From an uncultured delta proteobacterium (GTDB taxonomy: Bacteria > Desulfobacterota > Binatia > UBA9968), in assembly GCA_963755715.1 (NCBI GenBank), contig CAVWLW010000076.1, positions 1 to 64,000 of the forward strand: a DNA stretch of 64,000 nucleotides. The letters are read 5' to 3'. The position numbers and the translations under genes were made by a program. Below are positions 1 through 64,000 of this stretch, in pieces. Below the pieces are notes generated by a model. That model saw nothing but the letters and a program-made list of their open reading frames with translations. It ran no database searches and was not told the origin of the DNA. Within the stretch, counting starts at the first letter, position 1. Every line of letters begins with the position of its first letter.

Positions 1-339
1 CCGTACCGTCACCAATTGGAAACGCTACGCCATCGATTTGGCCCGCAAGGGTGTGTAAGGTGATGACCGGCTTTTGCTGGGTGACGCCCGGCCAAGGGAC
101 GCCGGTATCAACAACGTCATTTGGATGTAGTGCCCTGCGCCGACGCCTTTGCACTGCGTCAGCGTGAGTGAACAGATTAATTGCAAACGGAGGCACTCCG
201 GAAAGGGTGTATCTCCCTTGAACTTTTAGTTGCTATGTTTGATTAAACGGATCGAGATGATTTTTAAAATTCCCATTTCCTTTGTCGATGGGTGTTTAAT
301 GGGACGGCGGCGATCAACAGCGGTATCTGGGGGAAGTAC

Positions 340-1450
340 AATCATTAACCGAAGATATCATCAGAAACCTCGGCACCAGCATCTTCGAGACGCTGTTGGC
401 GGACGTATACATGAGGGCGTTTTAGCATGGGGATGACACCGACGGAAGCGGAACTGGCCAGGCTCTTTTCGGCCTCGCGCTCGACTATTGCCCGCGCCAT
501 GCGGGAGTTGAAGCAAAGGTCTGCTGAGTCGCCAGCGGGCGGCGGCACCCGCATCACCCAACAGGAGAACGCATCGCGCTGTTCACCCCCTTCACGCAAA
601 GCCCTTCGGATCTTGGTTATCAGCAGGCCAGTCACCGCGCCGCCTGTCGGAGCTGGCGGGTGAGGCGGAATATCTGCAGCTGCTGCAACGTCGGACAGCA
701 TGGACGGCGATGGGCTGGAGCCAGATGCTGGCAGCGGCACCACCATTAATCAGCAGGGCGGCGCCGAAATGTATCTATGCTGACGCCGAACTCCCCAAGG
801 CGAAAGTCATTACAACAACTGGCGTTGAATATCCTGCTGACCGTTGCGGGCCTTAGCGGTGATGTGCGTCGACCGCGATATCGTCGCGTTTCCAGATCAT
901 CGCAGCAAACTGACGCTGGTGACGTACGACAATGGCGGGGCGGATATTCCTGACCGACCGCCTGATATAAGCAGGGGTGTAAACGCATCGCGTTCATTGG
1001 CTCGCCGTCTGTGTCCAGTGCGGCCTCCGATAAACTCACAGCTATGTCAACGCGCTGGAGGCAAACGGCCTGCCGGTTGATCCGAAGCTGATTCGTCCGG
1101 CGATTTTCGATGATTTCAACGAAGCCTTCTGTCGTTTCGTTGATGGCCGAGAAGCCGGATGCGGTGGATTTGCAGAAGATGGATCACTACGCCGCGTTAC
1201 TCGGCCGCCAGCTCGTCGCGATGGGTTTGACGATTGGCAAGGACGTGATGCTGGCCGGTTTTGATGACGAGCCTTTCGCCGGGCTGCTGCCGGTGCCGTT
1301 GACCACGATTCACTTCCACCACGATCCGTTTGCCCAGATCTGCTATAAGCACTGGTGTTTCACAAATGGCCAATCCCGCTGTACCCGTCCCAGGCATGAC
1401 ATTGATCGATGTAGAGTTGGTCGTCCGCGCTCGACTGCGGCTGCCGAACC
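340..1450 (+). CDS. GntR-family regulator with LacI-type ligand-binding domain (AraR-like); multiply frameshifted, boundaries approximate
   Basis: Frames give KPRHQHLRD..., PTEAELARLFSASRSTIARAMRELK (GntR wHTH) and C-terminal GKDVMLAGFDDEPFAGLLPVPLTTI (LacI/periplasmic-binding-like); lies upstream of a glycosidase. Confidence 0.7.
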
Positions 1451-1752
1451 GGCAGAATGCCCGCCGCCTCCCATCCCCATTTCCCCGCCTTCGGGACTGT
1501 TATAAAATATCCTCGCTAAAAAGGGCTGCCGGTCGAAATCCTCTGGCCTGTAGCTCGGCGCAATCCATGGGATTCAATCGCTCGTCTTTGTGCCGGTTAT
1601 GGAGTCTGAAATGTATTGAATTATCGCGGATTTTGTATTTATCGCCCTTAGATCGCCCGGATAGTTTGCTCCAACATTGAATCACAACGGTAGTTCCTGG
1701 CGGTTCGCGGCCTGGTCGGGTTTACCCGTCAGCTCCGGTCTGGAGGAAACAG

Positions 1753-3738
1753 ATGCGTGCTAAAGCCTGGGTTGCGGTGGCGGGACTGGCGGGTCTGCTG
1801 GCATGGCGCTGGTCGCGAACCAATCCTCAACCCGGCGATGCCCGATGCTCACGCGGCCGTGCCGAATCGCGCACACTGGCGCAAGAGACGCCCTTCGTGC
1901 GTCTGCCGCTCGGCAGCGTCCATCCGGAGGGGTGGCTGCTGCGACAGCTGGAACTGCAAAAGGCCGGGCTGACCGGGTCGGCAAGAAGCTGTACGATGCC
2001 CTCGCGTCGAGCTCCGGCTGGCTCGGGGGCAACGGCGACGGCTGGGAAAAGGCGGCTTTTATTACGTCAAAGGGCTGATCGCCTTGGCACATACGCTGGG
2101 CAACAGGAACTTCAGCACCGTGCCCGGAAGTGGATCGACTGGACCCTGCAAAGCCAGCGGCCGGATGGTTCCTTCGGCCCCGCGTCCAATGACGATTGGT
2201 GGCCGCGGATGATCGTGCTGTTTTATCTGCGCGATACGCTGAAGCGACCGGCGATTCACGAGTCATTCCTTCCAGAATTACTTCCGCTATCAACTCAAGG
2301 CCTTGCCCCATCGGCCGCTCCATGATTGGGGACGCACCACCGGCAGGCGACAACATCGACGTTGTCCTCTGGACCTACAACCGCACCGGCGAGCGTTCCC
2401 TGCTCGACCTGGCGAAGCTGCTCTACGATCAGGCGTACCCGTGGACTTCGATCTTCACGGACAACCGCTTCTACGGCTTCGGCGACGATTTTCAGCCGCA
2501 CCACATCGTCAATGTCAGCCAGGCGCTGAAGATGCCGGCGGTCAGTTGGCAGTTCACGCACAACGAGGCGGACCGCGACGCCTTCGCTGCTGGTGTCGCG
2601 AATTTGCAACGCCAGTACCAGGGCGCATCAATGGAGAAGGTAAGCAGCACGAAATGCTCTGGGCTTGAAGCACGACGGCGTCGAACTGTGTGCAGATGTC
2701 GAGCGGATCATCTCCCACAGCGGCATCGCGATCGATATTCTCGGCGACCCCGCACTGGGGGACCAGATGGAAAAAGTCGCCTACAACTCGCTGCCGGGCC
2801 ACACCGACCCCCGGATGCGGCAGATCACCTACTACCAGTTGTAAACAAGCCACTTGCACTTTCGGCGGTCACGGATTCACGCAGGACTACGGCAACGGCA
2901 ACATGCCGGGCCCGTATTCGGGGTTCCCCTGCTGCTGCTATAATTGGCATACAGCGTGGCCGAAGTTGCGTGCGGCGCATATAGCGGCCTGGACGCAGAC
3001 GATGGCGGGTTACTGCGCTCATCGCATACGGACCCAACCGCGTAAGCACACCGTTGTCGGCGGCGTGCCGGTCACGATCACGCAAACGACCGACTACCCA
3101 TTCAATCCGGGCGTCACGCTCCAGATCGAGCCGCAGCGGGCCGCAAAATTCCCGCTGGTGCTGCGGCGACCCGGGGTGGTGCAAAGCCCCGCAGATCATC
3201 GTCAACGGCAAGGCCGTAGCGGATGTCGAGGCCGGCACTTTCCACCGCATCGAGCAAATGGAAACAGGGCGATACCGTCGCGATCAAGTTCCCCATGATC
3301 GTGCGGGCGCTCGACATGGACCCGCAACTCCATTGGCCTCGAGCGGGCCGCTGAGCGTTCTCGCTGGCGATCAAGGAGCAGTCAGAAAACCCAGCAGTAC
3401 ATGGGTGATTTCGATGAATACGAAGTGTTGCCGGGATCCCCGTGGAACTACGCGTTGCAGGTCGATCGCATTGCCCCGGAAGTCTCGGTGCAGACGCGGC
3501 CGGTGTCGGATGTGCCTTTCGATAGCGACGCTGCTCCGGTGGTGCTGACGATGCCGGCCAAAGCGCCTGCCGTCGTGGGACCTGCGGACGTTGCCGGGCG
3601 GCCAACCGGAGCGAAGAGGTCCGACGAACCGCCGATGAGTCCGGTGACCTCGGACCAGCCGACCGAACAAGTCAAGCTGATCCCATTCGGCTCGCCGAGC
3701 TGCACGTGAGCTATTTCCCGGTGTTGCAGGCGAAGTGA
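1753..3738 (+). CDS. GH127/GH146-like beta-L-arabinofuranosidase, multiply frameshifted
   Basis: Motifs across frames: LPLGSVHPEGWLLRQLELQKAGLTG, GWLGGNGDGWE, WWPRMI, HIVNVSQALKMP, ELCADVE, PCCCYNWHTAWPK, TDYPF, LIPFG. Confidence 0.8.
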
Positions 3739-3778
3739 CCCACTCGTTTCCCAACGCACGCGGCGGGCGGGTCTTCCC

Positions 3779-4367
3779 TCACGCGTCCTTTTTCCGCAGG
3801 GCCTTGATCTTGTGATGCACTTTGGGGGTGACGTGGAACGTCACTTCACATCTGCCGACGCACTTCGCGGTCTTGCTTGCCGAGCGGTTGCTGCATGATG
3901 TCCATGTCGAGAACGGTGTTGAATTCGCCGCCGCGGGCGACGAACTCGGCCAAGGTTGTCGCGGCTCTTCATGCGGTAGACGGCCGGGCCGAGGCAGGGG
4001 CGGAGGAAGGTGTAGTTGAGGTTTTTGCAAGACGACGGTGTATTCGCTCCCACAGATGCCCCGAAGACATACATGCCGCCGGCGATTTCGGCATTGCCGA
4101 GCAGCGCACCGCCGGCCATCGCGCAATACCAGGTTGCAGTAGAACCGCCGGAACGGCAGATAGGCCGCGTAGCTGTCATGCCCGATCTGGCGCGTGCGGA
4201 TGCCGCTGAAAAAGGCCAGCGGAAGCCAGATGAACGAGCAGATGCTGTGCCAGAAATTGTCGCGCGTGCTCAGTTTGCTGATGTACGCTTGACCTTGTCG
4301 ATCCACGTGGCACAGCAGCTGGGGAGCCGGGGGCGCGGCGGTGGGGTCGTCTCGGGCACTGGGTCAT
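3779..4367 (-). CDS. Hypothetical protein, possible hot-dog fold/thioesterase-like; frameshifted
   Basis: Joined frames: LPFRRFYCNWYCAMAGGALLGNAEIAGG...CKNLNYTFLRPCLGP...CEVTFHV. Confidence 0.45.
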
Positions 4368-4574
4368 TAACAGCGGGTGAATCCATCGGTCGTTTCTTCG
4401 TAAAAAACCAAAACGTCGAAAAGCTGCCGTATACCTTGGCCGTTTTTTGTACGGCGGATCAAGCCTGGCATCAACCGGTAGGCGGACCGCAAAAAGGCAG
4501 AAGACGGAAAGAATTCTGCCTGCTGCGTTTGGTCATCTGCCAACTCCAGCCATAACTGATATGATAGGCGGCCC

Positions 4575-5771
4575 ATGAAGCATTCCCCGATTTTGCCGGT
4601 GACTTCGCTCTCGATGTTGGTCGTGCTGGGTCTGGCGGGTTGTGGTGGTGATGAGAACAGCCCCACGCCCATGCCCCCGTCGCCGAACGCGCCGGTGAAT
4701 CGACCCTCTCAACCCCCGGCACGCCCACGCCCCCGGAACCGGCACCAAAACCGCGAACACGCCCTTCGTGCCGGCGAATGCCAAATACACGATCATCTGC
4801 ACCCGCTATGCCGGCGGCGGGCATGTGCGGCACAGCGCGAAGGACAACCTCATCCGCAAGACCGGGCAACGCGATTTCTACGTCGTTCACCGAAGAGAGC
4901 CAGAGCACGCTCTACTTCGGCTATTACACGCAGATCGCCCGAGCCATGGACCGGGTCGAAGCGCAGCGGGCCAAGCAGGATTTGATGTTCCTGCGGTCGT
5001 TGCAGGATTCCTCGGGCAACAAGCTGTTTCCCGGCTGCTTGAAGGAAGCCCTCCCCCTGGCCGACCCGAACGGCCCGCCGGAATACGACTTGGCCCGGAT
5101 CGACAGTGACAAGGCCCCGGATGACCCGAGCCGGCACCTCTGGTCCATCGCGATCGCCGCCTATACGGTCGATGCCGTGGGGCAGGGGGACGATTACGGC
5201 AAGAACCGCAAACAACTGGCGGTGGAATCAGTCATCGCCGCCCGCAAGGCCGGATACGAGGCCTATTACTACCACGGCCCGAGCGTCGAGCACGGTTTGC
5301 GTCGGTACCTGGCCGCGCTCGGCCGTGAAGGAACAGGAAAGCACCGACGCCCACTCCAATGCCGATACGGGACAGGATCTGGTCGTCGCGGCGTCTCCCT
5401 TGCCCGAGGGAATGGCCAAGCAGATCGAAAATTCCGGCCGCGACATCAAGGTGATTCAGCCGAAGATCGAGGTGCTCGATCGCTCCATGCTGGCCATGCA
5501 GCAACGATTCCACGACTACAGCGTCAACGGCGAGACCCAGGTGAACCGCATCACCGACCCCCGCACGGGCAAGGCCACCGATCGGACCCAGCCGAGCTTC
5601 CTGGTGCAAATCCCGCAGTTACAGGCGTCGCTGCTTCGAGCCGATGAACCGCAGACCCCGGCGGGTTCCCCGGACACGGCGGTCGTTCCGATAATCATAA
5701 ACCCCTTGGCTCCCCGACAGTACCGGCGGCCAACTGCGATCGATCGGCCGATGATGAAGGGGCGACGATGA
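4575..5771 (+). CDS. Hypothetical lipoprotein, frameshifted
   Basis: Signal peptide with lipobox LVVLGLAGC, a Pro-rich linker, then coding-like frames 4778-5771. Confidence 0.55.
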
Positions 5772-6384
5772 AACTGCTCATGGCCACCACCAACGCGGGC
5801 AAAGCACCAAGTTTGCCACCATGCTCGGCGATGCCGGCTTCGACTGGTGCGATCTCTCGGCCGTCAAAGACGTTGGCGACGTCGAGGAGACCGGCCAAAC
5901 ATTTCTTGCCAACGCCTGCCTCAAGGCCAGCGAGTACGCCAAAAAGACCGGCCTCTGGACCCTCGCCGATGACAGTGGGCTGGAGGTCGATGCTCTCGAC
6001 GGCAAGCCGGGCGTCACCGGCGCCCGCTGGGCGGGCGCCCCCGCCGTGCCGGCACAGGGAGACGCGGCCAACAACCAGCTCCTGCTGCGGCAACTCGTGG
6101 ATGTGCCGGAAGATCGGCCCACTGCGAGCGGTTCGTCTGCACGCTCGCTTTGGCCGACCCGACAGGAATTGTCCGGGCGACCACGGCACCGAGTAGAAGG
6201 GCATATCATCCGGGAACCGCGGACGAACGGATTCGGGTACGACCCGCTTTTTGGGCTTGTAGATCGGGGGCTGACGATGGCCGAACTCTGGCAGCCAAAG
6301 ACGACCTCAGCCACCGTGGCCGCGGTCCGGCGGATGACGCCGCTGCTGCGAATGATTCTGAACGAAGAGAAGGCGAAGCGATGA
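5768..6384 (+). CDS. rdgB: Non-canonical purine NTP pyrophosphatase (RdgB/HAM1), frameshifted
   Basis: MKLLMATTNAGK, EETGQTFLANACLKA, ADDSGLEVDALDGKPGV, GFGYDPLF, and SHRG in a shifted frame. Confidence 0.9.
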
Positions 6385-6792
6385 GTAAAATTCTAGTGGC
6401 AGTCTCCCTCGGCCTTGGCGGCGGAACGGCTGATGAACCGGTGAGCGACCTCGCACCAGTTGGACGCCGATGTGCTGGTCATTCACGTCTCCGCCCCAGC
6501 AGCGGGCCAAGCCGCGAAAACGAAGAGGCCGAAGGGGATAAAGCGGTCCGCACCCTCCAGGAAGGCGTCGGCGTCCACGGCATCAACGTGCAGACCCTGC
6601 TCATGTTCAGCGACGACATCGCCCGCGCCATTCTCAACACCGCCGACGAACAACAGGCCACGCTCCTGCCCTCGGTTTGACCGGCAAGAACGTCTTCGCC
6701 CGCCTGCTCGCGGGAAATGTCCCGGTGGAATTGATCCGCAACACAGAAAGATCCCCGTGCTGCTGTTCCCGCCGGAGTTCAAGGAAGTGTAA
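6381..6792 (+). CDS. Universal stress protein (UspA family), frameshifted
   Basis: MSKILVAV..., VLVIHV, DDIARAILNTADE, LLAGNV..., IPVLLFPP; ATGA overlap with rdgB. Confidence 0.75.
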
Positions 6793-6833
6793 GACTGATT
6801 CCCATTCGGTAGCCGGGGCGTCCTCGCCAGCAT

Positions 6834-7580
6834 CTATCGCGGGCTGATCGCCACCGAAGAAGCGGTGGACGCGCCTGCCGCCGGGCGCGCGGCGTGGCGT
6901 CCTTCGCGGGCGCTGGTCTTGGGTTCGTGCTTCAATTCCACCACGCGTCCGGCGGCGGCGATGAACAATCGGCGGCCAGGGCGCTGACCGATGCGGACGC
7001 CGCCGGTGAAGCTGCCGAACGCCGGGAGGATCAGCAACTCCGGTTCGACGACGAAGCAGGAGCTTCGCGCCGCTGCCGTCGATAGTCGGCGGACCACACC
7101 TGCGGGTGGATGTGCCCGGCCAGCGTCGGACCGCCGCGCACTTCGAGCGGGTCGTGAACGAACATTCGACCCCATCCTGAATGTACGGCGAAATGATTTC
7201 CTCGAAAGCGAGAATCGGGTCGGTCGCACCGGCACGGCGGTCGTGATTGCCGAGAATGAGTTCGATCCGCAGATCCGCGTGCCGCCGCCGCCAGAGGAGC
7301 AAATGATCGTTCGCCGCGTGCGCCTGTCGGGCGCATGCAGAAAATCGCCGAGGATCAGCAGGCGTTGGGCCCGGTTGTTGCTCGAGCAGCGCATGCGGTA
7401 GAGGTCTTCGCGGTGGTGCCGCCGGGCACGGGGACGCCCAGCACAAAGGTCGCGGCCTTGCCCGACGTGGACATCGGCGACAATCAGCGTCCGCTGTGCC
7501 CAGACCCAGTACATCGCCCGGTCGCCGAGCAATTCGAACGCCTGTCCGCCGAAGTGGATCGCTGCTGGCATCAGCGACAT
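6834..7580 (-). CDS. pdeM: Ligase-associated DNA damage response endonuclease PdeM (metallophosphoesterase), frameshifted
   Basis: TLIVADVHVG, LLILGDFLHA, ILGNHD, GHIHP and LILPAFGSFTGG motifs. Confidence 0.8.
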   Translation of the reverse strand: MSLMPAAIHFGGQAFELLGDRAMYWVWAQRTLIVADVHVGQGRDLCAGRPRARRHHREDLYRMRCSSNNRAQRLLILGDFLHAPDRRTRRTIICSSGGGGTRICGSNSFSAITTAVPVRPTRFSLSRKSFRRTFRMGSNVRSRPARSARRSDAGRAHPPAGVVRRLSTAAARSSCFVVEPELLILPAFGSFTGGVRIGQRPGRRLFIAAAGRVVELKHEPKTSAREGRHAARPAAGASTASSVAISPR

Positions 7581-7674
7581 CGTAGTTCAAGCCAGGAGGG
7601 AGGCAGAAGGCAGTATAAAAAGCTTTTCCGCCTATTCCTCCGTCGGGCCTAAGAGAAACAGCATCGCCCCGACA

Positions 7675-8489
7675 GGCGAAGCCATGCCGCGTGTTCTGGG
7701 TTAAGCCCTTCCAGACCATGATCGGCACGAAGTGCACGCTGACCGTGCTGTAAGCGGCGACACGCACCGTCATGCCGATCACGAAGAGCCAAAAAACCAT
7801 GGTCTGCATGGCTTCACGCAAGGTCGGGTCGATCGCAACGGATTTCTTGCGTGATGGATTCGTCGCGTCGCTGCTATTCGTTGCCTGCGTTCGCGGCAAG
7901 TCGCCGTCCGGCAGAAGTCCCATACTTTCCGGCGAAGGACGCACGCCGATACTGAGAGGTATGCCTATGACCAGGAAAGTGTCCGGCGAGTATCGCGCCC
8001 CAACGCCATCCCCATGCCTGCACCGCCATTGCGAAGAGCGGCGTCAGTAAAGTTGCCGCCGATGGGGACGGCTGAGCTGATGATGGTCATGGCGCGCGCG
8101 CGGTGGCGAATGAACCAGGTATTGCCGACGGCCATCGAGGCGTGGACGAAACCGGGCGTAAAAGATAGCGAGATAATGCCGAGATAGACGATCAGGAAAG
8201 TCGTGTAGTCGTCCACCCAGGCGAGCAGGATATAGCCGATGCCGCACAAAACCGTGGCGAGAAGGATCATCGGCCGCGGACCGAAACGGTCGATCAGGTA
8301 GCCGACGAAGGGACCTTCGAGCGCACCTTCGGCGCGGGCGAGAGAGAACGCCAGCGATGTCGCTGCGCGGCTCAAGCCGAGATCTTGGCTGAGAGGAAGA
8401 AAGAAAACGGTGAAACCATAGTTGTGCAGCCCGCCACCAAGAACTCGCATGGCGGAAACCAGACCCACCATGCGCCAGCCGTAAAACAT
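7675..8489 (-). CDS. MFS transporter, frameshifted and truncated (C-terminal half missing)
   Basis: MFYGWRMV...GFTVFFLPLSQDLGLSRA...GYLIDRFGPR; continues TLREAMQTMVFWL...HFVPIMVWKGLTQ, then loses similarity near 7675. Confidence 0.8.
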
Positions 8490-8600
8490 CCGCGAAAAAA
8501 ATCTAGGTAGCGATTCCAGTGATGCGCCTCAAAGCTGTTTTGGTGCTGTTCGTTTTTCCCAGAAGCAGGGAGTGAAGGCAAGGAGAAAGTGCAGCACCTC

Positions 8601-8753
8601 GTTCGCAGGGAATGATCGCTCGGAGAGGCTGGCCGTTGCGTTCGTGCAGCGAGATGTGACGGGACTCGCTGCCGCGCGCCGGCAGATCGAATAACGTCCA
8701 CTGTCCGGTGCTCCGATTGTACTTCGCGACTTTGTCTGTGCTCTAAAGGTTGG
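8601..8753 (-). pseudogene. Degenerate copy of the 3' end of the beta-propeller gene at 10563-12425
   Basis: High nucleotide similarity to 10641-10793, with an in-frame TGG->TAG change. Confidence 0.8.
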
Positions 8754-8857
8754 GTGACGAAATCGGGATAGGCCTTGTTATCCAGACAAAAGAACTAAGG
8801 TTCATCGTGTAATCGAGTGGGTGAAAATTAATGGCAGATTACCTCCCATGGACGGTG

Positions 8858-8892
8858 CCTCCCTTTTGTAAAGGGAGGTTAGGAGGGATTTT
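8858..8892. repeat. REP-like hairpin, left of DUF559
   Basis: CCTCCCTTT-TGT-AAAGGGAGG-TTAGGAGGGATTT; inverted relative to 9241-9273. Confidence 0.7.
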
Positions 8893-9238
8893 TTACAGCT
8901 TGAAAGATCGCCTCCAGCACAGACTCTGTTTGTAGCAACGCTTGTCGGTCGTCGAAACGCAAGACTTTCAATCCTTGCTGCTCGAGATACCTGGTCCGTT
9001 GGGTGTCGTATTTTGCTTGTCCGAGTTCCAAATGCTGAGCTCCGTCGAGTTCGACGACCCGTTTTACTGCCGGTGCATAAAAATCAGCGATGTAGTTGCC
9101 GATGGGTTTTTGCCTATAGAATTGCACGCCAAGAATTTGTTTTCGCCGCAAGCGGTACCCTAGGTGTAGCTCGGCGTCGGTCGGATTTGTCCGCAAGGAG
9201 CGAGCTTTGGTCTTAAGTCGGCGGTTGTAGGGTAACAT
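8879..9238 (-). CDS. DUF559 / very-short-patch-repair-like endonuclease
   Basis: ARSLRTNPTDAE, FYRQKPIGNYIADFY, VVELDGAQH, RTRYLEQQGLKVLRF. Confidence 0.9.
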   Translation of the reverse strand: MLPYNRRLKTKARSLRTNPTDAELHLGYRLRRKQILGVQFYRQKPIGNYIADFYAPAVKRVVELDGAQHLELGQAKYDTQRTRYLEQQGLKVLRFDDRQALLQTESVLEAIFQAVKNPS

Positions 9239-9240
9239 CG

Positions 9241-9273
9241 AAAATCCCCCCAACCCCCTTTTCCTAAGGGGGG
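9241..9273. repeat. REP-like hairpin, right of DUF559
   Basis: AAATCCCCCCAACCCCCTTTTCCTAAGGGGGG; approximate reverse complement of the left copy. Confidence 0.7.
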
Positions 9274-9388
9274 CAAACTCCTACGAACAGCATTTCTTAG
9301 CAAATTTCACCCACTCGATTACGCCAAGAGCCAGAACTAATTTGCAAATTCTCCATGCGCTTACGACTTGCCGCGTTGAGACAAACGC

Positions 9389-9419
9389 GGGGACCCGGTG
9401 GTCCATGACACCGGGTCCT
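9389..9419 (-). terminator. GC-rich hairpin downstream of the Spy-like gene
   Basis: GGACCCGGTG...CACCGGGTCC stem; weak U-tract. Confidence 0.45.
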
Positions 9420-9468
9420 CGATAGGCTTGCCGCGAGGGCGCGCTCGCAGGCTAATGGTGAGGTGGAG

Positions 9469-9948
9469 TTATTGGTTTTGTTGCCGCAATGACTTCCACG
9501 CGTTCTCGCGTTGATCTCGGTTGGCCTGTAGCTGGCTATACAAGGTTGTGACTTGGTTCTTTTGCGTTGAGTTCAACATCGACCATACCTGCTGAAACAG
9601 GCTCAATCGCTCTTGCTTGAGTTGAGTTTCTAAGCCGTTAACTTGGCTTAATAGATTACTGTCGGCCGTGCCGGTGGAATAAAGCGCGGTGTTGAGCTGT
9701 TCGCGCAGCGACCTGAGCTGGCTGAACAACGGCTGGGAATTCTCCCGGTTGCTTTTTATGAGACTCTGCACCTGGGTCTTTTGATCGCCCGTCAGTTGGG
9801 CGGCACGCATTAGGAAAAATAAATTGGGGCCTCCCGCACCCGCGCCCCGCCGATGTTGCATCTGCGCGAAAGCCGGGCCAAACCACAATCCGACGGCCAG
9901 CAATGCAAGAAACGCTGTCAGTCTGAAATGCTTCGTTTTGAAAATCAT
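9469..9948 (-). CDS. Spy/CpxP-family periplasmic protein
   Basis: RBS AGGAGG, signal peptide ending AFA, LTGDQK and LNSTQK (LTxxQ-like) motifs, helical Gln-rich body. Confidence 0.75.
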   Translation of the reverse strand: MIFKTKHFRLTAFLALLAVGLWFGPAFAQMQHRRGAGAGGPNLFFLMRAAQLTGDQKTQVQSLIKSNRENSQPLFSQLRSLREQLNTALYSTGTADSNLLSQVNGLETQLKQERLSLFQQVWSMLNSTQKNQVTTLYSQLQANRDQRENAWKSLRQQNQ

Positions 9949-10562
9949 AGAGCCTCCTTTTGAGTCATTCATCGCACAGCCAATTAAATGTCCGAGGCCG
10001 TCAATCTGCACAAGCCGCCTATCGTGGCCCTAACCTCGCATCCTGACTTTTGCAGAGTTCCCTTCTCGGTTCTGAATTTTTGTGAACCGCCCACGACGAT
10101 TGCAATTTAGCGACATCGACATCCTATCTCCGCCTAGAACAAAATGCCGGTGCAATAATCGCACCGTCGACGACGTTGCTCACAATCAACAAAGCCAATC
10201 GATTAACATAGGCCTCCTTTGGTTTGGACTCCGACTTTGTGCGCCATGGATATAACTTAGACGCCGGCGTGAGGAATAGTGTTTACGTGAGAGCGCACGG
10301 CAACCCGTCGACGGTTGGAATAACCGGAAATTGATTCGAAGGGTTTCGCGAACGACAGAACAGCCACACAACTCTGTCTCGTTAGTGTGGCGATGTTGCG
10401 TGATTTGAGCGGTAAACTCGGTCGGCGAGTAAGTAGATCGATTCGCGAAACGAATTCAGAATCCTGAATCGCGTCTGACCCAGTTAGCTGCGCCGGTCAA
10501 CGTGGCGGAAAGTGGTCTCGTACGGCGACAAGTCATCAGAGCGAACCCCCCCAATGGGCGCT

Positions 10563-12425
10563 TTACCGCCCGGCCTGAGCCTTCAGCGCTTTGAGTCTCG
10601 GCTTCGCTGCGCGGCGTCAGGACCGCAACTTTGCGGCCTCGCTCGTACGGAATAATCACCCGGAGCGGCTGGCCGTTGCGTTCGAGCAGCGAGATGTGAC
10701 GGGACTCGGTGCCGCGCGTCGGCAGCTCGAACAGCGTCCACTGATCCGGTGCTCGGATTGTACTTCGCGACTTTGTCCGTGCTCCAAAGGTTGGTCCACA
10801 CGTTGTGTTCTTTGTCCACGCCGATTTGATACGGTTGGTGCGCTTCCGGATTCGGCAGCGGGATGAGCGTGGTTTCCTTGGTGTGAATATTGATTTTGGC
10901 GAGCGTGCCGCCGAACGAGTTGCCGACATAGACGTAATCGCCGTTCTTGTCGGCGCCCATACGCCGCGGCGCCTGCGCCCAGGCGAACGGCGTATTGAAA
11001 TCCGGCGGCTGAAAAGTCTCGTACATTTTCATTTGCTCGGGCGTCAGGTTCTCCATGACCGTTTTCTCCGGCGGGAGTTTGAACTCGCTGCTTTTGCCGG
11101 TCTTGATATCGCTGTAGTCGATCAAGTCCTGCGCCATGAGGAGCCACCAGCCGTTGCCCGTCCGATCTGCCGCGAGGCCATAGACGGTGGCGGTGCCTTG
11201 CTTATTTTTATAGGTCACCGATTTGAACTCGGTGAATTTCTCGTCCTTGATGTTGAACCGCAGAGCGCCGTCCGGCGCGGTGACCCAAACGTTGCCGTTC
11301 AAGTCGGCATCCAGAGTTCCCGCCGTGCCGGACATCGGCTCGGGCGGAACATAGATCGTGATTTTCTCGGTCTTGGGATCGATTTTGGCGAGGCCGCCGC
11401 GGCTGCGCTGCACGTTCGATCGGGTATTGAACCAGAGGATGCCGTTTTCATCTCTCGTGATCCCGTGGGTGCCGACGGCGATGCCCTTTTGATCGTCGAG
11501 CTTGAAATGTTTTACCGCGCCGGTTTTGCCGTCGATGCGCGCGATGGTGGTCTCGAGACTGGTGTGCGCATGGGTGATCCATAGGTTGCCGTTGAAATCC
11601 ATTTGCGCGTCGTGCGGGCCGGCGACGTGGTTCATGCTCGATCCGGTGCCGAGAGACCAATCGCTGCCGTCCATCGATGCCACATGGCCGTGTTCCATCG
11701 GAAAATCATATTCCTTGATCACCGCGCGCGCCGCTTCGCCGGTCGGACGCGGGCGCAAGTTGAACTTCATCGAGGTTTCACCCGGACCGCGCGCATGGGT
11801 GAGATAGGCTACCAATTCTTTCTGGTGAAATTCGATATTGGGCGTCGCTTTGTGCTCCGGCCCTTGATAGACGCCGAGCACATTGACATGCTTCATCAGA
11901 TCTAAAATCTTATTCCAACCTTCTGCGTCGAAGCGGTGCTGCAGCGGATAGCTTGCGCTGTGGCAGCCGGTACAATTTTTCCGCACCTGAGTTTTCATTC
12001 GGTAATCTTCCGGGGTATCGCCAGGAAGGGCGGCGAGAAACTCATCGCCGGGCAATTGCCGAATCCAATCCTCCTGGTTTTTGATCGGCTGCAGGACGAA
12101 ATCGCGGCGCGTCTTTTTTTTCAGTTCGGCGCTGCCGTCGGCCGCGTTCGTAGGTTAACGCTTGCGCCCAGACGCGATACTTACCGTTAGCCAGTGGCGG
12201 GAAATAATAGTTGCCGGTCTCGTCGGTAAAGACGCTCGTGGTGACGGTCGAACCTTCCGCCTTGGCCGATACAGTTACGCCGCCCATCTTCTCGCCCGCC
12301 GCTGAGGTGACGGTCCCGGTAAGCAGTGAGTCGGCTCGAGCCGCGCCCGGAAAAAATCCGGTCGTACCACAAACGATGACGAGGACGATCAAGCTGGCAG
12401 CAACGGAGTGAGCTTTAGTTTTCAT
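10563..12425 (-). CDS. Secreted protein: carboxypeptidase-regulatory-like domain + c-type heme + Vgb/NHL-like beta-propeller; indels near 12140, 10744 and 10590
   Basis: Signal peptide; LTGTVTSAAGEKMGGVTVSA...TDETGNYYFPPL; CTGCH; repeated DxxGxxW propeller blades. Confidence 0.8.
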
Positions 12426-12462
12426 GGAATGACTCCTCAAGTGAGAGCAGGTCGCGATATCG

Positions 12463-12840
12463 TTACTGAGCCGGCGTCGGCGCCTTGGTCGCTGTCCGGG
12501 CGGTGGGAAGGTCCTGCGTGCCGGGCGGCAGCGTCTTGACGTAGGCGGCGATGGCGGCGATTTGCTCCGGGTTGTAAGTGTATTTGAAGCCCGGCATGCG
12601 CGCTGTGCCTTCGCTGATGAACTTACGCAGGAGGTCTTCCTGCCCGCCCAGATTCAGTCGAGAAAGCTCGGGTCCAAACATGCCGGATGTCAGAGTCGGT
12701 CTGGTGTGGCAGACGCCGCACGATTGCTCGAACAGCCTTCGGCCTAATTGCTGCTGTGCGTCAAGATGATTTTCCGCGGCAAATAGGTCTTGCGCCATGC
12801 CGGTCACAAAGAATACAGCGATCCAGACAACACGCTTCAT
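12463..12840 (-). CDS. Monoheme cytochrome c
   Basis: Signal peptide, GRRLFEQSCGVCH, GPEL, MPGF axial Met, IAAYVKTL. Confidence 0.9.
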   Translation of the reverse strand: MKRVVWIAVFFVTGMAQDLFAAENHLDAQQQLGRRLFEQSCGVCHTRPTLTSGMFGPELSRLNLGGQEDLLRKFISEGTARMPGFKYTYNPEQIAAIAAYVKTLPPGTQDLPTARTATKAPTPAQ

Positions 12841-13003
12841 CTTTATTCCTTTCCACGCCGGTTTTGACCGGAGCGTAGCCGCGCCAATGGCTTTCTGTCA
12901 ACCTCGTTTTGCGCCGTATAAAATCATCGGCGGCACTCCGTTGTCCGTAGCCTGCATCGGAAACGAACTCGCGAATCCCCGCGCGCTCGCGTTGCCGAAG
13001 CAC

Positions 13004-13768
13004 TCATCGACCCGGCTCCATACCGCGCTGCTTATAGACCGCCGCAGCTTCGGCTGAAGACAAATAGCGCAGCAACGCTTGGGCGGCGTCGGGCTCCTGT
13101 GTGTGTGCAGATACATAACCGACGAGAACAGTCGGCGTCGAAATGTCGCGCGGCAGTGGGCCGACGACTTCGACCCCGGGTTCGGTGATGATCTCGCTGA
13201 TGAAAGTCAGGCCAATGTCCACCTCGCCTTTGGCGAGCAGCTCCATCGCGCCTCGGCCGCCCTGGGCGATCTTGATCTTCGGTTTCATCGCGTCAGCGAT
13301 GCCGAGCTTTTGCAGGGTCTCGTTGAAACTGACGCCTGCCGCGGCGCCGCTCGCGGCGTTGGGATACGCAATGGCTTTCGATCCGAGCAGAAGTCGCTTG
13401 ACCGCATCCGCGCTCGATATGTCGGGCTTCGGGGTGCCGGTTCTCACGGCGACACCGACGGCGACGAGAGCGAGCGGCGTCTCGCTCGCGGCCATGACGT
13501 GACCCGACGCAACCACGGGCTCCAATGGCAATTGCACGATCGGCACATCGAACGGTTCGCCCTTGATGACTCGCTCCTTGGTGCCGCCGCCGGAACCGAA
13601 AGTCGCCTTGACTTTGTGCCCCGTCGCCTTTTCGAAAGCCGGGATCATTTGATCCACGGCGGCGCGGATGCCGCCAGGGGCGATAAGCGTGACTTCGGCT
13701 GCGCGTACGGTACTGCTCATCGATACGATAGAGATAGGAATAACAGCCCACAGGAGAAATTTATTCAT
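13004..13768 (-). CDS. ModA-like (SBP_bac_11) substrate-binding protein
   Basis: Signal peptide; FEKATGHKVKATFGSGG, PDISSADAVKRLLL, LAKGEVDIG, GVEVVGPLP. Confidence 0.8.
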   Translation of the reverse strand: MNKFLLWAVIPISIVSMSSTVRAAEVTLIAPGGIRAAVDQMIPAFEKATGHKVKATFGSGGGTKERVIKGEPFDVPIVQLPLEPVVASGHVMAASETPLALVAVGVAVRTGTPKPDISSADAVKRLLLGSKAIAYPNAASGAAAGVSFNETLQKLGIADAMKPKIKIAQGGRGAMELLAKGEVDIGLTFISEIITEPGVEVVGPLPRDISTPTVLVGYVSAHTQEPDAAQALLRYLSSAEAAAVYKQRGMEPGR

Positions 13769-14594
13769 GGTGTGTCTCTCGTCGATTCTCACGGCCAACA
13801 GAAGCGCGAATCAGAACCGGGCATTGACCACTTCGCCATGTATTCGAAAAAGTTTTTCACGCTAATCAGTTCTCAATGAATCCGGCTGTTTATGATAACG
13901 AAGACCTTATCTACACTTCCAGTGCCTCGGGAATCAATCTGTTTTTTTCGTTTAATTTAGTTCTCCGGGCAGCGGTTAAAGTCGCGAGGCCGGTCAATCG
14001 TTGAATAATCAGTTGCTGCGCATCGCCGTCAGCGGCGACGCGATGTTGTTTCACATCGCGCAACCAAGGAAGCGCTTCTTCATTGGGCTTGTTTGAATAC
14101 AACTCGCATCTGAATTCGGCCTCGTCATCTATGGCGTCGTGCTCACGGCTGCGGTCCGATCAGGGGCGTGGTTTCGTCAATAAAGCGCAGGCTCCGTCAA
14201 GCGAGTGCATCTAAGGGACGAGACTTTTGGCAATTTGGCAAACGCGGCGGGGCATAGCTGGGGCGTGAGGATATCATTTTCAGATTCGATGATCTCTGCT
14301 AGTTCTTCCAGGACTCTACGAGTTTTTTTGGCGTCCTTTTGCTCGGGTGATCCAGGCTCGGCATGCATAGAAATCATGCACTCCTGAACTTTATAAGGCC
14401 TTTATTTACGCGGGCTTGGCTTGAGCTTGGTTCGAGTTTTTGAGTTTCTCTTTTGAAAATTCTACTGCGACGACGACAGGGTGCGAGTAAAGCTCGTTCT
14501 GCCGCGGCTGCCCTTCGGAAAATTCGTCTCCTAATTACGCTAGACTTATTGACTGGCCCCTCAGCCGTTATAAACTAAAAGGGCTGGCGAATCG

Positions 14595-17405
14595 ATGCAA
14601 TCTGACCTGACCCAAGAAATTCTAAATCTCAAAGACGGAGATCATCTCTGTCTGTTTTACGAAAAGAATCCCGCTGAACAGCTGTCCGCCCTGGTTCCTT
14701 TTATCCAAGATGGGTTATCCAAAGACGAACAATTCATTTATATCGCGGATGACCAAACCGTGGATGAGTTGGCGGATCGGCTCGAACAGAGCGGCATCAA
14801 TATCGCGACCGAGATCGATCGCGGCGCGCTCAAGCTTTGGACTCGCAAGGAATGGCGCCAGCCGGGCAGGCTGTCACCAAAAAAGAAATCGCTCCAGGTT
14901 CTCGACTTCATAAACGAGGCCGCCAACTCCGGTTTCAATGGCAGCCGCTTCGCAGTCGAAATGACGTGGACGCTTGGCCCGGATATTGGGCCGGCCGCGC
15001 TCGAAGCTTGGGAAGCCACGCTCAACACCATCTTTGTCCCAGGCTTTCACGGCCGAATCACCTGCCAATACAATCGCAGCCGTTTGTCGCCCGAAGTCAT
15101 GCTCGCGGCATTTCGCACGCATCCGCTTGCCATCCTAGGCGAACACGTTTATCCGAACTGGTTCTACGAAGCGCCGTTGATCCTCGACGGAATGGCCAGC
15201 GGCGATGGCAAATCGAGCGCCGCCCGAATGGAGTGGATGCTCTCCGTGCTTGAACGCAGCCGCGCCGCGCGCAAGGAGCGCGATGAGTTGATCGAGAAGC
15301 GGGCCGCGTTGAAGGAATCGGAATCCGGCCGAAAGAAGATCGAAAATGTTCTTGCGCTGATGCCGGCGGCGGTTTACGCCTGTGACGAGCATGGGCGGAT
15401 CAATTTTTTCAATCGCCGCGCCGTCGATCTTTGGGGGCGCGAGCCCAAGCCGAACGACGACGATCAGAAGCTTTGCGGCGCGTTCCGGTTGCCGAACGGT
15501 TCCCTATTATCGCAGAGCGAAACGCCGATGGCCCTAGCGCTCCGGACCGGCGAGCGCACGCGCAATCGCGACGTGATTGTTGAGCGTCCCGATGGCACGA
15601 AAAACACCGTCTGCATGAACATCGATCCGCTCTATGAGCCGGACGGCCGGCCGAGCGGCGCGATCGCCGTGATCCAAGACGTCACCGAATGGGGGAAAGC
15701 AGAAGAAGCCCAGAGGCGGCTCGCCGCGATCGTCGAATCGTCCGACGATGCTATCGTCAGCAAAGATCTAAACGGTATTATCACCAGTTGGAATCGAGGC
15801 GCGGAGCGGCTCTTTGGTTATTCGGTCGAGGAAGCTATCGGCAAGCCGATAATCATGCTGATTCCGCCTGGGCACCATGACGAGGAGGCGAAAATACTCG
15901 ACGCGATCCGGCGCGGCGAACGGATCGACCACTACGAGACCGTGCGCCAGCGCAAAGATGGCAGCTTGGTGCAGATTTCGTTGACCGTTTCACCTATCCG
16001 AGACGGGACGGGCGCCGTGATCGGCGCATCGAAGATCGCGCGCGATATCAGCGTTCGGATCGCAGCCGAAGTGGCGCTACGTCAGGCGGGAGAGGATTTG
16101 GCCAAAGCCAACGAAGCGCTCGAGCAACGGGTCCATGAGCGCACCGCGGAATTGGAGCAGGCCAACGCCGCGCTGCTGCGTGATATGCAAGAGCAGCGAA
16201 ACCTCGAAGAACAACTCCGACAAGCGCAAAAAATGGAAAGCATTGGCACCCTGGCAGGTGGGATTGCGCACGATTTCAACAACATTCTCAATATCGTCAA
16301 AGGCTATGCGGCGTTGATCGGCCACCATCCGGCGGCAGACTCGGCGATTGCGGAAAGCGTGTCGATTATCGATGAAAGCATCGAACGCGGCGCCGCCGTC
16401 GTGCGCCAATTGCTCACCTTGGGGCGCAAGACCGAGCCGCGGTTGGTTTCGACCGATGTCAATGAAGTCGTGGCCGCCCTCGCAAATTTGCTTAAGCAAA
16501 CGTTGCCTAAAACCGTTGACGTTATTTACGAGTGCCGCCCCCTGCCGGCTGTGCTGGCGGATCCGAATCAAATCAGCCAGGCGCTGCTCAATCTCTGTGT
16601 CAATGCTCGTGATGCCATGCCGAACGGCGGTAAACTCAGGCTCAGGACTACGGTCGCGGCCGGCGGCAAACTGCCGAATCCGACAACCCTCGGGGCGCAG
16701 GCTGTTTGTATTGAGGTTGCCGACACAGGTACGGGAATTGACACCGCTATTCGCAGTCGTATTTTTGATCCATTTTTCACCACCAAAAAGGTCGGTGAAG
16801 GAACCGGCTTGGGCCTGGCGATGGTTTATGCCATCGTCAAAAACCATAACGGCGCTATCGATTTTGACAGCGAAGCAAAACGCGGCACGACTTTTCGATT
16901 GTACTTGCCGATCTTGCCGGCACAGCAAAAGGCGGCCGGTAATGGCGCCAATGGCGCGTCATCTAAGGAACGCCAAGAATCTGCGGGCCAAAGAACTCTT
17001 CTGGTTGCCGAAGACGAGCCCGCCATGGTTCTCCTCTTGAAAAAAACTTTATCGGAGCATGGCTACAACGTGCTCGCGGCGCTCGACGGCGAGGAAGCGG
17101 TCGATGTTTATCAGCGCCATAAACATGAGATCGACGCTGTGCTGCTCGATATCGGCTTGCCCAAGCTCGCCGGCTGGGACGTGCTTTTAAAGCTCAAAGA
17201 AGAAAATCCAGACGTCCATGTGCTGGTCGCCAGCGGCTACATCGATCCGGAATTTAAAAACAAGATGCGTCAAGCGGGTGTCAGCGATTTCATCAGTAAA
17301 CCTTACATGGTTGAAACCATACTGGCGGCGCTTGCAAAGGTCCCGAAAAAATCCGGCTCACTTGAGACTCCGATTCACGTGCAAGATCTGCTCGTGAGTA
17401 CATGA
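14595..17405 (+). CDS. Hybrid sensor kinase MEDS-PAS-PAS-HisKA-HATPase-REC
   Basis: GDHLCLFYE (MEDS); two PAS domains; [10 protein letters not shown]-box; [27 protein letters not shown]; receiver VAEDE..LLDI..SKPY. Confidence 0.92.
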
Positions 17406-17469
17406 CGGAATCGCTTGGGCGCGGTGTCCGGCCCCGGTTGTTCACGCCGTGATCTAAAAAACACCGCGC

Positions 17470-18123
17470 TCATTTGCAAAAATCCTCCGGCACGCTCGGC
17501 CTTACCGGCTCGTGGGCGAATGTTCTAACGGAACGGCGGCGGGTCGAAGCGGGCGACGCTAAATTGGCGGTGTCGATGTAATCGAGCTCCCGGTTCTCGC
17601 GCACACAACGGAGCAACAAACCGCCTCGGCTCATGTCGCCGCGGCCGATGAATTCGGCGGGAACGCGCAGGCGGCTGGCGAAAATCGGCGCGAGTATCGT
17701 CAAATATTTTCCGCTGGCAATGCTGCCAAGCAAGATCACTTCGCAGTCCGCGGCAATGCTCTGAGCCAGCGTCTTGGCGCTTAGCCGCAGCGCGGCGCAG
17801 TAGCGGCGATTCTTAAGATGGATCGGCGCCCGGCCGAAGCCGCGCAGTTTTGCCAAGCGGATCATCGAGTCGTAGGGCACCAGGCCGGCAGTCGGCGTAA
17901 TGATTAAAATCCCCGGGCAATCGGCCGGCGGTCGCGCGAAGGCTGCGGCATAGGTGAGCTTGCCGCGAAAATAGAGCGCGCTCAAAAAGCTAAAAAGCTC
18001 TCCCAACGGCACGCCCGTATCGCGTAGGCGCTGCGCCAGCGCAGAGCGGCTGTTTTTTCTGAGCAGGTAACGGGCGCGCAAGCCACCGCAATGCGCCGGC
18101 GAAAGCAAAAATATCCGGTTCAT
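17470..18123 (-). CDS. Hypothetical protein translationally coupled to PolX
   Basis: 217-aa ORF with ATGA overlap on the PHP stop; contains IFLLSPA, LYFRGKL, LLGSIASGKY, GRGDMSRGGLLLR. Confidence 0.7.
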   Translation of the reverse strand: MNRIFLLSPAHCGGLRARYLLRKNSRSALAQRLRDTGVPLGELFSFLSALYFRGKLTYAAAFARPPADCPGILIITPTAGLVPYDSMIRLAKLRGFGRAPIHLKNRRYCAALRLSAKTLAQSIAADCEVILLGSIASGKYLTILAPIFASRLRVPAEFIGRGDMSRGGLLLRCVRENRELDYIDTANLASPASTRRRSVRTFAHEPVRPSVPEDFCK

Positions 18124-19825
18124 GGGTGCACGGCTTGGGCAAATTTCTTAGCATCGAGCGTGTTGAGAACTTCGCCGCGCGTGAGCCAGCCGCGCCGGGC
18201 CATGGCGACGCCGTACGGCAAATTGTCCAGGTTGTCGATCGAATGAGCGTCGGTGGAGATAACGAATTTGATGCCGCGAGCGCGCGCCGCGCGAATCCAG
18301 CGCGGCTCCAGATCGAGCCGGCGCGGATCGCCGTTGACTTCAATGGCGCAGCGGGCCTCGGCGATGGCGTCGAGCACTTTTTCCATGCGGCAAGCGAAGG
18401 GCGGGCGCGATGGGATCAAGCGTCCGAGCGGATGGCCCCAGATTTTGAAGAAGGGCGATTTGAGTGCGCGCAGCAAGCGCGCCGTCATTTGCTCTGAATC
18501 CATTTTATGGCGCGCGTGGATGCTAGCGATGATGATGTCGAATTGTTCGAGGAAGGAGTCGGGATAATCGAGCGAACCATCGGCGAGAATGTCCGATTCC
18601 GTGCCTTTTAAAATTTTTATTTTCACCCGTTCCTGCACTCGGGCGATTTCTTCCCACTGCGCCCGCAAGCGGTCGAGGCCGACGCCGCGCGCATAATACG
18701 CGGTCGGCGAATGATCGGTGACCGTCAAATATGCCATACCTCTCGCTTCGGCGGCCAAGGCCATCTCTTCGATGCTGTTGTGGCCGTCGGAATAGACGGT
18801 GTGGCAATGCGTCATGCCGCGAATATCTTCGAGCGTGAGCGGCTGGGACAGGTTTCCCGAGACGGCGGCCTCGATCTCGCCTTCGTCTTCGCGCATTTCC
18901 GCCGGGATGTGCGGCAGTCCCAGGCGCTGATAGATTTCGCTCTCGTGCTTGATCAGGACCGGCCGGCCTGTATTCGGTTCGGGAAAAAGCTCAATCCTTG
19001 AGAGCGCGCTAGATCGCGAATCTTGGCGACGTGGCGGCGCGAGCCGGTCTGCGCCAAAAGCGCGCCGGCGTAATCGTCCGGCTTGACCACGACGATCTCG
19101 GCTTGCAGCCCGTTGGCCAGGCGCCCGCGACAGTGACTTTCATCAAGCTCATCGGTACGGGCCAGCGCCGGAAAGCCGAGAAAGTGATCGAGCACTTCTC
19201 TCGGCTGATCGCTCGCAGCGACGATGACAATCCGCCGTAGGGTTTCCTGGCGCCGCCGCAGGGCGCCTGCGATGTCCGCTTCGATTAGCTCTGGGGAGCC
19301 GCGCAGGTGGCGCAGAATTCGTTCCGCTTCTTCGAGCGCATGATTGAGCGGCACAGAATTATCTTTGGGGATCTCGCATTTTTCGATGTCGGCGAGCAGC
19401 TTTGCCTGCGACTTCAAGCCAAAGCCTTTGACCTTGCTGACTAGACCTTCCTGGCAGGCGGATTTCAGATCGGCGATGCTCTCAACGTGCAGCGCATCGT
19501 TGAGCGCGATGATTTTCTTGAGACTGAGTCCGGAAAGCGCGCTGAGCTCGACGGCGCCGGGCGGCAGCGCTGCACGCAACTGCTCTAGCAGATAGCATTC
19601 GCCGGTGCGGTAAATCTCCTCGATAATCGCCGCGAGCGCTTTGCCCACGCCGGGGATTTCTTGCAGACGCCCGGCTTTGACGAGCGCGTCGAAATCACCT
19701 TCGAGATTTTCCAAAGCGCCCGCGGCGCGCTCGTACGCTTGGGCCTTGAAAAGATTCTCGCCCTTTATTTTAAGAAGCCGGGCGATTTTCCTTAAATCAG
19801 CGGCAACTGCAAATCGATCCTGCAT
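18120..19825 (-). CDS. polX: DNA polymerase X / PHP 3'-5' exonuclease, non-canonical polymerase site; frameshift near 18955
   Basis: GENLFKAQAYERAA, IPGVGKAL and VKGFGLKS HhH motifs; PHP HCHTVYSDG, TDHS, GTESDI, EVNG, STDAH. Confidence 0.88.
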
Positions 19826-19903
19826 GACTTGGACAATTCTATAACTACTTTCCGTTATCTCAAGTCGGCCGGCGAGCCGAGGGATCGAATCAACGCGTCG
19901 CGC

Positions 19904-20044
19904 CGCGGTGGTGGTTCAGTTTCAATCCGCCGTGAGTCTTAACATCGAGAAAGATTTCTCGCTGCCGCTCGAAATGACAACTAAATAAGCATTTGTCATC
20001 TCGAACGAAGTGAGAGATCTTTCTTAAACTGAACCACCACCGCG
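19904..20044. mobile_element. MITE-like element enclosing an inverted REP pair
   Basis: Perfect 19-bp IR CGCGGTGGTGGTTCAGTTT / AAACTGAACCACCACCGCG; internal AGATTTCTCGCTGCCGCTCGAAATGACA / TGTCATCTCGAACGAAGTGAGAGATCT. Confidence 0.75.
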
Positions 20045-20113
20045 CTCGCCAAGCTGGACATTTTACTGTGCTTGGGATAAGCGGGGCATATCGTATTGAC
20101 CCCAGGAGCGACG

Positions 20114-21110
20114 ATGGAACGGCGCACGATCATCATCTCGCTGACGGTTTTTATTGCTGGTGCTACTGAAGCCGGCGTTTTCGGCTGAAACGCCGTCGAA
20201 GATTATCAACGTCGCTGTGCCGGCGGTCTCGCTGCTCCAGGCGCCGCTGTTCGTGGCCATCGACGCCGGGTCATTCAAAAAATACGGTATGGAAGTGCGC
20301 TACATCGTCACCGGCGCGCGGACCATTCAGGCGCTGGTCGGCGGCTCCGTGCAATTTGCCCAGGGCGTGTCCAGCCGCACGGTTCCCGCCGCGGTGCTGG
20401 CTGGAGCGGACGCGGTATTGATCGCCAACTTCAGCGATAAACTGCTGTTCACACTTCATGGCGCGCCGGAAATCAATTCGCTGAAAGATTTAAAAGGAAA
20501 AGTGGTTGGCGTCTCCGGCCTCGGCGGCAGCACCGACTTCGCCACGCGATTGGCGCTCCGCGAAGCGGGACTCGTTCCCGACAAAGACGTGGCCATCCGC
20601 GGCGTGGGCGGCGCGCCGGAGACCGTCGCCGCGCTCAAGGCGAAAGTCGTGCAGGCGGGCACCCTTTCACCGCCTTCTTCATTTGTGGCGAAGAAAGCCG
20701 GCTTTAAAATTTTATTCGATATGTCGAGCCTCGGCGTCGATTATGTTTCGTCGGGCCTGGGAATTAAAAAAGCTTCGCTTGCGGCGAATCGGTTGGAAGC
20801 CAAACAGTTTCTCATGGCGATGATCGAGGGCGCGAAGATTTTGACGCGCGATGAAGAGTTTGCCCTGCGCGTGCTGACCAAACACACCAGAATTTCGGAT
20901 CGCGACGTGCTGAAACAGAGCTACGATTATTTGCGGCCCTATTTTCTCAAGGTTCCTTATCCCTCGGCGCGAGCGATTAAAGATACGTTGGACGCGCTCG
21001 CCAAGGATTTACCCAAGGCAAAAGACGCCGACCCGAGAGATTTCATCGACAACTCGGTTTTGAAAGAGATCGAGGCGAGCGGCTATATCGAGGTCGTCTA
21101 TGGAAAATAA
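20114..21110 (+). CDS. ABC substrate-binding protein, NMT1/SsuA-like (probable indel in signal peptide)
   Basis: RBS AGGAG before ATG 20114; PLFVAIDAGSFKKYG, LKDLKGKVVGVSGLGGSTD, DFIDNSVLKEI. Confidence 0.85.
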
Positions 21111-22258
21111 ACCCTATCGATTCATTTCGGCTGACGATCACATCGATCTGCGTTGGCTGCCGAAGGATCTTTGGCGTGAACGCCTGCCGATGCGGCTGCG
21201 CGAGCGCGGCCCGCATGTGATCGAAAATGAGAAGGGCTCATTCTGGACCTGGGAAGATCAACTCTTCAGCCCGCATGGTTACTACACGGCGGCGCAGGGC
21301 AGCGGCGCCATGTGGGCGATCGAACGCGGCGGCGTGATGCGCGAGGGCGAGCTTCGCCCGACTAACGCCGAGCTTCGTCTGGTCGATATGGATCATGACG
21401 GCGCCGAGGCGTCGGTTATGTACGGTCCGACGGACCCCATGCCGATTGCTGACCCGGAGCTCAGGCGCGCCTGTTACGAAGCTTATAACGATTGGCTAAT
21501 TGACTTCTGCGCCGCCAAGCCCGAGCGCCTGATCGGCGTCGCGCAGCTCTCGTTGGAGGACCCCGAGGCGGCGCGTGGCGAGCTCGAACGTCTGGCGAAA
21601 CGGGGCGGCCTGCGTCACGTCAATATCCTAGCCTCGCGCGCGAACCCGCCGGTGTACGATGATGCTTGGGAGCCCTTCTGGACGCTCGCGGAAGAAGTCG
21701 CTATCCCGATCGGGTTTCATCTCGCTGTCCTGGTCAAAAAGACGCGTCTCGATGCCGGCGATCCCAGCGGCGCCAATCCGGCGATCGCGATCGCTTCGCG
21801 CTTTGCCAAAGAGCCGCCGGGCGTTCAGCTGCTCGAACCCATCACCGGGCTTATTTTCGCCGGCGTTTTCGATCGCCATCCGGGCGTGAAGATCGTCATG
21901 GCCGAGGCCGGACTCGCCTGGATACCGAGCATGATCCAAGGTCTCGACATCTGGTATCAGCGCAGCCGCGACGGTCGCCGGCTCTCCGGCGACGGTCCGA
22001 TCGCGCTTCCTAAATTGCTGCCAAGCGAATATTTCCAACGCCAGATCTGGATCAGCTTCGTCGATGACCCGCTCGGCGTGAGAATGGTCGGCAGGCGTCC
22101 TCGACCCAGACAAAGTGATGTTTGGTTCCGACTATCCGCATCCGGCGAGCACCTGGCCGTACTCGCAGCAAATCATCGAGGAGCAAGCGCATCATCTATC
22201 GGCCGACGTGCGGCAGAAAATCTATCGCGATAACGCGCGCTCTCTATTTGGATTTAGC
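21100..22258 (+). CDS. Amidohydrolase_2 family protein; frameshift near 22090
   Basis: ISADDHI, YNDWLIDFCAAKPERLIG, GFH, AEAGLAWIP, and MFGSDYPH in the shifted frame. Confidence 0.88.
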
Positions 22259-22351
22259 CGCGGCGTCCTTGGTGTTTTTGCGTTGGCTTAGCCCGATCGT
22301 CACTGAGTCACTGATGGTCGCGCTGGTTCAATCGATTGAGAAGGGGATCCC

Positions 22352-23392
22352 ATGAAAAGAGTCTTCCTTGCTGTTTCTCTTGTGCTCGCGCTTGCATGCT
22401 GTGTCGGTCCTGCGCCTGCAGCGGCGCAAGAATTTTTCAAGGGCAAAACCATTCGACTCATCGTCGGTAACTCGACCGGCGGGTCGATGGACGACTGGGG
22501 CCGCTTCTTGGCGCAGTATTGGGGGCGGCACATCCCGGGCAGTCCAGAAGTCATCGTGCAAAACATGGCGGGAGCCGGAACGATCATCGCCGCCAATTAT
22601 ATTTACAGCGTCGCCAAACCCGATGGCTTGTCTATCGGACTGGTCAACCCGGCGATTTACGTCGACCAGCTCCTGCGAGCGAAGGAAGTAAAATTCGATT
22701 GGCAGAAATTTTCGTTTATCGGCTCTCCCGAGCGGCTCGATTACGTGTTGTTCATGCGCACCGACACGCCCTACAAGACGCTCGACGATATGCGCAAGGC
22801 GAAAGAGCCGCCGCGGTGCGCCGCGTTAGCGATTAGCACGCCGAGTTATCAGTTTCCAAAGCTTCTAGAAGAGGGGCTGGGGCTTAAGTTTAACATGGTG
22901 CTCGGTTATGGCGGCGGCGGGGAAATGAATTTGGCTATTGAAAAAGGCGAGGTGCAATGTCGCGCCGGAACCGTATCGTCCTACGTCGACCGCGAGCCTA
23001 CCCGTGGCTGGGCGAAGAACGGTTTTGTTCGTGCCTTGGCTCAAAGCGGCGGAAAACGTTATCCAAAATTGCCCGACGTCCCGACCATCTACGAGCTCAT
23101 GGAAACTCACAAGACGCCCGACGGAATCAGGCGACTTGCTAAAGTCGTTCTCGCGTCACTTGATCTCGGCCGGCCATTTATCGCTCCTCCGGGCATAGCA
23201 GCGGACCGGCTCAAGGTTTTGCGCGACGCGTTTACGAAAGCCATGAACGACCCGGCATTAGTCGCCGACGCCAATAAAAGAAAGTGGGATCTTGATCCGA
23301 TTAGCGGTGCAGAGTTGGAGTCCACCGCCAAGGAAATCATGGTGCAACCGCCCGAAGTGATCGAGCGGATGAAGAAGCTGCTGGAAAATTAG
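22352..23392 (+). CDS. Bug/TctC tripartite tricarboxylate transporter substrate-binding protein
   Basis: FFKGKTIRLIVG..GG..D, VQNMAGAG, KPDGL, GYGGG, LPDVPTIYE. Confidence 0.9.
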   Translation: MKRVFLAVSLVLALACCVGPAPAAAQEFFKGKTIRLIVGNSTGGSMDDWGRFLAQYWGRHIPGSPEVIVQNMAGAGTIIAANYIYSVAKPDGLSIGLVNPAIYVDQLLRAKEVKFDWQKFSFIGSPERLDYVLFMRTDTPYKTLDDMRKAKEPPRCAALAISTPSYQFPKLLEEGLGLKFNMVLGYGGGGEMNLAIEKGEVQCRAGTVSSYVDREPTRGWAKNGFVRALAQSGGKRYPKLPDVPTIYELMETHKTPDGIRRLAKVVLASLDLGRPFIAPPGIAADRLKVLRDAFTKAMNDPALVADANKRKWDLDPISGAELESTAKEIMVQPPEVIERMKKLLEN

Positions 23393-23444
23393 TTTTTTCG
23401 CCGCAAAAAAGAATCCGGCAAGGTCGCGCAATACCAATGCTCGG

Positions 23445-24242
23445 CTAGCGTGCGGCAACGTCGATCGGCACCCCGTCGGGGTCGGCCATTTGAAATTGTC
23501 CGTGTTGGCACTTGGCCAACAGGCTCAGTCGGATCTCGCCTTCGGTTCCTCCCGGTTTAGGTGAAAGAGCGGGATTTCTTTTCACCAAAGCCTGAAGATC
23601 TTTCTTAAACGAATCCAGGTTCTCGACTTTGAAACCGAGATGATCCATGTGACGCGGCTCGATGCCCGCGCCTTCGAAGTCCGTGATTGACCAGGGCGAG
23701 ATGATCAGCGTGACTCGTCCGTCGGTGAGATAATGACTCGGGTCATCGGCGGGTTTTTCACATTCCTGAAGCTCGTAAACCTCGCGGTAGAACTTCGCCA
23801 GATTGGCCGGATTGAGCGCGCGCAGAACAAAATGACTGATGTACCGATCCTGCTTCCATTCCCCCTCGACGTAGACTTCCGCCCGGTTCGTCATGGCCTG
23901 CTGGGAAAGATCGAAGACGTAGCCTTCGGGGTCGTGGGTGCTGATGCCGGCGAAGGGGCGATTGGTCGGTCTTTTGATCAACTGCACTGACGGATATTTT
24001 TCGCGCAAGCGGGCGCTTACTTTTTCGACGTCTTCGACTTCTAGGCCGAAGTGCTCTAGGCCGGCTTGGCGACCCAGCTTTTGCGGAATGATATTCATGC
24101 CGATGTAGCCGTCGCCGATGGCGACCGCACTTTCGGGCCGCGGTGACTTCGATGTTTTCATGCCGAACAAAGCTTCATAGAAGCGGCTGAGCAGGGCGTA
24201 ATTGTCGCTGATGATGGCGAGGTGTTTGATCTTGGCGAACAT
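23445..24242 (-). CDS. VOC/glyoxalase-fold protein (two domains)
   Basis: IKHLAI, GLEHFGLEVED, HDPEG; ISHFVL, MDHLGFKVE, DPDG. Confidence 0.85.
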   Translation of the reverse strand: MFAKIKHLAIISDNYALLSRFYEALFGMKTSKSPRPESAVAIGDGYIGMNIIPQKLGRQAGLEHFGLEVEDVEKVSARLREKYPSVQLIKRPTNRPFAGISTHDPEGYVFDLSQQAMTNRAEVYVEGEWKQDRYISHFVLRALNPANLAKFYREVYELQECEKPADDPSHYLTDGRVTLIISPWSITDFEGAGIEPRHMDHLGFKVENLDSFKKDLQALVKRNPALSPKPGGTEGEIRLSLLAKCQHGQFQMADPDGVPIDVAAR

Positions 24243-24251
24243 GTCGGGCTC

Positions 24252-25250
24252 CTATCGCTTGGGACTTTCGTTATAGATCTGTTCGATGAAACCGGTTTTT
24301 TCCAGCTCGGTCAGAATGCTGTTATCGATGAAATCATCGGCGTTGACTTTAACGCCTTCGGGCAGCTCCTTGCCCATCTGATCGACGGCGAACTTGACCG
24401 CGCGCCGGTCGCCGTAAGGAAGCTTCTTATAGACGGGGCGATAGATTTCGTAACTCTTTTCTAGAATATCGCGGTCGTTGATCTTGAGATATTTGGCCAG
24501 GACTTTGAGCGAAAGCTCTTTATCGGTTTTGAACGCTTTGATTCCTTCGACCCAGCTGCGCAAAAAATTTTTCGCCGCCTCGCGATTAGCCGCGATAAAT
24601 TTTTTCGAGGTGATGACGCCGTTCACCGGATAATAAATCGGCAAGGTGCTCAAATCGATGGTGACGTGAAAGCCCATCTTCTCGGCTTGCACTTTCTTGT
24701 CGCCGGAGAGCATCGCGCCGTCGATCGCCCCCGAGGTCAAAGCGGCGAAGCGGGTCGCTTCGCCGCCGGTCTGTAAAATGGTCACGTCTTTATCGGGTAC
24801 GAGCTTATAATGATGCAAAGCCTCGCGCAGCGCCAGGTCGGTAAGCGAGCCGTAGCGGCTGACGCCGACTTTTCGACCCTTGAGCTCCGCCGGCGTTTTG
24901 ATATTCGGTCCCGTCACGACGGTTTCCAAGAGCTGGTCCACGCCGCTGGCGATTAAAGCTAGATCCGCGCCGCGCGCCCACGCGCCGATCGCTGAAGGGG
25001 GCGCCATGTTGGCGATTTTGACGTCTCCCGAGATAATCGATTGAATGATCGTCGACCCGCCCGGGATGTATAAGAGCTCCGCTGAAATATTATTTCTTTT
25101 GAAAAATCCCGCTTCATAGGCGATCCAGAGAGGACCTGCTGTCGGCGACAAGGACACGTACGGGATTTTTAATGTCTGGGCTTCAAGCGTCGTCCACGGC
25201 GAAAACAGCAAGAAAACCAGAAGTAATTTTCCGAGGAGGCGATAGGTCAT
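24252..25250 (-). CDS. ABC substrate-binding protein, NMT1/SsuA-like
   Basis: PLWIAYEAGFFKR, ELKGRKVGVSRYGSLTD, DFIDNSILTELEK. Confidence 0.88.
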   Translation of the reverse strand: MTYRLLGKLLLVFLLFSPWTTLEAQTLKIPYVSLSPTAGPLWIAYEAGFFKRNNISAELLYIPGGSTIIQSIISGDVKIANMAPPSAIGAWARGADLALIASGVDQLLETVVTGPNIKTPAELKGRKVGVSRYGSLTDLALREALHHYKLVPDKDVTILQTGGEATRFAALTSGAIDGAMLSGDKKVQAEKMGFHVTIDLSTLPIYYPVNGVITSKKFIAANREAAKNFLRSWVEGIKAFKTDKELSLKVLAKYLKINDRDILEKSYEIYRPVYKKLPYGDRRAVKFAVDQMGKELPEGVKVNADDFIDNSILTELEKTGFIEQIYNESPKR

Positions 25251-25408
25251 GATGTAACCTTTCAAAAATCTGCGGTCGACATCAATTCGTTTAACAACTG
25301 GGTCGATGAAGTGCAAACAGGGATGCGAAGTGAGCTGACAAACCGGCTCCAGGAAAATTTCATCGCTTCTCCGGCCGGCGAAGTTAAGTTAACATTCGCG
25401 ATTGAGCA

Positions 25409-25999
25409 ATGTTTATGAGGCCGTTCTTATTTATCGGCGCGGTGATCTTCAGTCTCTATTGGTTTTTACCTGGGTCAGAGATCGCCCGCGTGCCTGGTGT
25501 GCTTGCACCGGATGAACCCGTGCAGAGAGAACTCTTCACCTCGTCGTTTCACGAGCAGAACGGTTATCGGATCGCGCCTCTGGCGACTTTCGATATTCGA
25601 GCGCGGGTGATTTCAGCTGCAAGGTATCGCTTTGGCCGCGAAGCGGACCTGGCGCCAGTGGATCTTGTCCTGGGCTGGGGCGCCCTGTCCGACACCAATG
25701 TCTTGAAGCAGATCAGCTTTTCCCAGAGCGGGCGCGCTTACACCTGGTGGACCAAAGCTTGGCCTGTTCCCAGAGACATGATCCAATCGCATAGCGCCAA
25801 TATGCACACGATTCCGGCCAACCGGGAGATCGAGAAACAACTCAAATCCGTCCGTCCCGGAAACATGGTCCATTTAAAAGGATTGCTCGTAGAAGTTACT
25901 TCGAAGGAAGGCTGGCGCTGGAAGAGTTCACTCACTCGCACCGACACGGGCGGTGGGGCATGCGAGCTGATCTGGGTGGAGTCGTTATTCGTTTGGTGA
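25409..25999 (+). CDS. Hypothetical exported protein
   Basis: N-terminal hydrophobic helix; PVDLVLGWG, HSANMH, WKSSLTRTDTGGGACE. Confidence 0.75.
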   Translation: MFMRPFLFIGAVIFSLYWFLPGSEIARVPGVLAPDEPVQRELFTSSFHEQNGYRIAPLATFDIRARVISAARYRFGREADLAPVDLVLGWGALSDTNVLKQISFSQSGRAYTWWTKAWPVPRDMIQSHSANMHTIPANREIEKQLKSVRPGNMVHLKGLLVEVTSKEGWRWKSSLTRTDTGGGACELIWVESLFVW

Positions 26000-26078
26000 A
26001 TAACAGAAGTCGAGAACTCAGACTTCGCGGAGTCGATTTTTCACACTGGGTGGACGGATGTCGCTAGCCCCTGTCAAT

Positions 26079-27092
26079 TTACATTCCCGATTTCGTGTCG
26101 CGAACGAGAGACGGCACATAACACCGAGTGTCTCTTGAAGTAGACGGACTCTGTCCACAGGTAATAGTTCCGTTTAAGGTGTGACCAGAGACAGCCTTAC
26201 TGAGATTCGAGTTCGGACAGAATTTGGCCCAATCGGTGATCGGCGAACATTGGTTGAAGTTATTGTTTTTTATGTCGCCGACCACCGGGAGCAAATAGCA
26301 ATCTCCTGGATTGCTCTTGAATAAGTCTGGGATTGTTTTATTGAACAGGTTGCCGATCGTGCCGTTTTGTAGATTCGTGCAGAACCCCAGTTCGACTGCC
26401 GGAGTACCACCACAACTGGGCAGTTGTTCAAATAGCGCTTTAATGTTTGGAGTATTGGCGCCGAGCGAATAGGTTGTCCAGCCGGAATTGCCGTGGGGAT
26501 TAAACTCTAGATCTTGATTACTGGCTGAGCCACACAAGGTGTTGTCGATCGCTATGGGCATGCCAGGTATTGCCTTGATCACGGCAACTGCGCTGACGGT
26601 GACATCAGCGTTACCCGGGGCGTTTTGTCCCATCAACTTGAGCAGGGGAGTGAGGAATAGCGGTGCCTTCATCGGGGCGCCAACCGTCCCGCCGTAAGGA
26701 TTGCTGCTCTCCAACGCCACGCGCACGCCGTTGGCGTTGGCGGCGGTGACCCCCGACGTCGTAATGGCTCCGGTGCTGCTGTCATATTGCACCAGGGTCA
26801 CATTGTTGGCGCTGATCGTATTATTGGGGCTGTTCAAATAATTGTTACCAAAGCCGGGGTTCGTTCCGCCTGGATTTATTGAAGCGGCGCGCGCCTGGAC
26901 GGTAGACAAATTTCCCGTGGGGATTGCTGATGCCGCCGCGAGCGCCGCGGCATCGACCGCGGGCTGCCCCTGAGAACGGATGTACACAAGGTGTCCCGTA
27001 TCGAGCCCCATTCCGACCATAATCAAGAGCAGAACTATCATTAGAGTGGCGAATATAATCACGGTGCCGTTTTCGTTGTCTAAGCGGTTCAT
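26079..27092 (-). CDS. TadG-like (Flp pilus) pseudopilin
   Basis: G|TVIIFATLMIVLL..GMGLDTG...AVDAAALAAA; Cys-rich C-terminus. Confidence 0.8.
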   Translation of the reverse strand: MNRLDNENGTVIIFATLMIVLLLIMVGMGLDTGHLVYIRSQGQPAVDAAALAAASAIPTGNLSTVQARAASINPGGTNPGFGNNYLNSPNNTISANNVTLVQYDSSTGAITTSGVTAANANGVRVALESSNPYGGTVGAPMKAPLFLTPLLKLMGQNAPGNADVTVSAVAVIKAIPGMPIAIDNTLCGSASNQDLEFNPHGNSGWTTYSLGANTPNIKALFEQLPSCGGTPAVELGFCTNLQNGTIGNLFNKTIPDLFKSNPGDCYLLPVVGDIKNNNFNQCSPITDWAKFCPNSNLSKAVSGHTLNGTITCGQSPSTSRDTRCYVPSLVRDTKSGM

Positions 27093-27111
27093 TATGGAGT
27101 GCCCCCGTTGT

Positions 27112-27642
27112 CTAACTTGTGTAGTTCTGGTTGACGCTGGTCGTTGAGCATGGCGCCGTATTGTCAAAGGGTTGATAGGTGTAGCGCATTTGAGTCGTAC
27201 GACTAATGAGTATCGAGTTTGGAGCCCCGAACCCTAGCAGTCGCAAGAGCTGATAAAGGAAGAAATTGTAATTTCCCTGGGCAGTGACCTGGACATATTC
27301 AACACAAGTCGGTGCTGTTCCCTCATAGAATTTCACGTTGACGGTTTTGTTTGTAAGGTTGTTCGGCATACGACTCAATACCGCGTTTTTGACCGTCGTT
27401 GCCTCCGTTGTGGTGTAGTTGAAGTTAGGGTCCGAGCCACCGGTTTTCTGTAGTTCGGCGCCAATGCGCGTGCCCTCGCGCGCTGCGTTTTGGGTGAGGT
27501 TCGCCATAAACAGGGCGATACCGAAATCAAAAGGTATTGCCAGCGCAACCAGCAACAGAGGCGTCACCAGTGCGAGTTCCACGACACTTTGGCCCCGTTG
27601 ACAGTTTGGGTCTCCAGCACGCTTTAGCAACTTTCGAATCAT
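27112..27642 (-). CDS. TadE-like pseudopilin
   Basis: RGQSVVELALVTPLL...NAAREGTR. Confidence 0.88.
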   Translation of the reverse strand: MIRKLLKRAGDPNCQRGQSVVELALVTPLLLVALAIPFDFGIALFMANLTQNAAREGTRIGAELQKTGGSDPNFNYTTTEATTVKNAVLSRMPNNLTNKTVNVKFYEGTAPTCVEYVQVTAQGNYNFFLYQLLRLLGFGAPNSILISRTTQMRYTYQPFDNTAPCSTTSVNQNYTS

Positions 27643-27669
27643 CGGTTCACCATTTCTTGACCCTAGTCA

Positions 27670-28173
27670 TCAACAGGATTGATGTTCCCATCTCATCGTA
27701 GTCGAACGAACCATGTTGGTTGTGTTCGGGACACTTTGGCCAAAGAGCCGGAATACCTTGTAGTAAAAAAAGTTGTAATTGCCGGAAACCGACACGGTGA
27801 CCATCTGTAAAGGACAGGTCCCGCTCAGGGTCAGAGCAATCTGCGCACTGGGAAGCAAAGCGGATGACAAACGCTTAGAGGTCGCGAGCAATATTGTATT
27901 TGTCGTGCTGCAGGGCATGTTGCAATTTGCCGCCGTTGGATTTTTTTCCGCCGCCGCGATGCGAGCGCCCTCGCGAGAAGCGTTGAAGGCAAGCTGCCCT
28001 GTGTAAAAGGCCAGGCCAAAGTCGGCGGGAATAAACGCCACGATCAAAAGAAGGATGAACGCCAGAGTGAACTCAACAGCTGCCTGGCCTTTTTGTCGCA
28101 ATCTGCAGTCGGTGAAATACTGGTGCACCTTAATTGGGAGATTGACAGGTAAACCGCCACTTTGTTTAGGCAT
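27670..28173 (-). CDS. TadE-like pseudopilin (start uncertain)
   Basis: KGQAAVEFTLAF...NASREGAR. Confidence 0.88.
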   Translation of the reverse strand: MPKQSGGLPVNLPIKVHQYFTDCRLRQKGQAAVEFTLAFILLLIVAFIPADFGLAFYTGQLAFNASREGARIAAAEKNPTAANCNMPCSTTNTILLATSKRLSSALLPSAQIALTLSGTCPLQMVTVSVSGNYNFFYYKVFRLFGQSVPNTTNMVRSTTMRWEHQSC

Positions 28174-28944
28174 GATCTCTAATCACTCCTGCTTTAAACG
28201 AAGTTCCGAATTCTCTGACCACGGCGGCGAGCCGTGCTGAATGCGGCGAATCAATTCGGCATCGAGCGACAAGGTGGGTTGGATTACTAGTCATTGGTTC
28301 AAAAGATGATTGTCTGGTTTGATTGAGCAGTTTTTGTACCAGCGGTGATAAACAGAGAATTCCACGACTTGCGATTGAGGTACAGGTTGGATTTGACGCT
28401 GTTGACAGGAAGGCGGACAGGCTTGGCAATGCAATGTCACGCCGCCGCACGCAGCAGCAGGTAAAATGTACAACAGCTGGTTTCAACCAGCCGTCTCGGA
28501 TTTGCTCTGATTTTGAGTGCCGATCGAAAAAATATTTTTCGCTAAAACGGCTATATCGATGATCCTAGTGTCAGAAATGTGTACAGTCTCAATGATCCGA
28601 ATATGTTCGTACGATAAAGCTTTGCCGCGTTTTGCGCGCGAAAGTTTCTATGCTGCGCTGACTCCCGTAGAACAGAACTGGGCAAACCGCATCGATAAAA
28701 AATTCGATGCATCAAAACAATTTGCCTTTATGCTCAACGTGGTCGTGAGCCATTCGTGATCTGAAAAGTGGCCGAAGGTGGGGGCTTTTTCAGGCTGCGC
28801 ACTAACGCATCAATAGCGGCCGTGAACCACCAAAACAAACAATGGTTCGACCAGGATCAATTCGAGAGTGTCAGTTAAAACGTTCTGGGAAAGCGTGCAG
28901 CAGCGAGTGTTGCGTCAATGCGGACTCATAACCGGACGGGTCGA

Positions 28945-29367
28945 CTATTCAACAAAACCACGTAGCGCCTTCGGCGTCACGAGAATCGGCACCGTGTAGG
29001 CTGCGCTAAATTCTGCCACGGTCATGTCCAAGCTCTTAATTCCTTCGCGGTATTTTCTGAGGTAAGTTTTCACTCGGTTGCTCGCTGGAGGAGCATCCAT
29101 AATCTTTGCCTCGCCGCCGATCACGGCGACGTCGCCGCCATCTTCGTCGGTATTGAAGTTTAATGAGACTTTGGGATTTCTCGCGATATGCCGCAGCTTG
29201 GCTTTGCCTCTTTCACTGAAAATTAAGATCGTCTCGTCATCCCAATGAAACCAGACCGGCCTCGGTTGGGGTGCATCGTTGAAATCGACGGTGGTGAGCC
29301 AGATTATTCGGTCGTGACGAAGCCTGCGCCTGACGTGTCGGCCTAAACGGCTGGTGAAGTCGATCAT
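28945..29367 (-). CDS. PPOX-class (putative F420-dependent) oxidoreductase
   Basis: IIWLTTV..PQPRPVWFHWD...KLRHIARNPKVSLNF...YLRKYREGI. Confidence 0.8.
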   Translation of the reverse strand: MIDFTSRLGRHVRRRLRHDRIIWLTTVDFNDAPQPRPVWFHWDDETILIFSERGKAKLRHIARNPKVSLNFNTDEDGGDVAVIGGEAKIMDAPPASNRVKTYLRKYREGIKSLDMTVAEFSAAYTVPILVTPKALRGFVE

Positions 29368-29671
29368 ACAATCTCCGGATCAGTTGCGAACAGCCAGAGA
29401 ACCTAGCCAGGGTATAATTTCACCCTAGCACGATGCTGGTATTCGGCAAGTCGGTTTGGCGGATGTATAAATGGTAAGCATCCGTTTATTCATTCCGCTG
29501 AGTAGGTTATTTTGGCCGCCGTTAGCCCCGAACAAATTGCCGTCTTGAAAATTCTTCTGGCCAGCGCGGACCCTAAATTGCTATAATTTCGATCAACAAT
29601 CAGGTGGCGCGGCGCTAGAACTAGTTCAAGCCAAGGACTTTTTCTTCTTAGCGCGCCGACGAGTCCCGATA

Positions 29672-30460
29672 ATGATGCTCTTATTAATCGCTTTCATCTT
29701 TGGCGCCGTCGTCGGCAGTTTTCTCAACGTCTGCATCGCGCGCATACCTAAAGGCCAATCGATCGTCCATCCGCCGTCGCATTGTCCAAATTGCCAAGCG
29801 TCGATTCCTTTTTATTGTAACGTGCCGTTACTTAGCTATGTCTGGCTTTGGGGCCGCTGTCGTTCCTGCAAAGAACCGATTTCATCGCGCTATCCTATTG
29901 TTGAGCTTCTTACCGCGCTGGTCTCGCTCGCCTTAATGCACCGATTCGGCCCGAGTTACGCGTTCTTCGTGACGTTTCTGTTCGCTGCAGCTCTGATCGT
30001 AATATCGTTTATCGATCTGGACGTGCGGATCGTGCCCGATGTCATCAGCTTGCCGGGGATTGTTCTCGGTTTGGTTCTCGCTATCATCGGCTATTTTATC
30101 TTTGACGGCGCGACCAGTTTCATTCCTTCGCCGCTGAGTTCGCTCATCGGAATTCTTGCCGGCGGCGGCTTTCTCCTCGCGACGGCCTGGATCTATGAGA
30201 AGATTACCGGTGTCGAGGGCATGGGCGGCGGTGACATCAAGCTATTGGCGATGATCGGGGCATTCTTGGGTTGGCCTTCGGTGCCGGTGACGCTTTTCTT
30301 TGCTTCGCTGGTAGGCTCGGTCGTCGGCTTGGCCTGTATGCTCATGACCGGAGCAGGCCGCCGGCTCGCATTACCGTTTGCGCCATTTCTATGCTCCGGC
30401 GCCGTTCTGTTCATATTCTATGGTGAAGAGTTAATTCGGTTCTACCTTCCTCCGGGTTAA
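29672..30460 (+). CDS. pilD: Prepilin peptidase
   Basis: GSFLNVCIARIP, CPNC/CRSC Zn site, FIDLD, GMGGGDIKL, PFAPFL. Confidence 0.95.
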   Translation: MMLLLIAFIFGAVVGSFLNVCIARIPKGQSIVHPPSHCPNCQASIPFYCNVPLLSYVWLWGRCRSCKEPISSRYPIVELLTALVSLALMHRFGPSYAFFVTFLFAAALIVISFIDLDVRIVPDVISLPGIVLGLVLAIIGYFIFDGATSFIPSPLSSLIGILAGGGFLLATAWIYEKITGVEGMGGGDIKLLAMIGAFLGWPSVPVTLFFASLVGSVVGLACMLMTGAGRRLALPFAPFLCSGAVLFIFYGEELIRFYLPPG

Positions 30461-30464
30461 CTTT

Positions 30465-30493
30465 TGACGAAATCCCCTTAACAAATTTCGTCA
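30465..30493. promoter_or_regulatory. Inverted repeat; possible enhancer (UAS) for a sigma54 activator
   Basis: TGACGAAAT-N11-ATTTCGTCA, about 115 bp upstream of a -24/-12 element. Confidence 0.4.
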
Positions 30494-30605
30494 TCGTGCC
30501 ACCCGTTGGCGTGTTGACGATTTTGATCGTGCGGACTTTTGGGAAGTTCTTTCCCAAGCTCATGCTAAATCGGAACATTCAAGCGGCGAGCGAGACGCCG
30601 CCTGC

Positions 30606-30622
30606 TTGGTGCGTGAATTGCA
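30606..30622 (+). promoter_or_regulatory. Sigma54 (-24/-12) promoter candidate for the minor pilin operon
   Basis: TTGGTGCGTGAATTGCA, i.e. GG-N10-GC, about 90 bp upstream of the FimT-like gene. Confidence 0.55.
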
Positions 30623-30709
30623 CCTTCACCGATTTGTTCCGTGTAGAGAATTCATTCTAACGACGCCCGATTTTGTAGAGTTTCTTAAATCAGACAGGTT
30701 ATTGAGACC

Positions 30710-31153
30710 ATGTTCACTCATCGTTACAAACGTATATTGACAGATGGCCGCGGATTCAGTCTAGCGGAAGTATTAGTTGCGATTGGTATTTTTGCGATCC
30801 TAGCGGCCATCGCCATACCTCAGTTTGTCGCCTTTCGACCAAGAAACCGTCTCAATGGCGCCACGCGTCAGATTTATAGCCAGTTGATGTGGGCGCGGTC
30901 GAAAGCTGTGACTGAGAACGGTTCCTACGTGGTTACTTTTCCGACCAACCAAACGATGTTGATCACCGGTTCAACGACTCGCACTGTCAACATCCAATCC
31001 GAGTATACCGACGTGACGCTGACCTCAACGGCGTCGACGATCACATTTTCGTCTCGGGGAACGTCCGATGTAGCGCCAACTATTACATTAACTAACTCGG
31101 GCGGAACCAAGACGCTGGCGCTCAAAATTACTGGTTCGGCGACAATCAGCTAA
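30710..31153 (+). CDS. Type IV minor pilin, FimT/GspH-like (set 1)
   Basis: RG|FSLAEVLV N-methylation motif; ARSKAV; ITFSSRG. Confidence 0.88.
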   Translation: MFTHRYKRILTDGRGFSLAEVLVAIGIFAILAAIAIPQFVAFRPRNRLNGATRQIYSQLMWARSKAVTENGSYVVTFPTNQTMLITGSTTRTVNIQSEYTDVTLTSTASTITFSSRGTSDVAPTITLTNSGGTKTLALKITGSATIS

Positions 31154-31587
31154 TGCAGGACAAAGACGTAAGCACAAAAGTTTTGCGCTCGATCAAACTC
31201 CAGCAAGGTTTCACCTTACTGGAGATTTTTATCGCTATTCTTTTATTGACAGTCGGCCTTCTGGGGACCGCGGCATTGACGACTGGCGTGGTGCGCGGGA
31301 ACATCGACAGCCGGCTACTGACGACTGCGACGACCATCGCGCAAACTTGTTTGGAAGAAAATCGCCGCGTGGGTTACGCCAGTGCGGGAGCCACGCCTGC
31401 TGGAGGCTCGAACAATTGCTTGAGTGGAAATGCTACAGTTTCTATCAACGGCGCTTCCTTTACTCGGACTTTGGCCATCGATAGTTCAGTAGCCAATATA
31501 AAAACTCTCACTGTTACCGTGACTTGGTCTGAAGGAGCGGTGGGCAGCAAATCTATGGCATTAAAAACCATTTTGGCGGTTTCGTGA
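31153..31587 (+). CDS. Type IV minor pilin, PilV-like (set 1)
   Basis: QG|FTLLEIFIA; TVTVTW. Confidence 0.85.
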   Translation: MQDKDVSTKVLRSIKLQQGFTLLEIFIAILLLTVGLLGTAALTTGVVRGNIDSRLLTTATTIAQTCLEENRRVGYASAGATPAGGSNNCLSGNATVSINGASFTRTLAIDSSVANIKTLTVTVTWSEGAVGSKSMALKTILAVS

Positions 31588-31592
31588 CGACG

Positions 31593-32198
31593 ATGAAAAA
31601 TGATCGAGCTTCTGGTTTTACTCTCATGGAGTTGCTGGTATCGATGTCTATCGGCATGGTCGTACTCGCCGCTCTCGCGAAAACGTTTACCGTTCAATCA
31701 CGCCAAAACACCGCCGAAGAGCAGGTCGCCCAGATGCAGGGAAACGCCCGGGCAGCTCTCGATCTTATGGTTAGAGAAATACAGATGGCTAAATACAACC
31801 CGGCGGGTACTGCCTTCTCGAGTGCGTACGGCGTGACTTACAGCGCATCGCAGTTGGAAGTCAAAGCAGACATGGATGGCAACGGAACCATTAGTACGTC
31901 AAGCGGCAGCGTCGAGGACATCATCTATGCCCGTGACGCCGCGAATAATTACATCACGCGCAAACTTGGCTCTGGCACAGCGGAGATTGTCGCGGATAAC
32001 ATCACCGCATTTACATTCGCCTATTATGATGCCAACGGCAGCGCGGTTACTTCCTCGGGGAATAGCGGGAACATTCGCAAAGTGACTATTAACATTACCG
32101 CGCGCACTGCGAAGCCCGATCCGAGTTATACCAGCAACAGCGGCTATCGCACCTACCAAATCAGTGCCGATATCACACCGCCGAACATGGCACTCTAA
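31593..32198 (+). CDS. Type IV minor pilin, PilW-like (set 1)
   Basis: SG|FTLMELLV; NARAALDLMVREIQMA. Confidence 0.88.
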   Translation: MKNDRASGFTLMELLVSMSIGMVVLAALAKTFTVQSRQNTAEEQVAQMQGNARAALDLMVREIQMAKYNPAGTAFSSAYGVTYSASQLEVKADMDGNGTISTSSGSVEDIIYARDAANNYITRKLGSGTAEIVADNITAFTFAYYDANGSAVTSSGNSGNIRKVTINITARTAKPDPSYTSNSGYRTYQISADITPPNMAL

Positions 32199-32214
32199 CG
32201 AGGAGCGGTTTTTT

Positions 32215-33363
32215 ATGAACCTCATTTATTGGGTGCGTGCAAATCGTCTTGGCCAAAAATTGGATGACGAAAAAGGCCTCGTCCTGATCGCCGTTCTATG
32301 TTTGTTGGCGGCCCTGGTTTTGGTCGGAACCACCGCTTTTATCGTGTCGTCAACGGATGTCAAAGTTGTCAGCAATTACAAGACCGGTCAAACCGCGCTT
32401 CAGGTGGCGATGGCTGGCACGGAGAAAGCGCGTGAGGCGCTGCGGGCCGCCAACGCGTCCAGCACCAATACCTCCAACTTTAGCGAGGAACTTGCAGCTC
32501 GCGTTGGCGCCAATGGGGTGCTCAACGGCTATACGTCTTCGACTGATGACTCGGCACTGGCGAGTTCTAGCACGTTGGTCAGCGGTTATACGTATAACGC
32601 CTATTTGACGAACGACTCGAGTGAAGGTGCCTCCAGTACGACCGACAGTAACGGCAAAGTAGTGATTACCTCGGTAGCGACCGGACCGAACAATGCTAAG
32701 GCGATTGTTACGACTACGGTCCAACTCTACACTTTTTCAACGAACAGTCCTGCCGTTGTTTATTCCAAAGACAACGTAACATTGAACGGCAGTGCGATCA
32801 CTATCAACGGCAATGATGCCGGGACTTGCGGCGGTACCAATCTCTCTGCCGTCTACACAATGGACCCAGCGACGACTAACCCGAACGGCAGCCCAACGAT
32901 CACGGGCGGCTATTCTCACGGAAATACAAACATCGATCTTCAAGCGTTGGTGGATCAATTAAAGGGCGGAGCTAACTATACTCTGACCGCGGACGTGTCG
33001 AATGGGACTTATGGCAGCGCGACCAACTACGTAACTGTTTACGCTGACGCGACGGGCACTCAAGCGGACCATGAACTCAGGCTGAATAACGTTACGGGGT
33101 ACGGCGTTCTCGTAGTCAAGGGCGATCTGCAGATGGCGGGCAATCTTGATTGGCATGGAGTGATCATTGTCACCGGAGTTATGACATCATCGGGCGGTGG
33201 GTCTAACTCGAAGAATATTCAAGGCCAAGTCTACGCGGGAAGTTCTTCGTTGGGCGACACTACCATCAGCGGCAACATCGACATGGGTTATAACAGTTGC
33301 GAAGTGAAGAAAGCTCTGTCGAGCCAGCCGTTAAAAGTTGTCAACTGGAAACAAAACTACTGA
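32215..33363 (+). CDS. PilX-like minor pilin (set 1)
   Basis: KG|LVLIAVL (no Glu5); ALQVAMAG; GYGVLVVKGDL. Confidence 0.82.
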   Translation: MNLIYWVRANRLGQKLDDEKGLVLIAVLCLLAALVLVGTTAFIVSSTDVKVVSNYKTGQTALQVAMAGTEKAREALRAANASSTNTSNFSEELAARVGANGVLNGYTSSTDDSALASSSTLVSGYTYNAYLTNDSSEGASSTTDSNGKVVITSVATGPNNAKAIVTTTVQLYTFSTNSPAVVYSKDNVTLNGSAITINGNDAGTCGGTNLSAVYTMDPATTNPNGSPTITGGYSHGNTNIDLQALVDQLKGGANYTLTADVSNGTYGSATNYVTVYADATGTQADHELRLNNVTGYGVLVVKGDLQMAGNLDWHGVIIVTGVMTSSGGGSNSKNIQGQVYAGSSSLGDTTISGNIDMGYNSCEVKKALSSQPLKVVNWKQNY

Positions 33364-33914
33364 GTTCTAGACCTAAGAGCGGTTTCTATGATGTCGCCGA
33401 TTTCGTGAGTGTCGTTGAATTCGCGGCCATAGTCGACAAATAGTTTGCTGTCTTTTGAAAGCTTGTTCTTAAAAGCGGTAACTTGATTCAACAGCTCACG
33501 GATTTCGCCTGTTAACATTCCGTCCACTTCCTTCGACTTTTCTTTTAGCCGATTGAACTCGCCGACAATCGGATCGTCCGGTGCTTTCTCTTTCTTTGGC
33601 TCTTTAACTTTCTCGCTATCGGGCTCGTCAATCGATTTCATCGAGTCCGCTTGCGGTTTGTCGGTGGGCTCGCGGTCGGAGGCTGTTATGAGCCGCACAA
33701 CTTGTTCCGTTTTCTCAATCCTTGCTACAAAAGAGTTTTCGATTCCAAAAACCCCGTCGTAAGTCTCAAAGAGCACCTGTTTACCCTCGCGCCAATAGCG
33801 AGTTGTGACGTACTCGTTGCCGTTTTTGAGTTTGATAACATAGGCCCCATCGACCGTGCCGATGCCGGCACCACAGGCTATAAAAAACACTCCGTATGTT
33901 AAGGCCTTGCGCAT
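33357..33914 (-). CDS. Hypothetical exported protein
   Basis: Signal-like N-terminus; YVIKLKNG...YWREG; charged helical C-terminus. Confidence 0.65.
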   Translation of the reverse strand: MRKALTYGVFFIACGAGIGTVDGAYVIKLKNGNEYVTTRYWREGKQVLFETYDGVFGIENSFVARIEKTEQVVRLITASDREPTDKPQADSMKSIDEPDSEKVKEPKKEKAPDDPIVGEFNRLKEKSKEVDGMLTGEIRELLNQVTAFKNKLSKDSKLFVDYGREFNDTHEIGDIIETALRSRTQ

Positions 33915-34058
33915 TACGGCTCCAATACTGAAATATAATTGCATTCTATCATTTGGTCGGATTTTCGCCAAAGAGTATTTCTTCGGCCTTTGTCAACTTG
34001 TCCACTCTTGACACTGCCCAGTCAGTGGCAGTATGGTCCGCCTCTCTCGGAGGCAGCC

Positions 34059-34508
34059 ATGAAAAACGTCCGAATAGCCAGAGGCTTTTCAACTATCGAA
34101 CTGATCGTCGCGATGGGCATCATGGGCGCTGTTGCCGCGATCGCTCTGCCGAAATGGAACAACTGGCTGCCGACCTATGCGTTGAACAACTCTACACGAC
34201 AGATTCAATCCGAGCTTCACAACATCAAAATGCGCGCTGCGGCGGAAAACGTCGGCTTCCAGTTGGCATATCTGCAAGGCGCGAACGCTTACACGATTCA
34301 GCGTGATTCTAAGGCGCTGGTGTCAAAGCCAATCGCAGAGGGAACGACTATTACCAAGGATGGCACGATTTCATTTTCACCGCGCGGTACGGCGAGCGCG
34401 AATCGGGTACGCCTGCGCAATGCTGCAGGGGCGTGCCAACAAATCGTCGTCAGCGCGACCGGCAGAGTTAGGAGTTGCACGCCGAATTCCTGCGCCGAGG
34501 ATTGCTGA
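34059..34508 (+). CDS. FimT/GspH-like minor pilin (set 2)
   Basis: RBS GGAGG; RG|FSTIELIV; ISFSPRG; VSATGRVR. Confidence 0.88.
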   Translation: MKNVRIARGFSTIELIVAMGIMGAVAAIALPKWNNWLPTYALNNSTRQIQSELHNIKMRAAAENVGFQLAYLQGANAYTIQRDSKALVSKPIAEGTTITKDGTISFSPRGTASANRVRLRNAAGACQQIVVSATGRVRSCTPNSCAEDC

Positions 34509-34517
34509 GAAAAGCCG

Positions 34518-34931
34518 ATGATAAGTCCGATGATTTTTGGTCGAGAGGACGGCTTTACGTTCAACGAGATTCTCGCCGCGATGAGCATCATGGTTGTGGC
34601 GGTGCTGGGTTATTCCCTGAGCAGCGTCGGTCTTATTCAGCGACAGACAACCAGCAGTAACTCGACCGTCGCTATTCACTTGGCGCAAGACAAACTCGAA
34701 GAGCTGCAAGCACGGCCCGCCCCTGCTGACGCCGATGTATGCCCGACCGGAGGCGATCATGGCATTTCGGCAAGACCCGGCGCCGCGGGTATTTTTGATC
34801 GATGTTGGCGTATTGCGGTATCGCCTCTGGGAGCGAGCCTTAAGCAAATCCACGTAACGGTTTTTTGGCGCGACATTGAGCCTCATGAGATTACGCTCTC
34901 GACGCTTATTTTTACCGGTGATGGATCATGA
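34518..34931 (+). CDS. PilV-like minor pilin (set 2)
   Basis: DG|FTFNEILAA; LAQDKLEEL; VTVFW. Confidence 0.85.
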   Translation: MISPMIFGREDGFTFNEILAAMSIMVVAVLGYSLSSVGLIQRQTTSSNSTVAIHLAQDKLEELQARPAPADADVCPTGGDHGISARPGAAGIFDRCWRIAVSPLGASLKQIHVTVFWRDIEPHEITLSTLIFTGDGS

Positions 34932-35578
34932 ATTCTTGGTGCGGTGACAATCGCGGTGCGACGCTAATCGAGCAATTGATGTCGTTACTAATCGGATCCG
35001 GTCTGATTGTTTCGCTTTACGGCTATTTTCGCAGCGAGCTATACCAGGCACTTGTTCTTGAAACGCGAACCGCCACTCTCGAAGACGCTCGCGGCGCGTT
35101 AGATATCATGACTCGGGATCTGAAAGAGTCGGGTTCATGGGGAACCGGAAGCGCGCCTTTGGAAATCGGCGGTACCGACGACCCCAATCACGATGGCGAC
35201 ACAGTTTGTAACCGAGTCTACGCCGCGACTGCGGCCATGATCCACGTTCAGATGGATCTTAATGGTAATGGCAATTGCGCGGACACCACGCCGCGCGAAA
35301 ATATTCGCTACGAGTTGACCGGACCGACGGCGACCTGCTCGGGTCCCAACATCATTCGTCGTAACGGCGATTGCTTGGTAGCCAACGTGGTTCCCACGGT
35401 CCCGGGAAAAGTCTTCACATTCTATGACGCCAGTGGAACTGATCTTGGCAACACGCCGCCTTTGGAAGCGATCAAGCGAGTCAAAATCGCCTTCAGCGTG
35501 CAAGTCAAGCATCCCGATCCGAGAATTGGCGGAAACTTGACTTCGGCGCTTTCGACGAGTGTCGAGTTTCGCAACTAA
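34928..35578 (+). CDS. PilW-like minor pilin (set 2)
   Basis: RG|ATLIEQL; ARGALDIMTRDLK; VEFRN C-terminus. Confidence 0.82.
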   Translation: MNSWCGDNRGATLIEQLMSLLIGSGLIVSLYGYFRSELYQALVLETRTATLEDARGALDIMTRDLKESGSWGTGSAPLEIGGTDDPNHDGDTVCNRVYAATAAMIHVQMDLNGNGNCADTTPRENIRYELTGPTATCSGPNIIRRNGDCLVANVVPTVPGKVFTFYDASGTDLGNTPPLEAIKRVKIAFSVQVKHPDPRIGGNLTSALSTSVEFRN

Positions 35579-36763
35579 TGTTTATCGTCATGAAAATCAC
35601 AGACGACCCGCTGCGCAATTCTCGCGGGATAGTTTTAATGAGCGCTCTCACAATTCTCTCGGTTCTGTTGGCGGTCGGTATCGGCATCCGTGTGATGCTG
35701 AAAAACGATTATCAAGTAGTAGCCAATCTTCGCGGCGGAACCGAAGCTTTTTACTATTCGGCTGCAGGGATCGAATGGAGCAAAAACGAGGTCGCCAGCA
35801 CGGCTGCTTTTCCTCCCGTTCCGGCAAACCAAATGAAGTCCTTCGCGGCAGGCGCTTTCGCTGTTTCATTCCTACACCCCGTTTTGGTCGGACCGCTGAC
35901 AGCGCGAGTCGCGGCCCGTTCTGTCGGCACTATCGGTCCGTCTTCCCATGTGCTCGAAGCTCTCTTGACGAAAACCTACGATCTTGCCGACGGCGCGTTG
36001 GCGCTCCGGGGCGCCGCCGCGCGTATGAATATCAGCGGCAGCGGCCTGTTTATTTCCGGAACGGACCACGATCCGGCAAACGGCAATCCTCTGACCGCGG
36101 CCAAATCACGGAGCGCGATCTCAGTGTCTGACTCGACAATGAATGACTTGGTCATGGGAGCGCTCGGAAATCCCCCGCCAGTCGGGATCCTAGATAGCGC
36201 AAACGACGTCCAGGCTGTGGCGCTCAGTGACTATCTATCCGGCACTGCCATTACGCAGTTGGCCAATGATCTTTGCGCGGCTCCCGGTGCATTGGTGCAT
36301 TCGGTGCCGAGCGAGGGGACTTTAGCTTTTGAGAATCAAGTTTGGGGATCTCAAGCTACGCCGCAGCTCCATTGCATCGAAGGGCAGCCGACTGGCGGCG
36401 ATGGAGCAAGCTTTACAGGGAACAACAGTGGCGTTGGTATACTAGTCGTCAAGAACGCCGATTTGATCCTGAACGGCGGGTTTCATTGGGATGGGCTCGT
36501 CATCGTTTCCGGCCAAGAAGTCGGTCTCAAAGGTTTTCGGATCGAGCAGCAAAGAAGTGATGGGGGCGACCTTGATAAATGAGACCGGCGCGCCAGGAAG
36601 CGCTACGGCAATTTTCGATATTCAGGGGAATTTGCGTTTACTTTTCAGTCGCCAAGCTCTGCGCCGAGCATCCGTTTTAATCCCGAGCGTTGCGCTCAGC
36701 CAGGCCTATACGGCATTGCCGTCGTATGTTTTGCAGGATTATTGGCGCACCGTCACCCCATAG
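35578..36763 (+). CDS. PilX-like minor pilin (set 2); frameshift near 36535
   Basis: RG|IVLMSAL; AFYYSAAGIEW; GVGILVVK; continues in frame 36491-36763. Confidence 0.8.
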
Positions 36764-36964
36764 AAGCGACTGCGTTACTTTTAATTTACAATGACCCCGC
36801 AAGATGTTAAATTATTAATCTACAACGATTTGGCAACCTAAAGAACCCTTTGTGAATCAGCGCTTTGAGACGGAACAGCCGCCCGTGTTTTCGACGGCTT
36901 TATAGTCCCGGCGAGACCGGGTTACGGACGAGCAATTATGGAACAGGTGGGAGAGGGAGTTAGC

Positions 36965-37348
36965 ATGGAAATAAAAAAGACCATAATGGTCGTCGACGAT
37001 AATCCCGATATCATTACGATCGTCAAAACCATTCTGGAAGGTCGTGGCTACACTGTTTTTAGCGCCGCCAGCGGCCCCGAATTGTTAAACATGCTGCCCA
37101 ATCAGAAGCCCGACCTGATTATTTTGGATATCATGATGCCTGAAATGGACGGTTTGGAAGTGCTCACTCGGCTAAAAGGCAAAAGTGAAACTGCCACGAT
37201 TCCGGTGATACTGTTGACGGCCAAGGTACAGTATGAAGATGTCTTGGGCGGTTACAAGCTAGGCGCCGACTATTACATCACCAAACCGTTCACGAGCACT
37301 CAGTTGGTCAACGGCATCAACTTGCTATTGGGCGAAGGCAAAGCTTGA
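36965..37348 (+). CDS. Single-domain response regulator
   Basis: IMVVDD, ILDIMMPEMDG, LTAK, YITKPF. Confidence 0.92.
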   Translation: MEIKKTIMVVDDNPDIITIVKTILEGRGYTVFSAASGPELLNMLPNQKPDLIILDIMMPEMDGLEVLTRLKGKSETATIPVILLTAKVQYEDVLGGYKLGADYYITKPFTSTQLVNGINLLLGEGKA

Positions 37349-37451
37349 ATTGTTTGTCTTAGCCTGATCGGATCGCTGTCCGCCCCTTCCGTTGTCGCTA
37401 CTCGGTTGTGCTGTTTGCATCTTCCCGTCGTTTTCTCCATTCTTCTTATTG

Positions 37452-38096
37452 ATGGTTCGCTTGATTACGTTCGAGGGTGGGGACGGCACCGGCAAGAGCA
37501 CCCAAGTCCACGCCCTAAAGAGCTATCTTGGAAAAACCGGCCGCTCTTGCATTGTGACGCGGGAACCGGGAGGCACGGCGCTCGGTACTTCGATTCGCAA
37601 GGTTCTTTTGGAAGTAGGCGAACACGCAATCGCGTCGTCGACCGAATTGTTCTTGTACCTCGCGGACCGATCGCAGCATGTGCATGAAATCATCCTGCCG
37701 GCCATCGGCGCGGGCAAGATCGTGTTGTGCGATCGCTTTACGGATTCCACATTGGCTTATCAGGGATACGGCCGGGGGCTCGATCTTGCCCGGCTGCGTC
37801 AGCTGAACGATATGGCGAGTGGAGAAACTCGTCCCGATTTGACGTTTCTATTGGATTGTCCCGTCGAGTTCGGTCTGGCTCGCACGGCTCTGCGGCGCGC
37901 GCAATTTGCAACCGGTGCCGGCCAAGAAGATCGCTTCGAGCGGGAAGAAATCGACTTTCATCAAAAAATTCGCGCGGGATTTCTCGAACTGGCGCGCGCC
38001 GAACCGAGACGATTTCGCGTGATCGATGCGAGCCAACCCATCGAAGAGGTCTCAGCGGCCATCCGGCGCATCATAGATCAGGAACTTCTCCAATGA
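37452..38096 (+). CDS. tmk: Thymidylate kinase
   Basis: ITFEGGDGTGKST, TREPGGT, LCDRFTDSTLAYQG. Confidence 0.96.
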   Translation: MVRLITFEGGDGTGKSTQVHALKSYLGKTGRSCIVTREPGGTALGTSIRKVLLEVGEHAIASSTELFLYLADRSQHVHEIILPAIGAGKIVLCDRFTDSTLAYQGYGRGLDLARLRQLNDMASGETRPDLTFLLDCPVEFGLARTALRRAQFATGAGQEDRFEREEIDFHQKIRAGFLELARAEPRRFRVIDASQPIEEVSAAIRRIIDQELLQ

Positions 38097-39082
38097 GCTT
38101 TGCCGATATCGTCGGTCATCAAAAACAGCTTGCGACTCTGCGCGCCGCGTGGGCGGGTGGGCGGCTGCATCACGCCTATCTGTTTCTTGGGCCCGAGGGC
38201 GTGGGCAAACACACTATCGCAATCGCGCTTGCCAAGGCGATTCACTGTCAAGCGAACGCCGACGATTTCTGCGGCCAGTGCGTCAACTGCGCGCGCATTG
38301 CGGATGGCAATCATCCCGATGTGCGCGCCCTTGAGCCGCTCGCCGACAAGAAGGAAATCAGCATCCAGCAAATTCGCGAAATCGAGCGCGAGCTCAACTA
38401 TCGATCGTTCACCGGCAAGCGAAAAATCGTGATCATCGATCCGGCGATCCTGCTGAACGCCGCGGCGCAAAATGCTTTGCTGAAAACCCTTGAAGAACCG
38501 CCGCAGGAATCATTGATTATTTTGATTGCGCCCACTGCCGGCGGACTTTTGCCGACCCTGCGCTCGCGCTGTTTGCGGCTCAGTTTCGCGCCCCTGTCGC
38601 GCCCAGAAGTAGCCGCCTATCTGCAAAGGCAGCATAGAAAGAGCGCCGAAGAAGCGGCGTTTCTCGCCGCCATGAGCATGGGCAGCATCGGCGTCGCCCT
38701 CGCATTAGATAAGGATGCATTGACGGAGACGAGACGGGCCTGGATCGACAGGCTCGGCGCGCTCAAGGTGGGTGATTTCCAGTCGGCGATGACGGCCGCC
38801 GAGGCGCTGGCGGGAAATCGTGAAGAGACGCTTAGATTTATCAAGTGGGCGGAAAGCTGGTATCGAGATCTATTGATTTCCAGGATGACGAGCCGGCCGG
38901 ACGACCTAGTGAATTTGGATATGCGAGCGCAAGTCGAACAACAAGCGGCGCAAATGAGCGTGGACGGAATCTGCGCGGCGATGGCCAACGCCGTCGACGC
39001 TGGAGTAGGAGTTCAGCGCAACTTGAACCGGCGTATGCTGCTGGAGAAACTCCTGTTTGGCGTGGTGGGAGAACGGCGATGA
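38093..39082 (+). CDS. holB: DNA polymerase III delta' subunit
   Basis: HAYLFLGPEGVGK, CGQCVNC, HPD, AQNALLKTLEEPP, TLRSRC. Confidence 0.95.
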   Translation: MSFADIVGHQKQLATLRAAWAGGRLHHAYLFLGPEGVGKHTIAIALAKAIHCQANADDFCGQCVNCARIADGNHPDVRALEPLADKKEISIQQIREIERELNYRSFTGKRKIVIIDPAILLNAAAQNALLKTLEEPPQESLIILIAPTAGGLLPTLRSRCLRLSFAPLSRPEVAAYLQRQHRKSAEEAAFLAAMSMGSIGVALALDKDALTETRRAWIDRLGALKVGDFQSAMTAAEALAGNREETLRFIKWAESWYRDLLISRMTSRPDDLVNLDMRAQVEQQAAQMSVDGICAAMANAVDAGVGVQRNLNRRMLLEKLLFGVVGERR

Positions 39083-40611
39083 ACAAAATCTACATCACGA
39101 CGCCGATCTACTATGTCAATGCCGAGCCGCACCTCGGCCACACTTATACGACCGTGGTGGCGGATACGTTGAAGCGCTATTACTGCGCGAACGGCTACGA
39201 CGCCTTTTTGCTCACCGGCACGGACGAGCACGGCGATAAGATTGCCCAAGCGGCTGCCGCCAATGGCACCAGCCCCAAGGAGTACGCGGATCGAATCAGC
39301 GGCTTGTTTCGTTCCACGTGGGATACTTGCGGCATCGCCTACGATCATTTTATTCGCACCACCGACGCTTACCACAAGGAATATGTGCAAAGCGTGCTCC
39401 AGAAGATTTATGACGCAGGCGATATTTATTTCGGCGAATACAGCGGCTTTTACTGCTACGGCTGCGAGCGGTTCTACACCGAGAAGGAGCTGGTCGACGG
39501 CAAATGTCCGGATCATCAAACGACGCCGGATTACATCAGCGAAAAGAATTATTTTTTTCGCATGAGCAAGTACCAGCAGCAACTTATTGAGGCGATTCAG
39601 AGCAAACCGGATCTCATTCGGCCCGAACGTTATCGCACCGAAGTCTTGGCTTTTCTACGCGAGCCCCTCGAAGATCTATGTATTTCACGCCCGACCAGCC
39701 GTTTGCAGTGGGGCATCTCGATGCCCTTCGACGATAATTATGTCACCTACGTCTGGTTCGATGCCTTGCTCAATTACGTGAGCGCCTTGCAGCACCGCGG
39801 CGCGGATTCCCTATCATCTTTTTGGCCGAAGGCACAGCATCTGATCGCTAAGGATATCTTGAAGCCGCATGCGATCTATTGGCCGACGATGCTGATGGCC
39901 GCGGGCCTGCCGCTTTACGATCACTTAAACGTCCACGGCTACTGGGTGATGGATTCCGGCAAGATGTCCAAAAGCTTGGGCAACGTGATTCGTCCGCTGG
40001 AGATGAAAGCGCGCTTCGGCATGGATGCGTTTCGCTATTTTCTGCTGCGTGAGATGGCTTTCGGTCAGGACGCAAAGTTTTCCGAGGAGGCTTTGATCAC
40101 TCGGATCAACGCCGATCTGGCGAACAATTTGGGCAACCTGGTGAGCCGCGTGTTGGCGATGCAGCAAAAATATTTCGCCGGCGTGGTTCAGCCGTTAGGT
40201 TCCGAGTGGGCTGCGGAAGATGTCGAGCTGCGGGACAAGTTTATTCAGGCTGAAAACGACCTGAATAGCTACGTTGCGGAGCTACAATTCCATCGCGCTT
40301 TGGAGTCCGTCTGGTCGGCGCTCGATCATGCGAATCGCTACATCGTCCAGACTGCGCCGTTCACGATGATCAAAGATCCAGAAAAGCAAGCTCGCGTCGG
40401 CGAAGTGTTGCATCATTTGCTCGAAGTGGTGCGAACTCTGTCGCGTTTGCTCGCGCCGTTCATGCCGGACACGGCGCGCGAGTTGAGCGCGCTGCTGGCG
40501 TTGAGCGACGATGCCTTGAAAATGCCTTGGGGTCAGGGATTTGCTGCCGGTCATACGGTCAATGCGCCTAAGGTTTTGTTTCCGCGCATCGAGACTGAAG
40601 CCAAGAAATAG
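39079..40611 (+). CDS. metG: Methionine--tRNA ligase (short form)
   Basis: YITTPIYYVNAEPHLGH, YVWFDALLNY, KMSKS. Confidence 0.97.
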   Translation: MNKIYITTPIYYVNAEPHLGHTYTTVVADTLKRYYCANGYDAFLLTGTDEHGDKIAQAAAANGTSPKEYADRISGLFRSTWDTCGIAYDHFIRTTDAYHKEYVQSVLQKIYDAGDIYFGEYSGFYCYGCERFYTEKELVDGKCPDHQTTPDYISEKNYFFRMSKYQQQLIEAIQSKPDLIRPERYRTEVLAFLREPLEDLCISRPTSRLQWGISMPFDDNYVTYVWFDALLNYVSALQHRGADSLSSFWPKAQHLIAKDILKPHAIYWPTMLMAAGLPLYDHLNVHGYWVMDSGKMSKSLGNVIRPLEMKARFGMDAFRYFLLREMAFGQDAKFSEEALITRINADLANNLGNLVSRVLAMQQKYFAGVVQPLGSEWAAEDVELRDKFIQAENDLNSYVAELQFHRALESVWSALDHANRYIVQTAPFTMIKDPEKQARVGEVLHHLLEVVRTLSRLLAPFMPDTARELSALLALSDDALKMPWGQGFAAGHTVNAPKVLFPRIETEAKK

Positions 40612-40626
40612 CTTTCTGCCAGAGTC

Positions 40627-41398
40627 ATGTTGATCGACAGCCATGCTCATATCCAGGGCAAGGAATACGCGGGCGAAGCGCGAAGCGGTGATCGAACGCG
40701 CGCGCGCCGCGGGCGTCGAGAAAATCATCGCGGTCGGCGGCGCCGGTGACATGTCCAGCAATACCGAGGCGGTGGCTTTAGCCGATTCGTTTCCGAACAT
40801 TTATGCCACGGTCGGTATGCATCCGCACGATGCCAAGGATGTCGGCGCGGACGAGCTGCGCGCACTGCGTGAATTGACATCGCACGCCAAAGTAATCGCC
40901 GTTGGTGAGACCGGGCTCGATTACTACTACAATCATTCACCGCACGAGGTGCAGCGCCGCGTGTTCACCCAATTCATTCACATGGCGCGCGAGACTGGCT
41001 TGCCGATTGTGGTTCACGAACGCGACGCGGCACAGGAAGTTGCTGAATTACTGCGCAGCGAAGGCGGACGGGAATTGCACGGTGTCATTCATTGCTTCAC
41101 GGGTAATTATGAAGCGGCCTCGGCTTATCTCGATCTAGGATTCTACATTTCCTTTACGGGCATCATCACGTTCAAAAACGCCGAACCGTTAAGGCAAGTA
41201 GTCCGACAAGTGCCGTTAGAAAAAATGTTCGTTGAAACCGACTCGCCATTTCTCACTCCGGTGCCGCACCGCGGTAAGCGCAATGAACCGGCGTACGTGC
41301 GCCTGGTAGCTGAAACAGTAGCGAGTGTCAAAAACATTTCATTGGAAGACGTTGCCAGGGTTACCACCGAGAACGTGCAAAATCTTTTCAAGATTTAG
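40627..41398 (+). CDS. tatD: TatD-family nuclease; frameshift near 40675
   Basis: MLIDSHAH, GMHPH, VGETGLDY, HCFTG, ETDSPFL, RGKRNEP. Confidence 0.93.
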
Positions 41399-41484
41399 TT
41401 ATTAATTGACGCTTTGTTCGAATGCTTCAGCCGCTGCAACATCCGAGCTTCATTCAATTCCGGCGAGAAATTTTACGGCAATGT

Positions 41485-42159
41485 TTAACGTTTCTCGCTC
41501 CAGCGAATGCCATTTGGCTGCACAAAGGAGAGCGACGAGATGTGGCGCGTGCGGTTAAACTTTTCCTCGCCGCTGCCGCCGGGCTTCTCATCGAAGTAGG
41601 TGATTTCCAATACGTAGCGCCCGGCCCACGGCGTCGGCAGTGTGATCCGGCCTTGGTCGTCGGTCACAAGAGGTTTTTCCCACTTGGACGGACCGATGAT
41701 CGTGAGCTCGGCTTTGGCCAACGGCGCGGCGAAAAATAACAGAACAAAAGTTTTGCCATTGACTTGCGTGGGCACCAACTCCAGGTCGAGCTTGGCGGCG
41801 GTTTCCGATCGCCCGGCCTTGGCGTAGTAAATCGTTTTAGTGACGCCGCCTTTTTCCTTGTCCTCGCGCGGCGGAACGCTGCTGTCCACGAAACGCACGT
41901 CGCCGCGGCCTTTGACGGCAAACTCCAAATTGTTTTCGTTCCTCTTGACCGGCAGCGGCTCGTCGCTTGCGCCGAGAAAAACCCGCGGCGTTTTGAACCG
42001 GTCAAGGAGACCGCCGGTTTTTTCTCGGATGTCGTCGATCCATTCGCCGAAGTAGGCGCGCGCCGGGCCGTCGCCGTCGCGTTCGAGCCAAACAAAATGG
42101 GCGTGCGCCGTATCGATCAGCGCCAAGATGAGTATCGCGATATTGATCAATCGTAACAT
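41485..42159 (-). CDS. DUF4198-like periplasmic protein (putative metal uptake)
   Basis: Signal peptide AHA|HFVWLE; LELVP; TDDQG; GRYVL. Confidence 0.75.
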   Translation of the reverse strand: MLRLINIAILILALIDTAHAHFVWLERDGDGPARAYFGEWIDDIREKTGGLLDRFKTPRVFLGASDEPLPVKRNENNLEFAVKGRGDVRFVDSSVPPREDKEKGGVTKTIYYAKAGRSETAAKLDLELVPTQVNGKTFVLLFFAAPLAKAELTIIGPSKWEKPLVTDDQGRITLPTPWAGRYVLEITYFDEKPGGSGEEKFNRTRHISSLSFVQPNGIRWSEKR

Positions 42160-42173
42160 TGGCGTTCTCCTTT

Positions 42174-42817
42174 TCACGCCGATATAGCCGTGAAACTCTG
42201 CTGCTGCAAGTTTACCAGCACGCCGTTGATCCAAGCTGCGGCGGCCCGGTTATAATCGGCGTCGCAATCGACGCGCGGATAAAACCGCGTGGCGCCGTGG
42301 CGCTCCAGCGCGGCGTCGAAGTCGCGGCCGCACTTGCAGAAGTGATCGTAAGTCGTGTTGCCGAGGGCGAGCACGGAAAATCTAACGCCGCGAAGATCGA
42401 GGCCGTTGCCGTGCACTACTGCTTGCCAAAACGGCGCGGCGTCGTCGGGTGGTTCGCCATCGCCGTAGGTACTTGCCACGACCAGCAGGTAGTTCGCTTG
42501 GGTGAGCACGTTCGGTTGGCAATGCGCCATGTCGCGGACACGCGCGGTTAAACCGGTTGGGCGCAGCGCGTCAGCCAGTTTTTTCGCTAGCGTCTCCGAG
42601 TTGCCGGTCACGGTGCCATAAAGAATCAACACCGACTCGCCGTTGGACGCCGCGGCAGCGTGCTCGCGCGCGAGATCCTGCACCGCGTGGGCGTGGCCGT
42701 TGGCGCCGTCGGACTCGATGGATTTGCGCTTCGCTCGATGGATGCGCGAGCGCCGCATCGACAGCTCTCGGTCTGGTGTGGGTTAAGAAAATTGCTTTGA
42801 TCGGTATTTGCATTCAT
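42174..42817 (-). CDS. Flavodoxin domain (CysJ-like); may be fused to the upstream PepSY-TM protein
   Basis: ILYGTVTGNSE, STYGDGEPPDDA, FSVLALGNTTYDHFC. Confidence 0.85.
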
Positions 42818-43997
42818 CACTGACTCCTCAGCAGTAAATTCTTTCGGTGTGCGGCGCCAAGAGCGGAAGCGACGCCAGGCCATGGCCAAACCGGTCCAGA
42901 CGAGAAAACAGCCGCCGAGAGAGGCGAGTCCGGCGACGGTCTGGCCGGGCAAGCCGAACGCTTCGCCGGTGTGCAGCGCGCGCACCCAGGTGCGCAGCTT
43001 TCGCCCCGTACTGTTGTTGGCATAAGGCTCCCATTTCACGACGGCGCCGGTGGCGCGATTGAGCGTGAGTTGCGAGCGCTGAAATGGATGAAAGGCATCG
43101 GGTCCTTGTATCGAAGCGGTGACCGGCCCGTCGCCGTGCGGTTGAAAACGCAACATGATCATCACCCAACCCGGCACCTGCTCTTGTGCCCGCGCCAATA
43201 GAACCTCGAAGCTCGCCGCTGGAACAGCAGCGCGAGTTTCGTCGCGTTGGCCGCGCGCGCGTACTCCTTGAGCTGTGGGATCCACGGGCCCTTCGGCCCG
43301 GCGTGGTGGTTCGCTGCCCGTAAGCGTGTACAACAAGTCATTTGCCCAGGGATAGGACATGACCGCCGCGGTCAGCGTGAGCACAACCAGCACCGTTGAA
43401 GACCAAAATCCGATGACGTTGTGCCAGTTCCAGTCGCGCGCTTTGCCGCGCAAGCGGGTACTGAACAGCAAACTCATTTTGAATCCGCGCCATTGCCAGC
43501 TATGCGGCCACCAGAGATAGACGCCGGTGATCGCAAGCCAGAAGAAGGCGAGATTGCAGGCGCCGGTGATGGCGCGGCCGTGGCGCGGCCTTCGCCTTCG
43601 GTGCCGAGCCAGCGGTGCCAATCGACAACGTCGCGCAGAAAATTATGGGTCGGCCGACTGTCCGCCTAGGATCTCGCCGTTGTAGGGATTGACGAAGACG
43701 GTATTGTCGCGGCCAAGATTGACCGCCACCGATGCTGTGGGATCGGACTTGACCATAATCGCCGCCGGGCGCGCTATCGGGATTAGCCGCGCGGACTTTG
43801 GCGATGAGCTCGTCGTAACTCAAGCGTCTGGCGTCAGGACCGGGCACGACCCAGCGCGCGCTACGTTCCGAATAGTCGCTGATCTGGGGTTCGTACATGA
43901 GTACCACGCCGGTGAACGACATGATGAAGATCACCAAACCGGCGCTGACGCCGGCGAACAGGTGGCTCCAAAAAATTATTTTGTGTAGCAATTTCAT
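42800..43997 (-). CDS. PepSY-associated TM-helix protein (PiuB-like ferric reductase), frameshifted
   Basis: FWSHLFAG, DWHRWL, TGVYLWWP, WNWHNVIGFW, RALHTGE. Confidence 0.88.
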
Positions 43998-44019
43998 AAT
44001 CACTACTCTCCGTCTCAAA

Positions 44020-44565
44020 CTAACCGACCGTGCGGTTCTTGAGATCGCTGAATTCGGCGCGCAGCCAGTCGCGCAAAAGATCCTTTTCGTAGCGCAGGTA
44101 GTCTTCTCTCAGCCGCGAGTCCCGTCGTTGATAGTCGACGTCAGTCAACTCGCGTTTGCCTTCTTTGATGACCCGGCCGTTATCGTCGATAAGACGAAAT
44201 TCGAGGACGATGCGCGGCGGATAAATGCTCTTGATGATGCGCGTCTGATTGAATGGCACGCCAAGCCATGGCTCGAAGTCGCCCGCCAGTTTGACGTCCG
44301 TAACTTTGATCGACAGCTGCATCTCGGGCGGCAGCGCGCGCTCACCGGTTTCCTGCATGAACTTTGCGAGCGCGGCGAGCAGGCCGTGGGAATTGTGTTC
44401 CCATTCGGTGCGTCTTACGTCGGTAAATTTCTCCGGTTCGACGAAGGTGACAGAAACGCTCGAAACATGTTCCGGGGCTACAAATGGCGTGGCGCAACCC
44501 GATACGAACAAGGCGGCGATGATCAGCACTCGATAGATAGGGCGAGACAAAGAGCGCATTACCAT
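44020..44565 (-). CDS. DUF3016-like lipoprotein
   Basis: Lipobox VSGC; VTFVEPEKFTD; TDVKLAGDFEPW; YPPRI; LRYEKDLLRDW. Confidence 0.8.
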   Translation of the reverse strand: MVMRSLSRPIYRVLIIAALFVSGCATPFVAPEHVSSVSVTFVEPEKFTDVRRTEWEHNSHGLLAALAKFMQETGERALPPEMQLSIKVTDVKLAGDFEPWLGVPFNQTRIIKSIYPPRIVLEFRLIDDNGRVIKEGKRELTDVDYQRRDSRLREDYLRYEKDLLRDWLRAEFSDLKNRTVG

Positions 44566-45246
44566 TTATACCTCGGCGCAGCGCCTTAAAAGGTTGTGAT
44601 AACAATTGGTCAATTCCACGACGGCCGCATGGTTGGGCAAAGCTTGGTTGACTTTGTTGATGGCCATGTCGAGATCGAAAAGCAGAGTTCGCTGGCCGTC
44701 GTCACGCACCATACTCTGCACCCAGAAAAAAGCAGCCAGTCTGACACCGCGCGTCACCGGCGTCACATGATGAAGGCTACTCCCCGGGTAGACCACCATA
44801 TCCCCCGCAGGAAGTTTTACCGAGTGCGATCCATAAACGTCGTCGATGACTAGTTCCCCGCCGTCGTACTCATCGGGTTTGCTAAGGAAGAGTGTTGCAG
44901 AGATGTCGGTACGAATGCGGTAGGGCGTGCCGGGAATCTGCATGATAGAGTTATCCAAATGTATCCCGAACGTTTCGCCGCCTTCGTAGCGGTTAAAGAG
45001 CGGCGGAAAGACCCGGAGCGGCAACGCCGCTGTGATGAAGAGCGGGTTGCGCTCCAGCGCCGCCACAATCGTATCGCCGAGCTCCCGCGCCTCGGCGCTG
45101 GTATCCGTGATCTGCCGGTTTTTTTTGACAATACTCGATTGGTAGCCGGAGGTCGCCCGGCCGTCCACCCAGGCCGCGCGGCTCATGACCTCGCGGCAGT
45201 GGGCGACTTGTTCCGGGCTTAACACACTAGGAACCGTGACGATCAT
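44566..45246 (-). CDS. piuC: PKHD-type Fe(II)/2-oxoglutarate hydroxylase (PiuC/YbiX)
   Basis: [42 protein letters not shown]. Confidence 0.92.
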
Positions 45247-45258
45247 AGATGGGTATCC

Positions 45259-47452
45259 TCAGAATCTCGCGCTCACGCTGCCGATGAACGTGCGCCCGGC
45301 CCCCGGCACGCTGTGCGAAGGATGCACGGCCTCAATGAAGAACTGGTTGGTCATATTCAGAGCGTTGAAACGCAATTGAATTTTCTCCGTCAGATTGTAC
45401 GCGACCGTGGAATCCCAGCGGATGTAGCCGGGGACGCGGTTAATGTTGGCGTTATTGGCGTAGCGGCTGCTCACGTAGGTGGGCCCGCCGCCGATCTGCC
45501 ATTTCTCCAGGAAGTCGTAGGTGCTCCAGAAGTTGGCGCTATACTTGGGGATGTTTTGCGGGACTTTGCCTTTAAGGGGAATGGTGACTCCCTCCACTAC
45601 TTGAGTATCGTTCGACTTAAGGATCTCCGCGTCAAGATAGGTATAGCTCGCAAAGACGTTCCAGCCAGGGAGAATGCGGCCAACCAAACTCATCTCAAAT
45701 CCTCGCGATCGTTGTTTGCCGTCGAGCGCCTGAACGCCGGTTGCCGGGTCATTGGTGCGGGCATTGGTCTTTTCGATGTTGAATAGCGCCGATTGGAGAT
45801 TTAGCGCGCCCTGCAAGAAGCTCTAATTTTGCGCCGATCTCGAAGATCTCGTTTTTTTCCGGCGCCAGAGCCTCGTTGTTGGCGGCAAGCACCAACCCTT
45901 CGGCCGAGGGATTGAAGGATGTGCCATAGGAAAAGTAATAGCTTTGCGTCGGCCTGGGATGGAAAACCAACCCGCCGCGGTAGCTCATCAGATTATCCGT
46001 ATGCTCGAAATCTATCCCGCCCGGCAACCGGTTGTCTTGTTTAGCGCGGTAGTAGTCGTACCGGAGCCCGCCGACGATGTCGAAATATTCGCCCAGCCTG
46101 ATCTGGTCGGCACCATAAATACCGAAGCCGGTCGCCAGCGTGTCTTGCTTCACGTTGACCGTTTTGGCCGCCGGCAACTGGTTGTTATTAGGATCGGAGA
46201 GGGTCGTAGCGGGGCCGGCGCTTGCCCAACGAAGTTGATCGAAAGTTTCACGGCCCACCTCCAGGCCGGTGGTGAGTACGTGCTTGAAGCTGTAGGTATC
46301 GAATTTGGCGGTGAGATCCATCTGATTGCTGAGAATACTTTCTTGCGTATCTCGTTCCGGCCGACTCCTAGTGACGCCGGTCACGATGGCCGCGGGTCCA
46401 TTACAAGTAACGTTGCTGCATGTCACGGCGGGAATGCTGGGATCGGCATGGCGGTCGATATGGCTGTAGCGCAGCACGTTGCGCAGGCTTATCTGATCAT
46501 TGAAGGCGTGGTTGATGATGCCCGTGCCAATATTGGTAAATGTTTTTTCAAAGTCGCTTTTGGTCAGCCCGTACCACGTGTCGCGGTCAACGCGCACCGG
46601 CTTGCCGTGGAGAAAGGGCAATCCATCGTCCGGGATATTGTCCTCGTGCTGACCGAAGTAACTCACGGTCGCCTGTGTCGGTGTGCCCAGACCGTAGGTA
46701 AATGAAGGTGCGATGCCTTGGCGCGACCCTTCGACATGATTGCGCTCCACGATATCGGCTCGCTGCGCCATGAAGTTCAAGCGCAGAGCGGAGTTTTCCC
46801 AAAGAGGCTGATTGAAATCTCCCGTGCCCCGGAAGTACGTGCCACTGCCGCCGTTGAACACGCCGCTGTACAGAGATTCGGATAGCGGCATCTTGCTCAC
46901 CTGGTTGATGATGCCGCCGGTGGAGCCGCGACCGAAATAGCTGGAAGAGGGTCCCTTGATAACTTCGACGGACTGGATATTGAAGACGTCGCGAAAATAG
47001 GATCCTTGATCGCGGACACCGTCGATGAACATGTCATTGCGCGCGTTGAAGCCGCGCAGCGTGAAGCCGTCTCCCTGCGAGCCGCCGGCTTCGCCTGCGG
47101 TAATGCCGATGCCGGAGACGTTGCGCAGCGCGTCGCGCAGGGTGGTGCCGCCCTGCTCCTGGATTAACTTGTCCGGCACGACGATAACCGCTTGAGGCGT
47201 GTCTTGCAGCGGCACGGCAAATTTCGGCAGCGAAGACTGCGGCACGACATAGGGGCTATTTTGTTCTTGCACTACCACCGGCGGCAGGTTGATAGGTTCC
47301 TCTTTCTTGGGCTCCGCAGCGAAGGCGTTGCTGGCCAGAGCGAAAGAAAAAGCCACCGCCCGGCTGACGCCTTCGCCGGCCGCAAGACACATTTTTTGCA
47401 AAGCTGTCTTGTTTTGTTTTCTATCGTTGGCGCGTTTTTGTTGTCGACTCAT
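45259..47452 (-). CDS. TonB-dependent siderophore receptor (Fiu/PiuA-like); frameshift near 45815
   Basis: DTPQAV..LRNVSGI..GEAGG..LRGF..DGVRD..EVIKGPSS..GRGSTGG plug domain; C-terminal Phe. Confidence 0.93.
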
Positions 47453-47478
47453 GCATTCCTCCAATGAAGTATATTTTT

Positions 47479-47517
47479 GCTGGCTGGCATGAGTCGGCTC
47501 ATACTCTGGCTGGCTGG
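47479..47517 (-). promoter_or_regulatory. Putative HemP/HmuP-responsive RNA element in the receptor leader
   Basis: mRNA sense CCAGCCAGCCAG-agt-AUGAG-ccga-CUCAU-g-CCAGCCAGC, between the hemP stop and the receptor RBS. Confidence 0.6.
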
Positions 47518-47528
47518 GTTGGTAAGTT

Positions 47529-47720
47529 TTATTTCGTCAAAATAAGCTTGCCGTTTCGCGTAATGCGCAAGTTGTATTCCTGATTCTGATGCACGATGAC
47601 GATCTCGCTGTTGCCTTGAAAAAGGTGGTTGCTTTCGATGCGCGGTTTGGGGCTAGTCGAAGCGGACGCGATCGCGCCGCCCGGTCGTTTCATCGCATAA
47701 TCCATAAGTATCTCTCTCAT
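47529..47720 (-). CDS. hemP: Hemin uptake protein HemP/HmuP
   Basis: IESNHLFQGNSEIVIVHQNQEYNLRITRNGKLILTK signature. Confidence 0.92.
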   Translation of the reverse strand: MREILMDYAMKRPGGAIASASTSPKPRIESNHLFQGNSEIVIVHQNQEYNLRITRNGKLILTK

Positions 47721-47728
47721 CGGTTTTC

Positions 47729-48550
47729 CTAGCGAAGCTCGAACTTCACCGGCAACATTACCCATACCGCCACCGCTTCCTTGCCCCTGCGAGCCGGTTC
47801 GAAGAGCCATTTTTTTACGGCGTCCATCGCGGAGAGATCGAGCTCGCGAAAGCCGGCGGATTGCTCCACGATGACGTCTGAGACCCGGCCGTTTTCCAGC
47901 ACGCGCACGCGGAGCGTGGTCACGCCCTGCGCGCCCGCTCTGCGCGCCGACTCCGGATAGCGCGGCTTAACCTGATAGCCGCCGAGCGGCCGGGCAACGC
48001 TTGAAAGCCCTTCGCCGGAACCGCCGCCGCCGGTGCCGTCGCCCTTGGCGCCTCGTCCCAGACCCGCGCTGCCAGTGCCGCCACCGCCGCCTTCGAGGCT
48101 GCTGCCGCCGATTACAGCTGTGTCGCCTTTGCCGAAAAGATTGCCGGCACCGGCGGCGCTGCCTTCGGCTTCGCTTGCTTTGGATCCGAGATTCCAGCCT
48201 GCGTTGGCCGAGCCTTTGTTGTCCGACAATGACGGCGGCGGCGCCGGCTCGATCGGCTTTTCTTTGATTTCTGCTTTAGAATTTCCCAGCGGCGGCACGG
48301 GCTTGGTCTCAAGCGTCGGCTTGGAAAGAAGTTTCGGCGCGGTAATATTTTTTGGCTTTGGCGCCGGCGGAGGCGGTGGCGCGACTTCGATTTTCTTCGG
48401 CTCCTCGACGCGCGGCACGTCGACGAGCTCGATGGGCACCATGGCGGGTTTGATCGGTTTGGCGTGCATTACTAATGCCGCCAGCGGAATGATCCCCAAA
48501 TGAATCAACGATGACGCAGTAAATGACGATACCAACCAGCGCTCGTTCAT
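47729..48550 (-). CDS. tonB: Energy transducer TonB
   Basis: N-terminal SxxxH TM helix, Pro/Lys-rich linker, PRYPESARRAG..G, WLFEPA. Confidence 0.93.
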   Translation of the reverse strand: MNERWLVSSFTASSLIHLGIIPLAALVMHAKPIKPAMVPIELVDVPRVEEPKKIEVAPPPPPAPKPKNITAPKLLSKPTLETKPVPPLGNSKAEIKEKPIEPAPPPSLSDNKGSANAGWNLGSKASEAEGSAAGAGNLFGKGDTAVIGGSSLEGGGGGTGSAGLGRGAKGDGTGGGGSGEGLSSVARPLGGYQVKPRYPESARRAGAQGVTTLRVRVLENGRVSDVIVEQSAGFRELDLSAMDAVKKWLFEPARRGKEAVAVWVMLPVKFELR

Positions 48551-48960
48551 TTTTTCTGCTCCTTTGGTTTGACCGCGATCGCCATCTTGGCGACGTTGGC
48601 GCTGCGCGCGATGTCCATGACTTCGACGACATGGCCATGCTCGACGCCGTCGTCGGCATTGATCACGACCAAAAGCTCGGGATTTTTGGCGATTAGCCCG
48701 CCCAATCGGTCCGCTAAAGAGGTTTTCTCGACGGGCTGTTTATCGAGAAAGATCTGGTGTTCTTTATTGATCGTGATGGCCGCACTCTCGGCCGGCGCTT
48801 GCTGGCCAGAAGCGGCTTTGGGCAGATTGACCGGCATGCCTTTGAATTGCGTCATCGACAAAGTCGAGATCATGAAAAAGACCAGCAGGAAGAAGATCGT
48901 ATCGATCATCGGGATGATCTCGATGCGCGCTTTTTTTATGCTGCGGCGTTGAATGCGCAT
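48547..48960 (-). CDS. exbD: ExbD/TolR
   Basis: IEIIPMIDTIFFLLVFFM; VNLPKA; INAD; VVEVMD. Confidence 0.93.
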   Translation of the reverse strand: MRIQRRSIKKARIEIIPMIDTIFFLLVFFMISTLSMTQFKGMPVNLPKAASGQQAPAESAAITINKEHQIFLDKQPVEKTSLADRLGGLIAKNPELLVVINADDGVEHGHVVEVMDIARSANVAKMAIAVKPKEQKK

Positions 48961-49568
48961 CAGTGTTTCCCCGCTTGGACGTGCAACTGCAATTCGAGCG
49001 ACGAGCTGAAATGTTCCATCTGGTCCATTTCCCGTTCCGCCCGCGCGGTGAAGTAGTTGTAGGAGACAAGGGTCAGGATCGCGATCAACAAGCCGGTGGC
49101 CGTGGCGATCAAAGCTTCGGCGACGCCGCCGGTAACGGCGTGAGGTTGCCCGATGCCCACATCGGCCATGACGTCGAAGGAGCCGATCATGCCAACCACC
49201 GTACCGAGCAAGCCGAGCAGCGGCGCGAGCGTGACGATCGTGTCGAGCACGCCGAGACGTCTTTTCAGCACCGGGATCTCGGCCTGGGCAGCCGCTTCCA
49301 TCGCCTTCGCCGGCGCGGGATTGCGGTGCGCAATGCCAGCGGCCATGACTCGCGCGATCGGTTGCTGCGAGGTTTTTCCCAGCTTCAAGGCTTGGTCGAA
49401 TTCGCCCTGCTCGACGTGCGTCAAAATTTCGCGGAGCACCTCTCGCGATTTCAGTTTCGCCCAAAACAAGATTCGCTCGATGGTGAGAGCGAGCGAGATT
49501 AAAGAACAAATCAGGAGCGGTATCATGACGATCCCACCCTTGACGATGACGGCAACGACCTGCGCCAT
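48960..49568 (-). CDS. exbB: ExbB/TolQ
   Basis: LAPLLGLLGTVVGMI; GGVAEALIATATGL. Confidence 0.93.
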   Translation of the reverse strand: MAQVVAVIVKGGIVMIPLLICSLISLALTIERILFWAKLKSREVLREILTHVEQGEFDQALKLGKTSQQPIARVMAAGIAHRNPAPAKAMEAAAQAEIPVLKRRLGVLDTIVTLAPLLGLLGTVVGMIGSFDVMADVGIGQPHAVTGGVAEALIATATGLLIAILTLVSYNYFTARAEREMDQMEHFSSSLELQLHVQAGKH

Positions 49569-49570
49569 GA

Positions 49571-49771
49571 CTAGTGCACCGATCCTTTCTTGACTTCTGC
49601 GTCGAGTCGCTCGACGCTGTCCGCCACGCTCTGCAACGCCAGCCCCAGGGCGCGCAAATCATCGAGGGAGATATGCAGCACACAATTGCCGTAATGAAAG
49701 TGGACGGTATCTCGACTGCAGTTGCACAGAGAGACCGACCATTTGCCTTCGCGCGATTTGATTCCATCCAT
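49571..49771 (-). CDS. Small Cys/His-containing hypothetical protein, first gene of the exbB operon
   Basis: RBS GGAGG; MDGIKSREGKWSVSLCNCSRDTVHFHYGNCVLHI...; stop 2 nt before exbB. Confidence 0.65.
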   Translation of the reverse strand: MDGIKSREGKWSVSLCNCSRDTVHFHYGNCVLHISLDDLRALGLALQSVADSVERLDAEVKKGSVH

Positions 49772-49784
49772 TTTGACCTCCAAT

Positions 49785-49829
49785 AAAAAAGCCCGAAGTC
49801 CCGCCGATTGTTCCGGCGCGCATCGGGCT
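49785..49829 (-). terminator. Intrinsic terminator/attenuator in the exbB operon leader
   Basis: mRNA AGCCCGA..CGCCG-loop-CGGCG..UCGGGCU-UUUUU immediately before the RBS. Confidence 0.7.
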
Positions 49830-49855
49830 CTGGATTCATGACCGCTGGCCGCTGA
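49820..49855 (-). promoter_or_regulatory. Conserved 36-nt leader element, copy 1
   Basis: UCAGCGGCCAGCGGUCAUGAAUCCAGAGCCCGAUGC; 31/36 identical to 53319-53354. Confidence 0.7.
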
Positions 49856-49862
49856 CTTATTT

Positions 49863-49891
49863 CGTATATTAAAATGAAAATTAGTTGTCAA
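49863..49891 (-). promoter_or_regulatory. Sigma70 promoter of the exbB-tonB-piu operon
   Basis: TTGACA-N17-TATACG; the spacer overlaps an imperfect Fur-like TGAAAAT..TCA. Confidence 0.65.
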
Positions 49892-49906
49892 CACTAATAA
49901 AAAAGA

Positions 49907-49920
49907 TTAGTCTATACGAA
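49907..49920. promoter_or_regulatory. Putative DtxR-family operator, copy 1
   Basis: Minus strand TTCGTATAGACTAA, 12/14 identical to TTCGTATAGGCGAA at 58188. Confidence 0.45.
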
Positions 49921-49948
49921 AGACTGGGCAAAAGGGCTCTAATCAGAG

Positions 49949-50128
49949 TCAGCTAGTCGGTTTCGACACGGTTGGTCGGTCGGTTGCGGCCAACAACGGA
50001 ATGACCCACCGTCTTTTACAGCGACGACACTTGAGCTCCACTCCATCTGGCACTAAACGGGCCAGGAGATTGCCGCATTGACAGCGTAACGGCTCAGCGG
50101 GCGATTTTTTGGCGGCTTCTTTTTCCAT
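49949..50128 (-). CDS. Com-like (Mu Com family) zinc-ribbon protein, copy 1
   Basis: LRCQCGNLLARLVPDGVELKCRRCKR. Confidence 0.8.
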   Translation of the reverse strand: MEKEAAKKSPAEPLRCQCGNLLARLVPDGVELKCRRCKRRWVIPLLAATDRPTVSKPTS

Positions 50129-50189
50129 CGAAAAACCAAGTAAATTTTCACGTTTGCTTCGACCGTGGCAGCAAGCAGACGCGAGCGAA

Positions 50190-50750
50190 TCAGGCGCGAT
50201 TACGGCGGAACTCTTTGTCTCGATGCCTTGCAGCCCTGCTGCGGGCGCTGTTCGAGGGCTTCTCAAGCTCGAGCAGCTTGGCGGTCCAGCCCCGCCCCGC
50301 CAGAATATGGGCGCAGAGAAGCGGCAAAGCGATCAGACCGATCACCCAATGGATCGTGCTGCTAAATTCGCGCACGGCGTCATCGCTCACGTAGTAGAGC
50401 AGCCAGCCGGATAGCACCAGCACGCCGTTCAGCGCGATCATCGTGAAGCCTGACAGACGGTTTGCCTTCAGAGCGGTGCCGCGCCGGATATGCGCGATGA
50501 GCGTGCCCAACAGCGCGAGGTAGACAAGCATGGTTGCGCCGTGAACTTTCATGCTGATCGTTTGCAGCAAAGTTCGCGCTACGCCAAGCTCCGGATCCTT
50601 GAACCACTCGATAAGCAGCCACAAGCTTCCACTGCCCCACAAAACGCCGAATACAATATAGAAGAGCCGGCGGTGCCAAGGTTCGAGCCGCACCTTCTCC
50701 CGCAGCAAGGCGACGATCTTGGCGGTGCGATCAGTGGCTTTATCGCTCAT
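50190..50750 (-). CDS. Membrane protein with four TM His residues (cytochrome b-like), ApbE-associated
   Basis: Four hydrophobic helices; KVHG, AHIRRG, TIHW, AHIL. Confidence 0.7.
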   Translation of the reverse strand: MSDKATDRTAKIVALLREKVRLEPWHRRLFYIVFGVLWGSGSLWLLIEWFKDPELGVARTLLQTISMKVHGATMLVYLALLGTLIAHIRRGTALKANRLSGFTMIALNGVLVLSGWLLYYVSDDAVREFSSTIHWVIGLIALPLLCAHILAGRGWTAKLLELEKPSNSARSRAARHRDKEFRRNRA

Positions 50751-50766
50751 TGGATCTCGATCCCAC

Positions 50767-51696
50767 TCAGATTATCTCCTGCATCTGAGCGGGCCTAAAC
50801 CGCGGTGGATTCCCGAGGCTTCGCCGTCGCGCCGATTGCGCAATGCAACGAACACCGCGCCCGTCGATGATAATCGCTTGTGCGCCGAATTGCGGCAAAA
50901 TTTTTGCCGCGCGCCGCGGCGCCAGACGAACGACCTTGGTGAGCGCATCGGCAATCAGGCAACGCGGTGCGACGACGGTGACGCTCTGTTGCCAACGCAT
51001 TGTGGTGTTTCGTCGCGGATCGACCAGTGGATCGGTGCTATCGCCATCTTCGCGGCGCTCGGTAAAGCAGCCGCTGGAGCTTGCGACCGCCGCGTCTGTG
51101 AGAGTGCCAAGAGAAAATAATCGCGACGCATCTTCGGGGTGACGAATATGGATTGGCTGAGGGGCGCCGAAGGCGTAGAGATCGCCACCGGCGTTCACAA
51201 TGCCGCTGTCGACGCCGTTGCATTTGAGCGTTGCAGCCGCTCGATCGACCGCATAGCCTTTGGCAATCCCGCCAAGATCAATCCAGGCGCGGCGTCGTAA
51301 CAGCACGCGATTGTCGGAAAGCAAACTCAGGTCGCGGAAATTGGCTTCTTCAGACGGCCATTCAGCATCTTCCGGCTTGGGCAAAAACCCCGCAGCGACG
51401 AGCTTGCCTCCGACCGTGATGTCGAACGCTCCGTCGGAGAGCGCGCTGATTTTTTGCGCCCAGGAAAGGACTTCATAGGTTCTCGGGTCAACTTGCTGCG
51501 CAGTCAGAAGCGGCGCGCGATTGAGGCGCGCTATATCGCTGTCGGTTTCGTGAAAACTCATCAGCCGATGGATGATTTCAATTTCACGAAAAGCCGCCTC
51601 GATGGCCGGCGCGGCGTTCTCGCCTGCGGCACCGACTTCGACGAGCGTACCCAGCAAGGGCCGGGCGCGGCGTATTTCATTTGAAAGCGACTTCAT
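50767..51696 (-). CDS. apbE: FAD:protein FMN transferase
   Basis: RPLLGTLV, GAFDIT, DLGGIAKGYAVD, VNAGGD, ADALTK. Confidence 0.93.
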   Translation of the reverse strand: MKSLSNEIRRARPLLGTLVEVGAAGENAAPAIEAAFREIEIIHRLMSFHETDSDIARLNRAPLLTAQQVDPRTYEVLSWAQKISALSDGAFDITVGGKLVAAGFLPKPEDAEWPSEEANFRDLSLLSDNRVLLRRRAWIDLGGIAKGYAVDRAAATLKCNGVDSGIVNAGGDLYAFGAPQPIHIRHPEDASRLFSLGTLTDAAVASSSGCFTERREDGDSTDPLVDPRRNTTMRWQQSVTVVAPRCLIADALTKVVRLAPRRAAKILPQFGAQAIIIDGRGVRCIAQSARRRSLGNPPRFRPAQMQEII

Positions 51697-52208
51697 AGGT
51701 TGCCAAAACCCGTTTCACGCCGTCGGCGATGTGGCGGCACGAGAGCGTCGCGCCGCTGATGTTCTTGATGTCTTTATTGAGTTTGAGCGGCGCCGCCGCG
51801 TTCTTGCCGACAAACTGCGCGCGCCAGTCGGCGTTGCGCACTTCGTAGCCGTAGCTTTCCCGATAGGTCAGGATCTCGATTTGCTTAACCGTGCCGTCAG
51901 GCGTTGAGGCCGACGGCGTAGGTGATGAATTCGTGTTTGCCCACCACCTCGTCGACTACGAAGAAGCCGCCGTTGGCCACTTTCCACAATTGTATTTCTT
52001 TGTGCCTGACGTTGGCGTCGCTGCGCCGCGCAATTTCACGCGCCTGCTCGTTAGTGAGCGTGATATTAGCCGGCGCGAGTTTTTCCCCAGGGAAAATCGC
52101 TTGTTGTGCTTGCTCCACGGTCAGATAAGTGGCGCCATACGCGGCTGGGGCCAGTATGGCGATGGGGATCTGTGCCGCCGGTAGCCATATCCATTTCGAG
52201 GTACGCAT
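51677..52208 (-). CDS. FMN-binding (flavinylated) protein; frameshift near 51900
   Basis: VVGKHEFITYAVG, then EILTYRESYGYEV and IKNISGATLSCRH (SGAT flavinylation motif). Confidence 0.88.
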
Positions 52209-52300
52209 AGCTATCCCTTACTAAGTGAAGCCGAAAGCGTCATTGCGGCGCGGATAAAAATCCGTAAGCATTGGCGTCTGCCCCGGAAGAATGCCGCTCT

Positions 52301-53178
52301 CTAAAACACCCATGCAACCTTGAGACGAAATTCGTATCGTTCGTGCTCTTCCAATTCCAGGTTGCGGGTTCGTCCCGGTGTAGGCGGCGTGCCAGCCACC
52401 TGGTTCAAGAAGGTGAAAGTGAACCACCATTTTTCTGCGGCGTAGTGGATATTCGGCCCGAGAAAAAAAGCGCCCTCCTGGGGACCTTTAAATTCAGGAT
52501 ATGCCGCATGATAGCGGCCCTCGAGACCGACAAACCACTTTGGTGCGAAGCGATAGGAAATGCCCAAGGTATGCTCTACCTCCAGCTCTCTTTCACGCTC
52601 TCCGCTGGATTTGAACTTCGCCCACTCGGGCTCCAATGTCAGATTGTAGCCGAGGGCCAGTTGATCGTCGAAGAAGTTTTTTTGCAAAATAATTTTGCTC
52701 TCCAAGCCGAACTGATCCATGCGCTCGCCGGAGACCCTGTCAATTCGCGAATAGGACGGTTCCAAATACAGAGATAGTCCGAAAAGATCTTTGTAGACGC
52801 TCAACAGGTTGTACTTGAAGGCGAAATTCACGCCATTAAACTCGAGCCCACGAGAAATGTCGCGGTCCGGATCGTCTTCGAGGGCGCCGCCGGAGATCTG
52901 GTGGGACCGGCCTTTCAGATAAAAAGACGCCTGAAAACGGTCCGTGAAACCGTGTTCCAACTCGAGCATCTCATCCCAACCTCGGTATGTGCCTTTACCT
53001 TTGCTAGCACGAAGGGTGAGCCAATTATAAAGTTCGGTGCCGCCCTTTGGCAGGGTATCGGTACCATAAAGATAACCCCAGAGATTTTCATCGGCGTGAG
53101 CCGGCGGCAGAAAAAACAGCGCGGCGATCCACAGCACCGCCGCCAGCGCTAGGGGAAATCAAATGATCGAAAAAACAT
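52301..53178 (-). CDS. Outer-membrane beta-barrel/putative porin (DUF6662-like); indel in signal peptide
   Basis: RBS AAGGAG; AHA|DENLWGY..TDTLPKG; amphipathic strands; C-terminal Phe. Confidence 0.75.
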
Positions 53179-53287
53179 GACTGCTCCTTTCAAAGATTAA
53201 AGTTGAGGCTTGCTCGCTTCGTTGGATTGCACATCGGTGACCAGCACTACCTTGCTTCGTGCACCCATCTGTACAAAAGAAATTCAT
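53159..53287 (-). CDS. Possible 42-aa leader ORF
   Basis: AAGGAG-N7-ATG; MNFFCTDGCTKQGSAGHRCAIQ...; overlaps the porin start. Confidence 0.35.
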   Translation of the reverse strand: MNFFCTDGCTKQGSAGHRCAIQRSEQASTLIFERSSHVFSII

Positions 53288-53318
53288 AGCCCGACTCCTT
53301 CCTTAGTTATTTTGCGAA

Positions 53319-53354
53319 GCACTGGGCTCTGGATTCTCGACCTCTGGCCGCTGA
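53319..53354 (-). promoter_or_regulatory. Conserved 36-nt leader element, copy 2
   Basis: UCAGCGGCCAGAGGUCGAGAAUCCAGAGCCCAGUGC; its AGCCC can pair with GGGCU between the RBS and AUG 53287. Confidence 0.7.
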
Positions 53355-53401
53355 AGGATCCTGTTGTACGAAGCTTTTTACACGACTTACACTGTCTATC
53401 C

Positions 53402-53537
53402 TCACGGTTCCTTTGGTATCGACGCGGAAGAATCGACGCGACGTTTGCAGCGCCGGCACTTGATTTCTACGCCTTGCGCTGACTAACCGCGCCAAAAGAC
53501 TGCCGCAACAACAGCGGAGGGCGTCCTCATCGCGCAT
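53402..53537 (-). CDS. Com-like zinc-ribbon protein, copy 2 (1-nt indel near 53476)
   Basis: MRDEDALRCCCGSLLARLVS / GVEIKCRRCKRR. Confidence 0.75.
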
Positions 53538-53587
53538 AGCTAGAACGGCATCCTGCCGCGATGTTTGATCCGGGCTTAAACTGCGAA

Positions 53588-55560
53588 CTAAGACTCCACA
53601 GGTCCTTTCTTTCCTGCGCCGACCCACAGGAAAGTCGCAAAAAACGCGCATAGCATAAGCGCTTGAGCCGCTAAACTTTCCAAGGTCGGATAAATTCCCA
53701 GCAGCGGAATCTGCGGCGGGAAACCAAGGGGGTTGTCGAAACCCAGCCCGCGGCCTGTAACTCTTTAATACCGTTACCGGCGAAAATGAACGCAATGATA
53801 TAAAGGAAGGTTCCGGTGACGCCGAAGAAATATTTCAACGGAACTTTGAGGCCGAGCTTCAAAATGGCAAAGGTCAGCACGACAAGAACCGCCAGTCCGG
53901 CGATGAATCCCCAAAGAATCAGATGATGGTCGTTTTCGTTCTGCAGCCATAGCGCTTGGTAAAACAACACGACTTCAAAAGCCTCACGATAGACGGCAAA
54001 AAATGAAATTCCCACCAGTCCGAGAATCTTCTTGCCGTCGACCACGTTCTGTACCTTGTCGTGAATGAAGCTCTGCCACTTCTTGGCCTCGGACTTCGTA
54101 TGCAGCCAATAGCCGACGTAGAACAAAGCTACGGCGGCAAAAACCGAGATAAAGCCCTCCATGCTTTCGCGATGTTGTCCGCTGAAAGTCAAAAACGTTT
54201 GAGTGGCGACCCAGGTGAGGCCGCCGGCGACGAGGGCGAGGACCCAGCCGATGATGGATGTAGCGAACGGCATGCGGTGGCGCCCATGACTTTGAGCATC
54301 GCCAGGATCGCGGCTAGAACCAAAGTCGCTTCCAGTCCTTCGCGCACAATGATCAGCGCGGAATTGAGGAAAAAATAGATGCCCGAGTAGTCGTCGTTGC
54401 GCGCGATGATTTCGCTGGCCCGATCGAGACCCGCTTCGATTTCACTGCGCCGTTTGTCGATCTCTTCCGGCCCAACTCCCTGTTTGATGGCGTTACGGTA
54501 CGCGGTGAATAAGCCCTCGAGGCTGCGGCCGAAGGAGGCGTCTTTGGCGAATAAGGCGGGCTCGGCCAGCTCGTAGCCGTCGATGTAGGCATCGACGGCC
54601 TTTTGATAGGCTTTTTCTTTTTCTCCGGCGGCATAGAGCGCTGCGCTTTCGCGCACCAAGTTCCGAGTCAGCACCAGCGGGTCCGCCGGCTTTTGTTCCA
54701 ACAGACCGCGGCGCAGATAAGCGAGGACATCGTTGACCTGATCTTCCTGATCGAAATAACTCTTAAGTTGTTCCGATAGCTGTTCATCGGAGTCGGTTGC
54801 GAGATTCGCCACGGCGGTCAGCTCCGCCGGCAATTTTTTCTGCTGTATCAGCGCCGCGCCGCGATCGGCTTGTTCGCGCGAGAAACGCAAGGACATGACA
54901 TAGAACGCGACCTGCCAGCGCTGCTCCTCGCTGAGCGCCGCAAACGAAGCCATCGCCGTTCCCTCCACGCCGAAGCTCGCCGTGTTGAAAGCCTTAAACG
55001 GCGACAATCCCGCCATTCGCTCAGGATCGGTGAAATTCGCCGGCGCGGGCGTCTTGGGATTCATCGAACTTCGCCCCGGTCCATCGCCCTTGCCGCTCTC
55101 GCCGTGGCATTGGGCGCAATTCTCCACGTAGAGTTTTTGGCCTGAGTCCAAAGACGGCAACTGTTTAGGATACGGAACGATTTTATATGCGGTGATCAGT
55201 TTTTCTTTGGCGTTCTGGGCGAGCTCGGCGACGATCTGGGGCTCGGCTTTTTTGTCGATCTGTGCGGCCAGTGATTTAATAGTCGATTCGATTCCGGCTC
55301 TGTCCGCCTTGTCGGCTTGTTTGAGCTGATTGAAAAGTTCTTGGCTGCGCTTGGAGAACTCCTGCATCTCGGCGTATTCGTCGGCGCTCAGGATCTTGCC
55401 GTCCTTGACGGCGTTTTTGTAGTCGCTGCCGAGATAGTCGAGTAGCGAGACCAGCCGCTTGGCGTCATCCGGTTGGGCGAAAGCCAGAGGCGCGGTGCTC
55501 AAGAGCGCAGCGATTGCCAGGAAACAAAAGAAGAGACGGCGGATACCGGGAATTCGGTTA
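53588..55560 (-). CDS. Cytochrome c / FTR1 iron permease fusion (PbrT-like); frameshifts, start approximate
   Basis: LLDYLGSDY, CAQCHG, REGLE and REAFE motifs, GIKELQAAG, LGIYPT. Confidence 0.9.
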
Positions 55561-55631
55561 AGTCGGTTGTCTGAGAAGCTACGAAAGCAACGGGTCGAGG
55601 TGGTTTTATTATGAGATGGAGGTTCCATAGA

Positions 55632-56401
55632 TCACGATGCTGTGCGCCGCCAGAAGATAGCGCCTGTCGTAGCCAGGCGCTGATGCCGTCCATGACAAGC
55701 ACGATCACCAACACCAATAATAAGATGGTTGCCAGCCGCTGATAGTCCAAACTCTGCAGATAGATTTGAATGACGAAGCCTAAGCCGCCGGCGCCGACGA
55801 AGCCGAGCACCGAGGAAGCGCGAATGTTGTACTCGAGCATGAACAGCACTTGGGCGAGAATCGCATTGGCGGCCTCGGGGACGATCACGAAGCGGACGAG
55901 TTGCAGCTTGGAAGCGCCGGTGCTTTGCACCGCCTCGATGATCTCCGGATCGGTGCCTTCGAATAAGTCGGCGTAGATCTTGGCGAGATAGCCGACGGTG
56001 TAAGCGGCGATGCCCAAGGTGCCGGCCAGCGGGCCGAGACCGACGAGGATGACGAAGATAATCGCCCACAGCAGCACGGGCACGGTGCGAATGCCCGCCG
56101 CGATAAAGCGCGCAAAGCTGGAAACCCACGACGAAAACAACCTGCGAGTGCCGAGAACGCTCAGCGGTAGCGACGCCAGGAAGCCGAGAAGGGTGCCGGC
56201 AAACGACATTTCAACGGTCTCCCACAAAGCGGCGCCGACGGTCGGCAGGATGCCGACGTCCGGCGGCAACATCTCCGAACCAAGAATGCCGAGATTGCGC
56301 ACGCCGCGCGCGAGGCGCTCGAGATCGAAAAAGCCGAGGTGCGCCAGCACGGCCAACAAAAAAAAGCCGGTGGTGGCGGGGAGAACCAAGCTGGTCTTCA
56401 C
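55632..56401 (-). CDS. phnE: PhnE/PtxC-like ABC permease (3' end uncertain)
   Basis: ETVEMSFAGT, RTVPVL, GLGPLAG, EAVQSTGAS, EYNIRASSVLGFVGAGGLG. Confidence 0.88.
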
Positions 56402-57148
56402 AGGCTGGCCTCGGCGCGCGCTGACTCGCGCAGTTGATTGCCGATATAGCCGGGCACGATCTCGCCGTCTTTGAGCGCGAGCACGTCGTCGCCGAATTGA
56501 CGCGCCAGGCCGAGCCGATGCATGCTCATGACGAAGGTAATGTTTTCTTTATCGGCGGCGCGGCGGATGCGCATGAGAATCTCCGACGCCAGGGCGAGGT
56601 CCAAGTCGGACGCAAATTCGTCGGCGATCACGATGCGGGGATGTTGCAGCAGGGTGCGCGCGATGGCGACTCGCTGGCGCTCCCCGCCGCTCAGACGAAA
56701 AACCTGCTCGGAGCGCTTGTGGGCGATGCCCATCATATCGAGCGCGGCCTCGGCCCGATCCGTTTCGGCGCGCGGGAACAGGCTGAAGAGTGCTTTGCCG
56801 ACGCCGATCCGGCCAAGTGAGCCCATCAAAACATTGTCGAGCGCTGAGAGACTTCTGACCAATCCCAATTGCTGCGGGATGTAGCCGATCACAGAACTGA
56901 GCCGGCGTTGGCCAAAGCCACTGGTCGGCTCGCCGAAAACCGCGACCCGCCCTTCGTTTGGTTTCAGAATTCCCGCCAACACCCGCAACAGCGTGGTCTT
57001 GCCGGTGCCGGAAGGGCCCATGATGACCGTGTGTTGACCGGCGGGAATCGACAGCGACACATCGCGCAGTACCCAATCGCGGCTGCGATAGGCGAACCAA
57101 ACTCGGTCCGCTTGGAGAGCGGGTAGCGCTGTCGCTATTCGAGGTCAC
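56398..57148 (-). CDS. phnC: PhnC-like ABC ATPase (indel near start)
   Basis: GPSGTGKTT, LSGGERQRVAIAR, ADE, SMH. Confidence 0.88.
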
Positions 57149-58076
57149 AGACGCTCCGTAAACTTTAGATTTGCCGCTTTCAGATATTTTTGCAGCGAGC
57201 CGAGATGCTCGCTTGCCGTAGTCGGCTTGAAGCCGACGAAGATGCTGGAAATAAACGTGCGCATGAGCTCGCGGTGCTCAGGCGCGCCGAGCTTGACGAT
57301 GGTTTGCACTGCGCGGGTGCGCAGCGGGTCTTTCAACTCTTTGCTGAGCACGACGGCGTGGGAAGGGATCGGCCCTTGCTGCTCGATGGTGCGGCTGCCG
57401 GCTAGAACTTCATTGTAAAGCTTCTCCGGCACGTCGCCGGCGATGATCGTGGTGTCGACTTGGCCCTGCTTCAAGCGCTTGCCAGCACTGGCCGTAGCCG
57501 CCGCCGAACAGCACTTCTTTAAAATAGCCTTTGGGGTCGGCTTCTTTGCCTTCGCCCGGCTGCAACAGATTCATTTCGATCATGCGGCCCATCGGCGCGA
57601 CGAATCCAGAGGTCGAAATCGGACTGGGGAAGCAAGCGCTCTTGCCCTTCAACGAAGGCAGGTCTTTGTACGGCGAGTCGGGAGCAACAACCCAATAAGA
57701 AAAATAGTGCGGCGCCTCGACTTTATCTTTGCCGTGCAGCACCTGCCGAATCTCCGCCAGGGCGACTTCGGCGCCGCCGAGCCGGACCGCGAGCTGCGCC
57801 GGCCATGCCGACATGAAGGCGAGGTGCGCGTGGCCGAAAGCGAAGCGATTCCACCACGGCGGCGTAACTGCTTGGCACGTAGATCTCGACTTTGGTTCGG
57901 CCACCCAAGCCTTTTTCCATAAACTGCTGCAACGGTTTGGCCTTGTTCAGCATCTCGTCGCTCGCCACCGTCGGTTGGATCGCAACCACGAGTTTATTTT
58001 GCGCAAAGCTCAAGCTCGGCACGAGCGCAGCCAGAGCTAAAGCGAGCACTAGGTGCTGGCGAAAATATCGCTTCAT
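57145..58076 (-). CDS. phnD: PhnD/PtxB-like substrate-binding protein, frameshifted
   Basis: RBS AAGGAG; signal peptide; SSYAAVVESL, STSG, GPIPSH. Confidence 0.85.
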
Positions 58077-58187
58077 CGCGGGCTCCTTTTCGCTTGATCT
58101 AGACAACTATCTTTACTATAAGATGGTTGTGTGATGAATTGTTCATACATTAATAATTTAATAGTAACCACATGTTAAAGTCAAAAG

Positions 58188-58218
58188 TTCGTATAGGCGA
58201 AAGAAAAAAGTTTGTCAA
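58188..58218 (-). promoter_or_regulatory. Sigma70 promoter toward phnD with an overlapping palindromic operator
   Basis: TTGACA-N17-TATACG; palindrome TTCGTATAGGCGAA (58188-58201) covers the -10. Confidence 0.6.
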
Positions 58219-58228
58219 GGCTACGGAA

Positions 58229-58888
58229 GTGCCCCAAGTCAGCCACGCCTTGGAAGACTATCTGAAATCGATCTATCAGCTCGCCGAGGAATCCCAGCCA
58301 GTCATCGCCGCGCGCATCGCCGCCGAAACCGGCGTTTCGCCATCTACTATATTTACCACGCTGCAGCGTTTGGCCCGGGAAGGTTACGTGACGATTAACC
58401 GGCATAAGGAGATCCATCTCACCCAGGATGGCAAGACGGTGGCGGAGAGAATCGTGCGCCGGCATTTTTTAACCGAACGCTTTCTCACCGACCTGCTCGG
58501 ACTCGATTGGGTAAAGGCCCATCAGGAAGCACACCGTTTAGAGCACGCGATTTCTCAGGACGTGGAGGAGCGGCTGGCCAAGTTATTGAGTAATCCGACG
58601 ACCTGTCCGCACGGGAACCCTATCCCGGGGGCGCTAGCGGGGCCAGCACAGAAGACTATTCCGCTCAACGAAGCGTCGGATGGGCAGAGCGTCGAGCTCG
58701 ATTTCATCACCGAAGGCGGTGAGCGCGACGTGCGCTTGCTGAGTTTTCTGCAGGAGCATGGCATGCGCCCCGGCGCCAAAGTCCATGTTCTCGACGTGGC
58801 CCCTTCGCTCGGCATGATGACTTTAAAAGTCGGCGCCGACGCGTTTTCTCTAGGGCTTGAAGCGGCGAAGAAAATCCGCGTTCACTAG
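58229..58888 (+). CDS. DtxR/MntR-family metal-dependent regulator with FeoA domain
   Basis: EDYLKSIY, HTH, RRHFLTERFL, HQEAHRLEH, CPHGNPIPG, FeoA-like C-terminus. Confidence 0.93.
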   Translation: MPQVSHALEDYLKSIYQLAEESQPVIAARIAAETGVSPSTIFTTLQRLAREGYVTINRHKEIHLTQDGKTVAERIVRRHFLTERFLTDLLGLDWVKAHQEAHRLEHAISQDVEERLAKLLSNPTTCPHGNPIPGALAGPAQKTIPLNEASDGQSVELDFITEGGERDVRLLSFLQEHGMRPGAKVHVLDVAPSLGMMTLKVGADAFSLGLEAAKKIRVH

Positions 58889-59059
58889 TGTCCTGACTCA
58901 GAAATTCGCAATATAATTCGATCGTCATTCCGGGCAAGCTGGCGCAGCTAGCGCGACCCAGAATCCAGGAATTTCAAAGGCATCTGGATATCGGCGTCCG
59001 CCGGTATGACGGATAACCGTAAACAACTTGTTTAACGAACTTCCGGGCCAGGACACTAG
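58885..59059. mobile_element. CTAG-bounded MITE enclosing a REP-like pair
   Basis: CTAGTGTCCTGACTCAGAAATTCG / CGAACTTCCGGGCCAGGACACTAG imperfect IR; internal GTCATTCCG..GAATCCA / TGGAT..CCGGTATGAC. Confidence 0.75.
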
Positions 59060-59245
59060 CTAGTCTGGCGGGTTGCTGAGAAAAGATGAGGAATGCTTCG
59101 AGCGTCTCAGGGTGACGGAAAATTACCAGCGATATCAATCCCCCTTCTTTGTCCTTGACGGACTCAAAGGGTTCTGATGCCTGTCCAAAGACGCCGAGAG
59201 GATTTTGCGATTTTGCGGAACTGGCTAGGGATTAAGTAGTGAGGA

Positions 59246-59518
59246 CTAGTCCTCGCTGGACGGCACGGCGATGATTGATGATCCCGAGTCGGCCTGACGC
59301 TCGGCTAGCTCGCTGGTGAGAAATTCGATTTGATCGCTGAGACGGGCGTCACGATCGATCAGAATCAGGTCTCGTCCATTCACCCGGCAGCTACCGCTCT
59401 TGGCCCGATATCCTGCCTCGCGTAAGAGTTTCTCGGTGCGCACGTGGATGTTCATGCGTTTGGCGCTGAGGATGAGCTCCTGCAGGCGGGCTTCCTGTCT
59501 ATTTTTTGGCGCGACCAT
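59246..59518 (-). CDS. Hypothetical protein
   Basis: 90-aa ORF containing VRTEKLLREAGYRAKSGSCRVNGRDLILID. Confidence 0.7.
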   Translation of the reverse strand: MVAPKNRQEARLQELILSAKRMNIHVRTEKLLREAGYRAKSGSCRVNGRDLILIDRDARLSDQIEFLTSELAERQADSGSSIIAVPSSED

Positions 59519-59680
59519 GACCTGAGCGGATTATCCATAATATTGCCGCAATTGTAAACCGCGAGGCCAATTTTCTCCTTGCAAAAACGTCCTTCCTTGT
59601 TATCGTAACTTTGCGGATTTGATTGGAAGTTCGAACGGCGCAGGGACGTTTGCGCGCTCGGCAAACGTCAGGAGGTCGGC

Positions 59681-60517
59681 ATGATCAAAAACATTCTTGT
59701 CCCTCTGGATGGTTCGGAACATTCCAAAGCAGCGCTCGATTATGCCATTTGGATTACCGAGAAATTTAATGGCACGCTTTTCGGCCAGCATATTATCGAT
59801 ACGATCTCGATCGAAGGCACTTTCTTTCACGATATCTCCGGTTCCCTCGGCTTCGAGCCGTATTTGGATTTCTCTAGCAAGATGCGAGAAATCCTCGAGG
59901 AGCGGGGCAAAACCATTCTCGAAGATTTCGCCGCGCGCTGTGAAAAGAAAGGCATCCGTTACACCGCTCATCTCGATATGGGATTGATCGCCAATGAGAT
60001 TTGCGAGCGCTCCAAAGTTGCGGATCTGGTGGTCCTCGGGCATCGCGGCGTCAATGAAGAATTCTCCACCGGACTTTTGGGCACCACCGCGGAAACGATC
60101 ACGCGCAAGTGTCCGCGGCCGGTTTTTGTTTCGACAAGACAATTCAAACCGGTCGAAAGCCCGCTGTTGGCTTACGACGGCAGCCAACGCGCGAGTTCGG
60201 CGATGGAATCGGCGGCGGAATTTTGCACGGTGCTGCATTTGCCGCTGACCGTGCTGACGGTTTCCCGCGACGAGTCCGTGATTCGCGCCAATTTACAGCA
60301 AGCCAGAGGCTATTTGGGCTCCTACCCGATTGATGTGACTTACGAGACCGCGAGCGGTTATCCGGAGCAGAAAATCGTCGAGCAACTGGTTAGCCGCAAT
60401 CATGACCTGCTATTCATCGGCGCGTACGGCCACCGGCGGATCATCGAAATGGTGCTCGGCAGCACGACCGAATACGTGCTGCGTAACGCGCCTTGTCCGG
60501 TATTCCTGAATAGATAG
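59681..60517 (+). CDS. Tandem universal stress protein
   Basis: ILVPLDGS, LAYDGS, GAYGH...LGSTTE. Confidence 0.92.
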   Translation: MIKNILVPLDGSEHSKAALDYAIWITEKFNGTLFGQHIIDTISIEGTFFHDISGSLGFEPYLDFSSKMREILEERGKTILEDFAARCEKKGIRYTAHLDMGLIANEICERSKVADLVVLGHRGVNEEFSTGLLGTTAETITRKCPRPVFVSTRQFKPVESPLLAYDGSQRASSAMESAAEFCTVLHLPLTVLTVSRDESVIRANLQQARGYLGSYPIDVTYETASGYPEQKIVEQLVSRNHDLLFIGAYGHRRIIEMVLGSTTEYVLRNAPCPVFLNR

Positions 60518-60559
60518 GTCAACGGCTCAAAGATTTAAAAGTTCGAGGTTGCTTGACCC

Positions 60560-61366
60560 ATGAAGTTTCTTGCCGCAGCGATTCAGATGCTTGCCACCGA
60601 CGACAAGGCGGCCAATCTCAAGGAAGCCAAACACTGGCTGCGCCGGGCCGCGGCCCAGGGCGCGCGCGTGGCCGCGCTGCCGGAGGTTTTTATCTGGCGT
60701 GGTAACAAGAAATCCGAACGCGAGTCCGCCGAACCGATTCCCGGCCCGACGTCCAACGCGCTGGCCGAGTTGGCGCGTGACCTCGGCATCTATGTTTTAG
60801 CCGGCTCGATTCTCGAAGCGATTCCCGCCAGCCCAAAGGCCTACAATACGAGTTTGCTCTTCGAGCCATCGGGCAAAGTCCTGGCGGCGTATCGCAAGAT
60901 TCATCTCTTCGACGTCGATCTCGCCAACGGCACGTCGCTGCGGGAATCGGCTACACGCGAATTCGGCACTCGCGTCGCGGTCGCCGATATGGGTTTCTGC
61001 AAAGCTGGCTTGTCGGTGTGCTACGATCTGCGGTTTCCCGAGCTCTATCGAGACCTAGCCAAGCAAGACGTGGATTTGATCTTCGTTCCGTCCGCCTTCA
61101 CGGCATATACTGGAGAAGCGCATTGGGAAACGCTGCTGCGCGCCCGCGCGATCGAAAACCAAGTCTACATAATCGCGCCGGATCAGTTTGGCAAGAGCGC
61201 CAAGAGCTTTGAAACCCACGGCCACAGCATGATCATCGACCCATGGGGACAGATATTAGCGGAACTTCCCGACGGTCCTGGCATAATTACCGCTGAAATC
61301 GACTTGGATTATCTCGCCAAAGTGCGCGCCGAGTTGCCGGCGCTCAAACACCGCCGGCTGGTCTGA
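60560..61366 (+). CDS. Carbon-nitrogen hydrolase (Nit1-like deaminated-glutathione amidase)
   Basis: LPE, YRKIHLFDV, CYDLRFPE, ARAIEN, GHSMIIDPWG. Confidence 0.92.
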   Translation: MKFLAAAIQMLATDDKAANLKEAKHWLRRAAAQGARVAALPEVFIWRGNKKSERESAEPIPGPTSNALAELARDLGIYVLAGSILEAIPASPKAYNTSLLFEPSGKVLAAYRKIHLFDVDLANGTSLRESATREFGTRVAVADMGFCKAGLSVCYDLRFPELYRDLAKQDVDLIFVPSAFTAYTGEAHWETLLRARAIENQVYIIAPDQFGKSAKSFETHGHSMIIDPWGQILAELPDGPGIITAEIDLDYLAKVRAELPALKHRRLV

Positions 61367-61400
61367 GTTCCCATGCAAGTGACCCGCACGGCGCAAAGCC

Positions 61401-62228
61401 ATGATTGAATCTCTACTGGTGGCTGTAACCAGAGTTTCGACGATGTCGGCCGGGACGATGTTGACCGGCGCCACCGGTTTTTTTTTCGAGCGCGACGACC
61501 GGCTTTTTCTTATTACGAGCCGTCACGTCGTGTTGGATGAGGCTAGTAATCACCGGCCGGATCGACTGGAAATCGAGCTGCACGTGGATCCGAAAAACAT
61601 CGCGGTGGTGACACAGATGTCGATTCCGCTTTATCGTGACAACCAGCCGGTTTGGCGCCAGGGTGTCGATTCCGGCGGCAGCGTCGATATCGTCGCCGTG
61701 GAGTTGCAACGGGCGGCGCTGCCGGAGACGATGCTTCTGTCAAGCTTTACTCCGTATCATCTCGTCACCGAGTTCGATCAGATCGAAGTTGGAACTGCCG
61801 TGCTGATCGTCGGGTTTCCCTTGGGCTTTCATGACAACTTGCATCATTTGCCGGTGGCGCGCCAAGCCGTGATCGCGTCGGCATTCGGTATTCGTTTCCA
61901 GGGACAAGGATATTTCTTGACGGACGCGAGAATGCACCGCGGCACCAGCGGGGCGCCGGTGGTCGCGCGCGTGACCACGGAGCGTTCCGGCCGCGCCGAT
62001 TTCCCGTGGATGTTGCTCGGCGTGCACGCCGCGCGTATGGATGTGAGCAACCGCGATATCGACGAGGATGAACGTCTGGATCTGAATTGCGCTTGGTATG
62101 CCGACGTTCTTCTAACGCTGACTGATGAGTCTGGTGTGATGGCAAAGGAAAGACCGTCGGTTAATTTTCCGCGACAAGAAGTGGGCGCAATGAATTGCGC
62201 CCCTACGAGAACGATGCCATTTCGGTAG
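61401..62228 (+). CDS. Trypsin-like serine protease
   Basis: TSRHV, VDI and HRGTSGAPV catalytic-triad motifs; no signal peptide. Confidence 0.85.
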   Translation: MIESLLVAVTRVSTMSAGTMLTGATGFFFERDDRLFLITSRHVVLDEASNHRPDRLEIELHVDPKNIAVVTQMSIPLYRDNQPVWRQGVDSGGSVDIVAVELQRAALPETMLLSSFTPYHLVTEFDQIEVGTAVLIVGFPLGFHDNLHHLPVARQAVIASAFGIRFQGQGYFLTDARMHRGTSGAPVVARVTTERSGRADFPWMLLGVHAARMDVSNRDIDEDERLDLNCAWYADVLLTLTDESGVMAKERPSVNFPRQEVGAMNCAPTRTMPFR

Positions 62229-63132
62229 TCTCTAGCGGTTCTACGGTCACTTTTACTTCCAGGGTTTGAACCCCGCCGCCGTTGATCACGCCGCGCAACG
62301 GCGTGATGTCGGAGAAATCGCGGCCCCAGCCGATGGTGATATGCTCCAAAGACGGGATCAGGTTATTGGTCGGATCGAGGTCGATCCAGCCACTGCCCGG
62401 GACGAATAGAGATACCCACGCGTGGGAGACATCGGCGCCGACGCGGCGCGGCTTGCCGGGCGCCGGGCGCGTGAGCAGATAACCGCTCACGTAGCGGGCG
62501 GCGAGTCCGTTCGAGCGCAGGCATGAAATCATGAAATGGGCAAAATCCTGGCACACGCCGCGCTTCTGCGCGAAAAATTTCATCACCGGCGTGGTGACGG
62601 TGGTCGCGGCGGGATCGAATTTAAACTCGCCGTGAATTTTCGCCATCAGCGTCATGGCCGCTTCTAAGATAGGCCGATTGGGTTTGAAGCAATCACTGGC
62701 GTAACTACGCAGATCTCGTTTGACCCGCGCGTGAGGCGATTCGAAGAGAAACTGCGTCGCTTCCAAAATTGACGGATCGGGACGCCAACCGGCGCGGTAG
62801 CGAAGCGCATCGCGAACCGTTTCCCACGCCGGCGTTTCTAAGGGTTCGATCGGGGTCGCCGCCGTTGTCTCGACGTTGGTGCGAGCGACGATCTCCAAGG
62901 CGTTATGAGCTGACTCGATGGCAATTTCGATCAGCGGATTGCCGAACGGATCGGTGATTTCGTGCCGCAGGGTCGGCGTCGGCATGATGACGATTTCGTG
63001 CGTTTCACTGCGCTGGCGCGCAAGCGCTCGCGGTGTGAGATGAAGCTGCTGATGGGAGAGCAGCACCGGTTCCGAATAACGGTATGCGGTGTTGTGCTCG
63101 ACCCGATAGCGGCGCGCGCCGTTTTGACTCAT
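62203..63132 (-). CDS. Transglutaminase-like protein
   Basis: HNTAYRY, GVCQDFAH, ARYVSGY, SHAW, DPTN. Confidence 0.93.
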   Translation of the reverse strand: MSQNGARRYRVEHNTAYRYSEPVLLSHQQLHLTPRALARQRSETHEIVIMPTPTLRHEITDPFGNPLIEIAIESAHNALEIVARTNVETTAATPIEPLETPAWETVRDALRYRAGWRPDPSILEATQFLFESPHARVKRDLRSYASDCFKPNRPILEAAMTLMAKIHGEFKFDPAATTVTTPVMKFFAQKRGVCQDFAHFMISCLRSNGLAARYVSGYLLTRPAPGKPRRVGADVSHAWVSLFVPGSGWIDLDPTNNLIPSLEHITIGWGRDFSDITPLRGVINGGGVQTLEVKVTVEPLETTEMASFS

Positions 63133-64000
63133 GCCGCCACGCTCGTCTGCGGGCGCTCACCGGCGTGAACGAAAAATCGCTGGGTGAGCTCATCGGAAAT
63201 GCCGTAGGCGGCGCGTTCGCACGCCGCAAGCAACGCGGAAAGCGGTTCCGCCTGGGATTCGCGCAGTTCTTCCAGATAAGAAAGATCGAAGCCGCGCAGC
63301 GCCTGGAGCAACGAACGCGGATTGTTCAGCGGCTCGAAGCCGAGCCGTGTTTTGATCAGGTCGAGCTGGCCAGTGAGCGCCGCGAACTGGAAACAAATCG
63401 AATGCGGATTCAACTCGTCGAGCAGCAGTAGGTCGAGGACCGGCAAGAGCTCGGGCTGGCGCTGGTAGCGCGCCCGGTAGGTCATGCTGATGTTGCCGAT
63501 TTCCAGCAAGGCGCCGAGCACCGTTTCGCGATCTTCCTCGGCCAAGCCGAGGATCTGAATCGTGACCGAGCTTAAAAACGCCATGCGTTCAAGCTGTCTT
63601 CCGATGACGAGAAATTGCCAAGCATCGTCCCGCGTCATGTCATCGAATGCGTAGCCGGCAAGCGCGGTGCAGGCGGGAATCACGCTGTCGAGGATCGTCA
63701 AAGCCGCTTCCAAATTTTGCGGCACCGGCTCGTGCATGCGGGCGAGGCGCTGGACGGTGCGCCAATGATCGACCGACATACGATCGCGCAGCTGGGTGGC
63801 GCAGTAAAAAAGCCGCCCCGTGTTGGCTGGAATACCGTTCCGCAACGACGGATCGCCGGCCGCCGCGATCACCCATTCCGGGGTCGCGCCGGCGGGCGGT
63901 TTTCTCTTTGCCGCTTGGCCGGATGTCGGCGCCGATGCAACCTCGCGCAAACGCGCCTTGTCAGCCAAGGCCGTGAGAATCTTGACGATCGCCAAGTGCG
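63129..64000 (-). CDS. Alpha-E domain (probably the C-terminus of a circularly permuted ATP-grasp fusion), partial at window edge
   Basis: RDRMSVDHWR, MTRDDAWQFL..GRQLER, YRARY, DELNPHS. Confidence 0.85.
   Translation of the reverse strand, partial: HLAIVKILTALADKARLREVASAPTSGQAAKRKPPAGATPEWVIAAAGDPSLRNGIPANTGRLFYCATQLRDRMSVDHWRTVQRLARMHEPVPQNLEAALTILDSVIPACTALAGYAFDDMTRDDAWQFLVIGRQLERMAFLSSVTIQILGLAEEDRETVLGALLEIGNISMTYRARYQRQPELLPVLDLLLLDELNPHSICFQFAALTGQLDLIKTRLGFEPLNNPRSLLQALRGFDLSYLEELRESQAEPLSALLAACERAAYGISDELTQRFFVHAGERPQTSVAA

What the first reader, a model, noticed from the sequence alone, without database searches (positions are those of the whole stretch)
49785..53537. Two Com-like zinc-ribbon genes, each followed by the same 36-nt element wired to a different expression platform: a candidate protein-controlled RNA switch for iron uptake
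Seen: two small CxCG..LLAR..GVE(L/I)KCRRCK proteins (49949-50128 and 53402-53537) each sit at the end of an operon segment. Each is followed within ~50-95 nt by a 36-nt element with 31/36 identity, mRNA sense UCAGCGGCCAG(C/A)GGUC..GAAUCCAGAGCCC..UGC, built from tandem CAG(C/A)GG(C/U)C, GAAUCC and GAGCCC units. In copy 1 the AGCCCGA is the 5' arm of a U-tailed terminator before the exbB-tonB-piu operon, and the element starts just downstream of a TTGACA-N17-TATACG promoter. In copy 2 the AGCCC and CUUC pair with GAAGGAG..GGGCU, which would bury an RBS and AUG. The stems differ in partner sequence while the motif is retained. Established: phage Mu Com is a zinc-finger RNA-binding protein that activates mom translation by disrupting an inhibitory hairpin. 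Inference: here host Com-like proteins, with no phage genes nearby, act as an antiterminator and a translational activator. They may sense metal through the Cys4 site and chain the operon segments into a cascade. I am not aware of this being described for iron uptake.
Basis: partly seen in the sequence, partly recalled or inferred. Interest (0 to 1): 0.88.

Follow-up and report, generated by a model that had tools for sequence, protein, structure and literature searches.

The report
Com-like protein with RNA switch element
A small bacterial relative of phage Mu's Com protein is consistently paired with a short conserved RNA hairpin that sits against a terminator or ribosome-site-hiding hairpin in front of iron and heme uptake genes, which points to a protein-operated RNA switch not described before for these genes.

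Summary
The 36-nt repeat is real (31/36 identical), and these are its only two copies in the 7.4-Mb genome. Copy 1 follows a conserved promoter and forms the 5' arm of a strong terminator. The first Com-like gene is intact. The second is broken by at least two frameshifts in this error-prone assembly.

The pairing is conserved across lineages.
- The element lies within 420 nt downstream of the Com-like gene in 26 of 30 family loci and 66 of 80 public-genome loci. These include Candidatus Binatia, Myxococcus, Corallococcus and Pyxidicoccus.
- The element model matched 64 of 76 metagenome loci.
- In 61 family genomes, 32 have both gene and element, 2 have the element only, and 1 has a strong Com hit only.

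The protein is a distant homolog of Mu Com (hhalign 95%). The element contains a 3-bp hairpin with compensatory changes and a C..GA loop. This matches the published Mu Com RNA target, and like that target it directly abuts an inhibitory hairpin.

My best reading, at about 0.7 and with no binding shown, is that Com-like binding blocks the terminator or the ribosome-site-hiding hairpin and so switches on metal-uptake genes. Metal sensing by the Cys4 site is untested. I found no Rfam family and no paper describing this.

The parts
49949..50128 (-). com-like gene 1: intact, 59 aa, CxC...CxxC zinc ribbon.
   Evidence: ORF list. PHROG gpCom hit. hhalign to Mu Com at 95.4% probability. AF2 core pLDDT about 92 with three strands.
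49863..49891 (-). Putative sigma-70 promoter: TTGACA, 17-nt spacer, TATACG. It would start the transcript 2-4 nt before the element.
   Evidence: Read from sequence. TTGACA and the TA.AC core are invariant in 13 of 13 homologous leaders. The strict consensus scan does not call it.
49823..49856 (-). RNA element copy 1. P1 hairpin is G49843-U49841 paired with A49835-C49833, loop CAUGA. Proposed outer helix is GGCC 49847-49850 with G(A)GCC 49826-49830.
   Evidence: Repeat. CM hit at 47.6 bits. Covariation.
49782..49830 (-). Intrinsic terminator. Its 5' arm is the 3' end of the element, followed by a U-tract.
   Evidence: MFE folds. RNAalifold consensus on 46 homologs.
49571..49771 (-). First gene after element 1: a 66-aa Cys-rich protein of unknown family (RWSVSLCNCS..HFHYGN).
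   Evidence: ORF. Homologs in 37 fetched loci. No Pfam or NCBIfam hit.
45749..49568 (-). Genes under element 1: exbB (48960-49568), exbD (about 48547-48951), tonB (47729-48550), a hemP-like gene (within 47529-47810), and a TonB-dependent receptor (from 47464 leftwards).
   Evidence: ORF translations. hemP-like NCBIfam hit NF007559 is below its cutoff. The other names are my reading of the translations and were not scanned against a family library.
53384..53537 (-). com-like gene 2, interrupted by at least two frameshifts in this assembly.
   Evidence: Two tblastn pieces in different frames. Frames read.
53322..53355 (-). RNA element copy 2.
   Evidence: Repeat. CM hit at 46.9 bits.
53288..53329 (-). 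Hairpin after copy 2. AGCCC..CUUC pairs with GAAGGAG..GGGCU. It is followed by AUG and a U-rich stretch but has no clean U-tract.
   Evidence: Folds, z = -0.25. The AUG opens a 42-aa ORF without homologs.
50190..53180 (-). Genes between the two elements: DUF6662 outer-membrane protein (52301-53137, start frameshifted), a split FMN-binding-like gene (51677-52208), ApbE (50767-51696) and a membrane protein (50190-50750).
   Evidence: Pfam hits for DUF6662 (3.5e-40) and ApbE (7.7e-47). ORFs. 'FMN-binding' is my reading of the translation, since Pfam gave no hit.
53671..55628 (-). Upstream operon ending in com-like gene 2: a cytochrome c-FTR1 iron permease, split in two ORFs.
   Evidence: Pfam Cytochrom_C and FTR1.

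Best explanation
The ~34-nt element is a cis-acting leader RNA, and the Com-like zinc-ribbon protein encoded just upstream is its trans-acting partner.

Without the protein, the invariant 3' end of the element (CAGAGCCC) pairs downstream. In Binatia, including copy 1 here, this builds an intrinsic terminator. In Myxococcota and some other lineages it builds a hairpin that hides the ribosome-binding site or start codon. The downstream genes are therefore off by default.

The Com-like protein binds the small P1 hairpin that directly abuts this inhibitory helix. P1 is a 3-bp stem with a C(N)2-3GA loop, the same kind of site Mu Com binds. Binding probably locks an extended irregular hairpin in which GGCC pairs with G(N)GCC. 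That removes GAGCC from the terminator or sequestor and lets transcription or translation proceed into the downstream genes. These are exbB-exbD-tonB, outer-membrane proteins, cupredoxin-like proteins and TonB-dependent heme receptors.

In this window, com-like gene 2 would gate read-through from the FTR1 operon into the DUF6662-ApbE segment, which ends in com-like gene 1. Com-like gene 1 would gate the separately promoted exbB-tonB operon. That arrangement is a relay with positive feedback.

What is shown: conservation, co-occurrence, homology, the match to the Com target motif, covariation, and mutually exclusive folds. What is inferred: binding, the direction of the effect (activation), and the relay.
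For: 1. Specificity. There are 2 copies in 7.4 Mb and none in controls. Two complete myxobacterial genomes of 9.5 and 10.1 Mb each have one com gene and one CM hit, about 100 nt downstream of it. A complete 5.7-Mb Binatia chromosome has one com gene and two hits, 89 nt and 4.2 kb downstream.

2. Adjacency, anchored on the protein. The element lies within 420 nt after the second Cys knuckle in 26 of 30 and 66 of 80 loci. CM hits occur in 64 of 76 metagenome loci, and 71 of the 72 hits are on the com strand.

3. Co-occurrence. In 61 family genomes, 32 have both, 1 has a strong com hit only, 4 have a weak com hit only, 2 have the element only (one at E 0.002), and 22 have neither. In 151 phylum genomes, the element is in 3 and all 3 have com, while com is in 5.

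4. Homology. 18 of 18 proteins hit the PHROG family 'gpCom control of modification'. hhalign against Mu Com gives 95.4% probability and E 1.9e-8.

5. Target match. Mu Com binds 5'-CC(N)2-3GAG-3' in a six-residue loop of a short hairpin next to the translation-inhibition structure, with a GA footprint (PMC6483171, passages). Mu's own sequence shows AUGC[CUGCGA]GCAU directly followed by the CCCAC..GUGGG stem. Here 55 of 78 P1 loops read C..GA, and myxobacterial copies read GGC[CAUUGA]GCC.

6. Covariation in P1. One pair reads GC 54, GU 12, AU 11, other 1. The next reads UA 58, CG 18, UG 2. An independent metagenome set gives the same pattern, plus A:U replacing G:C at two outer-helix pairs in 3 and 2 sequences and once more in L121.

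7. Variable columns. In the independent metagenome set, which was collected without the regex, the columns that vary most are the predicted unpaired ones (6, 11, 13, the loop, 36, 38). The same holds in A3, but there the collecting regex fixed most paired columns.

8. Platforms. RNAalifold predicts P1 plus a terminator across 46 leaders. Other lineages show ribosome-site or AUG sequestors that use the same element nucleotides.

9. Energetics. The extended hairpin alone is weak (-3.3 kcal/mol). The terminator state is -34.3 kcal/mol against -22.8 when the hairpin is forced. A bound factor is therefore needed.

10. Biology. The M. xanthus ortholog is MXAN_1314. MXAN_1314-1321 and MXAN_1316-1321 (hemin transport) are reported as induced together (PMC9548883 and PMC3986340, one passage each). 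A Fur box is reported upstream of MXAN_5023 and MXAN_6911 but is not mentioned for MXAN_1316 (PMC11388931, one passage).
Against: - No binding, read-through or genetic data exist.
- The gene and the element are physically linked inside one uptake island, so part of the co-occurrence is linkage. Related genomes are not independent samples.
- Most of the proposed outer helix never varies. Its covariation rests on a few, probably related, sequences, and on alignments fitted to the model.
- The A3 set was collected with a regex that fixed many columns, so their invariance there is partly by construction.
- Pfam's Com model is below cutoff, hitting 2 of 18 proteins with best E 0.015.
- The first zinc knuckle is CxC here, not CxxC as in Mu.
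- Fold searches gave nothing significant.
- 13 of 78 loops lack both the C and the GA.
- Some com genes have no detectable element: G088/L055, Sorangium L081, and others.
- One target class is a ferritin-like gene whose hairpin lacks a U-tract, which does not fit a simple 'uptake on' logic.
- Com-like gene 2 may be a pseudogene.
Confidence: 0.7

Rival explanations
1. A small-molecule or metal riboswitch. The element itself would bind a ligand such as Fe2+ or heme. The Com-like gene would merely be a conserved neighbour or cargo of the same uptake islands.
For: - The architecture is riboswitch-like: one conserved 'aptamer' joined to terminators or ribosome-site sequestors.
- Some copies have no com gene within the fetched locus: L020-L023, L025, L027.
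- The target genes are metal-related.
Against: - Only about 30 nt are conserved, with one 3-bp hairpin and a weak irregular helix of -3.3 kcal/mol.
- No Rfam family matches.
- In the phylum sample the element was never found in a genome without com. In the family sample only 2 of 34 element-bearing genomes lacked it, one on a weak hit.
- The element sits downstream of com, not upstream.
- The loop matches the experimentally defined Mu Com site.
Confidence: 0.1
2. Com-like is a DNA-binding transcription factor, as UniRef names it, and the element is its operator on DNA. It would act as a roadblock or activator site just after the promoter.
For: - UniRef gives the name 'Com family DNA-binding transcriptional regulator'.
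- In the promoter-containing class, the element starts a few bases after the -10 box.
Against: - Mu Com is an RNA-binding protein (PMC6483171).
- In many loci the element follows the com stop codon by 17-30 nt with no promoter in between.
- 71 of the 72 metagenome hits are on the sense strand.
- Its conserved 3' end always forms part of an RNA hairpin, either a terminator or a sequestor.
- The element has no dyad symmetry beyond 3 bp.
Confidence: 0.07
3. The element is a conserved 3' UTR and terminator of the com gene, or a hitch-hiking relic of duplication, with no regulatory role for downstream genes. Alternatively, another factor such as an sRNA or a different protein acts on it.
For: - In the class without a promoter, the element plus terminator directly ends the com transcript.
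- The two window copies could stem from a duplication.
Against: - In 13 of 13 leaders of the other class, a conserved promoter lies between com and the element, so the element belongs to the downstream transcript.
- Between the two window loci only the element is repeated, not the coding DNA.
- The core is kept between Binatia and Myxococcus while the flanks and the platform change completely.
Confidence: 0.08

Closest known systems
Phage Mu Com-mom translational activation
   Same: - A protein of about 60 aa with an N-terminal four-Cys zinc ribbon and a variable tail.
- Profile homology to Mu Com (hhalign 95.4%).
- The gene lies immediately upstream of its target.
- The target is a short hairpin with a C...GA loop, closed by C:G in the myxobacterial copies, that directly abuts an inhibitory hairpin.
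- In some Polyangia-like loci the element even overlaps the 3' end of the com ORF, as in Mu.
   Different: - It is chromosomal. I saw no phage genes among the translated neighbours.
- The targets are iron, heme and TonB uptake genes, not a DNA-modification enzyme.
- In Binatia the inhibitory structure is a transcription terminator, whereas Mu Com is known only as a translational activator.
- The first knuckle is CxC, not CxxC.
- There is an extra conserved 5' segment (AG.GGCCAG) that may form an anti-terminator helix.
- There are up to four target sites per genome.
Com-like (PF10122) genes preceding llpA bacteriocin, tailocin cargo and glycosyl hydrolase genes in Pseudomonas; Com homologs before methyltransferase genes in Mu-like prophages
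   Same: A small Com-like gene sits directly upstream of a non-mom cargo gene on bacterial chromosomes. Its regulatory role is stated as 'remains to be explored' (PMC6240691, passages). For PMC3299994 I saw only the listing and abstract.
   Different: - Those proteins meet Pfam's Com model, and the present subfamily does not.
- The passages I read describe no RNA element and no terminator coupling.
- The cargo there is phage- or bacteriocin-related, not metal uptake.
Protein-dependent antitermination by RNA-binding proteins (BglG/SacY-RAT, HutP, and the like; recalled, not tested here)
   Same: It works alike. A protein stabilises a weak hairpin that overlaps the 5' arm of a terminator in a leader RNA.
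   Different: - The protein fold is unrelated: a zinc ribbon, with no CAT/PRD or HutP domain.
- No sugar or amino-acid signal is known.
- The same element also drives translational platforms.
Riboswitches with modular expression platforms
   Same: One conserved sensor sequence is joined to either terminators or ribosome-site sequestors in different lineages.
   Different: The sensor is probably read by a protein. No Rfam family matches.

Membership tests
Com family (phage Mu Com-like zinc-ribbon RNA-binding activators, Pfam PF10122) | Sequence homology to Mu Com. | tested here: met
   18 of 18 proteins hit PHROG 13819 'gpCom control of modification', best E 2.5e-5. hhalign of the alignment against Mu Com gives 95.4% probability, E 1.9e-8, over 33 columns. 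tblastn against 50,697 phage records finds no Com, so the relationship is remote.
Com family (phage Mu Com-like zinc-ribbon RNA-binding activators, Pfam PF10122) | Reaches Pfam's curated cutoff for Zn_ribbon_Com. | tested here: not met
   Only 2 of 18 members match PF10122 at all, best E 0.015. The window protein does not match.
Com family (phage Mu Com-like zinc-ribbon RNA-binding activators, Pfam PF10122) | A protein of about 60 aa with four zinc-binding Cys in two knuckles and a variable tail. | tested here: met
   C16, C18, C34 and C37 are invariant in 47 sequences. The AF2 core has three strands with block pLDDT of 92. The first-knuckle spacing is CxC, not CxxC. Zinc binding itself was not tested.
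Com family (phage Mu Com-like zinc-ribbon RNA-binding activators, Pfam PF10122) | The RNA target is a short hairpin with a CC(N)2-3GAG-type loop next to an inhibitory structure, encoded just downstream of the com gene. | tested here: met
   The P1 hairpin abuts the terminator or sequestor. 55 of 78 loops read C..GA. The closing pair is C:G in 18 and U:A in 58. The published motif comes from PMC6483171 and Mu's own site. In 13 of 78 the loop lacks both the C and the GA.
Com family (phage Mu Com-like zinc-ribbon RNA-binding activators, Pfam PF10122) | Binds its cognate RNA and activates expression. | not testable with these tools
   This needs EMSA, footprinting and genetics.
Protein-dependent leader antiterminators (RAT-type) | A hairpin mutually exclusive with a terminator, too weak to form on its own. 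| tested here: inconclusive
   The extended hairpin shares GAGCC with the terminator. It is -3.3 kcal/mol alone, against -34.3 kcal/mol for the terminator state. Outer-helix covariation is seen in only a few sequences.
Protein-dependent leader antiterminators (RAT-type) | The regulator carries a CAT/PRD or other known antiterminator domain. | tested here: not met
   Pfam and NCBIfam give only weak generic zinc-ribbon hits.
Known riboswitch or RNA families (Rfam 15) | A match to a curated covariance model. | tested here: not met
   There are 0 gathering-score hits in the window. At E up to 10 around copy 1 there are only chance-level hits. Nothing lies at the element in six other loci.
Generic dispersed repeat (REP-like) | Many copies genome-wide, independent of gene context. 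| tested here: not met
   There are 2 copies in the own genome and 1-4 per genome in relatives, all inside the same uptake islands. Complete 9.5-10-Mb genomes have 1 copy.

The most novel reading that the evidence does not exclude
Com-like zinc ribbons are host regulators that directly sense metal status. The Cys4 site, with its unusual CxC knuckle, would be occupied by Fe, Zn or nothing, or would be oxidised, and this would decide whether the protein can hold the leader hairpin. That would give Binatia and Myxococcota a post-initiation iron and heme regulon that acts beside or instead of Fur. It would cover transcription antitermination in one phylum and translational activation in the other, with built-in positive feedback, because some com genes lie behind an element themselves.
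Probability: 0.12. Interest if true: 0.9.

Novelty: new variant of a known kind. Interest (0 to 1): 0.78.

Why it matters
Com has been a one-case textbook curiosity of phage Mu, and its many chromosomal relatives have no assigned role. This finding gives a large subfamily a concrete, testable job. That subfamily comprises 513 clusters at 50% identity with E up to 1e-10. The job comes with a defined RNA partner, a defined regulon of TonB energisers, outer-membrane proteins and heme receptors, and two output modes.

It would be the first Com-type transcription antiterminator, and a new layer of iron and heme uptake control. It occurs in the abundant but uncultured soil class Binatia and in the genetically tractable Myxococcus xanthus. 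There, MXAN_1314 lies before the hemin-transport cluster MXAN_1316-1321, so the idea can be tested with routine genetics. The compact protein-RNA pair could also serve as a small orthogonal switch.

Tried and rejected
- Rfam: no family matches, either at gathering score or at permissive E around the element.
- PDB sequence search with the protein profile gave only chance-level C1-domain hits.
- Foldseek of the AF2 model against viral and PDB libraries gave nothing at E below 0.1.
- tblastn of the protein against the phage collection found no Com.
- A third 13-nt core match on contig C45 has no upstream half, no com gene and no terminator. About 0.2 such matches are expected by chance, so I dropped it.
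- An alternative 4-bp hairpin, GGCC/GGYC with a triloop, appears in MFE folds. It is broken in the copies that carry A in place of that G (12 of 78 in A3), where the same position covaries within P1 instead. I therefore did not take it as the conserved structure.
- RNA evidence: low-depth contigs from three RNA libraries cover com gene 1 (49937-50206 and 49893-50110) and the small ORF up to inside the element (49577-49832). None bridges the promoter or element. These are contigs at depth 2-3 from relatives at 95-99% identity, so they show neither starts and ends nor absence.
- The consensus scan calls neither the promoter nor the copy 1 terminator, because of its -10 rule and its loop limit.
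- The 42-aa ORF after copy 2 has no homolog in the fetched loci or elsewhere in the genome.
No earlier notes were seen.
- Supplementary files of the Myxococcus papers were not opened. They may hold per-gene expression values for MXAN_1314-1321.
- Complex prediction was not used, because it does not handle RNA partners.

Full report
**Observation.**
All genes in the region run on the minus strand.
- The 36-nt repeat is real: 49820-49855 and 53319-53354, 86% identical.
- A degenerate pattern built from the two copies hits only these two places in the window, with no hit in 100 shuffles. At up to 3 mismatches it hits only these two places in the whole 7.4-Mb, 76-contig genome, and the reversed-pattern control gives 0.
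- Between the two loci, only the element is repeated. The com coding DNA does not show up as a repeat.
- Com-like ORF 1 (49949-50128) is intact.
- ORF 2 is split. tblastn finds DALRCCCGSLLARLV and AQGVEIKCRRCKRR in different frames, and the tail VDTKGTVRI returns to the first frame.
- Neighbouring genes are broken in the same way: cytochrome c-FTR1, the FMN-binding-like gene, and the start of the DUF6662 gene. Assembly indels are therefore as likely as a pseudogene.
- Upstream of copy 1, TTGACA, a 17-nt spacer and TATACG are present. The strict scan misses this promoter. In 13 of 13 homologous leaders, TTGACA and the -10 core are invariant and the element begins about 10 nt after the -10.
- Copy 1's GAGCCC opens a terminator hairpin followed by UUUUUUAUU (MFE -33.8 kcal/mol, z = -2.6).
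- Copy 2's AGCCC..CUUC pairs with GAAGGAG..GGGCU beside an AUG. That fold is no better than shuffles (z = -0.25), and the 42-aa ORF it would control has no homolog.

**Conservation.**
- The pattern at up to 3 mismatches occurs in 17 of 30 other genomes of the same genus, with 1-4 copies each. It occurs in 0 of 6 genomes from other genera of the family and 0 of 24 from other families of the order. The controls give 0.
- A profile of 18 Com-like proteins (A1) finds the gene in 37 of 61 family genomes, spread over 17 of 23 genera.
- Reading downstream of those genes shows diverged copies of the same element in most genera.
- A scan of one genome per GTDB species found 180 loci. The best 80 carry titles such as Candidatus Binatia, 'delta proteobacterium' MAGs, Myxococcus xanthus, Corallococcus, Pyxidicoccus and Sorangium, plus a few MAGs labelled Acidobacteriota, Spirochaetales or Nitrospirae. 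Public records matching same-genus genomes are labelled Binatia or delta proteobacterium, so the window is probably from Binatia.
- Anchored on the protein only, a regex for the element matches within 420 nt after the second Cys knuckle in 26 of 30 family loci and 66 of 80 public loci. Three more loci in each set have a match 1.0-1.3 kb downstream. The two sets share some genomes.
- A covariance model (R1, built from 78 distinct copies) then matched 72 places in 64 of 76 independent metagenome loci that were fetched by protein similarity. Of those 72 matches, 71 lie on the com strand. Four further loci were not searched because of the size limit.

**Co-occurrence.**
- In the same 61 family genomes, 33 have a strong com hit and 34 have an R1 hit. 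Of these, 32 have both. One has a strong com hit only (G088). Four have only weak com-like hits. Two have the element only (G105 at E 6e-6 and G033 at E 0.002). Twenty-two have neither.
- From the coordinates, 28 of the 32 have an R1 hit within 200 nt downstream of the com match.
- These tallies include two genomes flagged unpublished (G065, G093).
- In 151 genomes across the phylum, the element is in 3 and all 3 carry com. Com is in 5.
- Myxococcus sp. Y35 (9.5 Mb) and Corallococcus exercitus (10.1 Mb) each have exactly one com gene and one R1 hit, about 100 nt downstream. A complete Binatia chromosome has one com gene and two hits. Two Sorangium genomes have com but no convincing hit.
- Linkage within one island and shared ancestry inflate such counts, so I give no statistic.

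**The protein.**
- Pfam does not recognise it: PF10122 matches 2 of 18 members, best E 0.015.
- All 18 hit the PHROG family 'gpCom control of modification'.
- Profile-profile comparison with Mu Com, taken from the phage record, gives 95.4% probability and E 1.9e-8 over 33 columns. It aligns LRC-xCG.LLAR..GVEiKCRRCKR with Mu's two knuckles. The first knuckle here is CxC rather than CxxC.
- The four Cys are invariant in 47 sequences.
- AF2 gives a confident three-stranded core with floppy ends.
- Fold searches were uninformative.
- The subfamily is large: 513 clusters at E up to 1e-10.
- Sources name its members 'hypothetical protein', 'phage FluMu protein Com' or 'Com family DNA-binding transcriptional regulator'. 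One member is MXAN_1314 of M. xanthus DK1622.

**The RNA.**
- RNAalifold on 46 leaders predicts a 3-bp hairpin (P1) followed, after one base, by the terminator.
- P1 covaries. In 78 copies, one pair reads GC 54, GU 12, AU 11, other 1. The next reads UA 58, CG 18, UG 2. The independent metagenome set gives GC 38, AU 11, GU 6 and UA 38, CG 14, UG 3.
- The loop reads C(N)2-3GA in 55 of 78 copies.
- Myxobacterial copies read GGC[CAUUGA]GCC. Mu's own site reads AUGC[CUGCGA]GCAU and directly abuts the stem that hides the mom start.
- The published SELEX and footprinting work defines the Com target as 5'-CC(N)2-3GAG-3' in a six-residue loop of a short hairpin next to the translation-inhibition structure, with the GA protected (PMC6483171, passages read).
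- The match in both loop format and position is the strongest single argument that the Com-like protein reads this element.

**The proposed outer helix.**
- The conserved 5' segment (AG.GGCCAG) can pair with the 3' segment (CC.G.GCCC) around P1 to form an irregular hairpin.
- In the independent metagenome alignment, the columns that vary most are the predicted unpaired ones. A3 shows the same.
- G:C is replaced by A:U at one outer pair in three metagenome copies and in L121, and at the outermost pair in two copies.
- This evidence is thin. The variants may share ancestry, the alignment was fitted to the model, and the regex used to collect A3 fixed many columns.
- The hairpin shares GAGCC with the terminator and is weak on its own (-3.3 kcal/mol). 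Forcing it costs about 11 kcal/mol relative to the terminator state. That is what a protein-locked antiterminator should look like.

**Platforms and regulon.**
- In Binatia the element's 3' end is the 5' arm of a U-tailed terminator.
- In other lineages the same nucleotides pair with the Shine-Dalgarno site or the start codon of a real gene: L134, L137, L136, and L075 from Corallococcus.
- Genes directly downstream fall into these groups:
  - a 66-70-aa Cys-rich protein followed by exbB-exbD-tonB;
  - DUF6662 outer-membrane proteins;
  - Porin_O_P-like porins;
  - Cupredoxin_1 proteins;
  - DUF4198;
  - a di-haem peroxidase-like protein;
  - a ferritin-like protein, whose hairpin lacks a U-tract;
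  - TonB-dependent receptors in Myxococcus and Corallococcus.
- In M. xanthus the hemin-transport genes MXAN_1316-1321 are reported as induced more than 5-fold in iron-sequestering tan variants (PMC3986340, one passage). MXAN_1314-1321 are reported as induced in co-culture with prey (PMC9548883, one passage). Fur boxes are reported for two other induced receptor genes but are not mentioned for MXAN_1316 (PMC11388931, one passage).
- Some com genes are themselves preceded by an element, for example L018, L199/L201 and L169. In the window, com gene 1 lies downstream of element 2. Positive feedback is therefore plausible.

**Mechanism and rivals.**
I put about 0.7 on the protein-switch model. Separately, I put about 0.9 on the element being a functional cis-regulatory RNA, about 0.75 on Com-like being its reader, and about 0.65 on the effect being activation. 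The activation call rests on analogy with Mu and on the default-off design.

The rivals are:
- a ligand riboswitch (0.1);
- a DNA operator for a DNA-binding Com (0.07);
- a passive 3' UTR, or a target of another factor (0.08).

Metal sensing by the Cys4 site has no evidence for or against it.

**Novelty.**
- No Rfam 15 family matches.
- Full-text searches for Com-like proteins, PF10122, Com with antitermination or TonB, Binatia with riboswitch or iron, and the MXAN locus tags found no description of this pairing.
- Known chromosomal Com-like genes precede bacteriocin, tailocin-cargo or glycosyl-hydrolase genes in Pseudomonas, with their role unexplored (PMC6240691). They also precede methyltransferase genes in Mu-like prophages (PMC3299994, abstract only).
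- The library lacks most subscription journals, and I could not read supplements.
- I rate this a new variant of a known kind: the Com principle reused by host chromosomes for metal uptake, with a transcription-termination output that is not known for Com.

Noticed in passing
window 49571-49771 (-); homologs in 37 fetched loci: A conserved 66-70-aa Cys-rich protein (..RWSVSLCNCS.DT.HFHYGN..LHI..) is the first gene after the element and before exbB in many Binatia loci. It has no Pfam or NCBIfam hit. Shorter variants (RWEI..C..GTVHLHYGTGSLHI) occur in other genera.
   Followed up: partly
window about 49892-49912 (-) and 12 homologous leaders (alignment A5): A partly conserved AT-rich inverted repeat (ACTAAT..N..ATTAGT) lies just upstream of the -35 box of the exbB-operon promoter. 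It may be an operator for a Fur-like or other repressor. I did not compare it to any operator model.
   Followed up: no
window 51677-52208, 53137-53190, 53671-55628, 45749-47464: Several conserved genes are split by apparent single-base indels: the FMN-binding-like gene, the DUF6662 signal peptide, cytochrome c-FTR1 and the TonB-dependent receptor. This suggests an uncorrected long-read style assembly. The same may explain the broken com gene 2.
   Followed up: partly
L022, L023, L025, L027 (same-genus genomes, 9-13 kb from their com gene): A distinct element variant (AAGAGGCCAGCGGTCACGAACCC..) precedes a ferritin-like gene (Pfam Ferritin, 9.7e-25). Its following hairpin has no U-tract. The output and logic of this class are unclear.
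   Followed up: partly
L063, L121, L123 (Myxococcota/Polyangiaceae-labelled MAGs): The element lies inside the long C-terminal extension of the open frame that holds the com gene. It therefore may overlap the com coding end, as the Com site does in Mu.
   Followed up: no
L081 3212-3437 (Sorangium sp. So ce1000): A cobalamin riboswitch (96 bits) lies about 570 nt downstream of the com-like gene, and no element is detected there or elsewhere in that genome. Sorangium Com-like proteins may read a different site.
   Followed up: no
L018 1944-1977, L199/L201 527-560, L169/L206/L211 about 527-559, L165 610-643: In several loci an element, with a terminator in L018, lies upstream of the com gene itself. 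This suggests autoregulation.
   Followed up: no
L068 3262-3306 (Nitrospirae-labelled MAG): A weak CM hit (E 0.015) has the conserved flanks but a 15-nt insertion in the P1 loop. It lies about 600 nt after the com gene and may be a long-hairpin variant.
   Followed up: no
genome contig C45 77064-77076 (-): An isolated exact match to the 13-nt core GAATCCAGAGCCC has no upstream half of the element. I judged it a chance match.
   Followed up: yes
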